Position numbers and translations under genes: made by a program
Notes under the pieces: generated by a model
Database searches by the model: none
The model's input: only the letters and a program-made list of their open reading frames with translations
Told to the model about the DNA's origin: nothing
Shown here: positions 1-64,000 of the stretch, in pieces
Layout of the letters: each line of letters starts with the position of its first letter
Numbering within the stretch: position 1 is the stretch's first letter
DNA from: Octopus sinensis
Taxonomy: Eukaryota
Assembly: GCF_006345805.1 (NCBI RefSeq)
Contig: NC_043014.1
Coordinates: 15,500,001 to 15,564,000, forward strand
Length of the DNA: 64,000 nucleotides
Reading direction: 5' to 3'

Positions 1-24
1 ATAATAATAATAATAATAATAATA

Positions 25-997
25 GGTTTGATCAGTTGCCAGGACTGTATTGAAGCAGATGAAAACAGCTTAGGGTAGTATATAAAAAATGCCACGGGGC
101 CATTGTTGAAATATACAAAGGTAGCTGGCGTCATCAAAACTGAAAATTGTATAATGAATGAAAAATTTAAACAAGAAATGAACACAAAAAAGAAAAAGAA
201 TGGAAGGAAACAAAAATGTTTGCAAGAGATGTGAACACGAAGACAGATAAAGAGGACCGGTGGCTATGGATGAGGAGGAGTGACCTGAAGATAGAGACAA
301 AAGCACTCATATGCGCAGCTCAGGAACAAGCATTAAGGATCAATTATGTTACGTGCAGAATAAACAACAATACCGACAGCGACAAAATGCAGAATGTGTG
401 GTGAGAGAGGTGAAACCGTATGGCACATCGTTAGCGAGTGCCCGAAATTGGCACAATGTGAATATAAAAGATGACATGACAATGTGGCAAGAATGATCCA
501 TTTGGAGCTCTGTGGAAATCACGGCCTACAAAGAGCAAAGACGTGGTATGAGAAACCTTCAGAAGGAGTCACCGAGAATGAGAATTTTAAAATCTTGTGG
601 AATACAATGATCCAGTGCAATCACCTGACCAGACATCGGAAACCAGACATTGTCTTGGGGAATAAAAAAGGAAGAACAAGCATGATAATCGACATAGCAT
701 GTCTCGGTGACAACAGGATCAATGTGAAAGAAGAAGAAAAAATAAACAACTATGATGATTTGAAGTGGGAAATACGAAGGTTGTGGTTAAAGAAGGGAGT
801 AGACGTGATACCAATAGTAAGTGGTGTACTTAGAAGTATCAGCACTCTACTACTAACATGGCTGAAAAAGATTGGTGCAAGTGTGAAGTTAGGACATCTA
901 CAAAAATCAGCATTGCTTGGAACTGCAAGAATTCTTCACAAGGTTCTTGAAGCATGACCAGTAAATAAGTGTCACCTTAATCTGCTGGCTGTGAACA
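25..997 (+). mobile_element. 5'-truncated R4/Dong-clade non-LTR retrotransposon (zinc knuckle + restriction-like endonuclease), frameshifted
   Basis: Across frames: LICAAQEQALR, CCHC-knuckle remnant, RHRKPDIV...IIDIAC...EKINNYDDL, LQKSALLGTARIL; flanked by (TAA)n at 1-24 and ~998-1068. Confidence 0.85.
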
Positions 998-1004
998 AAT
1001 AATA

Positions 1005-1069
<65 letters not shown>

Positions 1070-1228
1070 CCTTTCTGTTATAGGCATAAGGCCTGGAATT
1101 TGGGGGTGGGGATAAGTCGATTACACCGACTCCAGTACCCAACTGGTACTTAATTTATCGAACCGAAAGGCAAAGTCGATCTCGGTGGAATTTGAACTCA
1201 GAATGCAAAGAGGAACGAAATACCGCTA
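1070..1228 (-). mobile_element. SINE family B (Meta-domain-like core), partial
   Basis: Reverse complement contains gagttcaaattccaccgagatcgactttgcc...gataaattaagtaccagt, shared with >10 copies in the window. Confidence 0.75.
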
Positions 1229-1426
1229 ATACATAATATATGTATATATATGTGTGCATGTGTGTGAGGAGAGACATCTTCACAGCATTGTAGGCCTCTG
1301 GGTAAATCAGTGTACTGGGCCCTATAATTATTAACAACAAATTATGGCATACAAAGATTAGAATTAGGTCCCTAGGCCCGTGAGGTCCCTGGATGACTGC
1401 CCAGTATGCACATGTCTTAAGGCTTC

Positions 1427-1429
<3 letters not shown>

Positions 1430-1462
<33 letters not shown>

Positions 1463-1561
1463 TATACCCATACGAATGTGTGTGTGTGTGTGTTTATGTT
1501 TGTATCTTTCTGCCAATTAAAAATAGTGTATCATCTCTATATCTATCACACACACACACAC

Positions 1562-1594
<33 letters not shown>

Positions 1595-1730
1595 TTCGTA
1601 TGGGTATGCGTACACATACACGAGCTGGTGTAGTAAGACTGGAAGAATTTTTCTGTCTATTTTTGTCTATCTTTGTAAGAGAGAAATCTTTGCCCGAGAA
1701 TCTCTCTCTCTCCCCACTCCCTCTCTCTCC

Positions 1731-1785
<55 letters not shown>

Positions 1786-1790
1786 ACACA
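1430..1790. repeat. (GT)n/(CA)n microsatellite cluster
   Basis: Direct reading. Confidence 0.95.
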
Positions 1791-2429
1791 GAATAAATAG
1801 AAACATTTCATTTAGGTTCATTTCATTCTGATGTGTTCATTGTTTGTAAATTCTACATCATGACGGCATGCTAACATTGAGAGAGAGTTTCTCATCGCTA
1901 AGTTAAAAATAACTGGATTTGCAAAGCTCAACAGGTACAAGCATCCTTCCTCCTTTACCTTCTCTCTCTCTCTCACACACACACACACACTTTATCTTCT
2001 CCCCAGTAAGCACCAAAATGATGATTATGGTGGATACAGCTGTTTTCTCGAGACAAATTTCGTTTCCTTGTGTAATATCATATGCAAATAGCGGTTTCGG
2101 CGTGTAATCACCTAAAATGTATTATTCTACGACTTTACGGCAGAAGCATGCTGTGCATGCATGTGTGTGTGTGTATGTGTGTGTTTGTGCGTGTATGTCT
2201 TTGTGAGTGTGTGAGTGCGAATGTACATGTGAGTGAGTGTTTGTGTTAGTGAGAGTGTGTATATGTGTGTTCCATCATATTACATTCAGCATAAACAAGT
2301 TATATGTTTGTACACGCGTTTATCTGCCTGTCTATCTATTATCGTCTGTCTGTCTGTCTGGGTGGATGGATGTGTGGTATGGTTTCGCAATTCATTAGGT
2401 CTCGTGTTCGATGCCATCGTGTGGTATGC

Positions 2430-2917
2430 AGGGATCCGAATGAAGTTCCAACAGACATGCATGCTAAGTTCCCAGCAACTGTGATGGTTTCGGAAGTCGT
2501 CAGCAACTAGGGAGATGTCATACCTCTTTGCTTTTTTTTCCCGCAGGGCTTTAAGTTCAATGCCACTCTTTACATAGAGGTGTTGGAGAAAGTTGCCTGG
2601 CCCTGGATAGACAGAGTACGCAACGGAAGACCATACATATTCCAACAAGACGCTGTGCAGTCGCAACCCAATTGTGAACGCTTGCCAATCTCCACGATCA
2701 TGTTAACCCAGACACATGGCCTCCAAAGCTCACCAGACCTCAATCCACTGGACTATTACATATGGAGCGTAGTCGAAAGAAAGGTCAGTCAACAGCCCCA
2801 CCCCATGATACCACATAATCTCTTACGTCCACCATAACCAGTATTATGTCCAAAATTGATAAAGATTGTCTGATTCGAGTATGCTACTGCTTCTGACCCC
2901 GTATTAAAGCAGCAATA
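2430..2917 (+). pseudogene. Tc1/mariner maT-like (DD37D-type) transposase C-terminal remnant
   Basis: HAKFPATVMV..VVSN.GDV, PWIDRVRNGRPYIFQQD, SPDLNPLDYYIWSVVERKV, KDCLIRVC; stops and frameshifts. Confidence 0.75.
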
Positions 2918-3660
2918 CCTCGGTCCCAGCATTCCTGCCACTTTCGGAATCTGGCCTGGAAGTCGTTTTCTGTAAGTGAGACGAGGACCTTCTGCGATTC
3001 ACTCTTGATCTCCACAACGGTGTTAAAACGGCCACCTTTGAGTTGTATTTTCCTCTTGGAGAAGAGATGGAAGTCCGCAGGTGCTAAATCTAGAGAATAG
3101 GGTGAGTAAGGAAGCGGCACTATATTGTCTTTGGTGAGAAACAGACGAGTGAGGAGAGCTCGGTGACAGGGTCGTCGTGAAAAATCCATTTCTTCACGCT
3201 CCACAGATTTGGTCGCTTTCGCCAAATGTCTTCCCTCAAATGCTTCAAAACGTTGTAGTAGAACTCTTGATTGACTGTCTGGTCCTGGGGGACGAATTCT
3301 TGGTGCACAATATTTGGATGTCGAAAAAAACCAAAAGAAAACGATGAGCATGCTTTTGATTGAGCTTCAGCTTTGTCGTACACCCGTGCCTCTTAGAACA
3401 TTGCACACGATCCATTGCCTCGTCACCATAAGCTTGCCGAAGCAGGATCAATGTCTTTGTTGCAAACTTCCCAAGTTTAACGCAAAATTTCATGTTGGCT
3501 CTTTGTTCCAATTTCCTGTCCATGACAAAAATCACAGACTACAGTAGAAAAGTGATCACAAAAACACAAATTTCCCAACTTGCGAAGTAAACTCAGCGAT
3601 GTTACTCGGCGCACTGAGTCATGAGTGTCACTGCCAGTTCTCACTGTACACGCAACCGTC
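2908..3660 (-). mobile_element. mariner (DD34D) element, internally deleted and degenerate
   Basis: N-terminal EQRANMKFCVKLGK...LRQAYGDEAM; catalytic IVHQEFVPQDQTVNQEFY, WIFHDD, PYSPYSLDLAPADFHLF, FRKWQECWDRGIAA. Confidence 0.9.
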
Positions 3661-3689
3661 GTCTAGCTAATAATGATTATATTGTTAAT

Positions 3690-4910
3690 AAAATGGTAGA
3701 TAAGGGAGGTGCTATTGTAATTATAGACAAGGATTAGTATATTGCAGCTCGTTGAAGAATCTTAAAGTGACAACACTTCTGAAGAATTAGCTGTCGATCC
3801 AAACTCTAATTACAGAAAATAACTTGACAAAATGGTTTTGGAAATGGAGGAAAACAATTTTGTAAATGACACTGAGTCGAGAATATTGCAGTCAGAGAAA
3901 AGAACGCTGTATTCTACAGTCTTCCATAGCACAAAGAGTTTGAAAAATTTCCTCCCATTTTGCAGTAGGAATGAATGTTGTACAGGCAATTTCAGAGCGA
4001 TTGGATGCTTTCTCCTTCCTGTAGCCCCCAACCCCAAATCGATCTCTTATGTTCAAAGTATTTCTGATTTTATTTCCAAAATTAATAATTTAAAAAATGT
4101 CAAATAGTTTCTAAAACTGTTTTTCTTTCTTTCTTTCTTTTTTTCTTTTTTCTTTCTTTTTGCTAACAACGGATGTTTCTTCACTTTACTTAACATTGAC
4201 CATTATGTAGGAGTGAAACCATGTATGGACGTCTTTGAAAATAGTTAAACAAAATGGTTATTCCATCAAATTCCCTCTGCAGGTTATTGAAGTTTGTATC
4301 ACAAAGCAACACAATCAAGTTTCGAAAAACAAAAATATTACCATCAGATGAAGGAATGTGTCATGGAGGTACTCCCATGGTAATTAACTTTGTTGACGTC
4401 TTCGTGACAAAATTCGAAAAACAGTTACTGGAAACATTTAAATCCCTGCATGGTCATGAACCAATACTCTGGTTACGATTCATTGATGATGCCTTCTTAT
4501 TATTTATTCATTTATTTATTATTATTATTATTTTTTGCCTGAGAAGGAATGCAAAATAGTCTATTTGTACTTTTGCTTGTCTGTGACACCCTTGCACAAA
4601 CTATGGCTTCAAGTCGAACTCAAAATTCTCGTCAAGATTTTCGAAAACTAGCGCCAACTATTTAGATATGAAAGTTAATATTTGCAGAAGGCTGCATTGT
4701 GACAGGACTATTTTGCAAACCCGCATCACCCCACATTTATCTTTACTGCAGTTCCGACCATCAACACCACACTACTAAGTCAAATCCAATGGTCGTATTT
4801 TTGAGAATAAAACAGATTACTAGAAACGTGCAAATAATTCTGTGCATCATTACGTCAAACCTGGCTATAGTGAATCACAAGTGAAAGAAATAAGAAAAGA
4901 CATACCTAAA
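3690..4910 (+). pseudogene. Penelope-like element reverse transcriptase remnant
   Basis: DKGGAIVIIDK, SYVQSISDFISKI, G.PMVINFVDVFVTKFEKQLL...PILWLRFIDDAF (YIDD-type), KPASPHIYLYCSSDHQHH; many stops. Confidence 0.8.
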
Positions 4911-4926
4911 ATTATTATTATTGTGT

Positions 4927-5315
4927 GAGAGAGTAGAACGTGCCATCAAAAGTGATGCTGGGGTACAAATATACGAAGCCCAGTATACCCATCATGACTA
5001 CCTATCTGACAGGGATACACCAGGCACATGCATCACAATCATATGTGCACGACATGGTGACCCTATATCAAGATAAACAGCACATGACCTTGCAGGTGGG
5101 ACCCAGTTAGAATTTTCTTTAGGTCGAGTAGCCCATTCTGCTCAAAGGTCCCTGAATAAGGGTTGTTTATCTGGATATGAAGCGACCATGGTACGCACAT
5201 AAAGTCATGATGCATGTGCCTCGTATACCCTTATCAGATGAGTAGTCATGATGGGTATATTGGGCTTCGTATATATGAACACCAGTGTCACTTTGATGGC
5301 GTTTGTTGCTCTCTC
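4927..5315. mobile_element. Fold-back/MITE-like element with ~150-bp imperfect terminal inverted repeats
   Basis: atatacgaagcccagtatacccatcatgacta mirrors tagtcatgatgggtatattgggcttcgtatat; complementarity extends to both ends, ~85-bp spacer. Confidence 0.75.
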
Positions 5316-5344
5316 AAATAATAATAATAATAATAATAACAATA

Positions 5345-5525
5345 TCCCTTTCTGCTATAGGCACATGGCCTGAAATTTGGTGGGAGGAGTTTAAACGAAT
5401 ACATTGAGCCCAGTACCTGGCTGGTACATATTCTATTGATCCTGGAAAGATGAAAGGCAAAGTCAACCTCGGCAGAATTCGTACTGAGAATGCCGAGAGG
5501 GTGAGCTAGCAGAATCATTAGCACA
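5345..5525 (-). mobile_element. SINE family B copy
   Basis: Shared core gatgaaaggcaaagtcaacctcggc. Confidence 0.7.
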
Positions 5526-5809
5526 GCACACAAGATACTTAGAGGCAATTCATTCAGCACTTGACATTCGGAGTTCAACTTCTGCCTAGGTTGATTTTTT
5601 TTTTGTACCTTTCGTTTTTTTTTTTCCGGGTTGAGAAATAAGTACCGGTCATGTACTTATTTTATCAGCTAACACCTTCCAACAAATATTGCTGACCCTG
5701 AGCCAAAATTTTTTAAAATTATTACTATTGTTTAGGACGGCAAAATGGCAGAATTGTTAGCACGTCAGACAAAATTCTGGGCGGCATTTCTTCCAACTTT
5801 ACATTCAGA

Positions 5810-5951
5810 TTATTTACATTATTTATATTTGACGGATATTTGTCCTCATCTTGTTTGTTGTTAACACGTTTCAGCTGATATACCCTCCAGCCTTCATCAG
5901 GTGTCTTGGGGAAATTTCGAACCTGGATTCTCATTTCTAAGGTATTTTTGA

Positions 5952-5988
<37 letters not shown>

Positions 5989-6162
5989 GTTATTATTATT
6001 ATTATTATTATAGTTATTATTATTATTATTATTGTCATTATTATTATTATTATTCAGGTCACTGCTTGGAATCAAACTCAGAATCTTGGGGTTAGTAGTC
6101 CGCACTCTTAACCATTACGCCATATGCCCTTGGGCATATGGCGTAGTGGTTAAGAGAACTGT
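5810..6162 (-). mobile_element. tRNA-headed SINE with internal (TAA)n and hammerhead-like tail, 12-bp TSD
   Basis: Minus strand: A-box TGGCGTAATGG and B-box-like GAGTTTGATTC (6054-6129), (TAA)n, then GACAC-CTGATGA-A-GGCTG..CAGCT-GAAAC. Confidence 0.8.
5863..5905 (-). ncRNA. Degenerate minimal type I hammerhead motif
   Basis: GACAC CTGATGA A GGCTG gagggtatat CAGCT GAAAC GTGTT; stem III/NUH site apparently deleted. Confidence 0.55.
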
Positions 6163-6352
6163 TTTACATTCAGAGTTCAAATTCCACTGAGATCGATTTT
6201 GCCCTTCATCCTTCAGGGGTCGATGAAATATGAACCAGTTGAGCATTGGAGTTGATGTAATCGACCAGCACCCTGCCCCCAAATTTCAAGCCTTGTGCCT
6301 ATAGAAGAAAGGATTATTATTAATAGTAGTTGTAATATAGCAGACGAACTGA

Positions 6353-6585
6353 AGGCGGCGAGCTGGCAGAAACGTTAGCACGCCGGGTGAAATGCTTAGC
6401 GGTATTTCATCTGTCTTTATGTTCTGAGTTCAAATTCCGCCGAGGTCGACTTTGCCTTTCATCCTTTTGGGGGTCGATAAATTAAGTACCAGTTGCATAC
6501 TAGGGTCGATCTAATCGATTGCCCCTGCACCACCACCACATCCCCCAAAATTTCGGGCCTAGTGCCTAGAATAGAAAAGAATATA
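6353..6585 (+). mobile_element. SINE family B, near full length
   Basis: ggcggcgagctggcagaaacgttagc...gtcgactttgcctttcatcc...taagtaccagtt. Confidence 0.85.
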
Positions 6586-6846
6586 GCAGACGGATAAGCG
6601 GGATTGTAAGAGGGCTGGACAAAAATGTTTTGCAGTACAGTAACATCTCACTTTACGAGGAACCGCTTTACAAGACCCCTGGGTTTACGAGTTTTATTTT
6701 ATTATAAATATTTCAAGCACAAAATCCAGAATTTTGACAATGTGCAAAAGTTTCTACTACCATAACAAATGCTTCTGCGAGTTGCCGAGAAATTTATAGA
6801 GAGCGAAAAATAAAAGCTTCTTCTAAGCAAACAACTCTAGACTTGT

Positions 6847-7178
6847 GTTGTGTCTGAGGAGAGTCATTTTCTTTTTGTGCCTTATAATGTAACACATTCT
6901 CTGGTAAAATTTCCACTTATTCCTTACTTTTATTTTCCTAAAATTTTCGTTGCATCTTGCAACCTTTTCAATAGTTTTGACTCTAAACTATTGAAAAGGT
7001 TGCAAGACGCAATGAAGATTTTAGGAAAATAAAAATAAGAAAAAAGTGGAAATTTTACCGGTGAGTGTGTTACATTATAAGGCACAAAAATAAAATGACT
7101 CTCCCCAGACACAACAGAATATGTTTCAACACATGAACTCATATAAAGAATCTTGCAAACCAAATCCCAAAACGAAAT
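6847..7178 (+). mobile_element. Fold-back (Penelope pLTR-like) insertion, ~132-bp arms, 14-bp TSD
   Basis: 6846-6977 is the inverted complement of 6985-7116; aactctagacttgt at 6833-6846 and 7179-7192. Confidence 0.85.
6938..6974 (-). ncRNA. Minimal hammerhead motif, U3-A8 variant
   Basis: CTA TTGAAAA G GTTGC aagat GCAAC GAAA AT TT TAG; stem I only 3 bp. Confidence 0.5.
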
Positions 7179-7499
7179 AACTCTAGACTTGTTTTTAAAA
7201 CAGAAATCTACAAGTCCATCTACGAGTGCTTGTGGATTGGCGGTCGCGTCTACAAGTAATGGTGTGTGTGAGTCTAGTGCGAGTGAAAGTGATTCAGAAA
7301 ACGATAATAATAATAATAATAATAATAATAATATTTTTTTTTTATTATAAATGATTTTGACATTCTTTCTAATTTATAAAGAATATTCTTTACTTTCAAC
7401 TGTCGTTTTACTGCCATTTATTTATGAGTATTATAAATCTTACAGGTAAAATATTTTTCTGGGAACAAATTACGATATCCGACAAATGAAGTGAGTCCA

Positions 7500-7947
7500 T
7501 GGCTTGCAGGATGGCCTGCTGTGCTAACCTTGGATCGTAGAGTGACCCGGTGTTCTTGAGGAGACCTACATCAACACCAACATCAAAATAAAAATAAAAG
7601 TTAATGGAAATTGTAGTTAAGATACCCATGCCGGTGACACGTAAAAAGCACTGTCCGAACATAGCTGATGCCAGCGCCGCCTGACTGGCATTCGTGTCAG
7701 TGACACGTAAAAAGCACCAACCGATCGTGGTCGTTTGCCAGCCTCCTCTGGCCCCTGTGCCGGTGTCACGTAAAAAGCACCCACTACACTCATGGAGTGG
7801 TTGGCGTTAGGAAGGGCATCCAGCAGTAGAAACATTGCCAGATCAGACAGGAGCCTGGCACAGCCTCCTGGCATCCCAGACCCCAGTTGAACCGTCCAAC
7901 CCATGCTAGCATGGAAAACAGACGTTAAACGATGATGATGATGATGA
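7500..7947 (+). mobile_element. RTE LINE 3' UTR/tail fragment
   Basis: Ends catgctagcatggaaaacagacgttaaacgatgatgatg, as do the RTE copies ending ~21069 and ~34427. Confidence 0.8.
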
Positions 7948-8189
7948 ACACTGCTGTGGCTACTATGGGAAATTATTGCTCTATTTTACGAGTTTTCACT
8001 TTACAAGCAGTCTCCGTGAACAAATTACAGTATTTAGTTAGGGGCCTTTACATTCTGAGTTCATATCCTGCTGATGTCAACTGCTGATTTTCAACCTTCC
8101 TTGAGGAAGAGAGTAGGTGTGGGTGTTGGGTGGGGGGTGGAGTGTTCAATAAATTAAGTACCAGTTAATTAATAAAATCAGGTATGTCT

Positions 8190-8503
8190 GCTACACCACT
8201 AATACTACTACCACCATCACCACCGCCAATACTGCACCCCCACTACAACTACTACTACTACTACACTCCTTGTACTATCTCCACTAATACTGCAGTCACC
8301 ACCACTACCACCACCACCATCACCATTATTACTACTACCTCTACTACTACTACTACAACTACTACTACCACCATCACCACCACCACCACCACTACCGCCA
8401 CTACTACTATTACAACTACTTATACCACCACCACCAGCATTACTATAACCAGAACTGCAACCACCACCACCACTACTACAACTGCTGCTATTGCTACTAC
8501 CAA

Positions 8504-8538
<35 letters not shown>

Positions 8539-8640
8539 ACAACTGTTGCTACAGTCTTACTACAACTATTACAAATACTACAACCACTGCTGCTACTGCT
8601 ACCACTGCTACTACCACCACCACCACCACTACCACTAACT
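8190..8640. repeat. (ACT/ACC)n triplet low-complexity tract
   Basis: Direct reading. Confidence 0.9.
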
Positions 8641-8774
8641 GTGTGGACTTGTGCCAATGTTAGAAATCGTTATTATTCTACATTCCTTCGCTCTGACTAG
8701 GAAGAAGAAAAACTGTTGATGAGTTAAAGTCACAAGTATTTCCGGTTATAATAATAATAATAATAATAATAATC

Positions 8775-8805
<31 letters not shown>

Positions 8806-8900
8806 AAGCAAGAAAACAACATCAAGAAAAATATAACGCACAGTAAATCATTCTGTATTTATGTGTGCATGTGCATGTGTGTGTGTGTGTATGTATGTAT

Positions 8901-8959
<59 letters not shown>

Positions 8960-8961
8960 TA

Positions 8962-9015
<54 letters not shown>

Positions 9016-9020
9016 AGATG

Positions 9021-9180
9021 CAAGCATGGCTGTGTGGTAAGAAGCTTGCTTCCCACTTTATGGTTCAGGGTTCAGTTCCTCTGCATGGCACCTTGGGTAA
9101 GTGTCTTCTACTACAGCCTTGGTCCTACCAAAGCCTTGTGAGTGGATTTGGTAGACGGAAACTGAAAGAAGCCCATCGTA
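9021..9180 (+). mobile_element. SINE family A head (tRNA-derived, CORE-like)
   Basis: ggctgtgtggtaag...ggttcagttcc...ccttgggtaagtgtcttctac...ggaaactgaaagaagccc. Confidence 0.85.
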
Positions 9181-9190
9181 TATATATATA

Positions 9191-9760
9191 TACTCTTACT
9201 CTTTACTCTTTTACTTCTTTCAGTCATTTGGCTGTGGCCATGCTGGAGCACCGCCTTTAGTCGAGCAAATCAACTCCTGAGTATATTCTTTGTAAGCCTA
9301 GTACTTATTCTATCAGTCTCTTTTACTGAACCGCTAGTTATGGGGATGTAAACACACTAGCATCGGTTGTCAAGCGATGTTGGGGGGGGGTACAAACACA
9401 GACACACAAACATATATACACACACACATACATACATACATATATATAGATTAATCAGCCGAAATTGCGAGGATAATCCGGTTCTTGACTGAAGATTGAG
9501 GGCTTTGAATGTCCTGTCCGTGTTTTTATATCGTCTTCTAAATGTTTTGCGTTCTTGTCCCAGTTTGTATTTACATATATATATATACATATATACGATG
9601 GGCTTCTTTCAGTTTCCGTCTACCAAATCTACTCACAAGGCTTTGGTCGGCCTGAGGCTATAGTAAAGGACACTTGCCCAAGGTGCCACACAGTGGGACT
9701 GAACCCAGAACAATGTGGATCATAAGCAAGCTACTTACCACACGGCCACTCCTATGCCTA
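9191..9760 (-). mobile_element. SINE family A, bipartite, with ~140-bp foreign insert (9430-9575)
   Basis: Head 9590-9760 and 3' module 9191-9420; insert matches 45330-45460. Confidence 0.85.
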
Positions 9761-9834
9761 TATGCATATTTTTAATAATATTGAACACCAGCAATTGAGT
9801 GACTCAAGGGCCGAATATTTCAAGCATTGGCACC

Positions 9835-10015
9835 AAATATTGGTTTCAAATTTTGCCACAAGGCCAGCAATTTCCGAGAAGTGGGGTAATCAATTATATT
9901 GACTCCAGTTTCCAACTGGTACTTATTTTATCAACTCTGAAAGGATGAAAGGCAAAGTCGACCTCGGTGGAATTTGAACTCAGACTGCAAAGACAGACAA
10001 ACAGTTGCTAAATTT
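9835..10015 (-). mobile_element. SINE family B copy
   Basis: gaaaggatgaaaggcaaagtcgacctcggtggaatttgaactcag. Confidence 0.8.
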
Positions 10016-10959
10016 CTCCTAGTATACTAATAATTCTGTCTCTTTGCCACTGTTGGCACCAAATATTAATATATATATATGTATATATATGTATATATAT
10101 GTTTCAAAGCATTTGTGTGGCTGTATGTGATAAATGTGTGTGCGTATGTGTTTGAGCATATGTGCTTGTGAGGGTGCATGTGTGCATGTGTGTGTCAATG
10201 AGTGTGTGTGTGCATGTGAGTGTGTGTGTGTGTGTGTGTGTGTGCATGTGTGTGAGAGTGTGTCTGTGCATGTGTGTATGTGCCCTATATTTACTTGACA
10301 TAAAAGAATTAGGATTACTGCAATTATAACTATTTCTACTAGTACTACCATTACCACCACCACCACCACCACTACCACTGTCAATACCACCACTACTACC
10401 ACCGTCAATACCACTACCATCACCGCCACCGCCACCACCACCGCCACCACCACCGCCACCACCACCACTACCAACACCAACATCACCATCAAGGCAGTGT
10501 CTGCTGTGGTCCAACAACTGATATAAGAAAACGATAATAGATAACAGATAATTACTGCAAGGTTCTTGTTTTCATTTGCCAAATAAAAGCTAAATTGTAA
10601 TTATTTAACAATTTTTGTTGCCTACATCATTCAGCTCACAGACTCCCTGAATCATCATCTTCAATGTCTTAAGACTATTTTCCATATTTGCAAGATATCA
10701 ACAAACAAGTTTGAGAAAGTATTTTACAGCTGGATGCCCTTCCTGTCACCAACTGTTATCTTTTATAGGTATTTCTCTTAGAAAATTAATTTATATTCTC
10801 CCATAAATCATTTCTCCTCTTTTCTTTACTTTTTTGGTGGGGTGGGTAAGTCACAAAAAAGTACACTGCTAGGTTTTTGTTTTCTTTCTCTCTACTAGAA
10901 AAATATATTTCAATTCATTTGGGATTCTTTTTCAATAATGTAATTTCAGCAAAATACCT

Positions 10960-11136
10960 CTTAACTGAATTTATACATGTGTGTGTATGTGTGTACGTGC
11001 ATGTGCATGTAGATACACACACATGTATACATGCTCACACACACACACACACATATTAGGTAAATAAAAAATGGAAACAAAAACAACAGAAGGAAAAACA
11101 AAATTACATATATATAAATATATACACATATATCAC

Positions 11137-11167
<31 letters not shown>

Positions 11168-11368
11168 TAAGCATATATTCATATATATATATACACATAC
11201 ATACACACATATACATATATCTATATCTATCTATCTATCTATATATATATATATGGGAAATTTAAGATAAACACAAGTTAATATTAAGATATAAATTTAC
11301 ACACATATAAATATATATCTATATATATATGCATATATGTATGGATATATATAGCTACATACACATAA

Positions 11369-11413
<45 letters not shown>

Positions 11414-11506
11414 TAAATATAGATATACACATACATCCATATACATATATATATAAATATAGATATACACACACAACACACACACACACGCACATATATA
11501 TATATG

Positions 11507-11550
<44 letters not shown>
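10960..11550. repeat. (AT)n/(CA)n microsatellite block
   Basis: Direct reading. Confidence 0.95.
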
Positions 11551-11555
<5 letters not shown>

Positions 11556-11559
11556 TTCT

Positions 11560-12583
11560 AATGCACTTCCATCATGTTGTCATTTATTTCTTTCTCTTTC
11601 TTTTCTTCTTCTTCTTCTTCTTCTTCTCCTCCTTCTTACTCCTCCTCTTTCTCCACCTCCTCCTCTTCCCCAATCCCCCACAACCCATTACTTAATGCTA
11701 CAGCAGAAGATATCGTCTCGTTGCCATTTGCATCGTTATATTTATATTCTAACTGCTGCTGCTTCAGGACCAACTGCACCCCCACCATCAAACCACCACC
11801 AAAACCACCACCAACCACCCAACCACCGTTCTCAGTTAGATAACTTGTATGAATCACAACAAAACACTTTTTTCATTCAAGTTCAACAGGATTTGGGTTC
11901 TCCTTCTTTGTCTTCTTCTTCTTCGTCTTCTTCATCTTCATCTTCATCTTCATCTTCTTCGTTATCAGCTGCATATCTTGCATTATTATTACGTCACCCA
12001 TTTCTTTGCTCCTTGGCTGCTGCCATCACCATCACCATCACTACCACTGTTGCCACCTTCATTAGCGACACCACCCCACCACTACCACCACATCCACATC
12101 CACCACCATCAACACAACCACCATTTCCATCCTCATCACCACCACCACCACCACCACCATCACCACCATCAACACAACCACCATTTCCATCCTCATCACC
12201 ACCACCACCACCACCACTATCACCACCATCAACACAACCACCATTGCCATCATCATCACCACCACCACCACCACCACCATCACCACCATCAACACAACCA
12301 CCATTTCCATCATCATCATCATCATCACTACAACCACCACTAACAACAACACAATTACCATTTCCATCACCACCACCACCGCTGCCACTTCCATCGCTGC
12401 TACTTCCACCACTGCTACCACCTCCTCCACCCTTACTCTCACGTACAGGTGGCTGGTATGACTACTCCAAGAGACTTAATACCCCCTGGAGGGGATATTC
12501 ATTCCACATATGTTAGCAGTAACACTGATAACAAAGTCTGTTCTGTTTGCTCTTCCACACACTTCAATTCTTGCTGATGTTCT

Positions 12584-12621
<38 letters not shown>

Positions 12622-14230
12622 CTGATGATGACGATGATGATGGCGATAATGATGATGATGACAATGATGACGAAGATGATGATGATGACGATGATGATGA
12701 TGACGACGATAATGTTGATGATGATGATGATGAGCATGATGATGATGATGATGATGATGATGAAGATGATGATGCTAATGATGCAGATGATGATGATGAT
12801 GATAACGACGATGATGATGATGAAAATGAGAATGATGATGATGATGATGATGACAACGATGATGATGTTAATGATGCAGATGATGATGATATTCATGATG
12901 ATGATATTCATGATGATGATGATGATGATGGTGATGGAGGTGATGATGATAAGGCTGATGATGATGATGATGACTATATTGGTAATGATAAGAGCAATGG
13001 TAGCAAATGATGATACCAAAGACATAGTTATGACGAGGATAATGTACATAATGACATACATGATGACGATGATGATGATGAGAAGCAATGATAATGAAAA
13101 TGATTGTATGATTACAATGATGATGATTATGCAAGCAATGCTAAATACAGAGATGGTGATGAAGATGATGATGGTGATGATGATGATGATGTCAGGGCAG
13201 GGGGATGAAAATCTGGAGAGTTGATGGTGTTGGTAATGGGAAATGATGAGGAAAATGAAGAATGATGGCATCATAAAAGATGGAGTTGGTGGATTGTGGT
13301 TGTAGTGGTGGTGGTGGTGGTGGCAAACACATGGTGATGATACTGATGATGATGATGATGACGATGAAATATTGTGAAAATATTATAAAGGTGAAAGTGA
13401 TGATGATGATGATGACGATGATGATGAAGTGAAGGTGAAAATGATGGTGGTGGTGGTGGCAAAGTTGATGATGAAAATGAAAGTGATGGTGATGATGGTA
13501 ATGATGATGATGATGATGATGACGACAAAAACAACACTGATGATGACGATGACAGCAATGATGATAAAGGTCATGACAATACTGCTGCTGTTGATAGTGA
13601 AGGTGATGATGATGATGATGATAATGATGGTGGTAGTAATGGTGATTATGATGATGATGATGATACTGGTGGTGGTGGTGGTGGTGATGTTGCAGCAATT
13701 AAAATAGCATGGCTACATTGCTACTCACTCAAGGAGAGACTTGTTGATATATTATCAAATAATAACAACAAAAATAAAATTAAAAAAAGAAAAACATATA
13801 GTGGTATGAACAAGATAAATGAACCACCATCACTACCACCATCACTACCACCACCACCACCACCACCATCACTACCACCACCACCACCACCACCACCACT
13901 ACCATCACTAGCACCACCATCACCATCACCATCATCACCACCACCATCACCACCATCACCACTACCATCACTATCACTACAACCACAAATACCAGCACAA
14001 CCATTGAAAGCATGAGAATATCTACTACCACATCCACCACCACCACCACCATCACATCCACTACCATCATCACATCCACCACTACCACCACACAATGATC
14101 ATTACCATCACATCACAATCACTACCATCACCACTACCATCATCACCACCATCTTTCTACCTTTCACAACCACAACCATGGCTAGCACTGCCACCATCAT
14201 CCTCATCTTCATCCCCCACAAGATCTACCC
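11560..14230. repeat. ~2.7-kb compound triplet tract (CTT, CCA, CAT, GAT, GGT) with ~57-bp higher-order repeats at ~12105-12330
   Basis: Direct reading; ccaccatcaacacaaccacca recurs about every 57-60 bp. Confidence 0.9.
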
Positions 14231-14530
14231 TTGTCCAACTCTCTTCATCTTTGTTACAGAGTAAAAGAAGCAACCACTCCTCTTCCTAGAAACCTATTTT
14301 TATATTAGTCATAATAGTTGAGAGAGTTAAGCAGTGGCTCACACATCTAAGTAGGTGTCTACATATACACATACATACATACATACATACATACATAAGT
14401 ACATACATACATACATACATATAAGTATATATATACATATATATATAAACAATTGCAGCGTGGAAGGTGTTTGTAAGCCATTTAAGAAACACACAAAAGC
14501 CGTTCGATTCACTTCAACATTTAAGTTTAA

Positions 14531-14580
14531 TTTGTCAAAATATTTTGGTCACTAAAATCCGCGACCTGTTCACTGACAAA
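14531..14580 (-). ncRNA. Hammerhead motif, G3-C8 variant (G12>A, likely inactive)
   Basis: TTTGTCA GTGAACA GGTCGC ggatttta GTGACC AAAA TAT TT TGACAAA. Confidence 0.55.
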
Positions 14581-14599
14581 GATCCGTGCGGCATCTCTT

Positions 14600-14649
14600 T
14601 TTGTCAGTGAACAGGTCACGGATTTTAGCGACGAAAATATTTTGACAAA
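14600..14649 (+). ncRNA. Hammerhead motif, G3-C8 variant
   Basis: TTTGTCA GTGAACA G GTCAC ggatttta GCGAC GAAA ATAT TT TGACAAA; one stem II mismatch. Confidence 0.6.
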
Positions 14650-14665
14650 AGACGCAGCACAGATT

Positions 14666-14715
14666 TTTGTCAGTGAACAGGTCGCGGATTTTAGCGACGA
14701 AAATATTTTGACAAA
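14666..14715 (+). ncRNA. Hammerhead motif, G3-C8 variant, intact stems
   Basis: TTTGTCA GTGAACA G GTCGC ggatttta GCGAC GAAA ATAT TT TGACAAA; 7-bp stem I, 5-bp stem II. Confidence 0.7.
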
Positions 14716-14871
14716 TTAAACTTAAATGTTGAAGTGAATTGAACGGCTTTTGTGTGTTTCTTAAATGGCTTACAAACACCTTCCACGCGGCAATTGTTTT
14801 CGTTCCAGCACACGATCTCAGATCAAATCACTTGCTATGCGAGTACATCTCCGTAATATATATATATATAT

Positions 14872-15059
14872 AATGATAAATATCAAAGTGAGTTATATAC
14901 AGTAGCGGTAACACATCGTGACGTATATTTGCCATTTCAATATGGCTACCCCTAAGGGTGGATGCTACTGTACTGACAGGACACAGAAAGTGTGTCTATG
15001 GCCAGCTGGAGGAGTGTGTCCTCCTGGGGCTAAAAACTACAGTAGCATCCACCCTTAGG
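14872..15059. repeat. Fragment of repeat family B plus an inverted fragment, fused to array A
   Basis: 14872-14972 matches the 21.1-22.2 kb unit; 14971-15059 is the reverse complement of an overlapping part of it. Confidence 0.9.
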
Positions 15060-15309
15060 TCGTGTATCAATAGCTATCTTGATGGCGGTGGCCTCATGGA
15101 GCTGACCATGGCAGCGATTATTCTTATATCTATAAGAATGCCATATTAATATGGCGATAACAATTAATTTCCAGTAAATGCTGCCATAATCTCTTTTATA
15201 GAGACTTAGTAATTTTAATATTTCTATTATTGAAAACAAGTGGATGTATTCCACTGAAACTAGGTAAATATAAGCCTTCGAACAGAGACGTCAGTGGCGA
15301 CACCTGCGG

Positions 15310-15369
15310 GTCTGACTGCGCTACATTGACAAGGGGCAATACCCCGAAACGCGTCTGTAGCTGTCGGAC
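15310..15369 (+). ncRNA. Type I hammerhead ribozyme, U3-A8 variant
   Basis: GTCTGAC tgc GCTACA TTGACAA GGGG caata CCCC GAAA CGCG TC TGTAGC t GTCGGAC; predicted cut after GUC at 15355. Confidence 0.85.
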
Positions 15370-15925
15370 TGGCAGTGTGAAGCGGCTGACCTCCCTTGTT
15401 CGAAGGTTATAATGGATACAGATCGTGTATCAATAGCTATCTTGATGGCGGTGGCCTCATGGAGCTGAGCATGGCAGCAATTATTCTTATATCTATAAGA
15501 ATGCCATATTAATATGGCGATAACAATTAATTTCCAGTAAATGCTGCCATAATCTCTTTTATAGAGACTTAGTAATTTTAATATTTCTATTATTGAAAAC
15601 AAGTGGATGTATTCCACTGAAACTAGGTAAATATAAGCCTTCGAACAGGGACCTCCCTTGTTCGAAGGTTATAATGGATACAGATCGTGTATCAATAGCT
15701 ATCTTGATGGCGGTGGCCTCATGGAGCTGAGCATGGCAGCATTATTCTTATATCTATAAGAATGCCATATTAATATGGCGATAACAATTAATTTCCAGTA
15801 AATGCTGCCATATCTCTTTTATAGAGACTTAGTAATTTTAATATTCTATTATTGAACAAGTGGATGTATTCCACTGAAACTAGGTAAATATAAGCCTTCG
15901 AACAGAGACGTCAGGGCGAACTGCG

Positions 15926-15983
15926 GGCTGACTGCGCTACATTGACAAGGGGCCATACCCCGAAACGCGTCTAGCTGTCGGAC
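15926..15983 (+). ncRNA. Second array-A hammerhead copy, 2-nt deletion in stem I
   Basis: GCTACA TTGACAA GGGG ccata CCCC GAAA CGCG TC TAGC. Confidence 0.6.
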
Positions 15984-16245
15984 TGGCAGTGTGAGTACAT
16001 TGACACCACCACCCTCTGTCTGACCCCCGAAACCGCCATGTACGTGTGACTGAATACTGATCCCTTGTTCGAAGGTATCATGGCTAGCTTAGCTATCTTG
16101 ATGGCGTGGCCTCATGGAGCTGACCATGGCAGCGATTATTTTATATCTTAAGAATGCCATATTAATATGGCGATAACAATTATTTCCAGTAAACGCTGCC
16201 ATAATCTCTTTTATAGAGACTTAGTAATTTTAATATTTCTATTAT

Positions 16246-16289
<44 letters not shown>

Positions 16290-16399
16290 TATATATATAT
16301 AAATATTATATATATATATATATATATATGTTACTTGAAGATAGATATGTTACTTATAGATATGTTACTTGAAGCCTTTGACGAAGTGGAAGGGGGTAT

Positions 16400-18560
16400 A
16401 GCTACACATGGGGTAGAAGACACTGGACGTTTCTGAGGGACAACCTGCTGAAAGCCGCTGACCAGATCTGTGGCTGGTGCAAAGTCCCCTTAAGACCCAA
16501 AATAACATGGTGGTGGAACAATATTGTTGATAGGGCTATTAGACAAAAGAAACAGGCTTGGAAGGCCTGGAAGAACGGTGGTAGCGGGAAGTGTATCAGA
16601 CTGCCAGAAGGGAAGCTAGGAGACAGGTCTATAGCCAGAGGGGAAGCAGATAAAAGAAAATTTGCCAATGTCCTGCGCCGTGAGGATGAAAGACTTGAGG
16701 TATTTCGTGTTGCAAGACAGTGTGTGAGAGAGAATCGAGATGTGGTAGGAGAGAAATGTGTTCGCATGGAGGATGGTTCACTTGCGTTAAATGAGGATGC
16801 AAAGAGAGAAGCTTGGAGACGCCACTATGAAAGGTTGCTGAATGAGGAAAATGAATGGGATAAAGAGAGTCTGCCGAATGTTGACCCAACAGAAGGACCA
16901 GCTATCCGAGTTGATAGTTCCGTGGTAGCTAAGGCAATTAGAAGCATGAAGACAGGGAAAGCCCCAGGCCCATCAGGAATTACTGCAGAGATGCTCAAAA
17001 TATCTGGTAGTGTCGGCTATAGCATAGTCACCCGTATAGTTAACCAGGTGATACACGAAGGAGTCATACCCAATGACTGGTGTAGCAGCATAATAGTCAA
17101 CTGCTACAAAGGTAAAGGCGATGCCCTAGATACAATAACTACAGGGGCATCAAGCTGGGATCAGGTAATGAAGGTTACGGAGAGGGTTATAGCCCAGTTA
17201 ATTAGAGAGAGAGTTAGCTTAGATGATATGCAGTTTGGGTTCGTGCCAGGGAAAAGTACTATACTGATGCTATATTCCTGGTAAGACAGCTGCAGGAGAA
17301 ATACCTAGCCAAAGGTAAGCCCTTGTACCTGGCTTTTGTTGACTTAGAGAAAGCCTTTGACAGGGTCCCCCGATCCCTTATCTGGTGGTCAATGAGGAAA
17401 CTAGGGATAGATGAATGGTTAGTGAGAGCTGTGCGAGCCATGTACAGAGACGCAGCTAGTAAGGTGAGGGTTGGCAACGAGTACAGTGAAGAATTCCGGG
17501 TAGAGGTTGGGGTCCACCAAGGTTCAGTCCTCAGCCCCCTCCTATTTATCATAGTCCTCCAGGCAATAACGGAAGAATTTAAGACAGGATGCCCCTGGGA
17601 GCTCCTATATGCTGATGACCTTGCTCTAATTGCTGAGTCACTATCAGAACTGGAGGAGAAGTTTCAGGTGTGGAAACAAGGATTAGAATCGAAGGGCCTT
17701 AGAATCAACCTAGCCAAAACCAAAGTCCTAATAAGTAGGAAGGTGGACCAACCACAAACGACTTCAGGTAGATGGCCCTGCTCGATCTGTAAAAAGGTGT
17801 AGGTAGAAACTCTATAAGGTGCACCAAGTGTAAGCTATGGACACATAAGAGGTGCAGCAATGTCAAAGGAAGGCTAACTAAGAAAATAGTTTTTGTCTGT
17901 GGCAGATGCTCAGGAGAAATAAACAATGGAAATGTGCAGAGTCCAACTTCTACCACGTTCCAGGGAGACAAACTAGAAGTAGTTGATAGCTTCCGCTACC
18001 TAGGAGACCAAGTCAGTAGCGGGGGTGGGTGTGCTGAAAGTGTAACTGCTAGAGTAAGAATAGCCTGGGCAAAGTTTAGAGAGCTCTTACCCCTGCTGGT
18101 GACAAAAGGTCTCTCGCTAAGAGTAAAAGGCAGACTATATGATGCGTGTGTACGTACAGCCATGCTACATGGTAGTGAAACATGGGCCGTGACAGCTGAG
18201 GATATGCGTAAGCTTGCAAGAAATGAAGCCAGTATGCTCCGATGGATGTGTAATGTCAGTGTTCATAATCGTCAGAGTGTAAGTACTTTGAGAGAAAAGT
18301 TGAACCTAAGAAGTGTCAGTTGTGGTGTGCAAGAGAGACGGCTGCGCTGGTATGGTCATGTGACGAGAATGGCTGAAGATAGTTGTGTGCAAAAGTGCTA
18401 CAACCTAGCAGTTGAGGGAACCTGTGGAAGAGGTAGACCCAGGAAAACCTGGGACGAGGTGGTGAAGCACGACCTTCGAACTTTAGGTCTCACTAAGGAA
18501 ATGACTGAAGACCGAGTCCTATGGAAGTGTGCTGTGCATGAGAGGACCCGGCAGGACTAG
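16400..18560 (+). pseudogene. RTE reverse transcriptase ORF, few frameshifts
   Basis: GKAPGPSG, QFGFVPGKST, AFVDLEKAFDRVPR, GVHQGSVLSPLLF, LLYADDL, FRYLG, MLHGSETW, LRWYGHV, RGRPRKTW. Confidence 0.93.
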
Positions 18561-20890
18561 TCAGGCCATATCCCATGGCCCCTACCTGGGACGTAGTCGA
18601 TCCACCTGTGCATACCTTCCTCTTGTGACACTTGTGAAGACCTGCTGAGGCAAGTGAAAATCAATCAAAATAGATGAACATCAATGGAATTTGTATCTTT
18701 GTGGTACCAGTGCCTGTGGCACACAAGAAAACCATCCGAACGTGGCCGTAGCAGTACCGCATCGACTGGCCTCCGTGCTGTGGGAACATGGTGGCACCAA
18801 AAAACACCATCCGAAGACCCGGCAAGACTAGTCAGGTCATAACCCGTGGGCCCTACCTGGGACGTAGTCAGTCCACCTGTACATACCTTCCGACTTGTGA
18901 AGACCTGCTGAGGCAAGTGAAAATCAAATCAAATCAAAACAAATCAAAATAGATGAACATCAATGGAATTTGTATCCTTGCCGGTGGCACACAAGAATCC
19001 ATCCGAACGTGGCCGTAGTCAGTACCGCTTGTGGTACCAGTGCCGGTGGCACACAAGAATCCATCCGAACGTGGCCGTAGTCAGTACCGCATCACTGGCC
19101 ATCGTGCTGTGGGCACATAACAAACACCATCCGGTCGTGGCCGTTCGCCAACCTCATCTAGCACCTGTGTCGGTGGCACATAAAAACACCTTCCGAAGAC
19201 CCGGCAAGACTAGTCAGGCCATAAACCATGGCCCCTACCTGGGACGTAGTCAGTTCACCTGTGCATACCTTCCTCCTTGTGATACTTGTCAAGGCCTGTT
19301 GAGGCAAGTGAAAATCAAAGGCCTGTTGAGGCAAGTGAAAATCAAAGGCCTGTTGAGGCAAGTGAAAATCAAAATCAAATCAAATCAAATCAAAACAATC
19401 AAAATAGATGAACATCACTGGAATTTGTATCTTGTGGTACCAGTGCCGGTGGCACACAAGAGAAAACCATCCGAAAGTGGCCGTAGCCAGTACCGCATCG
19501 ACTGGCCTCCGTTCTGTGGGCACATGACAAACACCATCCGATCGTGGCCGTTCGCCAGCCTCATCTAGCACCTGTGTCGGTGGCACATAAAAACACCATC
19601 CGAAGACCCGGCAAGACTAGTCAGGCCATAACCCATGGCCCCTACCTGGGACGTAGTCAGTCCACCTGTGCATACCTTCCTTCTTGTGACACTTGTGAAG
19701 ACCTGTTGAGGCAAGTGAAAATCAAATCAAAACAAATCAAAATAGATGAACATCAATGGAATCTGTATCTTTGTGGCACACACTTTGTGGTACCAGTGCC
19801 GGTGGCACACATGAGAACCATCCAGTGCCGGTGGCACACACTTTGTGGTACCAGTGCCGGTGGCACACATGAGAACCATCCGAACGTGGCCGTAGCCAGT
19901 TCCGCATCGACCGGCCTCCGTGCTGTGGGCACGTAACAAACACCATCCGATCATGGCCGTTCGCCAGCCTCATCTGGCACCTGTGTCGGTGGCACATAAA
20001 AACACCTTCCGAAGACCCGGCAAGACTAGTCAGTCCACCTGTGCATACCTTCCTTCCTTCTTGTGACACTTGTGAAGACCGGTTGAGGCAAGTGAAAATC
20101 AAATCAAACAAATCAAAATAGACAAATAGATGAACATCAATGGAATTTGTATCTTGTGGTACCAGTGCCTGTGGCACACAAGAATCCATCAGTGCCGTAG
20201 TCAGTGCGGTGGGCACATGACAAACACCATCCGATCGTGGCCGTTCGCCAGCCTCATCTAGCACCTGTGTCGGTGGCACATAAAAACACCATCCGAAGAC
20301 CCGGCAAGAACTAGTCAGGCCATAACCCATGGCCCCTACCTGGGACGTAGTCAGTCCACCTGTGCATACCTTCCTTCTTGTGACACTTGTGAAGACCTGT
20401 TGAGGCAAGTGAAAATCAAATCAAAATCAAATCAAAACAAATCAAAATAGATGAACATCAATGGAATTTGTATCTTTGTGGTACCAGTGGCCGGTGGCAC
20501 GTGCATATAAGAAAACCATCCGAACGTGGGCGTAGCCAGTACCCATCGACTGGCCTCCGTGCTGTGGGCACGTAACAAGCACCATCCGATCGTGGCCGTT
20601 TGCCAGCCTCATCTGGCACCTGTGTCGGTGGCACATAAAAACACCATCCGAGCGTGGCCGTCTGCCAGCCTCGTCTGGCACCTGTGTCGGTGGCACATAA
20701 AAAAACCATCCGAGCGTGGCCGTCTGCCAGCCTCGTCTGGCACCTGTGTCGGTGGCACATAAAAACACCATCCGAGAGCGTGGCCGTCTGCCAGCCTCGT
20801 CTGGCACCTGTGTCGGTGGCACATAAAAAACACCATCCGAGCGTGGCCGTTTGTCAGCCTCGTCTGGCACCTGTGTCGGTGGCACATAAA
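18545..20890 (+). repeat. Six ~270-410-bp tandem units plus ~5 x 60-bp subrepeats in the RTE 3' UTR
   Basis: gacccggca(a/g)ga at ~18545, 18816, 19198, 19605, 20014, 20298; 27-bp x3 at ~19290-19375; 60-bp units 20620-20890. Confidence 0.9.
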
Positions 20891-21065
20891 ATCACCCACT
20901 ACACTACACTCTCGGAGTGGTTGGCGTTAGGAAGGGCATCCAGCTGTAGAAACACTGCCAGATCTGACTGGACTGGTGCAGCTTTCGGGCTCCCCAGACC
21001 CCAGTTAAACCGTCCACCCATGCTAGCATGGAAAGCGGACTTAAATGAGATGATGATGATGATGA

Positions 21066-21105
<40 letters not shown>

Positions 21106-21269
21106 TATATATCGTGACGTATATTTGCCATCTCAATATGGCTACCCCTAAGGTGGATGCTACTGTAGTTTTTAGCCCCAGGAGGACACACTCCTTCAGC
21201 TGGCCATAGACACACTTTCTGTGTCCTGTCAGTATTTGCAAAGGGAAGTCATCCTTCCCGTCTCCAACT

Positions 21270-21330
21270 TATGATACACACGGACTCGAGTTTCGAGGTA
21301 TTGACCTCTCGTCAGCGTGTGACAATCATA
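21270..21330 (-). ncRNA. Type I hammerhead ribozyme, canonical core
   Basis: TATGAT tgt CACACG CTGACGA GAGGT caat ACCTC GAAA CTCGAG TC CGTGTG t ATCATA; predicted cut between 21283 and 21282. Confidence 0.92.
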
Positions 21331-21619
21331 GTTTGCGGCGAGAATTAGATTTCCTTCACAAATACTTATACTTTTTCCAGCGTCCACTGTCGCTGATATT
21401 GAAAAAGTGAAATCAAACAATGATAAATATCAAAGTGAGTTATATACAGTAGCGGTAACACATCGTGACGTATATTTGCCATCTCAATATGGCTACCCCT
21501 ATGGGTGGATGCTACTGTAGTTTTTAGCCCCAGGAGGAACACTCCTCCAGCTGGCCATAGACACACTTTCTGTGTCCTGTCAGTATTTGCAAAGGGAAGT
21601 CATCCTTCCGTCTCCAACT

Positions 21620-21680
21620 TATGATACACACGGACTCGAGTTTCGAGGTATTGACCTCTCGTCAGCGTGTGACAATCATA
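21620..21680 (-). ncRNA. Type I hammerhead ribozyme, copy 2
   Basis: Same sequence as copy 1 over the motif. Confidence 0.92.
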
Positions 21681-21969
21681 GTTGTCGGCGAGATTAGATT
21701 TCCTTCACAATACTTATACTTTTTCCAGCGTCCACTGTCGCTGATATTGAAAAAGTGAAATCAAACAATGATAAATATCAAAGTGAGTTATATACAGTAG
21801 CGGTAACACATCGTGACGTATATTTGCCATCTCAATATGGCTACCCCTAAGGGTGGATGCTACTGTAGTTTTTAGCCCCAGGAGGACACACTCCTCCAGC
21901 TGGCCATAGACACACTTTCTGTGTCCTGTCAGTATTTGCAAAGGGAAGTCATCCTTCCCGTCTCCAACT

Positions 21970-22029
21970 TATGATACACACGGACTCGAGTTTCGAGGTA
22001 TTGACCTCTCGTCAGCGTGTGACATCATA
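21970..22029 (-). ncRNA. Type I hammerhead ribozyme, copy 3
   Basis: Identical core; 1-nt deletion in the distal stem I region. Confidence 0.9.
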
Positions 22030-22247
22030 GTTGTCGGCGAGAATTAGATTTCCTTCCCAAATACTTATACTTTTTCCAGCATCCACTGTCGCTGATATTG
22101 AAAAAGTGAAATCAAACAATGATAAATATCAAAGTGAGTTATATACAGTAGCGGTAACACATCGTGACGTATATTTGCCATCTCATATGGCTACCCCTAA
22201 GGGTGGATGCTACTGTAGTTTTTAGCCCCAGGAGGACACACTCCTCC

Positions 22248-22291
<44 letters not shown>

Positions 22292-22350
22292 ATAAATAAT
22301 ATATATATATAAATATAATATATATATATATATATTAAAATATATATATT

Positions 22351-22406
<56 letters not shown>

Positions 22407-22430
22407 TATATATATATATAATATATATAT
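22248..22430. repeat. (AT)n microsatellite
   Basis: Direct reading. Confidence 0.95.
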
Positions 22431-22825
22431 ATCATCATCATCATCATCAACATCGTCATCTTCTTCTTCTTCTTCTCCACCTTCTACCTCTTAACTTTAT
22501 CACTAATGCTTTTTAATATAACACCTACGCAAATTCCATAAACAAACCTTTCAATAGAAATATTCTCCTGAATTGAACTGCAACTGCTAGCCGTCACTGA
22601 CCATTCAAAATACGACCATCAAGGCACTCCCAAATTTTTCCACCCCCTCTCCTCATCAACCTTCTTCTTCTTCTACTCTACCAAGAATTCACAATGGCCT
22701 GGAACACACAAGTGCAAACAAGGGAGACATAGAAAGGCAGAATGCCACTTATATTTGAACACTATACAAATATTCCTTTAAAAAAACTTTTCTTTTAATT
22801 TTTTCTAAATTTAATTATTTAATCG

Positions 22826-22869
22826 TTACAGTTGAAAAGGTCTCAAAATGACCGAAACCGGTACTGAAA
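22826..22869 (+). ncRNA. Minimal hammerhead-like motif, U3-A8 variant
   Basis: CAG TTGAAAA GGTC tcaaaat GACC GAAA CCGG TA CTG; 3-bp stem I. Confidence 0.55.
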
Positions 22870-23037
22870 TGTTCTTTATAAAATTATTTTAGCATTTTCT
22901 ATTTTGACTTGTTTTTTCATATATATCAACTCGTGTGTTCCTTTTTACCCTTATACATATATATATATATATATATATACTTATATACATATGTACTTAT
23001 ATATACGCATATATATACCTATACATATATATATATA

Positions 23038-23114
<77 letters not shown>

Positions 23115-23148
23115 CCTATATATATAATATATATATATATATACACCT

Positions 23149-23181
<33 letters not shown>

Positions 23182-23182
23182 C

Positions 23183-23221
<39 letters not shown>

Positions 23222-23739
23222 AATAAATATATACCTATATTCACACATATATGTACATACCTACATATATATATGTACATATACATGCATATATAGGTAC
23301 AGGACATCAAAAAATGTAGACACTTATGATATGCAAATTAAAGATCCAGTTATCTGTAGCGGCTAAATTTGTTGAGTATATAAACAGACTGGCTGATTTT
23401 ATCTGGGATTGGTTAAATTGATGTATGGGTACAATAAACTGCATCCAGTGGCAAGGCCCCGGTTCAGGAGCATGTGGGAATTTGGGGTTACCTCTTAGTT
23501 GTCATCACTGAGGCAGTAGTACCTGTTAGGGTACTTTATGAGTTAAATAATTACCTTACTCAAGTGGCGCTGGTAAAGTGTTATCAGCCATTGAAAAGAA
23601 CCACGGGAGAGTGTACCTAACAGCATTAGGGTTCGAGTCCCTAACTACACTGTCAAGGAGCAGCCTGGTTGGTACGACTCTGCTAGTTTAGAGTCACAGG
23701 GAGGGCTAGTGGATGATGGACCAGCTGTCTCTGAGACAA

Positions 23740-24345
23740 ATATAAAGAACACATTTTTGTCCTGCAGAAGGACCACAAAAATTGGCACTCATGGCAAAGA
23801 CCCTCAACAAAATGATTCTTAATAGGATCCAGCCTGAGATGAGAAGAAGCTCAGGGGCAACAAGAACAGCTTCAGAGAGGAAAGATCAACCACCAATCAC
23901 ATTCTAATGCTGAGGAGGATATTAGAGGGAGCTAGAGTCTTCCTGCTGTCATGGTTTTCATTGACTTTAGGAAGGCCTTTGGTTCTGTGGATCATCACTG
24001 CCTGATGAATATCTTACAGGTTTATAGAATCCATAAGAAGATAGACTTGATATCACTGCTCTACACCAACACCAAAGCACAAGTCATTACACCTGACAGG
24101 ATGACGGAGTTCTTTGAGATATTGGCTGGAGTGCTTCAGGGAGATACACTGGCTCCTTACTTTTTTATCATCATGGTGGACTATTGTATGTGCCTTGAGT
24201 TGGAGAAACACCAGGACTCTGGCTTTACTGTAATGCTGGCTCAGAGCAGGAGGGTCAAAGGTAAAAAGATATCAGATGCTGATGACATAGTTCTGGTGAC
24301 AAACACAGTGAGGGAGGCAGAGGAGTTGATGCAGGAGGTGGAGAC
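23740..24345 (+). pseudogene. RTE-like RT fragment (second family)
   Basis: KTLNKMILNRIQ, VFIDFRKAFGSVDH, GVLQGDTLAPYFFII, ADDIVLV. Confidence 0.85.
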
Positions 24346-24399
24346 TGTATCAATTTGCCCTGTTTATATATCTACATATATAAAAAAAGGGTAAAAACC

Positions 24400-24690
24400 A
24401 TGGGATTGCACCTAAAAACATCTAGAAAGTTACTCTCTGAGGTGCAAGTCCAGGCAAGGTTGTTTATGGAAGACCAGTAGTCCCCCATGCATATCAGCTT
24501 CCCTCTCCATGTCACCAATGTTATCCAAGGGAAAGGCAAAGGCCGATACATGTTGGCACTATAGTTGAGAGAACCGGAGCAATGTGAAATAAAGTGTCCT
24601 GTTTAAACACACAACACACAGCCAGGTCTGGGAACCGAACTCGCTACCTTGTGATTGTGAGCCCAGTGCTAAGCACTGAGCCATGTGCCT
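24400..24690 (-). mobile_element. SINE family C (tRNA-derived)
   Basis: Reverse complement homologous to 36851-37170. Confidence 0.75.
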
Positions 24691-24702
24691 TCATATCTAC
24701 AT

Positions 24703-24917
24703 ACTCTTTACTCTTTTACTTGTTTCAGGCATTTGACTGTGCCCATGCTGGAGCACAGCCTTTAGTTGAGCAAATCGACCCCAGGACTTATTCTTTGTAA
24801 GCCTAGTACTTATTCTATCAGACATTTTTGCCGAACCACTAAGTTAAGGAGTCATAAACACAACACCATCGGTTGTCAGGTGATGTTATGGGGACAAACA
24901 CTGACACACAAACGTAT

Positions 24918-24995
<78 letters not shown>

Positions 24996-25152
24996 CGATG
25001 GCTCTTTTCAGTTTCCCTCTACCAATCCACTCACAGGCTTTGGTTGGCCCGAGTTTATAGTAGAGACAGTGCCAAGGTGCCATGCAGTGGGACGAACCCG
25101 GAACTATGTGGTTGGTAAGCAAGCTACTAACCACACAGCCACTCCTATGCCT
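24703..25152 (-). mobile_element. SINE family A, full bipartite copy with internal (AT)n
   Basis: Head, microsatellite and 3' module with (gagtaaaa)n tail. Confidence 0.9.
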
Positions 25153-25162
25153 ATAAATATAC

Positions 25163-25234
25163 TGCCCAATGTGGGGCTCGAACCCATGACCCGAGATTAA
25201 GAATCTCATGCTCTACCAACTGAGCTAGCAAGGA
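25163..25234 (-). tRNA. tRNA-Lys(CTT) pseudogene
   Basis: TAGCTCAGTTGGTAGAGCATGAGATTCTTAATCTCGGGTCATGGGTTCGAGCCCCACATTGGGCA; acceptor stem has 3 mismatches. Confidence 0.85.
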
Positions 25235-25271
25235 GCTCAATTTTGTTTTATATAAAGATTACAATACAAAG

Positions 25272-25337
<66 letters not shown>

Positions 25338-26048
25338 ATGTATCTTTGACATGTGTGTAACCATCATGTGATAATTGTAAATGAGCATCACCCTCTTTCA
25401 AGCGAAGTTGTTTGCTTCCATAAAAAACATGTCTGACCATAGGGAAATATTAAATATTACCTTCCTTGGAAACAGGGGAAGGTTATTGCCAAAAATCCAT
25501 TTGATCCATATAAGAATGGGAAGTGGACATTAAATGATGATGAAGAAAATGATAATGAAGATGATGATGATGAAGATAATAATGATGATGATACGCATAT
25601 CGCAACTGTAACTGTGATGATATAAAACACTAAACTCAAACAACCAAGTTCTGGTGGGAAAAATTTGTATAAATTTTAAGGCACCTACAAGTAAAAGAGT
25701 AGCACAAAAACCAAAATCCTTCCACATTCTAAAGAGGAAGCTGAGGTTACTTGTAAACGTTAATGATGGAGATAAACTTGAAAATTTATTCTTTGGAATC
25801 AGCAATGTGGATCTGATATACAGATACAAGAAAGATATTAATAAAAAAAAAGATTAAATGAGAACACAGTCATGTTTTCATTACAACATATTTAAAAGCA
25901 AAGCTGATCCACACACATTCATAGATACCTATCTATATATATATATTTTATATATATCATTTAATAAATACATGATTTATGTGTGGGCTGCTGAAAGTTT
26001 TGTACTTAAATAGTGCAGTGGTTAAACAGGGTTGTATAGTATGTTATA

Positions 26049-26211
26049 GGCGCAGGAGTGGCTGTGTGGTAAGTAGCTTGCTAACCAACCACATGGTTCT
26101 GGGTTCAGTCCCACTGCATGGCACCTGGGGCAAATATTTTCTACTATAGCCTCAGGCTCACCAAAGCCTTGTGAGTGGATTTGCTAGACGGAAACTGAAA
26201 GAAGCCCGTTG

Positions 26212-26268
<57 letters not shown>

Positions 26269-26480
26269 TTGTGTGTCTGTGTTTGTCCTCCCCAACATCC
26301 CGTGACAACCGATGCTGGTGTGTTTACGTCCCTATAACTTAGTGGTTCAGCAAAAAAGACACCTAGAATAAGTACTAGGCTTACAAAGAATAAGTCCTGG
26401 GGTTGATTTCCTTGACTAAAGGCTGTGCTCCAGCATGGCCGCAGTAAAATGACTGAAACAAATAAACGTAAAAAAAAGTA
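26049..26480 (+). mobile_element. SINE family A, full copy
   Basis: ggcgcaggagtggctgtgtggtaag...aatgactgaaacaaataaacg. Confidence 0.92.
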
Positions 26481-26784
26481 AAAGTATACTATCATACAAT
26501 TATTGAATGATTGCAGGATAGTACACAGTATGATAAACAAGCCCATCTGGCTGCTATGCTACCAAGCATGAAACTTACAGTAGCTCACATTTAAATCCTG
26601 TGTTTGTCGTATGATATTTATCTCTCACTGGATGAAGTGCTTTTTCATTGATCTCACCAATAACCGAACAGTACACACACACTCATTTACAGACAGAGAC
26701 ACACAGACAGTGAAACACAGTGAGACAGTCACAGAGACAGACAGATGGACAGTGTGAGTGTGTGTGTGTGTGTGTTATATTAAT

Positions 26785-26995
26785 TTCAAGTTTTGGTACA
26801 AGGCCAGCAATTTTGGGGTAGGGGATGAATTGATTACATTGATCCCAGTTCTCAACAGGTTCTTATTTTATTGACCCTATAAGAAGGAAATCAAAGTTGA
26901 CCTGAGTAACATTTGAACACAGAACATAAAGACAGATGTAAAGCCACCAAGCATTTTGCCTGGTATGCTAACAATTCTGCCAGCTTACCATCTTT
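26785..26995 (-). mobile_element. SINE family B, diverged
   Basis: aaagttgacctgagtaacatttgaac core; ends ctgccagctt. Confidence 0.65.
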
Positions 26996-27719
26996 GTGGT
27001 GTGTTACATATTACCACTAATAGCACATGTGCCAAGACTTCTGCCAGTCTTATGGAAGTCAGTAAAATGAAAAGTACAATCTTAAGCAAAAAGTGAACTT
27101 TAATTATTGCTGAAAAGAGGTAATCCTCAAAATTTTTTTTTCAAAGGTTTATGGCTCTGTAAAATCTTTTTATCATGAGGGCAAGGCGCCAAGCTAATTG
27201 GTTTCCAGATTCTCAAGAGATGCTATTGTTTCAGTTGTAATGTATAAATAATTAATTTCAAAGTAATTTTAGTCATAATTTTATTTAGAGAAAGCATAAT
27301 TCTGTTAATTAGATATCATATGTAATTAGAAAGCTCATAGAACATTTGAAATGTTTTTTTTATGCAATTTTTTCTTCTATTTCTCCTTTTCTTCCAGCCT
27401 TAATGACACGTGATTTACTTCCAGGGGTGTAACATATACATATTTCTCATTAAATTGTTTTTTTAACTCTCTGCCAGCCCTTCCTACCCCCATTCAATCA
27501 AATCTTCTTTAAGGGCCTCTTTGTGCCTTTTTAGAATTCCCTTCTCTCTTCTCGGAGATGCTTAGTTCTGATGGTTTAGGGACTGCAGGTAAGAATAACT
27601 CATTAAAATATTTAGATATATAAACATATGCAAGAGTTGGCAAATGTTTCCAAGGACCTTCTGCTTTCCAGATACTGAAAATAGTTACTGAACAACTTGC
27701 TCATACTTTGTATCAAGTT

Positions 27720-29960
27720 GAAAACTATAGAACAGCTAGCATCAATGTAAGAACAATGAAGGGGAAATTCAGGGAGATTACTGAAATGCTAGAGTAGAGG
27801 TGTAGACATGTGCTGTGTGCAAGAAGTGAGATGGAGGTGAGTTTCTAATGAGCAAGGAACAAAAGTATAATTTGTGGTGGTGAGGATAGGTAGTGTTGAT
27901 GGTTTAGGTGGAATAAGCATATTATTGCCAGAGAAATTGGTAGATAAATGAGCGATAGGATAATGGACGTTAAATTAGTCTTCATTACTATGACTGTGAC
28001 ATCTATCTCTGCATATGTTCCATGGACTGAACTGGCAGATTAACTGAAAGACTGATTCTATGAGACTTTCATGCAGACTACCCCAATGACAAAGTACAAT
28101 GACTCTATCATCATGGCTGGGGTCTTCAACAGACATGTTAGGTAGCACTTTGGTGGATTCCAAGGTGTGCATAAAGGCTTTGGCTTTGACTCAAGGAACA
28201 AAGCTTCTGGAGTTTTGTGATGCTGATGACTAATTAATCAGCAACAAGAAACCAGCCATCCACCTGATCAATCAATTTGGTGGACACACAAGTCAGAGAG
28301 ATTTCCTTCTCTTCAGTAAACAAGATAGACAAATGGTTGTGATTGCAGAGTTTCTCCCCTGTGTGGAAAGTACAGTTCAACATCAGTTAGTGGTTTGGAT
28401 TGAGAGCTTAGCAGTCCTAAAAGAAGAATTTATTTAGAAAGGAAAGATATGGAAGTGAAAAGATCCAGCAAACAGCTAGAATTTTAGAGAAGTAAAGGGC
28501 TAGTGAAGGTATTTGATGATAAAAAGGTGGAAACAGAGACTTACAGCATAGAAATGGAATATGAATACCAGTTTGAATATTCTAAAAGCACATTTGGACT
28601 TGTAAACAAGCCATTCATTGTGTTTTGTCATGGAGAAACTTTCTTGCTGTAGGCATTATGGTGTAAATACACCTAGATCAGCTTGCAGCGCCACCTACCC
28701 AGACTGTAAGATGCAAGCATTTTGGAGTAGTTATCTCCTCTTCAGTTACAGAAACTGGACGATGGTGCTGTGAGCTGATAAGAGAGACAATCTCTCTTAT
28801 ACAGTGCAGAGGACAACTGGAAGTTCCTATAAGACAGCTCGTTGAAAGGAGCAAAGACTGTGGTTGGCACAAGGTGCCAGCCAGACTGAGAATGACATAA
28901 TGATGGAAGAGTAATGGAAACAAAGAGACAAACTTCGAAAAACTGGAAGAAAGAAAGCAGCAGAGAACTATACTAGGTGGACAGAAGAGAAGCTGGAGTT
29001 GACTGGTATACTTAGCAAGAGAAGAAACAGAATAGGAGAGGTTTGCCAATGTTCAATGGTATGAGGATCAGTAAGGGTAAGTCTTCTGAAGTGCAAGGCA
29101 GAGTACCAGAGAGAATTGTGATGTTGTAGATGAGAAGTGTATATAGATGGACATTAGCCCACATATAGAGATTCTGAAAAAAAAAATAAAAAAGGGAAAA
29201 AAGGATCCATGGAAGAACTACTGCGAAAAGTTGTTAAATGTAGAGAATGTATGGATGAAGGAGGAAGGGCCTTGCCAACGTGAACTCAACAGAAGGACTA
29301 GCTTTCTAGTTGACAGCATTATGATATATAAAGTAATTAAGGAGATGAAGGCAGAGGAAGCCCTGGTCCATCAGAAATTGCTACTGAAATGCTTCAACTG
29401 TCTGGTGGAACAGGATATAGACTAGTCATTACAGGAAGATGTCACACCTAATGACTGGTCCAGCAGCATTATAGTTAGCGATTACATGGGCTAAAAAGGA
29501 AGCCTTAAAGAAATAATTACAGGACTATCAAATTGCTGGAACAGATCACAAAAATTGCAGGAAGTGTTATAGCTCAAGTGATCAAGGAAGTTGTTAGCCT
29601 GAATGAGATACAGTTTAGTTTTGTCCCAAAGAGAAGAACTGCTGATCCATCAACTTGGTGAGACTAACAACAGGGGAGGTAACTGGTTAAGACTAAACCA
29701 CCGTACTCGGCATTTGTTGACCTGGAAAAAAAGTTTCAACACGATTCTTCCCTTGATCACCGAGTAGCTTCTGAGTAGTTGAATGGTTTGTGAAAGCCAT
29801 ACAATCCATAAACAGAGGTGATGTTAACAAGGGGAGAATTAGCAATGACTGTAATGACAAATTTAGTGTGCAGGTTGGGACCCACCCAAGTTCAGTGCTC
29901 AGTTCTCTTCAAATCATGCTAATCCCTCGGGCCATAACAGAGCAGTTTAATCCTTTTGCA
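27720..29960 (+). pseudogene. Old RTE LINE: APE endonuclease + RT remnants
   Basis: TASINVRTMKG..EITEML APE start; later WKNYCEKLLNVEN, QFSFVPKRRT, AFVDLEK; heavily stop/frameshift-ridden. Confidence 0.75.
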
Positions 29961-31176
29961 TTTAAGCCAGCCATATCAATCCCTAATATCATACTTGTTT
30001 TATGTCCAAACAGGCCAAATCTGGCCTTTCACACCAACCTTACAATATCATTCTAAAAATTAATAGTTATCTCATCAAAATCTCAAAGCTACAAGATAAA
30101 AAGATTAATTCAAAACAATGTGAATATATAAGTGTTATATCTAAGAGAGTAATCTGAATCGTAAAGACTTGAGATTGGGCGCATGTGAAACACCTATATG
30201 TTATTAAACTCATACTTATAGGTGAGTCTATAGGAGGAACAGAGAAGGAATTCCAGGTGTGAATGCAAAATCTGGAATGAAAGGGTCTCAAAATCTGGAA
30301 TGAAAGTGTACAAATTGAAGAGGTTTAAACAAGAAGAAACCAGCATTGAAGCAAAACCAATTGCAATTACTGTCATGAATTACCAATAAATGGCTAAATA
30401 TACATGATTATATCATCATCGTTGTCATCATCCTCATTGCTGTTGTTGTTGTTATTGTTATCATCATCATCATTATTTTTAATATCTACCTTTTTGTGCT
30501 GGCATGGGTCAGGTGGAATTTGTTGAAGCAGATTTTCTACAGTGAAATGCTCTTCCTGTTGCCAACCCTCACCTGTCTTCAAGTTAGGCAATATTTCTCA
30601 AAAGGCCAAACATTTTCACAAAAGGTTTAATAAAAAAGATACAACTTGATAGTGACAACAACAACGATGATGATGATGATGATTATATTTTGTCATTAGT
30701 TAGTCCAGTTCCTGGATAGCAATCACAAATTTGTGACTAATCCTAAACGGAGGTAGTTGACCTATTTAACTAACAGAGGACACAAATTAACTCACTTTTG
30801 CACATAAACCAGGCATTTCTTTTGTGCCCTTCTTTCTTTCTTTCCTTACCTTTTTTCTTTATATCTTTATTTTACTTCTCAACTTTCTATCTCCTGGTTA
30901 ACCCCAACCACCACCACTACCACCACCCCAACCACCACCACCACCACCACCACCACCACCACCACCACCATCACCACCACCACCACCACACCACCACCAC
31001 CACCCCTGCCACACCACTGCTGCCTCAATCACACAAACAGTATTCATTACCATTACTATTAATTATAAGTGTTAATTATAAACTACTACTATACTCTTGC
31101 AAATTGGGTTTATACGCTAATCAGAAATGTTGTTGGGCAATTTAACTGTAAACTGTAACCCCACCATATAATACAC

Positions 31177-31221
<45 letters not shown>

Positions 31222-32609
31222 ATTTACTGTTCCGTTATATGCAGGGTCAACAAAAAATGTACTATATCCAGTGAGAGATAAATATCATTAAATATACACA
31301 GAATTTTAAAAGAGCTATTAATAGTTTCATGCAGTAGAGATACAATAATTTGGCAGATTTATATAATATGTCATGTGTCTCCAAGCAATCGTTCAGGTTC
31401 AGAGCATACTGTTAGATCTATTTGAAAACTAGGATGCTGGTTTATGAGAAAATATGAGAAAAAAAAAAGGGAAGAAAAATGTGGAGAAGGTCGATGCAAA
31501 AAGTAGAATGAGAAGAAAGGAAAGAAAAGTAAGGAAATCTAGAATTTTGTCCTCTTTGTCTGTAGAAATCATAATTAATCTAACTGGTGTGGGATGATAT
31601 AACAGAGAGGAGGCTAAAATCTGTGAGATAGCTACTGAATCCAGAGAGGATGGCGTCTTCCAGTTCGATAAAAGAAACTTATCCATGTGTTGCATTTGCT
31701 TGGAATTTCACATCTGAAATTAAGTACTGTGGAGGAATTCTAGGATCTAAAAAGAATGAGTGATCTTTCAGCTACACATAACTTGCACCTTTTTGATCCA
31801 TCTATGTATTAGCATAGATTTCTCCATGATTCTCCACTTGACTGTATGTGGTCTGTTGTTGGTCTTCAGATCCCATACTTGGCAAGCTAAGTTATTGGCT
31901 TTATTGTTATCTGTGTATTAGAAAGAAGACTGGTGGATTGCATAATGACTTTTAAAATTGCCTTTGCATAATCCGATGTAATTTTTTTTCTCGGTTATAT
32001 TGTCATGGAACACTGCTATAACTTTGGCTTCATAAACAACTGAGTTTATCAAATATGCCTAATCAAGCAGGCAAGCTTCAGAGTCTCAACAGCTATGACT
32101 GGGAGTGGGCTTTTAGTGTGATTCGGGAGTAAAAATGTCCTTCATATTATGGCAGTAGTTGTATGAAATTTTCATCAAGCATCTATAAAAATTCTTCCTG
32201 TATTGTGGTTTACTAGCAAATGCTTATTTAATAATAATAAATGCTTAATTATTATTTAATAATAATAATAATAAGCATTTATTGCTTATGTTATTTTTAG
32301 AATTTAAGGAGAAAGGGAATGGGTGAACTATATTATTTTCCTAGGTCTATTTTTAGGCTTCATATTTAGATTTATTTATTCATTTATTTATTTATTCATA
32401 CTTAGATTTATTTAGCATGTGATTCAAATTGATATCGTGTGAGTGAAATGAAAGCAGCAACATTTTGGTAGAGTCATGATAGGTAGAGGGAAGGGAGTAG
32501 TTAAACATGTACTACATATGTTTCAAAGGAATCCTGGGTGGATGTTATGTAACTTTAAGGCATTACATTATTTTCCAATATTCCTTTCATCATGTTCTAG
32601 ATAGAAATA

Positions 32610-34427
32610 ACTACAGGGGTATCAGGTGATGAAGGTCACGGAGAGGGTCATAGCTCATCTCATTAAGGACAGAGTCTGCTTAGATGAGATGCAGTTCGGT
32701 TTTGTGCTGAGCAGAAGCACCACTGATGCCATATTCCTGGTTTGACAACTGCAGGAGAAATACCTAGCTAAAGATAAACCCCTATACTTAGCTTTTGTGG
32801 ACTTGGAGAAAGCCTTTGACAGGGTCCCCTGATCCCTTATCTGGTGGGTGATGCGGAAACTGGAGATTGATGAATGGTTAATAAGGGTTGTACAGGCCCT
32901 ATACAGAGAGGTTAGGATTGGTAATGAGTATAGTGAAGAATTTCGGGTAGATGTAGGGGTCCACCAAGGTTCCGCTCTCAGTCCCCTTTTATTCATCATA
33001 GTCCTCCAGGCAATAACAAAGGAATTCAAGATGTGTTGCCCCTGGGAGCTCCTCTATGCTGATGACCTGGTCCTCCAGCAGAATCACTACTGGAACTAGA
33101 AAAGAAATTTCGGGTGTGGAAGCTAGGTTTAGAATCAAAAGGCCTTAGAGTCAATGTAGCAAAGACCAAAGTTCTAGTAAGTAGGAAGGCAAACTCACCA
33201 CACACCGCTTCTGTAGAAAAGGTGTAGGTAGAAACTCCATAAGATGTATCCAGTGTAAGCTATGGACACATAAGAGGTGCAGCAACATCAAAGGAAGATT
33301 AACCAAGAAGATAGCTTTTGTGTGCGGCAGATGCACAAGGGCAATAAACACCACAGATGCTCAGAAATGAACACTCCAGCGGGAGAAACTAGAAGTAGTT
33401 GAGAGCTTCCGCTACCTAGGTGACCAAATTAGTAGTGGGGTGGATGCTCAGAGAGCGTTACCACTAGAATAAGAATAGCCTGGGCAAAGCTTAGAAAGCT
33501 TCTAACCCTACTTGTGACAAAGGGCCTCTCGCTCAGAGTGAAAGGTAGATTGTATGATGCATGTGTGTGAACTGCCATGCTTCACAGCAGTGAAACATGG
33601 GCTGTGACTGCGGAGGACATGCGTAGGCTCAAAAGAAATGAAGCTAGCATGATCAGCTGGATGTGTAATGTCAGTGTCCATGCACGACAGAGTGTAAGTG
33701 CCTTGAGAGAAATGTTGGATATAAGAAGCATCAGATGTGGCGTGCAAGAGTGATGTTTGCGCTGGTATGGTCATGTACTATGGATGGATGTCGAGAGATG
33801 TGTGAAGAAGTGCCACTTCCAAACAGTTGAAGGAATCCGGGGTAGAGGTAGACCCAGGAAGACATGGGATGAGGTGGTCAAACATGACCTTTGAATGTTG
33901 GGCCTCACAGAGGCAATGATGAAAGACCAAGACCCCTGGAGATATGCTGTGACTGCGAAGACCCGGCATATAAAGTGAGTTCATGGCTGTATCCTACACC
34001 AGTTTCGCATAACCAGCCCCAGCCCATTCAAAAGTACCTTGGATCGTAGGGCAACCTGCTGTGCTTATCTTGGATTGTAGGGTGACCTGCTGTGCTCGAG
34101 GAGACTTATTGAGTCAAGTACATCAACATCAAAATAAATATCAAATAGAAATTGTAGTTGTGATACCTGTGCTGGTGGCACGTAAAAAGCACCATCCAAA
34201 CGTGGCTGATGCCAGCGCTGCCCTGACTGGCTTCCTTGTCGGTGGCACGTAAAAAGCACCCTCTACACTCATGGAGTAGTTGGCATTAGGAAGAGCATCC
34301 AGCTATAGAAACACAGCCAGATCAGACTGGAGCCTGGTGCAGCCTCCTGACTTCCCAGACCCCGGTCGAACAGTCCAACCCATGCTAGCATGGAAAACGG
34401 ACGTTAACCGATGATGATGATGGTGAT
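32610..34427 (+). mobile_element. RTE LINE 3' half with UTR and tail, degenerate
   Basis: QFGFVL, DLEKAFDRVP, GVHQGSALSPLLF, LLYADDL, RGRPRKTW; tail catgctagcatggaaaacggacgttaaccgatgatg. Confidence 0.9.
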
Positions 34428-34466
34428 CAATATATACATATATATATATATATTTATATAAATATG

Positions 34467-34525
<59 letters not shown>

Positions 34526-34592
34526 TTCGTAGAAATACATAAATCTAAAGAAGAAGCACACTCTAAGATGTAGAGCAATATATATATATATG

Positions 34593-34624
<32 letters not shown>

Positions 34625-34677
34625 TATACACACACACACATATATATAATATACATACATACATACATATAATATAC

Positions 34678-34736
<59 letters not shown>

Positions 34737-35290
34737 CATACACACACACACACACACATATATATATACATACATATATATATATATATTATATGTATGT
34801 GTGCATGTGTGTAGTATAACGAGAAATAGGGAGAGGTGATGCAGAGAGGGGTCACTTTTGTTATTTAAAGTATCTATGTATAGAGGTGGTGGTGATGGTT
34901 GGGGGTGCAATTTTCAGCTGCAGAAGGCCATTGTGATTGAAATATTAACAGCTGTACCCAGAAACACCATTCAGATGTGGAGGGATAGGGTCTGAGAGCT
35001 GATGTCTGCTAAAACATTTGTATTATGTTTAGGAATTTGCTGTGTTAGAGAGAGTGGGGGAGAGAAAGGAGGTACAGTGAGAGGGAGAAAGATCAAAGTT
35101 GAAGATGACTTGAGTGTGAGAGAAATGGATAAAGAAAGAGAGATATACAGAGAGAAGGGGAGGGAGGGTAACAGAGAGGCAGTGATGGAGAGGAGGAAGA
35201 GACTGAGATAGAGAGAGGGAGGGAGGGAGAGAGAGAAAGTGAGAGAGGGAGAGTGATAGAAAGAAGGAGAGAGAGAAAGTGGGACACACA

Positions 35291-35459
35291 GGCTCAGGAG
35301 TGGCTGTGTGGTAAGTAGCTTGCTTACCAACCACATGGTTCCAGGTTCAGTCCCACTGCATGGCATCTTGGGCAAGTGTCTTCTACTATAGCCTCGGGAT
35401 GACCAAAGCCTTGTGAGTGGATTTGGTAGACGGAAACTGAAAGAAGCCCGTTGTATATA

Positions 35460-35498
<39 letters not shown>

Positions 35499-35727
35499 GT
35501 GTGTGTGTGTGTATGTTTGTGTGCCTGTGTTTGTCCCCCTAGCATTGCTTGACAACTGATGCTGGTGTGTTAATGTCCCCGTCACTTAGCAGTTCGGCAA
35601 AAGAAACCGATAGAATAAGTACTAGGCTTACAAAGAATAAGTCCTGGGGTCGATTTGCACGACTAAAAGGTGGTGCTCCAGCATGGCCGCAGTCAAATGA
35701 CTAAAACAAGTAAAAGAGTAAAAAGAG
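35291..35727 (+). mobile_element. SINE family A, full copy with internal (GT)n
   Basis: Homology to 26049-26480. Confidence 0.92.
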
Positions 35728-36029
35728 TATATAGAAGGGTGAAGAATGAGAAGGTAGAAAGTGAGAGAGAGGGAGAGAGAGAGAAGGATGATGGTAGTGA
35801 GAATGAAGAGACAGAGGAAGAGAGAGAGAAGGAGAGTTAAAGAGAGTTAAAAAGAAAGTATGTGGTGCAGAACAGAGTGTTGGTATGAACAAATAAATAC
35901 CAGTTACATACTAGGGTCTGAATAACTAAAACCGTTCCACCTCCACCTCCCCAAGTAGATTTAAAAAAAACACATTTCCCTCCATCCACCCATTGCTTCC
36001 ATTTTCTATTGGACTGATACTGGGCAGGA

Positions 36030-36330
36030 GTGAATCAAAAATGACAATGATGATGACGACAATGATAGTGATGATGACAATGATGATGACGATGATGATG
36101 ATGGCGATGACGACGATGATGATGATGACAATGAGGACGATGATGATGATGTTGACAATGAGAACGATGATGACGATGAGGATGATGATGATGATGATGA
36201 CGACAATGAGGAGGATGATGATGACGATGGCAATGATGATGATAACAATGATGACGATGATGATGATGATGACGACGACGACGATGATGATGATGATGAC
36301 AATGATGATGATGATGATAATGACAGCTGT
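36030..36330. repeat. (GAT)n-rich tract
   Basis: Direct reading. Confidence 0.9.
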
Positions 36331-36850
36331 AATGACAACAACCTTTTAACTTTTACATGTTTCACTCATTAGACTGCGGTCATGCTGGAGCACTGCCTTG
36401 AAGTGTTTGTTTTCTTTTAGCTGAACGAATTGATCCCAGTACTTGTTCTTTTTTCTCTTTTTTAAGCCCCTGGTACTTATTCTATTGGTCTCTTTCACTG
36501 AACCACTAAGTCATTGGAACATAAACACACCAGCACTGGTTGTAAGTGGTGGTGAGGATAATGATGATGACGTCTGGCTTTTATCTCTAATTTCACCTCA
36601 TAACTTTCCTTTCTTCTTCTTCAAATAATAGAGTGTGTTTGTGTGTGTGTATGGGGGAACAGTGTATTAGAGTACCAGTAATACATTCAGGTACATTAAC
36701 AACTAGAATTTTCTTTTTGCACTTTTTCTTTTCCAGAAACTCATCAGAAACAATGGCCCTAACTATTGCAGGCCCTCCATTCCCATATTAATGGAGTTAG
36801 TGTGGCTGATGTTCAGTCTGAATATTTGTAGGTTAACTATCTGCCAGAGT

Positions 36851-37170
36851 GAAGGCGCATGGCTCAGTGGTTAGAGCGTTGAGCTTACGATCGTGAGGTT
36901 GTGAGTTTGAATCCCAGACTGGGCTACGTGTTGTGTTCTTGAGCAAAACATTATTTCCCGTTGCTTCAATTCACTCAGCTGTAGAAATAAATTGCGATGT
37001 CACAGGTGCCATTCTGTATCAGCCCCTTGCCTTTCCCTTGGATAACACTGGTGGTGTGGAGAAGGGAGGCTGGTATGCCTGGGCGATGGCTGGTCTTCCA
37101 TAAACAACCTTGCCCAGACTTGTGCCTGGGAGGGTAACTTTCTAGGTGCAATCCCATGGTCTGTGTCAAT
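36851..37170 (+). mobile_element. SINE family C, near full length
   Basis: A box tggctcagtgg, B-box-like gagtttgaatccc, tgtgttcttgagcaaaaca core. Confidence 0.85.
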
Positions 37171-37282
37171 ACCGAAGTGGGTCTCAGAATTATCTGCTGG
37201 AGTAAAAATTTGGTGGGAAAAAGAGGCCAAGTGGATACAATAAAGGGGCCACCTCTACAGGTTCAGTACTTTGGTTAGTGAA

Positions 37283-37520
37283 GGCATGTGGTCAGTTGTT
37301 TAGGGTGCTGAACTCATGATTGCAAGTTCATGGTTTTGATTCCCAGACCATGAGGTGCATTGAGTTCTTAAGCAAGACATTTCATTTCACATTGTTCAAG
37401 TCCACTCAGCCATAAATGGGTCACCCTGCAATGGACTGGCATCCCATTTAGGGGGTAATGTTGTGATCTTGGTTACTTATATATATGCCATCATGGAAAT
37501 TAGGTAACCACCCCTATGAC
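37283..37520 (+). mobile_element. SINE family C, diverged
   Basis: gaaggcatgtgg...gttcttaagcaagacatttcatttcac. Confidence 0.6.
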
Positions 37521-37570
37521 TTGAGGCAGTAATGGTGATGATGATGATGATGATGACACTGATGATATAC

Positions 37571-37789
37571 TTACTCTTTTACTTGTTTCAGTCATTTGAC
37601 TGTGGCCATGCTGGAGCACCGCCTTTAGTCGAGCAAATAGACCCCAGGACTTATTCTTTGTAAGCCTAGTACTTAATCTATCGGTATCTTTTGCCGAACC
37701 AATAAGTTACGGGGACGTAAACACACCAGCATCAGTTGTCAAACGACGTTGGGGGGACAAGCACAGACACACAAACAGATACACATACG

Positions 37790-37827
<38 letters not shown>

Positions 37828-37990
37828 TACATATATATGACGGGCTTCCTTCAGTTTCCGTCTACCAAATCCACTCACAAGGCTTTGGTCAGCCTGAGGC
37901 TATAGTAGAAGACACTTGCCCAAGGTGCCACGCAGTGGGAATGAACCCAGAACCATGTGGTTTATAAGCAAGCTACTTACCACACAGCCC
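37571..37990 (-). mobile_element. SINE family A, full copy
   Basis: Homology to other copies; internal (CA)n. Confidence 0.9.
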
Positions 37991-39269
37991 GTCATGCCCC
38001 AAATTTAAGGCCTCATATATCTATATTGCAAATCAGCAATAAAGAATCTGGACCTAAGGGTCATCCCTGTAAATCAGAATTGCTCACAGATGTATCTACC
38101 ACAATCTCTGACAGGTTTATGGTCAAGCCTGTGGCAGTGGCTCCAGTGTTCCCTCCTCCCTATCTCCCAGACCATTTCCCTGCTCATATCTATCAGGGCG
38201 GAGATTGTTGTCTGTAAATGTGTGCCCCTCTGAGTCAGAGTGGGTTTCCAGCACATCTCCCTCACCATCCTTCAAGGCAACACCTTTTCCATTTTGTCTG
38301 CTGGGGCCAGGAAGCAGTCTAACGTACAGGAAATAGCACAATCCACTCCTTAATGCAAAGTTATTCCATATATTTATGCTAATCAAGCATTTTATCTAAT
38401 CAGGTTGTGCAAGGAAAATGTTGCATATCCACCAGATATGATAACTTCATCATAATTATTAAGCTCACTAAATGCAGAGATTTATCAACTAATTCAGTAT
38501 AAAGGGTGCAAGAGGTATTTGAGGATATATTTGGCAATTGAATGAAACCTTTTTTGAAGAGAACAGCAAACTGATAATTGTCCTCAAATATACCTTGTAA
38601 TCTTGCACTTTAAACTTCATAGGAACTGTTAAGAAATCTGATCTGCAATTATTCACTTTATAATTTATAATTATCTTACACTAACTTCAAATGCCTCAAT
38701 TGATTTGCCTGCCCAAATAATATCATAATATCCCAGCTGTTTTAATAATACTATTTTTCTCATTCATCAAAGTATCTTTTCCTGTCTTCCTAATATGTTA
38801 ATTCCAGGTCAAGACATCTGTGTAATAACAGTAATGAGATATTCTCTCCCCTCAATATTAAATTAGATAGCTTGTATGATTCACAAATCTGACTCGTTCT
38901 TACAGTGTGGGAATGAAATGCAAGCTTTGTGGGAGGGAAATGATAAAGTTGATATATACGTAGTGTGAATATGTGCGTGTATGTGTATATATATATATAT
39001 AACAAATACGAGGGGTTTAGTTCACTGATGATCTAAACGAACAGGTACGCTGCCTAAGTGCTATAATTGGTCAGTCATCCGATAGGTTCCAAGTCTACAG
39101 CTGAGGCAGGAGCTAGGGATCCGTAGTAGGCTTCTGAGTCAGCAGGTATATAGTAAAGGAAAATGGACAACAAAACCAAGGCCTGGCAAGTATTTCAGGT
39201 CGTTTAGAATATTTAATTAGAGTAAGGTGAATCAAAAATGGAGAAGTAGAAGTAATTAATGTCTTACAA

Positions 39270-39391
39270 CTGTTTCTTGGATATTCCAGGTGATGGATCA
39301 ACATCTCCATACACTGGGTATTCTATCTCTGATGATAGAATACCCAGTGTATGGAAATGTTGGCCGATTGCCTGGAATATTCCTGGAACAG
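39270..39391. repeat. Long hairpin: perfect 22-bp inverted repeat with imperfect extension
   Basis: tccatacactgggtattctatc (39306-39327) / gatagaatacccagtgtatgga (39334-39355); outer tattccagg/cctggaata. Confidence 0.9.
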
Positions 39392-39659
39392 CTATATATA
39401 TATAGTTAGAATCTGTAATACAAGATGCACATGTGAGAAAAAATGTGCTTAATTAAATGAGGAAACTCGCACCTTAATAATACTCATCCCGTCCTAATTA
39501 CCCAATGAAACTAACCAATCCACCACAAGCAAACCTCTACCCAGCGAATTTACCAGCGCAAGAACAAAATTTCAAAATAAGAATTACCACTTTGTTTACA
39601 TTACCATCACATATGTATCAATTATTTTCGCATCCTAATCGATGCATCTATCTATACTC

Positions 39660-39695
39660 GCATTCTGAAGAGTAAATCGAAACGATTGTAAATGC
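39660..39695 (+). ncRNA. Minimal type I hammerhead (stem II reduced to 1 bp), Penelope type
   Basis: GCATT CTGAAGA G taaat C GAAA C gatt G TA AATGC. Confidence 0.7.
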
Positions 39696-39794
39696 CACCC
39701 TCATCTCTGCTTCTAACATTTTCTTACCTATTTAATTAAAGACATGCCAGCATAAACCATGAGTCTCCTATTGTTATTATATCCATTTTCTTCT

Positions 39795-39829
<35 letters not shown>

Positions 39830-40221
39830 GTTTTCATAATGAGATAAAAAAACCAAGGCTGTGTAAATTTTAGAACATATAAATATTTCTAGGATATTTA
39901 TTGTATCCCTTCATTGGAGACGGTGTGAGAAAATGGTTAAGCAATAGTTAATTTAGATAAGATACGAAATAGAGAGTGTGGAAGAGATTTGTCCAAGGTG
40001 CTGTGCAGTGGGACTGAACCGGAAACCTCATGGTTGCAAAGTAAGCTTCTTAAACATGCAGCCATGTGTGTGTCTATGCAAAAGAAAACTACAAAAGCAG
40101 TTGTTGAACAAAAGACAATTTGGTTGGACGAGAGAAAAGTTAGTTGGCAAAGAGTAAAAGATGTGCGTGTGTGTGTGCGTATACATACATATATATATAT
40201 ATACACATACATACACATATG

Positions 40222-40270
<49 letters not shown>

Positions 40271-40274
<4 letters not shown>

Positions 40275-40409
40275 AAGACTATTGAAAAGGTTGCAAGACG
40301 CAACGAAAATTTTAAGAAAATAAAAATAAGAAATAAGTGGAAATTTTACTGGTGAGTGTGTTACATTATAAGGCATGAAAAGAAAATGACTCTCCCCAGA
40401 CACAACAGA

Positions 40410-40410
<1 letters not shown>
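40271..40410 (+). mobile_element. Single-arm copy of the 6847 family with U3-A8 HHR-like motif at 40279-40315, in (AT)n
   Basis: CTA TTGAAAA G GTTGC aagac GCAAC GAAA AT TT TAA. Confidence 0.8.
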
Positions 40411-40483
<73 letters not shown>

Positions 40484-41284
40484 TATAATATATATATATA
40501 TATAAACAAATATATAAATATATATATATATATATTTACATATACTAGATAAGAACTGATAAATTAAATTTGATATATGTAAACATATTTAAATATATTT
40601 TAATCTTGGTTTGAAATGGTTTCTGAGTCATAGAAACACTTTCTCTCTTTCTCTCTCTCTCTCATAACCAAAGGAATGAGAGAGAGAGAGATAGAGAGAG
40701 AGAGTAAATGAGTGCATTTAGAAATTATGTTAAGCCAAGGTGTAAATGAAGTCTTACACACTGAGTTTATATAACCACTATATTATATTGATATAAATCA
40801 AACATTGGTAAACTGCAACCCATGGGAATTTCCGAATGATACGTCAGACGAAAAATTGCCTTGAAATTTTTTTCTTTTAGTAATGAGGCCTGTTTGATGG
40901 TGAGCCAGGTCTCATGTAGCCTGTTTCTCATAAAACATTGCCAATTCCTGGAATTAAGCAACAGATTTATGGCTTGTTGATTCACCATCATCATCATTTT
41001 CATGTGCTTTTTTTCTATGCTGGCATGGGTTGGAAAAGGCTTGATCTTCAGCTGGGTGCCCTTTCTGTCATTTTATATGCAAATCCATGAAGGAATGACA
41101 CATAAAGGAATGACACCAATGTTCTATAAAAGACATGCACTCACATTCACTCTCTCTTTCTCTCTATCTTCCCCCCTCTCTCTCTCACACACACACAAAC
41201 ATGTATATATTGGGTTGTCAGATAAATTCATTTGATTTTTTGTTTATTATTTTCCATTTCTTTTAATCATTTCCAATGTTATTT

Positions 41285-41510
41285 GAATTAATAGAAAGAT
41301 ATTTTTATCGGAGATGTACTTGCATAGAAAGTGATTTGATCTGAGATCATGTGCTGAAACGAAAACAATTGCAGCGTGGAAGGTGTTTGTAAGCCATTTA
41401 AGAAACACACAAAAGCCGTTCGACAAATTAAACTTAAATGTTGAAGTGAATCGAACGGCTTTTGTGTGTTTCTTAAATGGCTTACAAACACCTTCCATGC
41501 TGCAATTGAT
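41285..41510 (-). mobile_element. Second fold-back copy of the 14449 family, HHR centre deleted
   Basis: caattgcagcgtggaagg...gccgttcga / tcgaacggc...ccttccatgctgcaattg. Confidence 0.85.
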
Positions 41511-41623
41511 ATTTTTATCATAGTGTTTTATGTTTTTTTAAAATTTTTCTAGCTCTATTCTTCATCTCTAACTTTCATTTATCATTTCTAAATTTGAAAA
41601 GAACTTTTCCTCTTTTTACCCAT

Positions 41624-42590
41624 ATGACGAGGGAGTGCCAAGAAGAAAAATAAATAAAATGAAAAAAAATTATCTGTCAACCCAAAACAGTGTTTTCTCA
41701 ACCATTTATCGTGAATTCATACCCCAGGGCCAGACCATGAATTGAGAATTCTACTGCAATGTTTTGAAGCATTTGAGAGAGACCATTTAGCAAAAGTGAC
41801 CAGATTTGTGGAGCATGAAGAATTAGATTTTTCACGACAAAAATGCACCCTGTCACAAAGTTCTCCTTACTTATGAGTTTCTCACCAAAAACAACATGGT
41901 ATTGCTTCCACACCTATCATATTCACCAGATTAAGCATCTGCAAACTTCCACCTCTTCCCAAAATAAAAATGCAGCTCAAAGGTGGCTGTTTTAATACCA
42001 TTGTCAAGATCCAGAGTGAATCGCAGAAGGTCCTCAACTTGCTCACCGTAAACGACTTCCAGGCTGGATTCCAAAAGTGGCAGAAATGCTTACTGCACAA
42101 GGTGACTGTTTCCAAGGAGACAATGTTAAAACTTAAGTAAATAAAATTATTTTTTTGTAAATATAACTAGTATAACTAATATAGGCTTGTTTACCAACCA
42201 CATGGTTCCAGGTTCAGTCCCACTGTGTGGCACCTTGGGCAAGTGTCTTCTACTATAGCCTCGGGCCGACCAAAGCCTTGTGAGTGGATTTGGTAGATGG
42301 AAACTGAAAGAAGTCTGTTGTATATATGTATATATATATATATATATATATGCGTGTGTGTGTTTGTTCCCCTAGCATTGCTTGACAACCAATGCTGTGT
42401 GTTTATATCCCCGTTACTTAGCGGTTCGGCAAAAGAGACCAATAGAATAAGTACTGGGATTACAAAAGAATAAGTCCCGGGGTTGAGTTGCTCGATTAAA
42501 GGCAGTGCTCCAGCATGGCTGCAGTCAAATTACTGAAACAAGTAAAAGAGTAAAAGAGAGAGTCCAGGAACCTTTTGATACCATTTTGTG
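41624..42590 (+). mobile_element. Internally deleted mariner (same family as 2908-3660), SINE A inserted at ~42184-42558
   Basis: Left end tgacgagggagtgcc; REFIPQGQTMN, FHDKNAPCH, SYSPD.ASANFHLFPK; right end gtccaggaaccttttgatacc. Confidence 0.8.
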
Positions 42591-44266
42591 TTTCTGTTTT
42601 TACACTCTGCTGTGAAACCTGGGCTATTTTTTCATGCACCACTCTGTATAAGTTGAAATAATGAAATCAAACTAAATAGTGGTATTAGCTTAACATGAAT
42701 TATATATACATGTGTGCTTGTGTGAGTGTGTGTGTGTGTGTGTGTGTGCATGTGTGTCTTTGCCGTTTTTTGGTGCTCACTACCAGTGTGGGTTTGTTTA
42801 CATCCACCTTAACTAAAGCAATTCAAAGAAAAGAGACCAGTAGAATAAGTAACAGACTTTAAAAAAATAATAATAATCCTTTCTACTGAAGGCACAAAGC
42901 TTAAAACATAGGGCAGAGGGCACTGGTCGATTAAAATAATAATAATAATAATAACTATTGGTGTCAATTTGATCAGCTAAAACCCTTCATGATGATGCCC
43001 CAGCATGGCCACAGTGCAATGACCAAAAGTAGTAAATGATAAAAGATATCTCCTACCAATTTGATTAATAAGAGTGGAGATAATGATTGTTGTTGATTTT
43101 AATATTTTTCTTTTTTTCGTTTTGGTTTTCTTAGGCACAAATCCAATTTCCTTGTAAGAGGAGAGAAGAAACATCAACAGAGAGATTATTACATTGGTCC
43201 CACCATACTTCAGCATTAGTTGCTATTTTACTGATCCATAGAATCATGAAGGACAAACTTGATCTTGGCAGAACTGGAATTCAGAAACAGCGAGAATGAA
43301 ACTAAATACGAATACAGTAAAGCTTGTTTTTTTTTGTTTTTTTTTTGCTTGCTTGTTTATTTTCTTTTAGATTGGCACTCAACCATACCTGCCATACCCT
43401 CTTCCGCCTTCCATTAGTCTAAGAATGATGATTTCTCACGTTGGCACCCGGCCACGCATTTTGGCAGATGAGTTTAGTCGATTTAATTAATTCCAGTATC
43501 AGACTGACACTCGTTCTATTAATCCCAGAAAGATGAACAACAAACGTTGACACCCGACCAACCAAGGTTTGAACCCTGAAATCTTAGATATGCAACTAAA
43601 TACTGAAATGGTATTTAGTCTTGTGGTACTCTTCCATCTTTGTCTCCTCCCCGCTGTCTTCCACTTCCCCCAGTTATTAAACTGAGGTAATGAGGGAGCC
43701 TCTATGTGCTCACTCATCTTGCTAGAAATAGCAGTCAGATATTCAATAAATTCATACCATTGCATTTCAGACAAGAAAAAAGAGATGGTGAGTTGGCAGA
43801 ATTGTTACAGCATCCCGCAAAATGCTTTGCAAATTTTTGGCTGTCTTTATGTCCTGACTTCAAATTCAGCTGAGGTTGACTTAGTCTTTCATCTTTCCAT
43901 GGTTGATAAAATAAGTACCAGTTGAGCACTGGGGATCAATCTAATCAGCTAGTCTCTGCTCTTCGTAATTCTAGGTCTTGTGCGAATAAGTAGGGTGTTG
44001 CACTCATGATCATAAGATTGTGGTTTCAATTCCTGGATTGGGTGGTGTATTGTGTTCTTGAGCAAAACACTTCCTCTCATGTTACTCTGTGATTACTTCA
44101 ACACCTGACAGGTGGTACACCGTGCACCTGTTCAAACGAATCCAATCTGACAGAGAGAGTGAGGTAATGTGCTGTGCATATATTTGATCACTATAAACAA
44201 ATCATCTGTGCAGGTTGTTGAGTCCATTATTATTTGTGCAGGGAGAGTCCATTATCATTATTATTA

Positions 44267-44478
44267 AGGTGATGAGCTGGTTGAATCGTTAGCATGCCGG
44301 GCAAAATGCTCAGCAATATTTCGCTTGTCACAACATTCTGAGTTCAAATTCTGCCAAGGTTGACTTTGCCTTTCATTCTTTCAGGGTTGATAAATTAAGT
44401 GCCAGTGAAACATTGGAGTCGATGTAATAGACTAGTCCCTCCCCCCAAAATTTCAGGCCTTGTGCCTACAGCAGAAAG
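44267..44478 (+). mobile_element. SINE family B
   Basis: ggtgatgagctggttgaatcgttagc...gactttgcctttcattc. Confidence 0.8.
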
Positions 44479-45139
44479 GATTATTATTATTATTATCATT
44501 ATTATTATTGTTTTATTTTCATTATTTGCTTCAGTCATATATTCATTGGTATTTTTATTTATTTATTTACCAATTTATTTGACCCTTCTTTTTCTCATTC
44601 TCCCAAGGATCCAATCTCTCCCCTTTCCTCTTCTCTCACACCAATTCTACCAATCCCTTTTCCCCCCCTTTTCTCTTTTTCTCACTCACCTTCCCCATCT
44701 CTCTCTCTTTCTCTCTCTTCCTTTTCCCTCTCTATAGATATTCTACTCCTTCTAGTCATGTCCTCCCCTCATCTAGTAGGTCACAGAAACTGCCCTGACC
44801 ATATATAAAGGGTGAATACCATCAATTTGTCCATGTTTTGATTGTCTTAACCGAGGAAAATTTTGTGTAAGAGATGAAATTCCCTTTTCATTTATTGCAC
44901 AATTATCCAAAACATGCATCTTAAAATACATTTAGAATATCAGTTCTTGGTTTGACTTTGGTTTTATAGGTAAAGCATGGCTGTGTGGTAAGAAGCTTGC
45001 TTCCCAACCACATAGTTCCAGGTTCAGTCCCATTGTGTGGCACCATGGGCAAGTGCCTCTACTATAGCCTCAGGATAACCAAAGCTTTGTGAGTGGATTT
45101 GATAGATGGAAACTGTAAGAAGCCTGTTACACCAGCTAA

Positions 45140-45460
45140 GCTAAGTTGTACTGTCTATATTCGTAAGACACCCGCTGTTTTTGTCCTGTTATTACTATTA
45201 TTGTTTTTTGTATTTATATTCGTGTGGCATCGTCTGTTTTTCTGTCCTTGTTTCGTATACATTCGATCCTTTTTCCAAGAAATCTAATGCTCGTAGCTTA
45301 GTTTTTCCTTGGGGCTGGTCGGATCAGAGCGATCTCAAGATTAATCAGCCGAAATTGCGAGGATGATCCGGTTCTTGACTGAAGATTGAAATGCTCGAAT
45401 GTCCCGTCCGTGTTTTTTGTATCGTCTTCTAAATGTTTTGCGTTCTTGTCCCAGTTTGTA
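45140..45460 (+). mobile_element. Unclassified repeat (also inserted at 9430-9575), possibly Penelope pLTR-like
   Basis: ttaatcagccgaaattgcgagg...gtcccagtttgtat shared between both sites. Confidence 0.55.
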
Positions 45461-45637
45461 TTTTTTTTACATATACATATATATATATATATACATGCAC
45501 ACACACACATACATACATAAATTTACATAAATAAAGATAAGATCGATATTTAAATTCCAATCTTATCAGGTGGCCAGCATGGGAATAAAAACCTTTCAAA
45601 GGTAATAATTATTTAAAATTATAATTTAGGGTATCCA

Positions 45638-45757
45638 AGAGATACCACCATGCTGGAAATAGCAATCATAACTTGATTCTAAAACCACATTAAATGTTCG
45701 TTTAATGTGGTTTTAGAGTCAAGTTATGACTGCTATTTCCAGCGTGGTGGTATCTCT
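45638..45757. repeat. Near-perfect 57-bp inverted repeat, 6-nt loop
   Basis: agagataccaccatgctgg...ccacattaaa / tttaatgtgg...ccagcgtggtggtatctct; 3 differences, 2 compatible with G-U. Confidence 0.95.
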
Positions 45758-45834
45758 CACATACATACATATATATGTACATATTTATGAGTCTGTATTT
45801 GTTCCCCCACCACCATCACTTGACGATAGATAGA

Positions 45835-45870
<36 letters not shown>

Positions 45871-46392
45871 TAGACAGACAGGCCGGCAGACAGACACATG
45901 TACAAACATAAATATACAATAGGCTTTCAGTTTCTACCAAACTAATCCACAGTAAAAGACACTTAGCCAAGGTACCACCACACAATGCTAATGAACTTTT
46001 TGACCATGCCACCACACATTTAACTCCCCTCTGTATTTGTTTTTAAATTATCCTAAAGTTTGGTGTATATTTCTTATCTTTGTTCTCTATTCAAAGTATT
46101 ATTGCACTCATTCATTAGTTAAAGTTTGTAGTCTTTCTGAAATTACATGATCTTACATTAAAAGCATTCTTAATCTAAACTATAAACAATATTTGATACT
46201 CTGAATTCTTACAGACAAATAAACATGACTTTTACTCTGTCTATGTTTCAAGAATTATTTTTCAAATTGCACTTGTGTTTTTATTCTGTTTCATTCCAGA
46301 TGTCAAAAGTCACTCCTCAACAATGTTGACTACACAGAGCAGGGTATAAGAGAACTTAGTTATTGTCATTTAGAAACCTTTACACTTATTTA

Positions 46393-46600
46393 AGGCGATG
46401 AGCTGGCAGAAACATTAGCATGCTGGGTGAAATGCTTAGCGGTATTTCGTCTGCCATTACGTTCTGGGTTCAAATTCCGCCGAGGTCGACTTTGCCTTTC
46501 ATCATTTCAGGGTCGATAAATTAAGTACCAGTTATGCACTGGGGTCGATGTAATCGACTTAATCCCTTTGTCTGTCCTTGTTTGTCCCCTAAATAAGAAG
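46393..46600 (+). mobile_element. SINE family B, young copy
   Basis: Close to the 6353 and 49102 copies. Confidence 0.88.
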
Positions 46601-48232
46601 AGGTGACCAATCAAAACTAAAATGTAATGGATTCCAGTTTTTAATGATGAGTATTAAGTTATTTGATCAACTGCTGACTGAATTAGCATATAAGTAGCTG
46701 AATATTCCACAGACATATGTACCCTTAACCCTTACTGCACAGAAACTGAGTATACTTGCTCTCTTACATGTGTACTTGAGACACAAGAATGGAGCTAATT
46801 TAAATTTCGTAGTTAATTTGTGTTAAAGATAGAAAGTTAAGATAACCACTGTTAATACATTTTGGCAGATTTGAACATAAATATCCAATTGTTGTTGTTT
46901 TTCATGATCAAATAACATTTCCTCCTTTTAAACACTGTGCATTCATAATACGGATATAAAGGGGGACTTTGAGATCCTGTAATGTTTTGACCTTATTGTA
47001 TGTCTCCTCAGTCAAAGCTACTTCGCCAGGCTCTTGTTTATAGAAATCAACAGACAAATTATTTGTTGATGCATGCTGATGTCTGCCAAACAATAATTCA
47101 GGAAATGCATACAGAACTGTGAGAATCCAAGCAATAATGTATCTATTCATTCTCAATATGTTCTGGCAGATTTGAAAGTGAATATCTGATTGTTCTCTTT
47201 CGAGGACACATGTACATAACACACATGGATCACAGGTAGAAGGGGACTTTGTGACACTGCAGTGTTTCAACCTTATTTTGTATCTCCTCTGAAAGCTATT
47301 CCTCTAAACCAGTGGTTCTCAACTGCGGTACATATGGCCCTATTGGGGAGTAGGGGCATATAAGATTTTGTTGTTAAAATTTATCTCCAATAAAGTGGTT
47401 ATACTTCTATAATACACAAGATATTTTAACATCTTTTTTATACAATTCTCTCATTCTACTTGACTTTGATAATTTTTAAAAAATTGATATAACTCTTCAT
47501 GAAGGTAAATGGACAATAAGAAGAGTGCGATGCAATTTATAATAGAGATTGTCTATTTGACAGTTTACTTGCTTTTATTTTTTACAGTCATTTGACTGAG
47601 GTCATGCTGGAGCACCACCTTTTAGTCAAGCAAATCAACCCCCAAATCGACTTATTCTTTGTAAACCTAGTACTTATTCTATCGGTCTCTTTTGCCGAAC
47701 CACTAAGTTATGGGGACATAAACACACAGGTGATGTCGGTTTTGGCATGGTTTTTACATCTGGGTACCCTTCCAAATGCCAACCACTTCACAGTGTAGAT
47801 TGGATGCTTTTTACATGGTACCTACACTGGCAGGGTCACCAAGTAACTTGCAAGATAAAGATCCTTTGAGAGGAAAGGGGACATGGAAGGAGGTGATCTT
47901 GTGTCAGATGATGAAAGGTTAGAGTGTGACAGAGAGACAAATTCTCGTCATTTCATATGATGTATTACACACATTATATTTTTACTGGCGAATAGAAAGA
48001 GAACTGATTTGCATATGATTAGCATGCTACATCTCCACATTGATACACAAAAATTTTAATCAGTGCAGAGAGGATTAATACAGTTCTTAACAGGAATCAG
48101 CATGACACATTGTAACAGAACAGATTTTAACTCTTCAGCGTTTAAACTGACAGATCTGGTCCAAAGATACAACTTATTTTATGCTCAAACTGACTAGATC
48201 CAGCCTCTGTCACCTACCCTGCAATTTTATTT

Positions 48233-49759
48233 TATTGGGTTGTCCGGAAAGTTCATGCTGATTTTTAAGGGAAATTAAAAGACAAAACAAAATTATGCCA
48301 TTAAATATTTACTCGACTAAATATGAACCACTTCATTACACAACCTTTCTCCATCTTTCCTTCAGCTTAAAGATTCTGTCTTCCCAGAATTTCAGTGGTT
48401 TCTTGGCAAAGAACTCATTAAGGTGGGTTTTTTTATGTCCACCAAAAAATTCAAAATTTTACCATTGAGACTATTTTGCAAGGACCTGAATAAATGAAAA
48501 TCCAAAGGAGCAAAGTCTGGTGAATATGGCAGGTGGGATAACACATCCCAGCCAAGCTGCAGCAACTTTTGATGGATCACCAAAACATGAGGTCTAGCAT
48601 TATCCTGATGGAAAACAACACCTCTCCTGTTTGCCAATTCTGGGTGTTTTTCTTGAATTGTTGCCTTTAAATCGTCCAGTTGTGAGCAGTACTTCTCAGA
48701 ATTAATTGACTGGTTATTTGGCAGAAACTCATAGTAGAGGATTCCTTTCCAATCCCACAAGATGCAGTGCATGACTTTCTTAGGCTGAAGACCAGCTTTT
48801 GGGGTGGCTAAAGGTGGCTCATGTCGCTTACCCCAGGATCTTTTTCACTGAACATTATTGTAAACAATCCATTTCTTATCACACATCACAACTTGCTTCA
48901 AAAAGGGTCCATTTCCATTGCATTTATACAGCAAATCAAAGATAGAAATGTGATCCAAAAGATTCTTTTCACTCAGATCATGTGGTACCCAAAAACTGTG
49001 GTGATTCGAGTACCCAAGCTTCACTAAGTGCTCATGAATGGTGGATTTCGATAAATTTAGTGTTTCTGCCAATTCCCACATTGTGTAATGTGGGTTATTC
49101 TATTTCTTTACTACCCACAAGGGGCTAAACACTGAGGGGACAAACAAGGACAGACAAACGGATTAAGTTGATTACATCGGCCTCAGTGCGTAACTGGTAC
49201 TTAATTTATCGACCCTGAAAGGATGAAAGGCAAAGTCGACCTCGGCGGAATTTGAACTCAGAGCGTAACGGCAGACGAAATACGGCTACACATTTCGCCC
49301 AGCATGCTAATGTTTCTGCCAGCTCGCCGTCTTAATGTGGGTTATTCTCAATCAATGTCTTGAAGCAGTGGTGGTGGTGGTGGTGGTGGGGTTTTGCCTG
49401 AGTGTTCTTCATCAATAAGGTTGCAATCACCAATTCTAAACTTAGTGAACCACTTCTGTACAGTTCTGTCAGCTAAAGCACCTTAACTATACACAGCTGG
49501 TTGCTTGCATGGCATTTTTGCCTTTAGGGTAATAAAAAAGGCATCAAGTGTCTAAAACGTACCTTATAATCTTCCATTTCCTTAGGGATGCAAAATTGAC
49601 TCAAATTAAGTAATTTTAAACTTTCTTTCTCAAGAGATAGCTTGAAGTGTGCAATAACCAGAAATGTAAGTATATTATGTGTTGATAAATTTGACATGTT
49701 CTAACGTGTTGGAACATGAACAACTAAAAATCAGCATGAACATTCCGGACAATCCAATA
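48233..49759 (-). mobile_element. Full-length mariner (mellifera-like) with ~35-bp TIRs; transposase pseudogenised
   Basis: TIR tattgggttgtccggaaagttcatgctgattttta mirrored at 49725-49759; WDWKGILYYEFLP, FHQDNARPH, PYSPDFAPLDFHLFRSLQN; ~1.28 kb without the SINE. Confidence 0.93.
49102..49332 (-). mobile_element. SINE family B inserted in mariner, 16-bp TSD
   Basis: taatgtgggttattct at 49086-49101 and 49333-49348. Confidence 0.93.
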
Positions 49760-49777
49760 AAAATAAACAATCATGTA

Positions 49778-50217
49778 GGTGCAGGTTGTGTAGTAAGAAG
49801 CTTGCTTCCCAACCACGTGGTTCTGGGTTCAGTCCCACTGAATAGCACCTTGGGAAAATGTCTTCTACTATAGCCTAAGGCTGAGCAAAGCGTTGTGAGT
49901 GGATTTGGTAGATGGAAACTGAAAGAAACTGAAAGAAGCCTGTCGTATATTCACATGTATACATACATATGTGTGTATGTGTGTGTATGCGTGGGTGTCT
50001 TTGAGTCTATGTTTGTCCCGCCTACCATTGTTTGACACCTGATGTTGGTGTGTTTACATCCCTGTAACTTAGCAGTTCAGCAAAAGAGACCAGTAGAATA
50101 AGTACTAGGCCTATAACGAATAAGTCCTGGGGTTGATTTCTTCGACAAAAAAATAAAACCCATTAAGATGGTGCTCCAGTATGGCCACAGTCAAATGACT
50201 GAAACAAGGTAAAAGAA
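49778..50217 (+). mobile_element. SINE family A, full copy
   Basis: Homology to other copies. Confidence 0.88.
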
Positions 50218-50439
50218 TAAACATTGCCTTTGACAGAGAAATCTGAATGTTAAAGAGTTAAATAACATGCAAAATCCATCCGAGAAACTTTTATGTAGCT
50301 TCTGTCCACCTGATTTCACTGGAAAGGGTTTGGGTTGATCCAAAGGCACTAATCCGAATTAAATATGTGTTATGAGGATGCAGGTTCAATCTCACAGCAT
50401 GGCATCAAACCAGGATCTGGAACTAAAGCCATTAAAATA

Positions 50440-50895
50440 ACCTTTGTTTGTTTCAGTCATTGGACTGCAGCCCTGTTGGGGCACCATTTTCGAGTGTTTT
50501 GTCAACCAAATCAACTCCAGTACTAATTTTTTCCTAAAGTTTGTTACTTATTGTTTTATTGGTCTCTTTTGCTGAACTGCTAGGTTATTGAGACATAAGC
50601 AAATCAACATTAGTTGTCAAGGGATGGAAGGAGACAAGCACAAAGACATACACAAACACATTCACACACACACATATACACAAACACACGCATACATACA
50701 AACACACATGCATATAAACATATCTATGTATACTTACATACGTATACATGATGGGCTTCCATACAGTTTCTGTTTGCCAAAATTACTCACAAGGTACTGG
50801 TTGACCCAGGGCTGTTGTAGAAGACACTTACCCAAAGTGCTGAACAGTGGAACTGAACCTGAAACCTTGTGGTTGGAAAGCAAGCTAATTACATT
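50440..50895 (-). mobile_element. SINE family A, diverged
   Basis: Homology to other copies. Confidence 0.75.
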
Positions 50896-51247
50896 TTACC
50901 ACTTTTGATAAACCATTATAGACAAAATCAAACCCTCATTAGCCTTAATTATTGTATTGGGTGAATAGTTACTAGGATTGTGCAGAAAAACATCCTCAAC
51001 ATTCTGACCAATGTTACCCCTATGTCCTTCCATAGAATAGCAAGTAGAGAAGATGGATGATTGGATGGTGCAGACATGGTTGTATGGCTAAGAAGCTTGC
51101 TTTGCAAACGTGTAGTTTCAGGTTCAGTCTCACTGCTATACACTTTGGAAAAGTGTCTTTTACTATAGCACTGGTCCAACCAATGCTTTGTGAATCAATT
51201 AGATAGATGAAAACTGTGTCGAAGCCCATCATATATATATATACATA

Positions 51248-51398
51248 CAGTTGTGGCCAAAAATTTGGAACATTTTCTAAAAAATTAAAATTGTTATACC
51301 CAAGTACAATTCAGTTCAAATATATACGTTTATATTTGGGCATTTAATATAAAAATTCTAATTTTCAGACCTATGTTCCAAACTTTTGGCTACAACAG
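51248..51398. mobile_element. Tc1-like MITE, ~26-bp TIRs
   Basis: cagttgtggccaaaaatttggaacat / atgttccaaacttttggctacaacag, preceded by TA. Confidence 0.8.
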
Positions 51399-51644
51399 TG
51401 TGTGTGTCTTTCTCTCCCTCTCTCTTTCTCACTCTCTCCCTCTGTGGATCATTGGCGATTTTTTCCTCAGTCTTCCTTTTCTCTTAGACTTTCCTCTGTC
51501 TCCTGTTCCTGACGAAGAGCTTTGCTTGAAACATCAAACTACTTTTCTTTCCTTCCCTGAGCGTCTGCTAATACTTTGCATGTGCCACGTCCTTGCATTG
51601 TTGTTTTTCCTTCATTTTTTTTTTATTAATTATATATATATGTG

Positions 51645-51890
51645 GAGGTACGTGGCTTAGTGGTTAGGGTGTCAGCATCATGATTGTAAGATTGTGGTTT
51701 CGATTCCTGGACAGGGCGATGCATTGTGTTCTTGAGCAAAACACTTCATTTCACATTGCTCCAGTTCACTCAGCTAACAAAAATGAGTAATGTTGCGATG
51801 GACTGGTGTCCTGTCCAGCTGGGGAACACATACGCCATAGAAACCGGGAAACCGGGTCCATGAGCCTGGCTAGGCTTTAAAAGAGCACAA
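51645..51890 (+). mobile_element. SINE family C variant
   Basis: tggcttagtggttagg...ggtttcgattcc...gtgttcttgagcaaaacac; same tail as 62244. Confidence 0.8.
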
Positions 51891-51898
51891 AAAAAAAT

Positions 51899-51929
<31 letters not shown>

Positions 51930-52470
51930 CTTTGTACCTTTCCTCTCTTACTACATGACAACAAGTGCCAGTTTGTTTACATCTTCATAACATAACAGCT
52001 TGACAAAAGAGGCTGACGGAATAAGAACCAGACTTACAAAAACAAACAAACAAACAAACAAAACATAAGTACTGAGGCCAATTTGTTCAACTAAACTCTT
52101 CAAGGTGGTTCCAAAGCACGGCTGCCATCCAATGACTGAAACAAGTAAAAGATAAAAAAAAAACTACTCATGAAGACATACAAACACTAAAACAAGAACA
52201 TATTTTCCATCCCCAGTCCTTCTTCGAAAGCAGCTGTATTAAGCTGTTTAAGTCTGGTGCAAAGTGTGTATATATGTAGATTAAAGCCTAGAGCATTTTT
52301 GTATCTAATACTCTCAGGTGTTAGAGAGACAAGGGGTGGGAGCTTTAAGATACAGAACTGACTAATGATACTCAGTTAAGTGTAACAGAAGTCAATTACA
52401 AAGTCAGATATCACCTCGTTTTTCTTGCTTTCCATCTCTTCTGTGTATTTTACGCAAACACACATGTGAG

Positions 52471-52505
<35 letters not shown>

Positions 52506-53009
52506 ACATGTATAGATGTATGTATTTATACACACAAACACACTCTACATAGCTGATAAATATATTCTAATGCTTACCACTTTGTACACTTCCTTGCTAA
52601 TGTAATATAATATTATATACACACAAACATACATACACACACACATGTACACACACACACATGTACGCACACACACACATGCAGACACATACACACAACA
52701 CACACACTCATTCCAATTGCAGTCTGCAACTTTCTCATATATTTTACAAATGGTAATGCCATTGAAAACCATATATCATCATCACCACCACCATCATCAT
52801 ATCATCATTATTACCACCACCACCACCACCAATATTGTCATCATCATCATCATATCATCATTACCACCACCGCCACCACAACCACCACCACAATCATCAT
52901 TATTGTCATCATTACTTAACATCTGTTTTCTAAGCTGGCATGCGTTGGACAGTTCAGTGGAAGTCGGCAACCCAGGGGATTGCATCAAGTTCTAATGTCT
53001 GTTTTGGCA

Positions 53010-53405
53010 TGTGACCATAGCTGTGGGGATAAGAGGCTCTCTTTGTAACAATGTGGTTTCAGGTTCAGTTCCAGAGTGCAGCAGCTTGTGCAAATGTCTT
53101 CTACTATGGCCCTGGGCAGACCAGTGTCTAGTGAGTGAATCTAGTAGACAGAAACATGATTTTTATGGGCAGATACCCGTCTTAATGCCACCCACATATG
53201 TTACAGTGGCCATCCCCACTCCCCGGACTACTAAATTATCTCTCTCTGTGCATTACATCTGTTTCTGTCTACTAGATTCATTCACAAGGCATTGGTCTGC
53301 CCAGGGCCATAATAGAAGACACTTGAGCAAGGTGCTGCACTGTGGGACTGAACCTGAAGCCACATTGTTCAAAGAGAGCTTCTTATCTCCACAGCCATGC
53401 TCACG
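53010..53405. mobile_element. Two diverged SINE A heads in inverted orientation
   Basis: 53010-53160 (+) and 53240-53405 (-). Confidence 0.75.
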
Positions 53406-53754
53406 TAGGTTGAACAGGTCCTTTCCAACACATTGTTTTGCCATTTGTTGTATTCTTTCCTATCTTCTTTGTGAGGGTTGAATGTTCTGATATCAGCTTT
53501 CACTGCATTTGTCCATGTCTTCCTTGATCTTCCTCTGCTACAAATTCCTTTGGCACATACATACATGTGTGTGCATGTGTGAGTGCATATGCTTGTGTGT
53601 GTGCACATGTACATGATTCTTTTATTGTTCAGCATGCACATTCTTTGAAGGAATTTAATCTCACTGATTTCGTTGAAAAAATAGGAATGCAAAAATCCTT
53701 TATTTCTTTCTCAACATTTTGGGCCTGTCTCCTTTTCAAATTTAACAAGCTTCA

Positions 53755-54000
53755 TGTGCAGCAATACTGCAGTATGCACATATAGTGATCTATTGAGAAT
53801 GTGTTGCAACAGTGCAATATATGCAGGACATGACATGTTGAGACATTGGTGCAGTTCTGCAGAATGTGCAGCCCATAACATGTTGAGAAAGTGGTGCAAT
53901 AATGAAAATGTGCAGCTGATAACATGTTGCAAGAGTGTGGTGCAGTCCTACAGAATATGCAGCTTGGCATATGTTAGCAGTGTGATATGCACTCACTGCC
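53755..54000. repeat. Degenerate ~43-bp minisatellite
   Basis: Recurring at(g/a)tgcag...catgttg...gtggtgca. Confidence 0.6.
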
Positions 54001-55194
54001 ATTCTGTATTAAGTCTTCGGTCAAGGACCAATTGAGTGAGAGGCAAGGACTACTGCAGTAATACCAGACAAACTGCACATTATACTATGCAGCTGATGCA
54101 CAACTGGTGTAATATAATAAAACACAGATGCAAGAGTGAGAGAAAAAGAAGCAGAGCACAGCATGCATGCAGCATGCTGCACAGTACAAGATAAGCACTA
54201 CATCACCCTCTGTCAAATAACACAGTGTAATTCTATACAGAAGGCAGATAGTAGCACAGTAATAATCAACAAGGGAGCTTCTGTATGGTTACTCAAATGC
54301 TAGAAATAACAGTCAAACATTCTACCATTATCAAAACAGAAGAAAATACACATTGAATATGAATATGGTCTCTTCTGTGTAAAAACAGTGGATGGTCATG
54401 ACAGGATTGTTATTGACCCCAAGCCTGCTGCATCAGGGCAGATAGGGGTTAAATAATACTGCTTAGCTCCAAACATTTTGTAGATTGCATGATTAAGAGC
54501 TATATCTTTTATTTTTGATTAATATCACCTGTTCTTGTACATGTGTAAGCGTGTAAACATGTATGCACACATGTGTGTGTATATGTATGCATACATGTAT
54601 TTATATATATGTACATATAATATTTGCTCATTCAGTTATGACTAAATGACTGAGGAGGTCATTATGTAATATGCATTATATAGTGGACATAATGATATCA
54701 TTATTCTCATCCATGTCTTCATGCATGATATTAGATTTATCACCTATACGTTGCTGAAATGATTGTAGATGTAATACCAGCAATTCTATTCTTTACTTAT
54801 ATATTATATACTAGTGACAGAGGAAGTGTTAATACTGAAAGATAATATTTATTCCTACTTAAAGGTGGATGTTCCATTGGAACAAACCATACTGTGGTAG
54901 ATACCATGAGAGAAACTATCATATAGGCTTTTGGTGCTAAATGCATGCTTGTTTATATCACTAGCAGTTAAGCTTCAATCACTGATGAGAACAAAGAAGG
55001 TTGAAACCATGTGATCTGGTGGTCTCAGTGCTGGATTTGGAGGAGATTTATCTCCCCACTAGCAATATAAACAAGCATGCATTTTGTACCAAAAGTTTAT
55101 ATGTGAGTTTTCTCTCATGGTATCTACCACAGTGATATTTGTTCTAACAAAATATCCACATTTAAGTGGGAATGAATAATACCTATTCTTTTAT

Positions 55195-55825
55195 TTTTAC
55201 TCTTTTACTTGTTTCAGTCATTTTACTGCGGCCATGCTGGAATACTGCATTGAAAGATTTTCTTTTGTCGAAAAATTTGACCCCAGGACTTATTTTTTAG
55301 GCCTAGTATTTATTCTATTGGTCTCTTTGCTGAATAGTTAAGTTACAGGGATGTCAACACACCAACACTTGTTGTCAAGTGATGATGGGGTGACAAACAC
55401 AAAGGCACACACACACACACATATGGTGGGCTTCTTTCAGTTTCTTATTTTTTCATTGCCCACAAGGGGTTATACATAGAGGGGACAAACAAGGACAGGC
55501 AAAGAGATTAAGTCGATTACATCGACCCCAGTGTGTAACTGGTCCTTAATTTATCAACCCTGAAAGGATGAAAGGCAAAGTCGACCTCGGTGGAATTTGA
55601 ACTCAGAATGCAGTGGCAGATGAAATACCACAAAGTATTTCGCCCGGTGTGCTAACGAATCTGCCAGCTCACCAGCTTCTTTCAGTTTCTGTCACCAAAT
55701 CCATTCACAAGGGTTTGGTTGGCCTGAAGATAGTAGAAGACACTTGCCCAAAGTGCCATGCTGTGGGGCTGAACCCAGAACCATGTGGTTGAGAAGCAAG
55801 CTTCTTAACACCCAGTCACACCTGT
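55195..55825 (-). mobile_element. SINE family A split by a family B insertion
   Basis: 3' module 55195-55445; head 55675-55825. Confidence 0.85.
55446..55674 (-). mobile_element. SINE family B, 16-bp TSD
   Basis: gcttctttcagtttct at 55430-55445 and 55675-55690. Confidence 0.92.
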
Positions 55826-55920
55826 GCAATTTTTCATTGTACACATCCTTTGATTGTTATTGTTTTGTTCCATATTTTCAAGTTTTCTACACCATGGGTT
55901 TTAAATGTTTACCTTCATAT

Positions 55921-56190
55921 TCAGTGGAACTGCAGTTTATGAACACCTCTCATCGTGAATAACTTGGTTTATGGACAATTTTTCCAACATAAAATGTATT
56001 GGGTGATAAACTGTGTCTCCAGTGATGAACAGGCAACAAGGCAACAACAGTTGGCAACAAACTTGGAGAATAAGCAGAAGATGATGAGTTGCTGTTTAGC
56101 TTTCACTAAGTGCACATCCCTGCTCAAATTTGCCAAGCCTTTTCTTGAATTTCTCATGGGGAAAATAGCTTTGGTTTATGAACGCTTTGG
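55921..56190 (+). mobile_element. Possible pogo/Tigger-like MITE remnant
   Basis: cagtggaactgcagtttatgaac start, repeated gtttatg(a/g)ac subterminal motifs. Confidence 0.35.
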
Positions 56191-56383
56191 GTGACAAACA
56201 GCCTTCAGAAATGAATTATATTCATAAACCAAGATTCCACTGTATCAAATATTTATTTGAATCTTTCTTAACTTATGATCTTTTTTCATTTTACTTAGGT
56301 GTTCTGTCCATCCATCTATCCATCTATCTATTGATCTATCTATCTATCTGTCTGTCTGTCTATCTGTCTGTCTGTCTGTTTAC

Positions 56384-56423
<40 letters not shown>

Positions 56424-56724
56424 TTATCTATCAATCTAGCTATATATGTAAGGTGTGCGTGTGTGTGTGTATATATATCATCATCATCATTGCTCCAGTC
56501 CACTTAGCTAGCAAAATGAGTTGTACGTATTTCAAAGGGCCAGCCTTGTGACATTCTGTGTCAAGCAGAATCTCCCTGAGAACTACATTAAGGCTATGCA
56601 TATTTATGGAGTGCTCAGCCACTTGCATGTTAATTTCATGAGCAGGCTGTTCCATTGATCAGACCAACTGGAACAGCTGTTGTTGTAACCAACAGAGTGC
56701 CTGTTTTATTCATATAATCATTCC

Positions 56725-56945
56725 TATGAAGGGGTGCTGAAAAGCTCCTAGCTTCGGGTGAAAGAAAATACAGGAGGATCAATTAATTATGATTTTATCC
56801 AACGTATTCCCTTCTCAGATTCACACACTTTTTGTAGCAGTCCTTCAGTTTTTTAAAGCCCTGTAAAAGAGCTCAGAAGGCTGGTCCTCCAACCAGGCCT
56901 TTTGCAATACCTCTAAAGCCAGGAATTTTTCAGCACCCCCTCATG
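56725..56945. mobile_element. mariner-derived MITE (~220 bp)
   Basis: tatgaaggggtgctgaaaagctcctagctt / aaagccaggaatttttcagcaccccctcat. Confidence 0.85.
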
Positions 56946-57877
56946 TGTGTGTGTGTGTGTGTGTCTGTGTGTACACGTACACACACACATACAGACTCTC
57001 TTTCTCTCTCTTGCACACACACACAGACACACATACATACAGACTCTCTCTTGCACACACAAACACGCAAACACACACACACCTCAAGTAGTCACTCTGA
57101 CCTCTTGAAATGTAAATGTGTTAGTAGTGGAAAGGATACATGACGCTCTAGAGAAGACGATGTCTTTGTAAAAAGAAAGTGAGATTTGTACAGTAGAAGC
57201 ATGCAGGTTTTATATGACAAAATAAAAATGATAAATAACAAATACATAAAACTGTCTTGCTAACAACAACAACAGCAATAACAACAACAACAACCACCCT
57301 ATTTTGAAACTGTACAAGACATTTTATGGTTAATGTCACCATCTATCCTCTCATATGTCTCGTTTGCATGGTGCTAGATTTTTATTCGATAAGAGCTATA
57401 CAATACTTGGGAGGTGAACACTGAAGCTGGGAAGGAACTGAAATCAGGTTCAAAACTGAATCACAGACAAGATCAGCTCAATTAGAAAAGGGACAGAAAA
57501 TTCATTTGTATCTTCTTTTTATGTTTTGCTTGTTTCTGTCATTGGAGCAGTGCCTTGAAGGGTTTTAGTTGAATAAACGGCCCCAGTACTTATGTTTTCT
57601 TCTGGGTGTGTGTGTGTGTGTGGTGTGTCTTTTTTTTTATTCCATTGGTCCCTTTTACTGAACTACTAAGTCACAAAGACATAAACAAACTGACACTGGT
57701 TGTCAAGTGGAGAGAGGAGAGGCAGATTACAAACACGGAGACACACACAGAGATACACAGATATATATGCATACGTAGATACATACATACATACATACAT
57801 ACATACATACATACATACATACATACATACATACATACATACATACATACATGCATGCATATATATATATATATACA

Positions 57878-59400
57878 TTAGAGTGGCCCTTAGCAATAGG
57901 TAATTTTCCGAAAGTTAAAATTTTGCTGCTCCCACCCCCTAATCCTGTTCCAATAAACAAAACAGCAGGATGTGCAAGATTTCAGCTTAATCAGACAACT
58001 GCTAGGCAACCCTCAAACACCTTGAAGTTGGAACATAGTATATACAACGATTAATTCTGTTCAAAAGTGGTATACTGTTCCCTTTCTTGACCACTTTCTT
58101 TTTTTCTTCTTAGAGAAATTTATGTGGACACATCCAGGCAACCCTAACAGCTTAGAAAATTCCTATTTTTAAAATCTTACAATGTGAGATATTCATCAAC
58201 AGTACTTTGGATGTTGAAAGGTCTTTGCTGAGAAAATTGGTGCCAACAGAAAATCTCGTGAAGAAAGTTTTTGTACCAGGAGTTACAAAAGACGAAAACT
58301 CAATGTTTGTAAAGGAAGAAAAGTCATTTTGGTGCAGAATGTACCTCTTCAGTTCATCTTTCTTTTCTTTCTCTTCTTCACCTGTGTCTTCTTGAGCAAT
58401 ATTTACCTTCACCTGTGTTGGAACATTATTATCAAATATGGATAGAACCACAGTTTCGGGAGCTGAGTACCAGAGATGGTTGGAAAATTTCTTTGCAGCA
58501 GCCTTACTGATATCTGGATCAATATCCTGATAATTTATCAGTTGGCACATGAATAGGAAATTATGATAAGGTGCTTTAATTACTTCTGATGACAGAAGTA
58601 ATTACACTTGAGCAAGAAAAATACATATTCTTCTTAAAGAGTGCTTTTCCCTTGGAAATAACTGAAATTGATCTTGAAACAGGTATATCTTGAATGCACA
58701 AATTGCTTTTGACATCCACTTAGCATGACTTACAGCTCCTGGTGTACGAAACAATATCCTGTTCTTCAGAATGCTGCCAAGAAAGACCATCATTAACTCC
58801 AACAATTCTTGGTAATCATTTCGTTATTGTTTCTGCATAGAGAGGTGGTATTCAAGAAATCCAAGAATGGTAGAATGGACATCATCAGACACTTCATTGC
58901 TACCAGTAATGTAAACCCTCTTGTTAAGATTTATCCAGAAATCTTTTGAAAAACGCTATGTCTGGACCCATCAGTGAGTCAAAACAGCTCCTAAAAACCA
59001 TCTCAAAAATACAATGACAGCAAGGGAAGTACAACAGGTCATGATTGAACAATTTTTCTAGATTTGTACAAGCACCATTTACTCAACCTGTGTTGCTTGC
59101 TGTCGTATCACAGCAAAGTGCCTGAAATTTGTTGGTTATACCCCACTTCTCCACTGCTTGGTAAACAGCCATAGCTTGCTGTTCTCCTGAAGATGTTGGA
59201 ATTTCAGAGACTCCCAACAATTGCTCCTTGCCTTGAAAAGTTATATTGTCAGTCTATCAACCTTTTCAACGCCTGTGAGTGCTGGGAACAGCTTTCCATC
59301 CCAGGGCAACACTAATTCTTGACAGTCGTTTAGGTTAAATTTGTGCTGTATTTCTGTGTGTCTTGCTTCTCTAAATTTTGTTCTAAGGCATTGATAATAA
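57878..59400 (-). mobile_element. hAT-superfamily (hATm-like) transposase pseudogene
   Basis: WDGKL, DRL, EQLLGV, CCDTTASNTG..NGAC, NDYQELLEL, PGAVSHAKWMSKAI, KKFSNHLWY; terminus tagagtggccc. Confidence 0.7.
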
Positions 59401-59561
59401 GTATACAAAGCATATAGCATTATAAAATGGAGAGGTTATAAACATGGTATTACAATTTTGTTAGGGCTACCAACACAACAGGGAAAGATCTATATCATAA
59501 TGCTCTGCAACAAAATGAATGAATGCTTACAAGTTATTATAAATAAATTAATTTTTATTAA

Positions 59562-59772
59562 ACTCTTTTGCCAAACCACTAAGTTACAGGGATGTAAACA
59601 CACCAATGCAGGTTGTCAAGCAATAGTGGGGGGACAAACACAGACACACAAATGCATGCATCCATGCATGCATGCATGCATACATACATACATACATACA
59701 TACATACATACATACATACATACATACATACATACATACATACATACATACATACATACATACATACATACA

Positions 59773-59806
<34 letters not shown>

Positions 59807-59998
59807 CATACATACATACATATATATATATATATACAATGGGCTTCTTTCAGTTTCTGTCTACCAAATTTATTTACAAGGCTTTGGTTGACCCGAGGTT
59901 ATAGTAGAAGACACTTGCCAAAAGTACCATGCAGGGGGACCGAACCCAGAACCATGGAATTGGGAAGCAAGCTTCTTACCACACAGTCACTCTTGCAC
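59562..59998 (-). mobile_element. SINE family A with expanded internal (TACA)n
   Basis: About 150 bp of (TACA)n between the two modules. Confidence 0.88.
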
Positions 59999-59999
59999 C

Positions 60000-60030
<31 letters not shown>

Positions 60031-60324
60031 GTGTGTGTGTGTGTGTGATGGGCTTTCACACAGTTTCCACCTATGGAATTAAATCACAAGGCATTGGTCT
60101 GCCTGGAGCAATAGTTGTAGTAGAAGCTTCCCAAGGGTGCTATGCAGTGGGATTGGACCTGAAAACCCTTGAGCACAAAGCAAGCTTCTTAACCACATGG
60201 CCATTCCTGAGATTAGAGATGATGGAAGGAGACTGAAGTCAGGGTTTAAAACTGAAAAATAAATAAAACCAATTCTGTAGAAAAATAGAAAAAAAAAATA
60301 TTGTTTTGTGTCTTTTTTCTATTA

Positions 60325-60720
60325 TTTCTTTCACTCATTAGACTGTGGCCATGCTGGGGCATCACTTTGAAAGGTTTTAGTTGAGCAAATAGACACTAGT
60401 ACATTATTTTATTTTTAAAGCTTAGCATCTATTCTATCAAAATCTTTTGTCAAACTGCTATGTTATGGGGATGTAAATAAACCAACACCAGTTATTGAGC
60501 AGTGGTCTGGGACAAAGACAAAGACATACATATAGGAACTTACACACACACACACACATGATAGATTCCCTCTAGTTTCAGTCTATCAAATCCACTCACA
60601 AAGCTTTGGTCAGCCCAGGGCTATAATGGAAGGCACTTGCCAAGGTACCACACAGTGGGACCGAATCTGAAACCAGATAGTTGAGGAGCAAACTTCTTAC
60701 CATGCAGCTATGCTTGCATC
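60325..60720 (-). mobile_element. SINE family A, diverged
   Basis: Homology to other copies. Confidence 0.75.
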
Positions 60721-61316
60721 TATTTAAAAAAACAAAAAAACAAACAAAAACCAAAAAAACACAAATATGGAACACTTCATGAATCTGCGTGTCATCCTTG
60801 CACAGGAAATAAAAAAAAAAAACAAGAAAGATGAGAAAATAAGAAAAAGAACTGCACTGCCATCACCTCCGCCCCAACCCTCACACACCAATATTTCTTG
60901 TAACATTTTGTCAACTACTTGACTTATTTTGGATGCAAACATTCTGTATATATTTTAAATTTCATGTGAAAGAAGAAAGCAATTTAATTATGAAACCCTA
61001 TATAGGAAAAGTCAGATTAAATGTTGTGTTTGTAATTAATTATGTAACTTTTTGATACTCTCTCAGCTGAAAAGATGATGTAAGAATGTCAGCATAGCTT
61101 AATAAAAATAGAAGCCAGACCTCCTGAGAGAGAAAAGCAATTCTGATCTTTGGTTTCCATCTGAGATCACTCCTCCTCCTCTTCCTCTCTCTCTCTCCTC
61201 CAGCCTCACTTCACCCCACCATCACTCCACTGTCTCACCGTTTCACCCTCCACCCTGTTATTTGTGTGTGTGTCAGCCTCATAATTCTTTTTTAAACTGT
61301 TTTAACATCTGTATCT

Positions 61317-61349
<33 letters not shown>

Positions 61350-61389
61350 CCATACGTTTAGCATGCATAAGGCTGGTTGACGGAGTGGT

Positions 61390-61720
61390 GGTTTTTCGAC
61401 TTACCAAGAATGAAAAAGAGATGATGATGATGATGACGACGACGATGTGGAGGAGAACAAGGAGGAGGAGGAAGATGATGACGGTGGTGATGATGATGTT
61501 GCTGATGATGGTGGAGATGATGATTATGATGATAATGAGGAGGAGGAGGATGGCGATGGTGATGATGATGTTGGCAATGATGATAATGATGGTGAATACT
61601 GATGATGATGAGGAAGACGAAGATGGTGATAATGATGATGGTGATAATGATGATGATGATGATGATGTTGAGATGGAGGAGGATGATGGTGATTGTGATA
61701 ATGGTGATGATGATTGTAAA
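61390..61720. repeat. (GAT/GAG)n triplet tract
   Basis: Direct reading. Confidence 0.9.
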
Positions 61721-62243
61721 TGTAAACAGCATCATCGTTAACCATTTAATGAAGTCCATTCTTTTTTTTTATTTCCCCAAGATGGAATGTGCTAAATGAG
61801 AATACAGTAAATATGTCATTACTGCATGGGTTTTGGTACTTTGGCATTTCATCTTTGAATGCGTGTGAACCCCAGCCTTCTGCCACCACCACCACCACCA
61901 CTACCACCACCACCATAACTGAGCTAAAGAAAGGAAACCTTGAACTGATTACCCTCCCTATGATCAAAGAAGACTAACAATGATAAAACCTTGACCAGCC
62001 TGTAGTAGTTCTCTTTTTCAGACAGGACTATATTATCCATAGTGCCATTACTTTTCTTATATGCTTAAGGTTTAAAGCAGTGGTTCCCAAACTTTTTCAG
62101 GCTGCTGCCCCCTTGACACCCAGACCACATTCCTAGCGCCCCCACCCAAACTAACCATCACAAACATAGATCTCTTTCTGAAGCAAATTCAAAGCAACTG
62201 CATTTCACAAATAATCTTAACCCAATGAACCCATTGAGGAGGT

Positions 62244-62545
62244 GCAATGGCCCAGTGGTTAGGGCAGTAGACTCGCAGTCGGAGGATCGCAGTTTCGATT
62301 CCCAGGCCGGGCGTTGTGTGTGTTTATTAAGTGAAAGCACCTAAAGCACAACACGGCTCCAACAGGGGGTGGTGGCGACTCCTGTTGTACTCCTTCACCC
62401 CAACTTTCTCTTACTCTTTCTTCCTGTTTCTTGAGTAACACTACGATGGACTGGTGTACCGTCCAGCTGGGGGGAACACATACACCATAGAAACTGGAAA
62501 ACCGGGCCCATGAGCCTGGCTAGACTTGAAAAGGGTGCATAAATA
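62244..62545 (+). mobile_element. SINE family C variant
   Basis: tggcccagtggttaggg...gtttcgattccc; tail matches 51645-51890. Confidence 0.8.
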
Positions 62546-62805
62546 AATAATAAAAATGAACCCATTATTTTGTTGTTGCTACATGAATCACTCCCCCATT
62601 ATTGCCCCACTTTTTATATGAATCGCTACCCCATTATCACCTCACTTTTCTTCAATGCACCCTTAGAACTTTCCATGCAATGCTGCCCACTTTGGGAACA
62701 GCTAGTTTAAAGTACAGATGTTTTGCTGCTATTTCTAGCAGATTGAGCAACAAGCATGAGGCTCCCTCTTTGTCTCATGCTATTTGTCAGTTGTTATGGA
62801 GGCTA

Positions 62806-63186
62806 CATCATCATCATCATTGTTCGACCGTGGTCGAGACAATGGAATTTACTATGTTACGCCAGACTTCACGGTCCATCATAGCATTATGGTTGGATGG
62901 CGCTTCCACGAGAGATTTTGAGCTCTCATAAGGAGGCGAGTGTAGGTTCCATCCAACCGCCTCTCAAGCTTCTTTGATAATGTCCAGGTTTCTGAGCCAT
63001 ATAGTAGAATTGGTTCGACTGTGGCTTTGAATATTTCAAGTTTGAAGTCTCTACTTAGATTTGATGACCAGATCTTATGCATGTCATTATAGGCTGACCA
63101 AACCATACCCTTTCTAGTTAGAAAATCTTTTCCAGATGATGATATGTATGACCCAAGATATTTATAATCAGAAACCATATTTAAAG
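62806..63186 (-). pseudogene. RTE-like RT C-terminal fragment with internal deletion and (TGA)n tail
   Basis: YKYLGSYI, ILLYGSETWTL, then DREVWRNIVNS and tgatgatg. Confidence 0.85.
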
Positions 63187-64000
63187 GCGCACTGTTGAGA
63201 GTGTGGATGATGCAATCACTGTTGGACAGGCACTTGTTTATGGAGGCTACAGATGGTTGAGTGGATAGGGTAACAAAGAGCTAGCCCAAAGTCGACGGTT
63301 CATATCCTATTATCAGTACTGTATTATGTCTATGGTCAAAATATTTAACTCTTTTGATACCAATCTGCCCAAATCAGCCCCTGGTTTTATAGTACAAACT
63401 TTGTTTTAAATTAACACCTCCTATTATAATTTCTTGTTAACTTATCTTCCAAACACCTGCTTATTAGCATCAGAGTTATTTTACTAAATACTTCATTATT
63501 TCCAAAATTAATTGAAATAGAGACAGTTCTGTATTTTCCTGCATAAAAGTCAAATTTTTCAGACAAAAATTTACAGCCAAAAAAATGACAGGTCAACTTA
63601 TATATCAAGACAACTTTGGATTCCATAAGTTGTCTTGATTCCATAAAGATTCCATAAGAAATGCAGCAGGTTTTGGAAACATAGGGACAACATTTGGATG
63701 TTCACACTAAATTTATACTTTTTATACTATATTAACTTGTACACTGAAAAATATGGTATATCTTGACTGAAATGGTATGGTCTCGGGTTTGTGTTTCAAA
63801 CGATTTAGGTTCAATTCCAGTGGCTTTCAGTGTTGTTTTGAGTTGGTCCTTATATTATTGAAGAGGGTAGCCCCATGGTCTTTTTCTTGAAGTGAGCCCA
63901 CTGAATAAGACTTGGCATGGAAGTTTTAACTCTTCCATTCTTGTTATGTGTCCTGCAGCAAGAAGACGGTGTTTCATGATCAGTGATTTGATATTTTGAC

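What the first reader, a model, noticed from the sequence alone, without database searches (positions are those of the whole stretch)
21111..22247. Retrozyme-like tandem array: 350-bp units, each with an intact canonical hammerhead ribozyme
Seen: three full ~350-bp head-to-tail units plus a partial, inside (AT)n, with no ORF. On the minus strand each unit has CACACG-CTGACGA-GAGGTcaatACCTC-GAAA-CTCGAG-TC-CGTGTG, a distal stem I (TATGAT/ATCATA) past a tgt/t bulge, and a palindromic stem III (ACTCGAGT). The rest of the unit is hairpin-rich (ggagga/tcctcc, gacaca/tgtgtc, gggaag/cttccc, tacagtagc/gctactgta). Established: metazoan non-LTR retrozymes are tandem repeats of this size class with type I HHRs that release monomers, which can circularise. 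Inference: this is an octopus retrozyme making ~350-nt linear and circular RNA; I do not recall one characterised in cephalopods but cannot check the literature.
Basis: partly seen in the sequence, partly recalled or inferred. Interest (0 to 1): 0.92.

Follow-up and report, generated by a model that had tools for sequence, protein, structure and literature searches.

The report
Hammerhead-ribozyme retrozyme tandem repeat
This is a short non-coding tandem repeat in which every unit carries an intact self-cutting hammerhead RNA motif, a known kind of animal mobile element ("retrozyme") expected to release 350-nt RNAs that can close into circles; it is a good new example rather than a new kind of thing.

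Summary
Window 21111-22248 is a 351-bp x 3.3 tandem array (97% identity) sitting in (AT)n. Its minus strand carries three identical type I hammerhead ribozymes with a complete catalytic core. Cleavage at GUC| (21983/21982, 21633/21632, 21283/21282) would release monomers of exactly 350 nt. Rfam scores them 32.2 bits, just under its 34-bit cut-off. A structural descriptor finds them, with no hit in 300 shuffled windows. The unit has no ORF of note, is 43% GC and folds far better than shuffles (z about -5.5). Every sequence-level criterion of metazoan non-LTR retrozymes (Cervera & de la Pena 2020) is met. Transcription, cleavage and circles are untested, and the "octopus" origin could not be verified. 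Two refinements: the 2-bp helix III with its palindrome ACUCGAGU makes the double hammerhead the predicted minimum-energy fold of a two-unit transcript, while the monomer favours an inactive fold. A second locus (14855-16329), also in (TA)n, holds 99-100% identical inverted fragments of this unit fused to a different repeat family whose hammerhead has the U3-A8 core covariation. That is a footprint of transposition resembling Penelope-like element insertions. Verdict: new member of a known kind; moderate interest.

The parts
21111..22248 (-). Family-A retrozyme array: 3.25 head-to-tail units of 350/351 bp. In RNA-sense register it runs from monomer position 86 through two full monomers to position 173.
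   Evidence: TRF period 351, 3.3 copies, 97%; unit identities 97.8-98.8%; phase of the ends
21977..22021 (-). Hammerhead ribozyme 1 (type I). Cleavage after C at 21983. This copy has a 1-nt deletion in the distal helix I just upstream.
   Evidence: Rfam RF00163 32.2 bits, full model; descriptor hit; unit alignment
21627..21671 (-). Hammerhead ribozyme 2. Cleavage after C at 21633. The extended helix I spans about 21615-21684.
21277..21321 (-). Hammerhead ribozyme 3. Cleavage after C at 21283 (21283/21282).
21633..21982 (-). Predicted released monomer 1, 350 nt, 5'-CGUGUG...GAGUC-3'
   Evidence: linear MFE -117.7 kcal/mol, z -5.4; circular MFE -112.6, z -5.6
21283..21632 (-). Predicted released monomer 2, 350 nt
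21048..21112 (.). Left target microsatellite: (GAT)7 then (AT)n
22248..22460 (.). Right target microsatellite: (AT)n then (ATC)n, the mirror image of the left flank
14872..14972 (-). Second locus: family-A fragment, monomer positions about 116-218, 99% identical. Its 3' end abuts (TA)n at 14855-14871.
14971..15059 (+). Second locus: family-A fragment in the opposite orientation, monomer positions 49-137, 100% identical. It forms a 22-nt inverted overlap with the previous piece.
15060..16248 (+). Family-B tandem array: units of 363, 262 (hammerhead arm deleted), about 392 and a partial unit. It is joined directly to the A fragments and ends in (AT)n at 16249-16329.
15320..15361 (+). Family-B type I hammerhead with a U3-A8 core pair: GCUACA-UUGACAA-GGGG-caaua-CCCC-GAAA-CGCG-UC-UGUAGC. 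Helix III is the palindrome ACGCGU.
   Evidence: descriptor hit with 0 in 300 shuffles; pair-by-pair comparison with A; not scored by Rfam
15936..15975 (+). Second family-B hammerhead copy, damaged by a 2-nt deletion in the 3' strand of helix I

Best explanation
The array is a non-autonomous retroelement of the metazoan non-LTR retrozyme class.

Proposed working:
1. The minus strand is transcribed through the array as a multimer. This is inferred; the promoter is unknown.
2. Neighbouring hammerheads pair through their palindromic helix III (ACUCGAGU) into a double hammerhead and cut after each GUC. [quoted passage not shown] The fold is predicted here; the chemistry is established for hammerheads.
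3. In the monomer, the long helix I arm holds the two ends together while the ribozyme core relaxes into an inactive hairpin. The monomer is therefore a good substrate for an RtcB-type tRNA ligase and is stable once circular. The fold is predicted here; ligation has been shown for mussel and axolotl retrozymes.
4. Circular or multimeric RNA is reverse-transcribed by the enzyme of an autonomous element, most likely a Penelope-like element whose endonuclease nicks (TA)n. Priming occurs on internal AU-rich stretches. This yields tandem cDNA copies of arbitrary phase, 5' truncations, inversions and template switches. This step is inferred from the junctions in this window.
For: Anatomy:
- A 351-bp x 3.3 array carries three identical type I hammerheads with every invariant core base, a G10.1-C11.1 pair, an A15.1-U16.1 pair and a GUC triplet.
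- The descriptor finds 3 hits against 0 in 300 shuffles.
- Monomers are exactly 350 nt.
- GC is 43%. There is no ORF longer than 84 aa and no protein relative.
- The monomer fold has z -5.4 as a linear RNA and -5.6 as a circle.

Ribozyme constraint:
- The co-resident family-B hammerhead keeps all 19 structural pairs.
- Eight of those pairs differ from family A by compensatory double changes. These include the tertiary pair C3-G8 -> U3-A8, a covariation already known from Schistosoma PLE hammerheads (PMC4209133).

Dimer switch:
- For a lone hammerhead, the MFE is a non-catalytic fold (-26.3 against -20.4 kcal/mol for the catalytic fold).
- Two copies cofold into the double hammerhead (-44.9 against 2 x -20.1).
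- For the real 451-nt two-ribozyme transcript, the unconstrained MFE (-154.5) is the double hammerhead. Two single hammerheads cost 14.6 kcal/mol more.

Mobility:
- 99-100% identical fragments lie 6 kb away.
- All four outer junctions of the two loci lie in (TA)n, which covers 2.1% of the window.
- The 3' junctions fall at internal AU-rich positions (173 and about 218), not at the cleavage site.
- The second locus shows an inverted, truncated copy and fusion to another hammerhead repeat.
- The same insertion habits are described for PLEs (PMC8557442).

Class properties come from the literature: PMC7229834 and bioRxiv 10.64898/2026.07.22.740005.
Against: - There are no expression, cleavage or circle data.
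- The Rfam score is just under the curated cut-off (32.2 against 34 bits).
- There is no independent relative of the unit: metagenome, viral-contig and protein searches found none. Comparative support therefore rests on one other family in the same window.
- The identity of the three ribozymes says little. About 12 variants lie elsewhere in the array, and only about 1.5 would be expected in 45 nt.
- No Penelope-like RT or GIY-YIG ORF is in the window.
- Target-site duplications cannot be read inside a microsatellite.
- Tandem structure could also arise by unequal crossing-over.
- MFE predictions ignore tertiary contacts and co-transcriptional kinetics.
- The 2020 paper reports that invertebrate retrozyme hammerheads usually cut well as monomers.
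Confidence: 0.77

Rival explanations
1. The unit is simply the terminal repeat (pLTR) of an autonomous Penelope-like element, and this array is a set of solo or truncated terminal repeats rather than a separate non-autonomous family.
For: PLEs carry type I hammerheads in their terminal repeats, insert as partial tandems with inverted 5'-truncated copies, and prefer microsatellites such as (TA)n (PMC4209133; PMC8557442). Xenopus retrozymes are sister to PLE terminal repeats. The second locus shows exactly such an inverted, truncated structure.
Against: No RT or GIY-YIG ORF lies between or beside the units, and the only RTs nearby are LINE-type with a PHD finger. Units follow each other head to tail every 350 bp. 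The ribozyme has the canonical design: a 6-bp helix I with an internal loop, a 4-5-bp helix II and a 2-bp helix III with a tetraloop. PLE terminal repeats typically carry the minimal form instead, with a 7-8-bp helix II, a short helix I and no helix III (PMC7761336).
Confidence: 0.1
2. It is an ordinary satellite that grew in place by unequal crossing-over or replication slippage. The hammerhead is an inherited relic with no present role, and no RNA circles or retrotransposition are involved.
For: Tandem repeats can expand locally, as the 2026 preprint itself proposes after a PLE-derived seed. Only 3.3 units are present. No expression data exist. Strong hairpin content is seen on both strands (antisense z -4.8).
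Against: Near-identical fragments at a second, separate (TA)n site, in both orientations and fused to another family, cannot come from local expansion. All core bases and all helices are intact in all three copies. The related family B preserves the fold through 8 compensatory changes. The helix III palindrome gives a double-hammerhead MFE in the real transcript, which is unlikely for a decaying relic.
Confidence: 0.08
3. It is a Pol III-transcribed SINE-like hammerhead element of the Schistosoma Sm-alpha type, moved by a LINE rather than by a PLE.
For: LINE reverse transcriptase fragments are close by (16382-18557, 23936-24391). The 2020 paper leaves LINEs open as possible mobilisers.
Against: The unit has no A-box or B-box and no poly(A) or LINE-like 3' tail. 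A T5 run at sense position 229 would tend to stop Pol III. The (TA)n target, the inverted truncated copy and the tandem partial copies fit PLE insertions.
Confidence: 0.04

Closest known systems
Mytilus galloprovincialis non-LTR retrozymes (Cervera & de la Pena 2020, PMC7229834)
   Same: Mollusc-type tandem repeats of 350-390 bp with one type I hammerhead per unit, non-coding, low GC and a highly self-paired monomer. In the mussel they are shown to give abundant circular RNA, and RtcB circularises them in vitro.
   Different: No sequence similarity was tested or found. The mussel ribozymes lack most of the loop 1/loop 2 contact nucleotides. This one has the classical 3-nt/1-nt internal loop in helix I and a loop 2 (UCAAUA) close to the Rfam consensus CAAAUA. 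Nothing has been measured for this element.
Newt satellite 2 / axolotl retrozymes Rtz_331 and Rtz_353 (HHR_Amex1 and HHR_Amex2)
   Same: 330-350-bp tandem units. Helix III is weak and capped by a palindromic tetraloop. HHR_Amex2 has 2 bp plus a tetraloop, as here. These ribozymes cleave far better in dimeric constructs, which matches the double-hammerhead MFE predicted here.
   Different: The hosts are vertebrates, with about 10^5 copies per genome. Here only one array and one set of fragments are visible, and the dimer dependence is a prediction.
Penelope-like element terminal-repeat hammerheads, including the Schistosoma Cercyon U3-A8 variant (PMC4209133)
   Same: Type I topology, a palindromic helix III and action as dimers. 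The U3-A8 core covariation is the one seen in family B. The insertion style is also shared: (TA)n targets, partial tandems and inverted 5'-truncated copies.
   Different: PLE ribozymes are minimal (long helix II, short helix I, little or no helix III) and flank an RT-GIY-YIG ORF. Here the ribozymes have the canonical layout and no ORF is present.
Avocado sunblotch viroid double hammerhead (Forster et al. 1988, as cited in PMC4209133)
   Same: The same regulatory logic: an unstable helix III means cleavage occurs in multimeric replication or transcription intermediates and is avoided in the monomeric circle.
   Different: An infectious plant RNA with ribozymes of both polarities and no DNA stage. 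Here the element is genomic DNA with a ribozyme on one strand only.
Plant LTR retrozymes (PMC4918200)
   Same: Non-autonomous, hammerhead-bounded, with circular RNA intermediates.
   Different: They have type III ribozymes inside LTRs, a PBS and PPT, 4-bp target duplications, 600-1000-nt circles and Gypsy-type mobilisation. None of these applies here.

Membership tests
Metazoan non-LTR retrozyme (Cervera & de la Pena 2020) | Head-to-tail tandem repeats with units of about 150-450 bp | tested here: met
   351 bp x 3.3, 97%
Metazoan non-LTR retrozyme (Cervera & de la Pena 2020) | A type I hammerhead in every repeat unit (the 'active' criterion of Li et al. 2026) | tested here: met
   Three identical hammerheads 350 nt apart on the minus strand. 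Only the truncated 3' partial unit lacks one.
Metazoan non-LTR retrozyme (Cervera & de la Pena 2020) | No protein-coding capacity; no LTR, PBS or PPT organisation | tested here: met
   The longest frame is 84 aa with no homologue. Units abut directly, with nothing between them.
Metazoan non-LTR retrozyme (Cervera & de la Pena 2020) | Low GC (<45-50%) | tested here: met
   43.4%
Metazoan non-LTR retrozyme (Cervera & de la Pena 2020) | Monomer predicted to be stable and highly self-paired | tested here: met
   Linear -117.7 kcal/mol, z -5.4. Circular -112.6, z -5.6, 63% paired.
Metazoan non-LTR retrozyme (Cervera & de la Pena 2020) | Dispersed copies in the genome (mobile, not one satellite block) | tested here: inconclusive
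   One further locus with 99-100% identical fragments lies 6 kb away. The genome-wide copy number cannot be obtained with these tools.
Metazoan non-LTR retrozyme (Cervera & de la Pena 2020) | Expressed as monomeric linear and circular RNA; the ribozyme self-cleaves | not testable with these tools
   No transcriptome or bench data are available. Only fold predictions could be made.
Metazoan non-LTR retrozyme (Cervera & de la Pena 2020) | Co-occurrence with autonomous Penelope-like elements in the same genome | not testable with these tools
   None is in the window. Octopus vulgaris is reported to have Penelope families (PMC13282606), but the window's taxon is unverified.
Hammerhead ribozyme type I (Rfam RF00163) | Score at or above the curated gathering threshold | tested here: not met
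   32.2 bits against 34. The model is matched end to end, with E 9e-6 locally and 4e-4 for the window. This is a near miss of a score cut-off, not of a structural feature.
Hammerhead ribozyme type I (Rfam RF00163) | Invariant core C3 U4 G5 A6 N7 G8 A9 / G12 A13 A14 / A15.1-U16.1 / H17, with helices I, II and III in type I order | tested here: met
   CUGACGA ... GAAA ... A-U ... GUC, with helix I of 6 bp (plus a distal 10 bp), helix II of 4-5 bp and helix III of 2 bp plus UCGA
Hammerhead ribozyme type I (Rfam RF00163) | Helices supported by covariation | tested here: met
   Compared with the family-B ribozyme: 19/19 pairs kept, 8 double changes, 1 single and 0 broken. This rests on only two families, so it is modest evidence.
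Penelope-like element (terminal repeat) | Repeats flank an ORF with a telomerase-like RT and a GIY-YIG endonuclease | tested here: not met
   There is no such ORF at either locus. The RTs in the window are LINE-type, and no GIY-YIG motif occurs in any of the six frames.
Penelope-like element (terminal repeat) | Minimal hammerhead (helix II 6-8 bp, helix I 2-5 bp, helix III absent or 1 bp) | tested here: not met
   Canonical helix sizes, compared with the description in PMC4209133
Sm-alpha-like hammerhead SINE | Internal Pol III A and B boxes | tested here: not met
   No match on either strand of the unit

The most novel reading that the evidence does not exclude
The two loci together may be a rare readable footprint of how animal retrozymes move. 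The model would be target-primed reverse transcription at (TA)n nicks made by a Penelope-like GIY-YIG endonuclease. It would be primed by microhomology on internal AU-rich stretches of a circular or multimeric template, which explains the arbitrary phase of the arrays. It would also involve template switching between two co-expressed retrozyme families and twin-priming-like inversion. If genome-wide junctions repeat this pattern, they would identify the autonomous partner's target preference. The 2020 review says retrozyme sequences give no clue to which autonomous element mobilises them. In addition, the helix III palindrome would act as a built-in switch: cut as a multimer, stay intact as a circle. 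That would answer the open point in the 2020 paper about what keeps the circles from re-cleaving.
Probability: 0.3. Interest if true: 0.6.

Novelty: new member of a known kind. Interest (0 to 1): 0.36.

Why it matters
Retrozymes are a ribozyme-based route to abundant small circular RNAs in animals, and their mobilising partner is still only inferred. This element adds a clean example, possibly from a cephalopod, where none is described in the literature I could search. Automated Rfam annotation would miss it by 2 bits. It offers three testable points:
- A predicted multimer-only (double-hammerhead) cleavage switch.
- A natural C3-G8 / U3-A8 covariation between two ribozyme families living side by side.
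- Insertion junctions in (TA)n with inversion and inter-family fusion, which point to Penelope-like machinery.

None of this changes the known picture of the class.

Tried and rejected
- **Rfam at gathering thresholds** found only a tRNA. The hammerheads appear only in E-value mode.
- **Fishing for other copies through the array's spurious 84-aa ORF** in the 5.8-billion-protein collection gave no candidate.
- **An exact-core DNA pattern** in metagenome and viral contigs gave 0 hits.
- **A looser pattern shared by families A and B** gave 56 metagenome hits, about the number expected by chance. Only one contig (L033) had real hammerheads, and it is unrelated outside the core. Viral contigs gave 0.
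- **Fixing the taxon** with the LINE ORF (best 51%) and the mariner fragment (best 74%) left 'octopus' neither confirmed nor refuted.
- **Looking for a Penelope-like element** found none. I ran Pfam on the ten most substantial ORFs and a GIY-YIG regex in six frames.
- **Pol III boxes and a TATA-type promoter:** no A/B boxes were found, and a single TATATAA is not interpretable.
- **Using identity of the three ribozymes as evidence of selection** was rejected, because only about 1.5 of the roughly 12 array variants would be expected in 45 nt.
- **MAFFT alignment of the A and B ribozymes** misplaced the 3' half, so pairs were counted in an explicit structural register instead.
- **The Pestivirus, miRNA and snoRNA 'hits' in E-value mode** are (AT)n and low-complexity artefacts far below their thresholds.
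Full report
**1. The observation**

The region is as described. Tandem Repeats Finder reports one array at 21111-22248 with period 351, 3.3 copies, 97% matches and score 2185. It is bracketed by (AT)n at 21068-21112 and 22248-22432 (sequence). Units are 97.8-98.8% identical.

On the minus strand the string CACACG-CUGACGA-GAGGUCAAUACCUC-GAAA-CUCGAG-UC-CGUGUG occurs three times, at 22021-21977, 21671-21627 and 21321-21277. Rfam's default scan did not list these. Each scores 32.2 bits against Hammerhead_1 (RF00163), whose gathering score is 34. In E-value mode all three match the model end to end, with E 9e-6 locally and 4e-4 for the whole window.

As an independent check I wrote a type I descriptor requiring the invariant core, helix I of at least 5 bp, helix II of at least 4 bp, the A15.1-U16.1 pair and H17. 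It finds exactly these three sites, plus one variant described in section 4, and nothing in 300 dinucleotide-preserving shuffles of the window.

Cleavage after the C of GUC falls at 21983/21982, 21633/21632 and 21283/21282, and the sites are exactly 350 nt apart. In ribozyme register the array is therefore partial(266)-350-350-partial(172). That gives three ribozymes and two complete releasable monomers.

The longest stop-to-stop frame in the array is 84 aa, and it has no relative among 5.8 billion proteins.

**2. The ribozyme**

All invariant positions are present: C3 U4 G5 A6 C7 G8 A9, G12 A13 A14, A15.1-U16.1 and C17.
- **Helix I.** It has 6 bp, then an asymmetric internal loop (UGU opposite U), then about 10 more pairs.
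- **Helix II.** It is GAGG/CCUC with loop UCAAUA, close to the Rfam consensus loop CAAAUA.
- **Helix III.** It is only A-U and C-G capped by UCGA, so that ACUCGAGU is an 8-nt palindrome.

This matches the published description of canonical metazoan type I hammerheads: helix I of 6 bp, helix II of 4 bp, and a short helix III with a small palindromic loop (PMC4209133). It also matches the '2 bp plus tetraloop, similar to invertebrate HHRs' form (PMC7229834). From my own memory, not tested here, the 3-nt/1-nt internal loop in helix I is the layout of the Schistosoma ribozyme whose loop contacts were seen in the crystal structure.

**3. Monomer or dimer?**

Folded alone with 81 nt of context, the ribozyme's minimum-energy structure is not the catalytic one. 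It is -26.3 kcal/mol, against -20.4 when the hammerhead helices are enforced. Two copies cofold into a double hammerhead with an 8-bp intermolecular helix III, at -44.9 against 2 x -20.1.

More tellingly, I folded the real 451-nt minus-strand transcript 21700->21250, which contains two ribozymes and the 305-nt body between them.
- The unconstrained MFE (-154.5 kcal/mol) is the double hammerhead.
- The two palindromes pair with each other, and both helices II form.
- The 5' strand of helix I of the first copy pairs with the 3' strand of the second.
- The inner helix I closes the folded monomer body.
- Forcing two separate single hammerheads costs 14.6 kcal/mol.

In the released monomer, linear or circular, helix I still forms, but the core sits in the inactive hairpin.

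The predicted behaviour is therefore cutting in multimers and quiescence in the monomer or circle. This is the logic proposed for newt and avocado sunblotch viroid ribozymes and measured for axolotl retrozymes. These are thermodynamic predictions only. The 2020 paper found that invertebrate retrozyme ribozymes often cut well as monomers, so both modes remain possible.

**4. A second locus and a second family**

A search of the window with the unit found two further pieces. One is at 14872-14972 (99% identical, monomer positions about 116-218, element on the minus strand). The other is at 14971-15059 (100% identical, positions 49-137, element on the plus strand). Together they form an inverted pair with a 22-nt overlap.

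These pieces are preceded by (TA)n (14855-14871) and followed directly by a different tandem family, B, at 15060-16248. Family B has units of 363, 262 and about 392 bp plus a partial unit, and it ends in (AT)n at 16249-16329.

Family B carries, on the plus strand at 15320-15361, GCUACA-UUGACAA-GGGG-caaua-CCCC-GAAA-CGCG-UC-UGUAGC. Rfam does not score it, but my descriptor with a U3/A8 core finds it, with no hit in 300 shuffles. It has the same helix I design as A: 6 bp, an internal loop UGC opposite U, then a distal stem. Its helix III is also palindromic (ACGCGU).

Position by position, all 19 structural pairs are kept in both families. Ten are identical, one differs on one side, and eight differ by compensatory double changes. 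Among the eight is the tertiary pair C3-G8 -> U3-A8. That covariation was already described for hammerheads of the Schistosoma PLE Cercyon (PMC4209133), so it is not new. It is nevertheless the best comparative evidence available here that both ribozymes are under structural constraint.

Family B is heterogeneous. Its second unit lacks the whole ribozyme arm through a deletion between short GAC repeats. Its third unit has a 2-nt deletion in helix I and an 85-bp insert.

**5. Evidence for movement, and by what**

- **Target.** Pure (TA)n of at least 12 bp covers 2.1% of the window, yet all four outer junctions of the two loci lie in it.
- **Phase.** The family-A array starts at monomer position 86 and ends at position 173 (...CACGAU|(AU)n). 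The locus-2 fragment ends at about 218 (...UUUAUCAUU|(AU)n). Family B ends at ...CUAUUAUU|(AU)n. The 3' junctions are thus internal, different from one another, AU-rich, and not at the ribozyme cleavage site.
- **What the phase implies.** This is what one expects if the template has no fixed 3' end, as with a circle or a multimer, and is primed by microhomology with a nicked (TA)n target.
- **Structure.** Partial tandems, an inverted 5'-truncated copy next to the insertion, and a bias for microsatellites such as (TA)n are the published hallmarks of Penelope-like element insertions (PMC8557442).
- **Published link.** PLEs are the proposed mobilisers of animal retrozymes (PMC7229834; bioRxiv 10.64898/2026.07.22.740005). 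The retrozyme papers I read do not mention a microsatellite target.
- **Caveats.** The link is inference. No PLE reverse transcriptase or GIY-YIG endonuclease is in the window. The RT-bearing ORFs (16382-18557 with a PHD finger, 23936-24391, 32833-33096) are LINE-type, and a mariner fragment lies at 48395-49099. Successive nested insertions followed by rearrangement could give the same picture.

**6. Comparison with the known class**

Cervera & de la Pena (2020) define metazoan non-LTR retrozymes by these features:
- Tandem repeats of roughly 150-450 bp with type I hammerheads.
- No LTR, PBS or PPT.
- Low GC.
- Highly self-paired monomers.
- Likely circularisation by RtcB-type tRNA ligase.
- Co-occurrence with PLEs.

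Their mollusc example, Mytilus, has 350-390-bp units.

All of the sequence-level criteria are met here: 351 bp, a ribozyme in every full unit, no coding capacity, 43% GC, and folding z-scores of -5.4 (linear) and -5.6 (circular). Expression, cleavage, circles and PLE co-occurrence cannot be tested with these tools.

The alternatives fit less well.
- **PLE terminal repeat.** There is no flanking ORF, and the ribozyme is canonical rather than minimal.
- **Sm-alpha-type SINE.** There are no Pol III boxes.
- **Inert satellite.** There is a dispersed second copy, intact motifs and compensatory variation.

**7. Taxon and novelty**

I could not verify 'octopus'. The LINE ORF's best relatives are 51% identical. 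The few named hits (54-58% identical over 50-59% of the query) come from Hydractinia and Octopus sinensis, plus Mercenaria at 50% over 68%. The mariner fragment's best hit is 74% and unnamed. A marine invertebrate is plausible.

In the held literature no paper combines hammerhead ribozymes or retrozymes with cephalopods beyond a passing mention in the PLE survey. Penelope families are annotated in Octopus vulgaris (PMC13282606). The 2020 study scanned RefSeq invertebrate genomes generally, so such elements may have been seen but not described.

Whatever the host, this is a new member of a known kind. Its value lies in the clean anatomy, the predicted double-hammerhead switch, the side-by-side C3-G8/U3-A8 families, and the readable insertion junctions.

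**8. Verdict**

- **Observation:** confirmed.
- **Interpretation:** supported at the level that sequence can reach.
- **Confidence:** 0.77 that this is a retrozyme-class element with a functional-looking hammerhead. Confidence is lower, about 0.3, for the specific PLE/(TA)n/template-switch mechanism and the multimer-only switch.
- **Interest:** 0.36.

Noticed in passing
window 14855-16329: A composite insertion between two (TA)n tracts. It holds two inverted fragments of the family-A unit (99-100% identical to the array 6 kb away), fused to a 3.5-unit array of a different 363-bp hammerhead repeat (family B). It looks like twin priming or template switching during reverse transcription.
   Followed up: yes
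window 15320-15361 (+); damaged copy about 15936-15975: The family-B type I hammerhead has U3-A8 in place of C3-G8 and a palindromic helix III (ACGCGU) whose 2-nt loop cannot close a hairpin, so it would be an obligate dimer. Rfam does not score it. The covariation is known from Schistosoma PLE hammerheads.
   Followed up: yes
window 15423-15684: One family-B unit (262 bp) has lost exactly the hammerhead-bearing hairpin arm (about 101 nt) by a deletion between short GAC repeats at the base of the arm. The rest is 98-100% identical. It is a natural ribozyme-less variant inside the array.
   Followed up: partly
window 21048-21112 and 22248-22460: The microsatellite that received the family-A array is itself mirror-symmetric: (GAT)7(AT)n ... 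(AT)n(ATC)n. The empty site would be a long perfect palindrome.
   Followed up: no
window 18542-20896 (also 7704-7763 and 34169-34263): A GC-rich (about 50%) complex satellite lies directly beside the array. It has 407-bp units and a 62-bp sub-repeat (GGCACATAAAAACACCATCCGAGCGTGGCCG...), and contains no hammerhead. Its nature was not determined.
   Followed up: partly
window 16382-18557 (+): A 5'-truncated LINE in three frames (RVT_1, then a PHD finger) lies immediately after the family-B array's (AT)n. Its best relatives are about 51% identical, from assorted marine invertebrates.
   Followed up: partly
window 25163-25236 (-): tRNA-Lys(CTT) by ARAGORN. Rfam scores it 37.3 bits but with a mispaired acceptor stem, and it sits among (TA)n tracts. 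It may be a pseudogene or the head of a tRNA-derived SINE.
   Followed up: no
L033 (metagenome contig TBL_comb47_HYPODRAFT_10135176), minus strand 178-219 and 758-799: A freshwater-lake contig of 1112 bp is a 580-bp repeat (1.9 copies) with a type I hammerhead, UCCUAA-CUGACGA-GGGG-caaua-CCCC-GAAA-CUAG-UA-UUAGGA. Helix II and loop 2 are the same as in family B, and helix III is the palindrome ACUAGU. Rfam (E<0.1) and TRF (period limit 500) both miss it. It is probably a retrozyme of an unidentified eukaryote.
   Followed up: partly
window 48395-49099 (-): A mariner transposase fragment (Transposase_1, E 5e-23) in two broken frames. The window as a whole is repeat-dense, with 40 (TA)n tracts and no recognisable host gene.
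   Followed up: no
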